From a virus, in IMG/VR virus record IMGVR_UViG_3300029550_000043, positions 1 to 6,334 of that record: DNA of 6,334 nt. One strand, written 5' to 3'. How positions within the stretch are numbered: the first letter of the stretch is position 1; every line of letters begins with the position of its first letter. Positions 1 to 6,334 of the stretch are shown here, piece by piece. The notes below the pieces were generated by a model. That model was not told the DNA's origin. It did no database searches and saw nothing but the letters and a program-made list of their open reading frames with translations. Both the position numbers and the translations under genes were made by a program.

Positions 1-99
1 GCTTTTCCTTATCGAGCCAACGGAGATTTGTATCAGCTAGCTTATGTTGAATCTCAGTAAGACCAGCCAATTGATTATAATATGAAGACTGAGAACCTA
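1..99. repeat. Terminal redundancy, left copy (assembly overlap of a circular genome)
   Basis: I compared 1-99 with 6236-6334 base by base and they are identical. This gives a unit length of 6,235 nt. Confidence 0.95.
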
Positions 100-796
100 A
101 AAGAGTATTTTGGAACTTAACAGAATCAAGTCTATCATCCATAGAATTACGTAAATACTTAGCCTCTAAAGCAGAAATATCGCCTTGTTTCTCCTTAAGA
201 CGCAAATCAGTTAAAAACTGAGCAGCAGCAAACTGATTACGTAACTTATCATAATCATTTTGCAAATCAGCGTTTTGCGCATCTGCAGTAGTCTTAGCAA
301 CATTAGCCTTTTGCAAATCATTCTGAAATGCAAACTGAGCAATCTGAGACGCAGCAGAACTAATACTATTACCCAGAGCTTGATAACCACCAGCTATTGT
401 ACTACCTACATCAGGAGCAACTTGCGTACCTGAGGTATCAGCAGTAGGAGCACTATCAGCAATACCAGCAGAACCACCATCTAACATAAGATAAGGGTTA
501 AGACCGGCAGCCTCTAATCTAGCACGCTGAGCAGAAGGTGTATTGTATTCATTCTGCAAATTCCACATACGCTCATTAAAAGCATTGTTGTCTTGAGCAA
601 TTTGATAATTCATCTGATTAGTTTCGCGAACAGCTTGAAGTTGTTTACGAGCAGCATAATGAGAACCAGAAGAACTAAAAAGACCACCAATTAAAGAACC
701 AGCACCAGCAATAGCAGCAGCACCTAAACCAGAACATTTAAGTGGACGTTGGAGCACCGAAGTGCTACCAACATCACGAAATACTAGATGTAACAT
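1..796 (-). CDS. VP2: Microviridae minor capsid / DNA pilot protein VP2, 5' portion. The gene crosses the circular junction, continues at 6235 and stops at 5877, giving 384 aa in total.
   Basis: The ATG is at 796-794, 3 nt after the stop of the upstream ORF. My own minus-strand translation stays open down to base 1: MLHLVFRDVGSTSVLQRPLKCSGLGAAAIAGAGSLIGGLFSSSGSHYAARKQLQAVRETNQMNYQIAQDNNAFNERMWNLQNEYNTPSAQRARLEAAGLNPYLML... The Gly/Ala/Ser-rich N-terminus followed by the YN-[ST]-P-x-x-Q-x-x-x-L-x-x-AGLNP block is typical of gokusho/alpavirus VP2. The frame matches track ORF 5877..6305 once 1-99 = 6236-6334 is applied (796-70 = 726, divisible by 3). The ORF is missing from the track only because it runs off the window edge. 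Confidence 0.85.
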   Translation of the reverse strand, partial: MLHLVFRDVGSTSVLQRPLKCSGLGAAAIAGAGSLIGGLFSSSGSHYAARKQLQAVRETNQMNYQIAQDNNAFNERMWNLQNEYNTPSAQRARLEAAGLNPYLMLDGGSAGIADSAPTADTSGTQVAPDVGSTIAGGYQALGNSISSAASQIAQFAFQNDLQKANVAKTTADAQNADLQNDYDKLRNQFAAAQFLTDLRLKEKQGDISALEAKYLRNSMDDRLDSVKFQNTLLGSQSSYYNQLAGLTEIQHKLADTNLRWLDKEK

Positions 797-799
797 AAG

Positions 800-1243
800 C
801 TACTCATTATTAATAGGCTCAGAATCAGAACCAAGACGTAAAACAAAATCACGCAAAGCAATATTAGCTTTACGAAGTTTTTCAGTATCCTCAGAATCCT
901 TAGCCTTTTTAACTTCATTATCCAACTCTTTCATAAAAGCTTTAGTCTTTTCAACCTTATCAGAAAGAAACTGAGTATATCTGGAATCAGTCATATCCAT
1001 TTTCTGAAAGTCATCAAGCTTATCAAAAGAAGCACGAAGTTCAGGAGACATAGAATCCTTGACCTCTTGAAGACGATTACTAATAATATCTACCATATTC
1101 TGAGACAAATTAAGTTCAGAAAGACGGGTAAGAATATAAACATCACTATGTAAACAGACAGTATCTTTATCTACTACCTGATGTTGCAACTCTTCGCCAA
1201 TAGGCTTTACATAATGCAACACACCACTTAAAGAAATATCCAT
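800..1243 (-). CDS. 147-aa acidic, probably helical protein between VP1 and VP2. It is a putative internal scaffolding (VP3-like) protein.
   Basis: Track ORF with ATG at 1243-1241 and TAG at 802-800. It shares the T-ending codon style of its neighbours. It starts 8 nt after the VP1 stop and ends 3 nt before the VP2 start. It is rich in D/E/K/L with no hydrophobic segment. The functional call rests only on position and composition, by analogy with gokushovirus VP3. Confidence 0.75.
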   Translation of the reverse strand: MDISLSGVLHYVKPIGEELQHQVVDKDTVCLHSDVYILTRLSELNLSQNMVDIISNRLQEVKDSMSPELRASFDKLDDFQKMDMTDSRYTQFLSDKVEKTKAFMKELDNEVKKAKDSEDTEKLRKANIALRDFVLRLGSDSEPINNE

Positions 1244-1251
1244 AACTAAAA

Positions 1252-3126
1252 CTATTTAGAATAAGGTAAACCATAACGCGAAAGATTACGCGTAGTATAA
1301 CACATATTGACCATGCCAACATAAAGTTGGTCATCATCACTATTTTTCGTAGAAATAAGAGCAAACATATTCTTTACAATATCAGGACGGCAAGCAAACA
1401 AATTAGGAGCGTTTAAGCCATCCCAAGTATTGAGTACATTATTTTGAATAGCATCAAAATTAATACCTGTTACCCAAGATTTGAGAGAATGACAAAAAGC
1501 ACCGTTAAAGCGGTCATAAGATGTTTTATACTCAGAATAACGGGGTGCATAACCATAAGTAGAAGACATATCAGGAAGAGAACCTGAACCCGTCTTAAAA
1601 GGCAAAAATTCATCATTATAAGGAGCAGGAGCAGCAATTTCGCAACGGAAAGTCTGCTGCATACCAATACTATCTAACTCTGGAATAACAAAATCAGAAG
1701 CATCCGTTTTAAAAAGAGTACGGTCAATACCAAGATGAGCGAAATCAAGAACAGGTGTACAACGATAAATGCCAATGACAACACCATAAGTTTTAGCGGT
1801 GAACTTAACATCGGCAGAACCATTTCCTTGTGGAGCAGCACAATAAGTAGCCTTACCACCAGTAGCAAAATTCTGATTAATTTGTTCATTAATATTAAGC
1901 ATACTACTTGCACCACCAATAAACAAAGAATTCTCATCCTTATCATTTGGCTTAATACCGAAATGAGCTTCAACTTGTGACTGAAAATCAACATCATTTG
2001 CAAGCTGGATTTCTTTGTAACGCTGAAGTGCAACAGCATTACGCAAAGCAACGATAGACATTGCAGAAGTAATAGAACCGGCAGCTATAGAATGATTATG
2101 ATGAACCTGAGAATTTTGAACTTTCAAGTTGTGACCATCAAAAGTAGAAACACTAACATTTGAAGGCATAGCCGTACCACCATCTACAAACCACGAATTA
2201 TTATCTATAGTTGTAAATGAATTATTAGTATTCTTCAAAGAAACGACAGACTCATCGCCAAACTGAGCGGTGGGGAGGACACCGGTAAAATAATCTAAAG
2301 GCAAATTACTGAAACGCATATCAAGAATGTTCATACTGTCAGCCTTTGGAGTACCAGGAATAGCCAAAAGTGCATCATCGATATTTAACAAAGACGAAGA
2401 ATTCGGCGTAAGGTAATCAACATTACATAAAGATGCCTGATAAGGCTGCCACTGTCTATAAATGTAATGGTCATTACAAATCTTATGATAAGCCAACAAT
2501 CGAAAAATAGAAAGATAAGGACTATTCTTGTATTGAACATCATTAAAATCCTTATTAGAGACTCCATTTTTACGATTAATAACATCAAATTCTGCAAACT
2601 GCTCTGGGAAATTACCATAACCAAGCAACTGAAGCAACTTAGCACTCTCTGCATGACGATAACAACCGCGAATGAACTGAGGACCATTTACCTCAACTTC
2701 AGAGGCCTTAATATATTTCAACAAATAAGCATGAAGAGTCTTATAGTTTACACAAGGCATTTGTGTAGTTACCTTAGAATCCTGAGTAAGACTAGACGCA
2801 ATACGGGAAATATCACCGTTATTAGCATTTTTGGTCATATTCATAACCTGAGAGTCGAAATACTTCCAAAGGGCAGAATAAGGAACAAAAAAGAACTGTA
2901 CATTTTCACGAAGACGCGTGAACGCATTAGACTGCAAAGGAGCAGTACGAGTAAAATAAGAACAATTTACCTTAACAGAATCGCCAGGATTAAGCTCCTG
3001 AACAAAACAAGGTAAAAGTTCACCAACCTTAGCCGTAAAAAGATTACGGTGAGAAAGGTCAAAAGAGTTTCGAGAAGGCTTATTACGCAAGCCATGCAAA
3101 CCCATAACATTTGAACGATTAGCCAT
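1252..3126 (-). CDS. VP1: Microviridae major capsid protein VP1 (phiX174 F-protein family), 624 aa
   Basis: The N-terminus MANRSNVMGLHGLRNKPSRNSFDLSHRNLFTAKVGELLPCFVQELNPGDSVKVNCSYFTRTAPLQSNAFTRLRENVQFFFVPYSALW carries the family hallmarks R-[ST]-x-FDLSH, G-x-L-x-P, E-x-x-PGD and FFVP-x-x-x-x-W. The size fits non-phiX microviruses. The ORF ends with TAG TTT TAG. Confidence 0.95.
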   Translation of the reverse strand: MANRSNVMGLHGLRNKPSRNSFDLSHRNLFTAKVGELLPCFVQELNPGDSVKVNCSYFTRTAPLQSNAFTRLRENVQFFFVPYSALWKYFDSQVMNMTKNANNGDISRIASSLTQDSKVTTQMPCVNYKTLHAYLLKYIKASEVEVNGPQFIRGCYRHAESAKLLQLLGYGNFPEQFAEFDVINRKNGVSNKDFNDVQYKNSPYLSIFRLLAYHKICNDHYIYRQWQPYQASLCNVDYLTPNSSSLLNIDDALLAIPGTPKADSMNILDMRFSNLPLDYFTGVLPTAQFGDESVVSLKNTNNSFTTIDNNSWFVDGGTAMPSNVSVSTFDGHNLKVQNSQVHHNHSIAAGSITSAMSIVALRNAVALQRYKEIQLANDVDFQSQVEAHFGIKPNDKDENSLFIGGASSMLNINEQINQNFATGGKATYCAAPQGNGSADVKFTAKTYGVVIGIYRCTPVLDFAHLGIDRTLFKTDASDFVIPELDSIGMQQTFRCEIAAPAPYNDEFLPFKTGSGSLPDMSSTYGYAPRYSEYKTSYDRFNGAFCHSLKSWVTGINFDAIQNNVLNTWDGLNAPNLFACRPDIVKNMFALISTKNSDDDQLYVGMVNMCYTTRNLSRYGLPYSK

Positions 3127-3130
3127 AATT

Positions 3131-4630
3131 TTACAAATTAGAATTAATATTTAATAAAGCAATTTGGTCACGATGTTTAATAGAACGTAAAAAACGAATC
3201 TGTTCCGAAACAGCAAAACGTGAATACTCAGAATCAGAACCATAAATATACGAACCATTAATATGTCGTAACTGATAAATGTTATAATAATTAGTACAAT
3301 AATCTTTAGAATCGAGACAATTCTCAAAATGCGAGCGTAAACAAGACAAATCCAAATACTTATAAAAATCCATATACTTACGAAAATAAGCAGTAGGAGT
3401 TAATTGACAAATACGCGCAGCAGTAAGAAATGCACGACTAGCAGAGACGCAAGAACGCAAAGCACTAAAAAGGGAAACATTTTTAGAATGCAAAACCGAA
3501 CAATATGCAAAACGCAAATAACCAAAGATATCATGATAATCAGCATGATTAAAATGATAATGGTTAAACAAACGTCTACAAATTAAAGATACTGAATCTG
3601 AATGATAAAGCACTCTTAATGTTTCGAAACACGTAAGTACTCTATATGTTTCCTCAAAAGACAAGCGGTTTGCACATGTAAATTTTGGGAAGAATCGAGA
3701 GTAATACGACCGCCAAATGGAATAAGTGTTTTCAACGCCAAAAATATCGATAAAGAATTGTCGCTTAAAAAACGAAAAGTCACCTTTTTGGATAGCTGAA
3801 ACAAAACTTTCGAGCGGTAAAATCTGACCAAGGTGATTAGAGTGATATGCTTTTTGATTTGAAAGTAATACAAGCAACTTGGGAAAATCAGAAGACTGGT
3901 TAACATACGAAGAAACGTAATTATAGGACTCTCCATTCGTACGTTTCGAATCACAAATACCGAACTGCCAGAACGGACGTAAAAAGCGAGGACATTGACA
4001 TGGACGGGAAGTTGTGCCAACGTTTTCACAAATCTCGAACGCCTGACTAAGTGCAGTCGAGTTGAAGAACAATAACAAATGCCAATGCGGACGGAGTGAT
4101 TTTGTACCGTACTCTCCAATAACGTAGAAACGAATTTTTTCACCATAATATTTATAAATATATTTTCTAATACGTTTTAAAAATAACTGAATATCTCTAT
4201 AATAAAGTAAGGCATATAAACCATGACCATAAACGCAAGATTTATGATATTTATGTTCATAATTAATCACAAAAGAGGAGTAATAATCCATTTTATCAAC
4301 AAAATCAGAATCAAAATTATAAAAATCCTCACAGAAATCATCAATAAGTGAATCATTACGCAAACGTCTAGAATATGGATAAAGCCGTATGAAGTCTTGA
4401 GAAAGTGAATCACAACCCAAGGAGAACAAAGGCAGATTATCATCATCATAAGTAAGTGTCAAAAAATAACAATACTTAGAAGTATATTCTTCGAGACGCA
4501 ATTTAAGCGAAAGAGAAGAACGCTTGTTATTCTGACAAGCAACACAATGACCACAAGGGACTTGATAAGGATAACCACGAGAATCCTTTAAAATCAAAGG
4601 CGATAAACACTTAACAAAAGACTGAATCAT
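3131..4630 (-). CDS. VP4: Rolling-circle replication initiator VP4 (HUH endonuclease superfamily, phiX174 gene A type), 499 aa
   Basis: I verified all three RCR motifs on the DNA. Motif 1 is FLTLTY (4448-4465). Motif 2 (HUH) is HWHLLLF (4067-4087). Motif 3 is the two-tyrosine YVSSYVNQ (3896-3919; compare YVAKYVNK of phiX174 A). There is also an N-terminal Cys cluster, PCGHCVAC. The ATG at 4630-4628 overlaps the TAA of the upstream ORF. Confidence 0.95.
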   Translation of the reverse strand: MIQSFVKCLSPLILKDSRGYPYQVPCGHCVACQNNKRSSLSLKLRLEEYTSKYCYFLTLTYDDDNLPLFSLGCDSLSQDFIRLYPYSRRLRNDSLIDDFCEDFYNFDSDFVDKMDYYSSFVINYEHKYHKSCVYGHGLYALLYYRDIQLFLKRIRKYIYKYYGEKIRFYVIGEYGTKSLRPHWHLLLFFNSTALSQAFEICENVGTTSRPCQCPRFLRPFWQFGICDSKRTNGESYNYVSSYVNQSSDFPKLLVLLSNQKAYHSNHLGQILPLESFVSAIQKGDFSFFKRQFFIDIFGVENTYSIWRSYYSRFFPKFTCANRLSFEETYRVLTCFETLRVLYHSDSVSLICRRLFNHYHFNHADYHDIFGYLRFAYCSVLHSKNVSLFSALRSCVSASRAFLTAARICQLTPTAYFRKYMDFYKYLDLSCLRSHFENCLDSKDYCTNYYNIYQLRHINGSYIYGSDSEYSRFAVSEQIRFLRSIKHRDQIALLNINSNL

Positions 4631-4836
4631 TAATACCTGTATTTAAAATTACGGAAATAATCACTTGAATGAAATACAGTGGTAGTATCTTGAATAATAA
4701 CTGTACCACGACCTTTAAACTCAACTGCTCTACTAGAAGAGCAAGAAGTAAGTGCAGAAATGCCAAGGTAAGAACCAATCAAACCAAGGGCATATATAAG
4801 CACCTTAATAACAATTTTCAAAACTTCTTTTTTCAT
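4630..4836 (-). CDS. 68-aa small secreted/membrane protein with a lipoprotein-type signal peptide. Function unknown.
   Basis: The track ORF 4630..4842 begins at a TTG. The ATG two codons in (4836-4834) gives MKKEVLKIVIKVLIYALGLIGSYLGISALTSCSSSRAVEFKGRGTVIIQDTTTVFHSSDYFRNFKYRY. This has a basic n-region, a long hydrophobic core and a lipobox-like L-T-S-C, with the Cys codon at 4741-4743. The stop TAA (4632-4630) shares one base with the Rep ATG, forming TAATG. Confidence 0.65.
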   Translation of the reverse strand: MKKEVLKIVIKVLIYALGLIGSYLGISALTSCSSSRAVEFKGRGTVIIQDTTTVFHSSDYFRNFKYRY

Positions 4837-4847
4837 ACACAAAAATT

Positions 4848-5063
4848 TTATATAAGTTGAAAATAATTACGAGAATCATACGAATAAATAATATCAGTAA
4901 ATGAAATTGACGGGTGAACAAAAGTATCTTTAATCATCCGAACAAAATCATCAACATAATCAACAGAAACGCCAAAATGAAGAACTCGAACTGATGAAAT
5001 ATCAGTATAAGAAATCACACAACGGAGATACTGAGATAAATGTATTTTATTTTTCCTTATCAT
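4848..5063 (-). CDS. 71-aa hypothetical protein, first gene of the minus-strand block
   Basis: Track ORF with ATG at 5063-5061 and TAA at 4850-4848, 11 nt upstream of the next gene. It has the same codon style as its neighbours. I recognise no motif in it. Confidence 0.55.
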   Translation of the reverse strand: MIRKNKIHLSQYLRCVISYTDISSVRVLHFGVSVDYVDDFVRMIKDTFVHPSISFTDIIYSYDSRNYFQLI

Positions 5064-5132
5064 AACTAACCAAAAATTTTATTTTTACATGAATAATCTA
5101 TATCAGAAACAATAAATAACTGATTTCGAGAG

Positions 5133-5140
5133 CAAAGATA
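5133..5140 (-). promoter_or_regulatory. Candidate Bacteroidota-type -7 promoter element TAnnTTTG, read as TATCTTTG on the minus strand
   Basis: This is the only exact TAnnTTTG match on the minus strand anywhere in the 813-nt non-coding region. It lies 70 nt upstream of the first ATG (5063). No good TTTG -33 box sits at the expected 19-21 nt spacing; the nearest TTTG is 33 nt away. Confidence 0.3.
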
Positions 5141-5147
5141 AACAATA

Positions 5148-5175
5148 TTTTTATATAACCGGTATTATGTAAACA
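5148..5175 (+). other. dif-like 11-6-11 site TTTTTATATAA-CCGGTA-TTATGTAAACA, a candidate XerC/XerD recombination or attP site
   Basis: The inner arms ATAA/TTAT are inverted around a 6-bp spacer. From memory, the right arm TTATGTAAACA matches the B. subtilis dif XerD-side arm TTATGTAAACT at 10/11 and the E. coli arm TTATGTTAAAT at 8/11. The left arm is AT-rich and matches only at the inner ATAA. Confidence 0.3.
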
Positions 5176-5187
5176 AATTTTAATTAA

Positions 5188-5211
5188 ATTTCACAATGTT
5201 TCACGTGAAAT
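5188..5211. promoter_or_regulatory. Perfect 12-bp palindrome TTTCACGTGAAA (5199-5210) plus one extra upstream direct copy of ATTTCAC (5188-5194). Candidate operator.
   Basis: Read directly from the sequence: ATTTCACaatgTTTCACGTGAAAT. It lies between the candidate minus-strand promoter and the plus-strand structured domain. Confidence 0.3.
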
Positions 5212-5216
5212 GCAAA

Positions 5217-5326
5217 CTCAGAAATAGCAAAATAAGACGAAAGTGTATAAATTACCACTAGATGAGCGCATCGGTAACACTATACGCTCCACCTAAATAG
5301 GTGCAGTGTCACTTTCGCTATTTGAG
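5217..5326. other. Roughly 110-nt domain closed by long-range complementarity. Candidate structured RNA or ssDNA element.
   Basis: CGAAAGTG (5238-5245) is the exact reverse complement of CACTTTCG (5310-5317). Directly outside that pair, AAATAG (5222-5227) pairs with CTATTT (5318-5323) and CTC (5217-5219) with GAG (5324-5326). Inside are the local stems GAGCG/CGCTC (5264-5268/5285-5289) and CACC/GGTG (5290-5293/5300-5303). Confidence 0.4.
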
Positions 5327-5339
5327 AACAAGAGAGAGA

Positions 5340-5371
5340 GGAATCTGGGAAAAGTAACCCAGATTTCTTTT
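5340..5371 (+). terminator. Terminator-like hairpin oriented on the plus strand, opposite to all genes
   Basis: The sequence is GGAATCTGGG-aaaagtaa-CCCAGATTTC followed by TTTT. The stem is 10 bp including one G:T, with a perfect core AATCTGGG/CCCAGATT (5342-5349/5358-5365). On the minus strand the hairpin is followed by CCTCTCTCTC, not a T-run. Confidence 0.35.
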
Positions 5372-5380
5372 AGTTAGGAG

Positions 5381-5660
5381 GATAGCAGCGCGTTTCACGC
5401 GCTATAACACGCACGGACTTCGTCCGTATGCTTGCGCGAAATGATAACCGGCGATTAGGGGGCGGTACTCGCCGCCCCCTATAACCCCTCGAGCAAGCGT
5501 GACGCTTGACCCATTTACGCTCCGCGGGGTCTGCCGACGGCTTTCTCTTTGGCATTGCCCAAAGAGAAACAGAAAGGCTAGTGTTTTTCATGGTATTGAT
5601 GAGCTGGCGCATTGAGTTGTTTGTAGCTGGGCTATCGTTTCCTTACACGGAAACTCGCGC
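5381..5660. other. GC-rich island made of multiple stem-loops. Function unknown; candidates are a complementary-strand or replication origin structure, or a structured ncRNA.
   Basis: My hand count is 153/280 G+C (about 55%), against roughly 18-40% in coding lines I sampled. Perfect hairpins are: AGCGCG-tttca-CGCGCT (5387-5403); ACGGAC-ttc-GTCCGT (5413-5427); TAGGGGGCGG-tactcg-CCGCCCCCTA (5456-5481); CAAGCG-tga-CGCTTG (5494-5508); TTTCTCTTTGG-cattgc-CCAAAGAGAAA (5542-5569); GTTTCC-ttacac-GGAAAC (5637-5654). ACCCC (5484-5488) with GGGGT (5526-5530) brackets the fourth hairpin listed. GATAGC (5381-5386) with GCTATC (5631-5636) could close the whole island. Confidence 0.5.
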
Positions 5661-5669
5661 ACTCTAGCT

Positions 5670-5713
5670 TATTAGTGTATGATTGCGCACCTATTAGTGT
5701 ATGATTGCGCACT
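5670..5713. repeat. Two tandem 22-bp direct repeats (TATTAGTGTATGATTGCGCAC + 1 nt), iteron-like
   Basis: 5670-5691 and 5692-5713 are identical at 21/22 positions. A partial third copy (ATTGCGC) starts at 5718. Confidence 0.9.
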
Positions 5714-5719
5714 TATAAT

Positions 5720-5755
5720 TGCGCGCGCGCACGCGTAAACGCGCGCACGCACGCA
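5720..5755. repeat. Alternating purine-pyrimidine (mostly GC) tracts flanking a short CGCG-taaa-CGCG hairpin
   Basis: The tracts are GCGCGCGCGCACGCGTA (5721-5737) and CGCGCGCACGCACGCA (5740-5755). CGCG 5732-5735 pairs with CGCG 5740-5743. The tracts contain two of the five same-strand GCGCAC motifs, which sit at 5657, 5685, 5707, 5727 and 5743. Confidence 0.85.
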
Positions 5756-5830
5756 GAAATGGGTGAATAATATATAAACAATATGAAATAAACAGAGAAT
5801 GAAAATAAGTTTTAGTAAATAAGAATAAAC

Positions 5831-5863
5831 AAAAAAATGCTTTCTCTCACATGGAGAGAAAGC
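5831..5863 (-). terminator. Rho-independent terminator of the minus-strand gene block
   Basis: The minus strand reads GCTTTCTCTC-catgt-GAGAGAAAGC-A-TTTTTTT-G, a perfect 10-bp stem (5839-5848/5854-5863) with a 5-nt loop and a T7 run. It starts 13 nt after the VP2 stop codon. Confidence 0.8.
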
Positions 5864-5876
5864 AATCGAAAGAGAG

Positions 5877-6334
5877 TTATTTTCTAGACTTTTTGGCAAA
5901 ACGTCTGATAGGGTGACCAGAACCATATCCATGAAAATCACCAGACGCAGCATTACCAAGACCTTTAACAAAAGAACCAGGTAAATTAGTAACAGGTATA
6001 TCAAATCCCATACGTGACTTCTCATTAATCCATAGACCTTGCTCATACTCATTTTCAGCCTTACCAATAGATAAGTCATAAATATCATTCTTAAGACGAT
6101 TGTCAATACGAACACCAGCAGCTTGAGCAGCATTGAGACCAGCCATAACAATCATATTCTTAGCACTGGCATAATTAAGATGCATCTGACTAGCAGCAGT
6201 ACGCGCATTCTGGATAGCAGCCATAATAGAAACTTGCTTTTCCTTATCGAGCCAACGGAGATTTGTATCAGCTAGCTTATGTTGAATCTCAGTAAGACCA
6301 GCCAATTGATTATAATATGAAGACTGAGAACCTA
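5877..6334 (-). CDS. VP2: VP2 minor capsid / pilot protein, 3' portion. This is the same gene as 1..796, and 6236-6334 duplicates 1-99.
   Basis: The track ORF 5877..6305 'starts' at an internal TTG, but the frame stays open to the window end and joins 1..796 across the junction. The stop is TAA at 5879-5877. The C-terminus is ...GHPIRRFAKKSRK. Confidence 0.85.
   Translation of the reverse strand, partial: GSQSSYYNQLAGLTEIQHKLADTNLRWLDKEKQVSIMAAIQNARTAASQMHLNYASAKNMIVMAGLNAAQAAGVRIDNRLKNDIYDLSIGKAENEYEQGLWINEKSRMGFDIPVTNLPGSFVKGLGNAASGDFHGYGSGHPIRRFAKKSRK
6236..6334. repeat. Terminal redundancy, right copy
   Basis: Identical to 1-99. The VP2 reading frame is continuous across the implied junction. 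Confidence 0.95.

Follow-up and report, generated by a model that had tools for sequence, protein, structure and literature searches.

Why would a microvirus with a genome of only 6,235 nt set aside 813 nt without genes, and fill part of them with GC-rich hairpins? The question is raised by the window analysed here, a stretch of 6,334 nucleotides consisting of one circular microvirus genome plus a terminal redundancy of 99 nt. The non-coding region extends from 5064 to 5876 (13%) and, in agreement with the preliminary description of this DNA, none of the ORFs in it matches a protein family or is kept in relatives. The G+C counts made by hand in that description proved to be exact, amounting to 153 of 280 nt for 5381-5660 (54.6%) and 202 of 380 nt for 5381-5760 (53.2%). 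The GC content is 36% genome-wide and 35.3% for positions 1-5063. The packaged viral strand, which is T-rich, corresponds to the minus strand of the window.

A structured DNA element of ~225 nt forms the core of the GC-rich, hairpin-dense island and sits in the intergenic DNA between a VP2-like gene and a cluster of small ORFs (Table 1). Previously, the GC-rich block had been regarded as one unit. This holds for its core at 5437-5661, which is conserved, but not for the adjoining stretches 5381-5436 and 5662-5760, which consist of lineage-specific hairpins and repeats. Similarly, the idea that the whole non-coding region is devoted to one function had to be abandoned, as the region also houses a dif-like attP, an intrinsic terminator and a promoter-like box.

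Table 1. Coordinates of features in and around the structured element (positions refer to the window; minus is the packaged viral strand).
Feature	Position	Strand	Remarks
Promoter box of the Bacteroides -7 type, TATCTTTG	5133..5140	-	Motif match; upstream of the small-ORF cluster starting at 5063
dif-like attP, TTTTTATATAA-CCGGTA-TTATGTAAACA	5148..5175		Outside the island, ~260 nt away
Two lineage-specific hairpins in the GC island	5387..5427		5387-5403 + 5413-5427; outside the conserved core, absent from the block conserved in blastn
Perfect stem-loop	5387-5403		7 bp
Perfect stem-loop	5413-5427		6 bp
Conserved structured element (core of the GC island)	5437..5661		blastn to relatives, 70-92% identity
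HP1	5456..5481		10-bp hairpin TAGGGGGCGG/CCGCCCCCTA; conserved GCGAT and TAACC on its flanks
HP2	5494..5508		6-bp hairpin CAAGCG-TGA-CGCTTG; variable central domain
HP-L	5542..5569		11-bp hairpin; centre TTTGG-CATTGC-CCAAA near-invariant; outer stem covaries, length variable
CRISPR protospacer	5559..5597	+	PAM CCA (5559-5561); spacers of many arrays
Linker and near-invariant unpaired block	5570..5600		Plus strand: AAAGGCTAGTGTTTTTCAT (5573-5591), then GGTAT; viral strand: ATACC-ATGAAAAACACTAGCCTTT
HP-3'	5637..5654		6-bp hairpin GTTTCC-TTACAC-GGAAAC, then conserved CTCGC
Lineage-specific GC flank	5670..5753		Tandem 22-nt repeat (5670-5713) and GC-rich palindrome (~5718-5753)
Intrinsic terminator	5838..5864	-	11-bp stem and T7 run, just after the VP2-like stop

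At least six perfect stem-loops of 6-11 bp had been reported for 5381-5660, and six were indeed counted. Mononucleotide shuffles led us to expect 0.35 ± 0.59 perfect hairpins and did not reach six in any of 2000 trials; the coding part of the genome holds 0.83 per 280 nt. When 5370-5770 was folded and compared with dinucleotide shuffles, the z-scores were -5.6 for RNA of the minus strand, -5.5 for RNA of the plus strand and -5.5 for DNA of the minus strand. The island could not be identified as a known RNA family, tRNA or ribozyme, as had been stated before: cmscan of both strands of the window against Rfam 15 gave no matches at E≤1, and ARAGORN detected no tRNA or tmRNA genes in the window.

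Homologous regions were found in many related microviruses, the element itself being present in at least 76 distinct genomes. Its GC content had a mean of 51%, compared with 38% for the genomes, and was the higher of the two in 76 of 76 cases. The nucleotide identity of the element was 70-92%, while the amino-acid identities ranged from 27 to 78% for VP1 and from 23 to 83% for Rep. By this comparison of sequences, none of the large proteins of these temperate gut microviruses is as well conserved as the element, and conservation so far beyond that of the proteins fits a site that is read by a conserved host factor. Moreover, the position and orientation of the element relative to the genes were the same in all 33 independent microvirus contigs of 4-9 kb (33/33), and a fixed orientation relative to the genes implies a fixed orientation relative to the viral strand. 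A search for plasmid relatives yielded a single match, a 6,313-bp record labelled 'Pseudomonas aeruginosa plasmid' that is probably a microvirus. The cultured Bacteroides fragilis microvirus phiHBP1, with genes over positions 84-6194 of its 6319 nt, has no such island. Thus, the element is not universal, and phages of this host group can do without a large dedicated origin.

Comparison of the homologues showed that the stems of HP-L, HP1 and HP-3' are preserved by compensatory changes, so that on this point, too, the preliminary description stood. In HP-L, 97.1% of the cells were paired versus 83.4% in shuffles, and the covariation score was 0.44 versus 0.17; neither value was reached in any of 500 shuffles. 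Changes in this hairpin were two-sided in 55 cells and one-sided in none, and its centre was invariant or nearly so in 31 distinct versions. The ten distinct versions of HP1 had stems of 7-11 bp, in which pairs 6, 7, 9 and 10 alternated between GC, CG, TA and AT, with 87 Watson-Crick and 2 G-T pairs in total. For HP-3', of which 26 distinct versions were available, the outer pairs covaried (TA/CG at pair 1, TA/AT/GC at pair 2) and 134 of 134 pairs were of the Watson-Crick type. At the position of HP2, other subtypes carry non-homologous hairpins, for example GTCGG-ACG-CCGAC and CTTCCGG-TCAT-CCGGAAG. One loop (GGCATTGCCC) and the adjacent single-stranded block were near-invariant across the homologues, which is partly by construction as most homologues were collected with exact patterns. 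The exact unpaired block was found in 8 of 9 homologues collected through a different motif and in 3 of 5 blastn matches, with one mismatch in L002. The data on HP-L, HP1 and HP-3' derive from an anchored per-hairpin analysis. This analysis replaced RNAalifold, which failed for both strands when given 37 full elements aligned by MAFFT, as the central hairpins vary between subtypes and the stems came out misaligned.

The census over all hairpins comprised 656 Watson-Crick, 13 G-T and 15 A-C combinations and was without strand bias. The lack of G-U-type intermediates points to DNA-like pairing, since G-U pairs on the RNA's own strand should be acceptable if a functional RNA were involved. The counts of G-T versus A-C gave no signal for the choice of strand; the absent bias fails to single out the viral strand, and a cruciform or a form involving both strands would fit equally. 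The minimum free energy favoured neither strand (means of -90.8 and -88.3 kcal/mol; plus gave the better fold for 21 of 37 sequences). The long-range complements ACCCC/GGGGT and GATAGC/GCTATC, which had been proposed to bracket the island, fared less well: as judged by eye on the alignments, they are apparently neither kept nor covarying in the homologues. In the predicted fold the partner of GGCTATC is 5445-5451 and not 5382-5387, and a closing helix between GGCTATC and 5445-5451 found no support, with both G-T and A-C positions occurring among relatives. A long-range closing helix GATAAC/GTTRTC was likewise discarded, as no consistent covariation was seen by eye.

The same element was present in five contigs of an unrelated replicon of ~10 kb, which encodes an initiator (homologues carry PF02486 Rep_trans), an SSB, an M15 endolysin and an Xer-like recombinase. 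Replicons with an initiator of the Rep_trans family are expected to pass through ssDNA. Members of this replicon family that lack the element have other GC-rich, hairpin-dense islands at the same non-coding position. Relative to the genes, the orientation of the element is opposite to that in the microviruses, yet in both replicons the complement of the 19-mer at 5573-5591 lies on the T-rich strand. This argument from the T-rich strand is a weak one, an A-rich coding strand being ordinary for double-stranded replicons. The conservation, structure, position and distribution of the element, and its portability between two kinds of replicon, were thus observed directly. A cassette may be portable between unrelated rolling-circle replicons of the same hosts because it is read by host factors only.

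What, then, could be the function of this element? The preliminary description had offered two possibilities, a complementary-strand origin and a structured ncRNA, of which the former is the better supported candidate. Our own reading, which we put forward tentatively and with rather less than even confidence, is that the core at 5437-5661 is a cis-acting element that works in ssDNA form on the packaged viral strand, most likely as a complementary-strand (minus-strand) origin read by a host factor. In phiX174, G4 and the Ff phages, minus-strand origins are well known to be hairpins in intergenic DNA; the PriA/n' primosome hairpin of phiX174 and the primase hairpins of G4 keep their fold in the presence of SSB and are recognised by priming proteins of the host. 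We infer that ssDNA is the active form of the present element and that priming is its activity. Upon entry, host SSB would coat the AT-rich viral strand, on which the GC-rich, perfectly paired hairpins would resist melting. These hairpins would display the invariant HP-L loop together with an unpaired block of ~27 nt (ATACC-ATGAAAAACACTAGCCTTT). A conserved host priming activity, conceivably RNA polymerase, primase or a PriA-type primosome, would recognise this display and lay a primer, from which host polymerase would make the double-stranded replicative form.

Like the complementary-strand origins of phiX174 and G4, the element consists of hairpins in intergenic DNA of a microvirus viral strand. 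It differs from them in that it has no detectable sequence relation to them, is longer, is not universal in its group and belongs to phages of Bacteroidales. The intergenic region of the Ff phages (M13/fd) begins after a terminator and contains a chain of hairpins for replication functions. The present arrangement, with one large non-coding region after a terminator and a hairpin chain in a compact circular ssDNA phage, is similar, but Ff belongs to another virus family and shows no sequence similarity to the element. A further parallel is provided by the single-strand origins of rolling-circle plasmids. The ssoA, ssoT, ssoU and ssoW types are non-coding, 150-300 nt long and orientation-dependent, have intrastrand pairing and conserved loop motifs, and are read by host RNA polymerase; as cassettes, they are interchangeable among unrelated replicons of the same hosts. 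The element shares with them its non-coding nature and its extensive conserved intrastrand pairing. It also behaves as an exchangeable cassette, being found in microviruses and in the five contigs with Rep_trans, SSB and Xer-like genes. As for orientation, a possible further resemblance, it is fixed in the 33 microviruses, whereas in the Rep_trans replicon it is opposite relative to the genes and the same relative to the T-rich strand. The signature motifs of ssoA are RSB and, in a terminal loop, CS-6 (TAGCGT/A), both on the displaced strand; by eye, TAGCG is seen in the element on the non-viral strand only, as part of the conserved GSCTAGCGS. A literature search found no sso defined for Bacteroidota.

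The view that such elements are defined for phiX-like phages only is outdated, as intergenic hairpins have been reported in two other microvirus clades, the reekeekee- and roodoodoo-microviruses (PMC9865509). These hairpins have loops that are identical across diverged genomes, stems with compensatory changes and randomly placed stop codons, and they were tentatively tied to negative-strand initiation, a role that is proposed (PMC9865509). By the same marks, our element is intergenic, combines compensatory stems with an identical loop (the latter partly by construction of the search) and maintains no ORF. By their description, however, the reekeekee- and roodoodoo- hairpins are single hairpins, one or two in number, of 13-64 nt and clade-specific (PMC9865509). 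The element, in contrast, is a strongly GC-enriched multi-hairpin array of ~225 nt with a long invariant unpaired block. It not only spans deeply diverged lineages but also occurs in a non-microvirus replicon; it is linked to the dif-like attP, and CRISPR arrays target it.

With regard to transcription, the element follows the intrinsic terminator on the sense strand and lies upstream of the -7 box, besides which the non-coding region has no full match to TAnnTTTG. In most relatives, the position corresponding to 5670..5753 is occupied by a GC hairpin with a T-run, terminator-like on the viral strand and directly upstream of the element; among the 76 genomes, the +100 bin received 58 matches to this terminator-like hairpin and the +125 bin another 34. 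GTGCGCA repeats, which were considered as XerC arms or iterons, turned out to be the arms of this terminator-like hairpin in most relatives. No positionally conserved promoter box was found in front of the element in either direction in the 76 genomes, nor any positionally conserved promoter or terminator around it in the plus orientation. Promoter mimicry by the hairpins was not indicated, as inspection by eye revealed no convincing Bacteroides -33/-7 arrangement in them. Judging from these signals, the position of the element is apparently untranscribed.

These data bear directly on the other function proposed previously, namely that the island specifies a phage-encoded structured ncRNA. Such an RNA might be made in the plus orientation, which is antisense with respect to the microvirus genes and agrees with the direction of the integrase operon in the Rep_trans replicon, with a role in regulation, immunity or lysogeny. 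The conserved multi-hairpin fold, the covariation and the invariant loops and linkers would suit an RNA, and absence from Rfam is compatible with a new family. Furthermore, 17 of the 76 genomes have a TAnnTTTG box ~275 nt upstream of the element in the plus orientation, and in the Rep_trans replicon the strand of the 19-mer is the gene strand, with the element ~350-450 nt upstream of ORF114 and the Xer-like recombinase gene. The hypothesis is nevertheless weakened by several hundred paired cells without G-U-type intermediates or strand bias, by the folding energies that favour neither strand, and by the position between terminator and promoter, where the sense strand lies behind the terminator and the plus orientation has no positionally conserved signals. 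We therefore consider a structured ncRNA fairly unlikely. Some of the same observations would agree with a viral-strand (plus) origin, in which Rep nicks the HP-L loop or the adjacent block, possibly after cruciform extrusion, in a region organised as in Ff. HUH nick sites are classically built as an invariant loop carried by a stem that covaries, and hairpin origins nicked by Rep are found in rolling-circle plasmids and CRESS-DNA viruses. A cruciform would also need just the kind of strict Watson-Crick pairing, free of strand bias, that is seen here, and the element occupies the major non-coding region of two rolling-circle replicons. However, the Rep proteins are down to 23% identical and the initiator of the second replicon is of another family, and it is unlikely that one invariant recognition site of 40 nt would serve all these initiators. 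In addition, phiX174 needs no hairpin at its origin. Homology to the 30-nt phiX174 origin CAACTTGATATTAATAACACTATAGACCAC (NC_001422) was rejected, since the similarity of the block to it was not significant (best local score 18, P ~0.09 versus shuffles, equalled by 13% of the genome windows). That the element is or contains a plus origin appears unlikely to us.

The attP site raises the possibility that the element serves lysogeny, either as a folded-ssDNA or accessory structure that aids Xer-type recombination at the dif-like site, or in prophage excision or maintenance. The junction of a prophage, mapped with L168, showed that the right arm matches the window to 5173 and that the match of the left arm starts again at 5148; TAACCGGTATTATGGTAA is common to the cores of attL and attR. 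The island itself is thus not the attP or crossover site, which maps to a 28-bp site of the 11-6-11 type. Yet the attP motif is found 325-600 nt from HP-L in at least 46 of the 76 genomes, in which element and attP form one module at a fixed distance, and L299, a microvirus with this attP type and an examinable region, also carries the element. Host genes flank the integrated prophages, in which the element is placed beside attL, and in the Rep_trans replicon it adjoins the Xer-like tyrosine recombinase gene. The genome of phiHBP1 has room for neither element nor attP. This tight link to a dif-like attP, and hence to temperate genomes, could equally point to a function in lysogeny. Against it, the crossover lies ~260 nt off in a complete 11-6-11 site that needs no partner, and the arrangement of the element and a dif-like half-site differs, by eye, in the Rep_trans replicon. 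Moreover, the accessory sequences known from Xer systems function as duplexes, for which no selection of covarying hairpins would be expected. Integron attC sites do set a precedent for tyrosine recombinases on folded ssDNA, as does the attP of CTXphi (PMC3091885). Both resemble the element in belonging to a single-stranded replicon context, in conserving structure above stem sequence and in their Xer/dif association, but in our case the crossover takes place outside the element in an ordinary dif-like site. Dif-like Xer attachment sites have been described for Bacteroidales microvirus proviruses, and filamentous vibriophages can hold a dif-like attP as well (PMC3091885). On balance, we regard a function in lysogeny as decidedly unlikely. 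Coding is another conceivable cause of part of the conservation: a short ORF from the conserved ATG on the viral strand (5591) might be translated into a leader peptide or into a small protein, basic or hydrophobic in nature, but this seems very unlikely. It is true that the ATG and the first six codons (MKNTSL) are kept in 51 distinct versions, and that the products are Lys/Arg-rich after a hydrophobic start, reminiscent of small DNA-binding or lysis proteins of Microviridae. Also, the A-run of the linker equals the T/A-run of the HP-L stem in 59 of 59 parsed versions, so that any change in stem length is matched in the linker and the total is a multiple of 3. This hints that translation from the conserved ATG may matter, and it counts against a role as origin; there is, however, a structural alternative, as C-A(n)-G in the linker can pair with C-T(n)-G in the 5' arm. 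Furthermore, the ORF measures from 11 to 117 aa (≤25 aa in 22 of 51 versions), it remains open across the element in only 20 of 41 versions, the stop codons are randomly distributed and no ORF is maintained. Across HP-L, three different reading frames are used for the peptide, the length from the ATG to HP1 is not kept modulo 3, and the absence of synonymous variation in the first codons is not explained by coding alone. With respect to every gene of the Rep_trans replicon, this ORF would run antisense. Searches of the ORFs of the element against Pfam and PHROG gave no match. An 80-aa ORF for a small basic protein (5370..5612, minus) was dismissed as well, its frames and lengths differing among relatives and no family matching. 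Finally, there is practically no chance that the island is a functionless assembly chimera or captured host gene fragment. Its composition is sharply unlike the rest of the genome, and assemblies of the second replicon tend to break at it, but the same position and orientation in 33 independent assemblies, which come from many samples, argue against a chimera, and the stems are kept by compensatory change. Host origin was rejected, as no exact match to the composite motif was found among 185,579 bacterial and archaeal species representatives; the 19-mer had five matches in bacterial and archaeal genomes, which by estimate is about the number expected by chance, and the neighbouring hairpins were absent from them.

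If the element is indeed a complementary-strand origin, a more far-reaching scenario can be drawn, which we consider possible but doubtful. The element would be a portable priming cassette read by the host, the first complementary-strand origin for microviruses beyond the phiX group and for any Bacteroidota replicon, and recombination would exchange it between the Rep_trans replicon and temperate microviruses of deeply diverged lineages. It would be too constrained to escape CRISPR, and HP-L with the linker may act as a two-state switch. Four distinct spacers match the window from 5561/5562 to 5594..5596, two of them with 0 mismatches, and some arrays carry 2-3 spacers against alleles of the invariant block, which is almost unchanged despite being targeted by many arrays. 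The number of spacers at the element is not taken as a hotspot, as the arrays were found via the same sequence and conserved sites are easier to match. A PAM of 5'-CC(A) was present at 196-197 of 214 other protospacers. The strand bias of the spacers (157:57 outside the site) was rejected as a sign of RNA or ssDNA targeting, because CCA is 2.44 times more frequent on that strand. The spacers tie the phages to hosts with a specific type I array and a CC(A) PAM, which is useful for host assignment. Should the scenario be true, the element would be a shared weak point, with respect to CRISPR, of a whole guild of gut ssDNA replicons.

Microviruses are among the most abundant phages of the human gut, and the way in which the complementary strand is started beyond phiX174 and G4 now becomes a testable question. 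For this, the element offers a concrete origin candidate: its boundaries are sharp, it has invariant positions, and compensatory variants of it occur in nature. Synthetic genome rebooting has been accomplished for an enterogokushovirus (PMC7062461). As the most conserved sequence in these genomes, the element is also a possible marker for temperate microviruses and their prophages. Through module exchange, it ties the microviruses to a second, apparently undescribed rolling-circle replicon of ~10 kb. Several microvirus contigs of 7-8 kb in a viral database are prophages with host flanks. Assemblies of the Rep_trans replicon tend to break at the element, and a practical warning is that this conserved sequence breaks or mis-joins metagenome assemblies.

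The window represents a microvirus genome that is circular and 6,235 nt long; an exact 99-nt direct repeat at the two ends of the window reflects the overlap with which the genome was written. All of its genes are carried on the minus strand, which we take, from family-level knowledge of the Microviridae, to be the packaged viral strand, this being the gene-sense strand; with 38% T against 26% A, it is rich in T. The preliminary description had drawn attention to a GC-rich island in the non-coding region, and its measurements were reproduced. The region covers 813 nt (13% of the genome), the G+C counts of 153/280 (5381-5660) and 202/380 (5381-5760) were exact, as against 35% in the coding part, and 5381-5660 contains six perfect stem-loops of 6-11 bp, where shuffled sequences gave 0.35 and the coding part 0.83 per 280 nt. 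Compared with dinucleotide shuffles, the island had a folding energy lower by ∼5.5 SD, whichever strand was folded and whether RNA or DNA was assumed. As stated earlier, the island could not be assigned to an RNA family or tRNA, searches with Rfam (E ≤ 1) and ARAGORN both being empty. The long-range complements that were said to bracket it, judged by eye from alignments, were apparently not kept in relatives.

Coordinates of the features in the window
Feature	Position	Strand	Description
Terminal direct repeat	1-99 = 6236-6334		99 nt
Capsid	1252..3126	minus	Phage_F; PHROG major head protein
Rep	3131..4630	minus	PF23343; PHROG replication initiation protein
ORF70	4630..4842	minus	small ORF adjoining the non-coding region
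ORF71	4848..5063	minus	small ORF adjoining the non-coding region
Small ORFs		minus
VP2-like ORF	spans the window ends	minus	417 aa
Non-coding region	5064-5876
-7 box	5140-5133		Bacteroides-type, near the next gene
attP	5148-5175		dif-like, 11-6-11: TTTTTATATAA-CCGGTA-TTATGTAAACA
Lineage-specific hairpins/repeats	5381-5436 and 5662-5760		GC island outside the conserved unit
Conserved unit (element)	5437-5661
HP1	5456-5481		hairpin
HP-L	5542-5569		hairpin
Element protospacer	5559-5597		CRISPR target
19-mer (block)	5573-5591	plus	near-invariant, unpaired
HP-3′	5637-5654		hairpin
Tandem 22-nt repeat	5670-5713		TATTAGTGTATGATTGCGCAC(C/T)
Palindrome	5718-5753		GC-rich
Terminator	5864-5838 + T-run	sense	strong, intrinsic; downstream of the VP2-like gene

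In a blastn search against GenBank phages, 5437-5612 had 80-90% identity to five microviruses; among the best matches across the whole genome, by contrast, capsid genes reached only ∼70% DNA identity. By motif scans of IMG/VR and metagenomes with local filtering, 76 distinct microvirus genomes, plus fragments, were found to carry the element, so the homologues that the preliminary description had asked for do exist. On the plus strand, the element reads GCGAT, HP1 (TAGGG...CCCTA, 7-11 bp) and TAACC, followed by a variable central domain with subtype-specific hairpins, HP-L with its near-invariant centre TTTGG-CATTGC-CCAAA, a short linker, the near-invariant unpaired block AAAGGCTAGTGTTTTTCAT(A)GGTAT, a stretch of lower conservation and, finally, HP-3′ and CTCGC. 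Since most homologues were collected by exact patterns containing the loop and the block, the invariance of these two parts is partly by construction; the exact block was present in 8 of 9 homologues recovered through a different motif and in 3 of the 5 blastn matches, with one mismatch in L002. In aligned stretches the element showed 70-92% nucleotide identity, compared with amino acid identities to the window's proteins of 26-78% for the capsid and 23-83% for Rep. Its G+C content exceeded that of its own genome in 76/76 cases (51% vs 38%), and its orientation relative to the genes was constant in all 33 contigs of 4-9 kb. An origin as a host gene fragment found no match, the composite motif occurring in none of 185,579 bacterial and archaeal species representatives; the 19-mer alone gave five matches in these genomes, about the estimated chance level and all lacking the hairpins. 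In PLSDB, positions 4919-4966 of NZ_CP050055.1 (6,313 bp, 'Pseudomonas aeruginosa plasmid') match the region of HP-L and the block at 90% identity; the entry has the size of a microvirus, and one was probably carried over into the assembly.

ORF70 and ORF71 showed 50-93% amino acid identity in genomes with a capsid and Rep at only 25-55%, and the conserved module therefore reaches from ∼4736 to 5661. Neither has a family match; the N-terminus of ORF70 is signal-peptide-like and ends in LTSC, resembling a lipobox.

For the analysis of base pairs, each hairpin was anchored on its own invariant flank. Pairs 1-9 of HP-L were 100% Watson-Crick in 34 distinct versions, and pairs 6-10 alternate among TA, CG, GC and AT. 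In the pair count, 55 cells were altered on both sides, with none altered on one side only. Paired cells amounted to 97.1% vs 83.4% in shuffles, and the covariation score to 0.44 vs 0.17 (0/500 shuffles in both cases). Covariation was seen in HP1 and HP-3′ as well, and the stems are thus preserved by compensatory changes. The structure of the element is under selection. A census of 87 distinct hairpins counted 656 Watson-Crick, 13 G-T and 15 A-C pairs; given that wobble pairs are nearly absent and G-T is about as frequent as A-C, neither strand behaves as a functional RNA strand, and we infer that the pairing pattern is that expected of DNA hairpins.

Besides the terminator downstream of the VP2-like gene, most of the 76 relatives had a GC hairpin plus T-run immediately before the element, with 58 hits in the +100 bin and 34 in the +125 bin. 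This hairpin takes the position of the window's tandem repeat and palindrome; it abuts the element and resembles a sense-strand terminator. The non-coding region contains a single full match to the Bacteroides-type -7 consensus (Table), and no promoter box was detected at a conserved position before the element in either direction among the 76 genomes. Judged from these motif-level signals, the element appears to be located in an untranscribed gap.

An 80-aa Arg/Lys-rich ORF on the minus strand (5370..5612) lies inside the island and was rejected as a protein. A shorter version begins at a conserved ATG (5591), but across relatives it ranged from 11 to 117 aa, being ≤25 aa in 22 of 51 distinct versions; three different frames were used across the HP-L region, the frame was open through the element in just 20/41 versions, length modulo 3 of the whole stretch was conserved no better than in a control segment, and Pfam and PHROG gave no matches. 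A regularity was observed at HP-L nonetheless. In all 59 versions parsed, three runs had one common length (3, 4 or 5): T in the 5′ arm of this hairpin, A in its 3′ arm, and A in the linker. The linker spacer lengthens with the outer stem, each additional base pair bringing exactly 3 nt (5542-5580 in the window, and homologues). This +3 rule could reflect a linker serving as alternative partner of the 5′ arm, the two being able in every case to form a helix of 5-7 bp; alternatively, a short frame beginning at the ATG may be kept through the hairpin.

The element was also present in five ∼10-kb contigs (L173, L215, L218, L267 and L187) without detectable microvirus genes, and in L187 a GC-rich variant spanning the entire element (∼225 nt) is duplicated in tandem (640-1300). 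The proteins encoded by this second replicon comprise an SSB, an M15 endolysin, a structural protein with an Ig domain and a Xer-like tyrosine recombinase of 265 aa, which matches the XerC, XerA and XerD models at 1e-48 to 1e-52 but scores below their cutoffs. A further protein, of 496 aa, has close homologues with PF02486 Rep_trans; proteins of the Rep_trans type initiate rolling-circle replication. In family members lacking the element, the corresponding non-coding position is occupied by different islands with 60-73% GC and many repeats and hairpins. The second replicon carries the 19-mer on its gene strand, opposite to microviruses, while the complement of the 19-mer is on the T-rich strand in both, although in the second replicon the T-rich strand need not be the displaced one. 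In this family, which includes L307, L309 and L310, every gene lies on a single strand, the non-coding region exceeds 1 kb and is GC-rich and dense in repeats, the Xer-like recombinase is found in some members only, and protein clusters have up to 2,163 members. The family was absent from the GenBank phages searched and may be a phage group not yet described.

Longer contigs consisted of one microvirus genome plus bacterial chromosome, with gyrase A, AcrB efflux pumps with an outer-membrane factor, an alpha-galactosidase and a histidine kinase with DUF5113 flanking the prophages. Six of them (L168, L174, L190, L210, L255 and L278) showed chromosomal integration, with a copy of the core at either end. 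Alignment of prophage L168 with the window placed the crossover at 5148-5173, which rules out the island itself as attP, linked though it is to that site. TAACCGGTATTATGGTAA is common to the attL and attR copies, whose host arms, combined for L168, give the host site TTTAATTCTAA-CCGGTA-TTATGGTAAAT. The result fits the Xer/dif model for Bacteroidales microvirus proviruses, in which dif-like 11-6-11 sites were described (PMC3091885); in enterogokushoviruses such a site was shown to function via XerC/D (PMC7062461). The dif-like site is 325-600 nt away from HP-L in at least 46 of the 76 genomes, and L299, the one further microvirus with this attP type and the relevant region on its contig, has the element. 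Phages carrying the element are temperate. Seven IMG/VR microvirus contigs of 6.7-8.2 kb (L100, L139, L142, L146, L147, L150 and L156) have attL-type and attR-type sites about one genome length apart, and are thus prophages with short host flanks rather than free circles.

We tentatively favour the reading that the element is a complementary-strand origin, a cis element active as ssDNA, since this possibility accounts for most of the data on structure, position, orientation, conservation and sharing. It fits a structure of several hairpins that is under selection, with strict Watson-Crick pairing and with unpaired parts that hardly vary, set in fixed orientation within an apparently untranscribed gap of an ssDNA genome, kept across lineages whose Reps have almost fully diverged and common to a second rolling-circle replicon. 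The element would be recognised as ssDNA by a conserved host factor and would then start complementary-strand synthesis. Proposed analogues are the minus-strand origins of phiX174, G4 and Ff and the exchangeable sso cassettes of rolling-circle plasmids, and the reading would be in line with the tentative proposal of conserved intergenic hairpins as minus-strand origins in other microvirus clades (PMC9865509).

Among the strongest counterpoints is phiHBP1, a cultured Bacteroides fragilis microvirus without such a region, whose genes extend across 84-6194 of 6319 nt (PMC13064476), leaving room for neither element nor attP. The tight link between element and attP, a further counterpoint, would suit a folded structure associated with lysogeny or Xer, which we find distinctly doubtful with the crossover lying elsewhere. 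Another is that the strand displaced in the second replicon may differ from the T-rich one. The +3 rule also speaks against an origin; a short translated leader would explain it by a kept frame, but is highly improbable considering how often that frame is closed. A structured RNA would match the conserved fold and is unlikely in view of the pair census, and a viral-strand origin or nick hairpin, though it too could be shared by rolling-circle replicons, seems rather improbable for an element that outlasts such divergence of Rep. The remaining probability falls to an explanation not considered. The dif-like attP is already known, and this kind of element had been proposed before as intergenic microvirus hairpins and possible minus-strand origins; no description of the element itself was found in Rfam or the literature searched. 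What is new is how large the element is and how it is built, that it is conserved across deep lineages and also occurs in an unrelated replicon, and that CRISPR targets it recurrently.

Some 50 metagenome contigs with the 19-mer proved to be CRISPR arrays; among 45 arrays in L170-L287 (e.g. L186, L274 and L172), 42 have the 30-nt repeat GTTCTAATCGCACCTTTATGGAATTGAAAT and three the 36-nt repeat GTTGTGGTTTGATGTAGGAATCAAAAGATATACAAC. Full-length matches to the 76 microvirus genomes were obtained for 249 of 2,168 distinct spacers (11%), and a 5′-CC(A) PAM was present at 196-197 of 214 protospacers, from which we read the arrays as belonging to a type I, DNA-targeting system. The spacer strand bias outside the element site (157:57) is explained by CCA availability (2.44:1). 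At the element protospacer the PAM is the CCA within the invariant GCCCAAAG; four distinct spacers match the window at 5561/5562-5594..5596, two of them perfectly, and six arrays hold 2-3 spacers against allelic versions of this site. As it was the 19-mer itself that led to the arrays, no acquisition hotspot is claimed. That the block is almost unchanged despite this targeting argues for strong constraint. The arrays are very long, with up to 136 repeats of GTTCTAATCGCACCTTTATGGAATTGAAAT. Elsewhere in the window, ten of their spacers find a target with ≤3 mismatches, including one in the capsid gene (2952-2985) with 0 mismatches.
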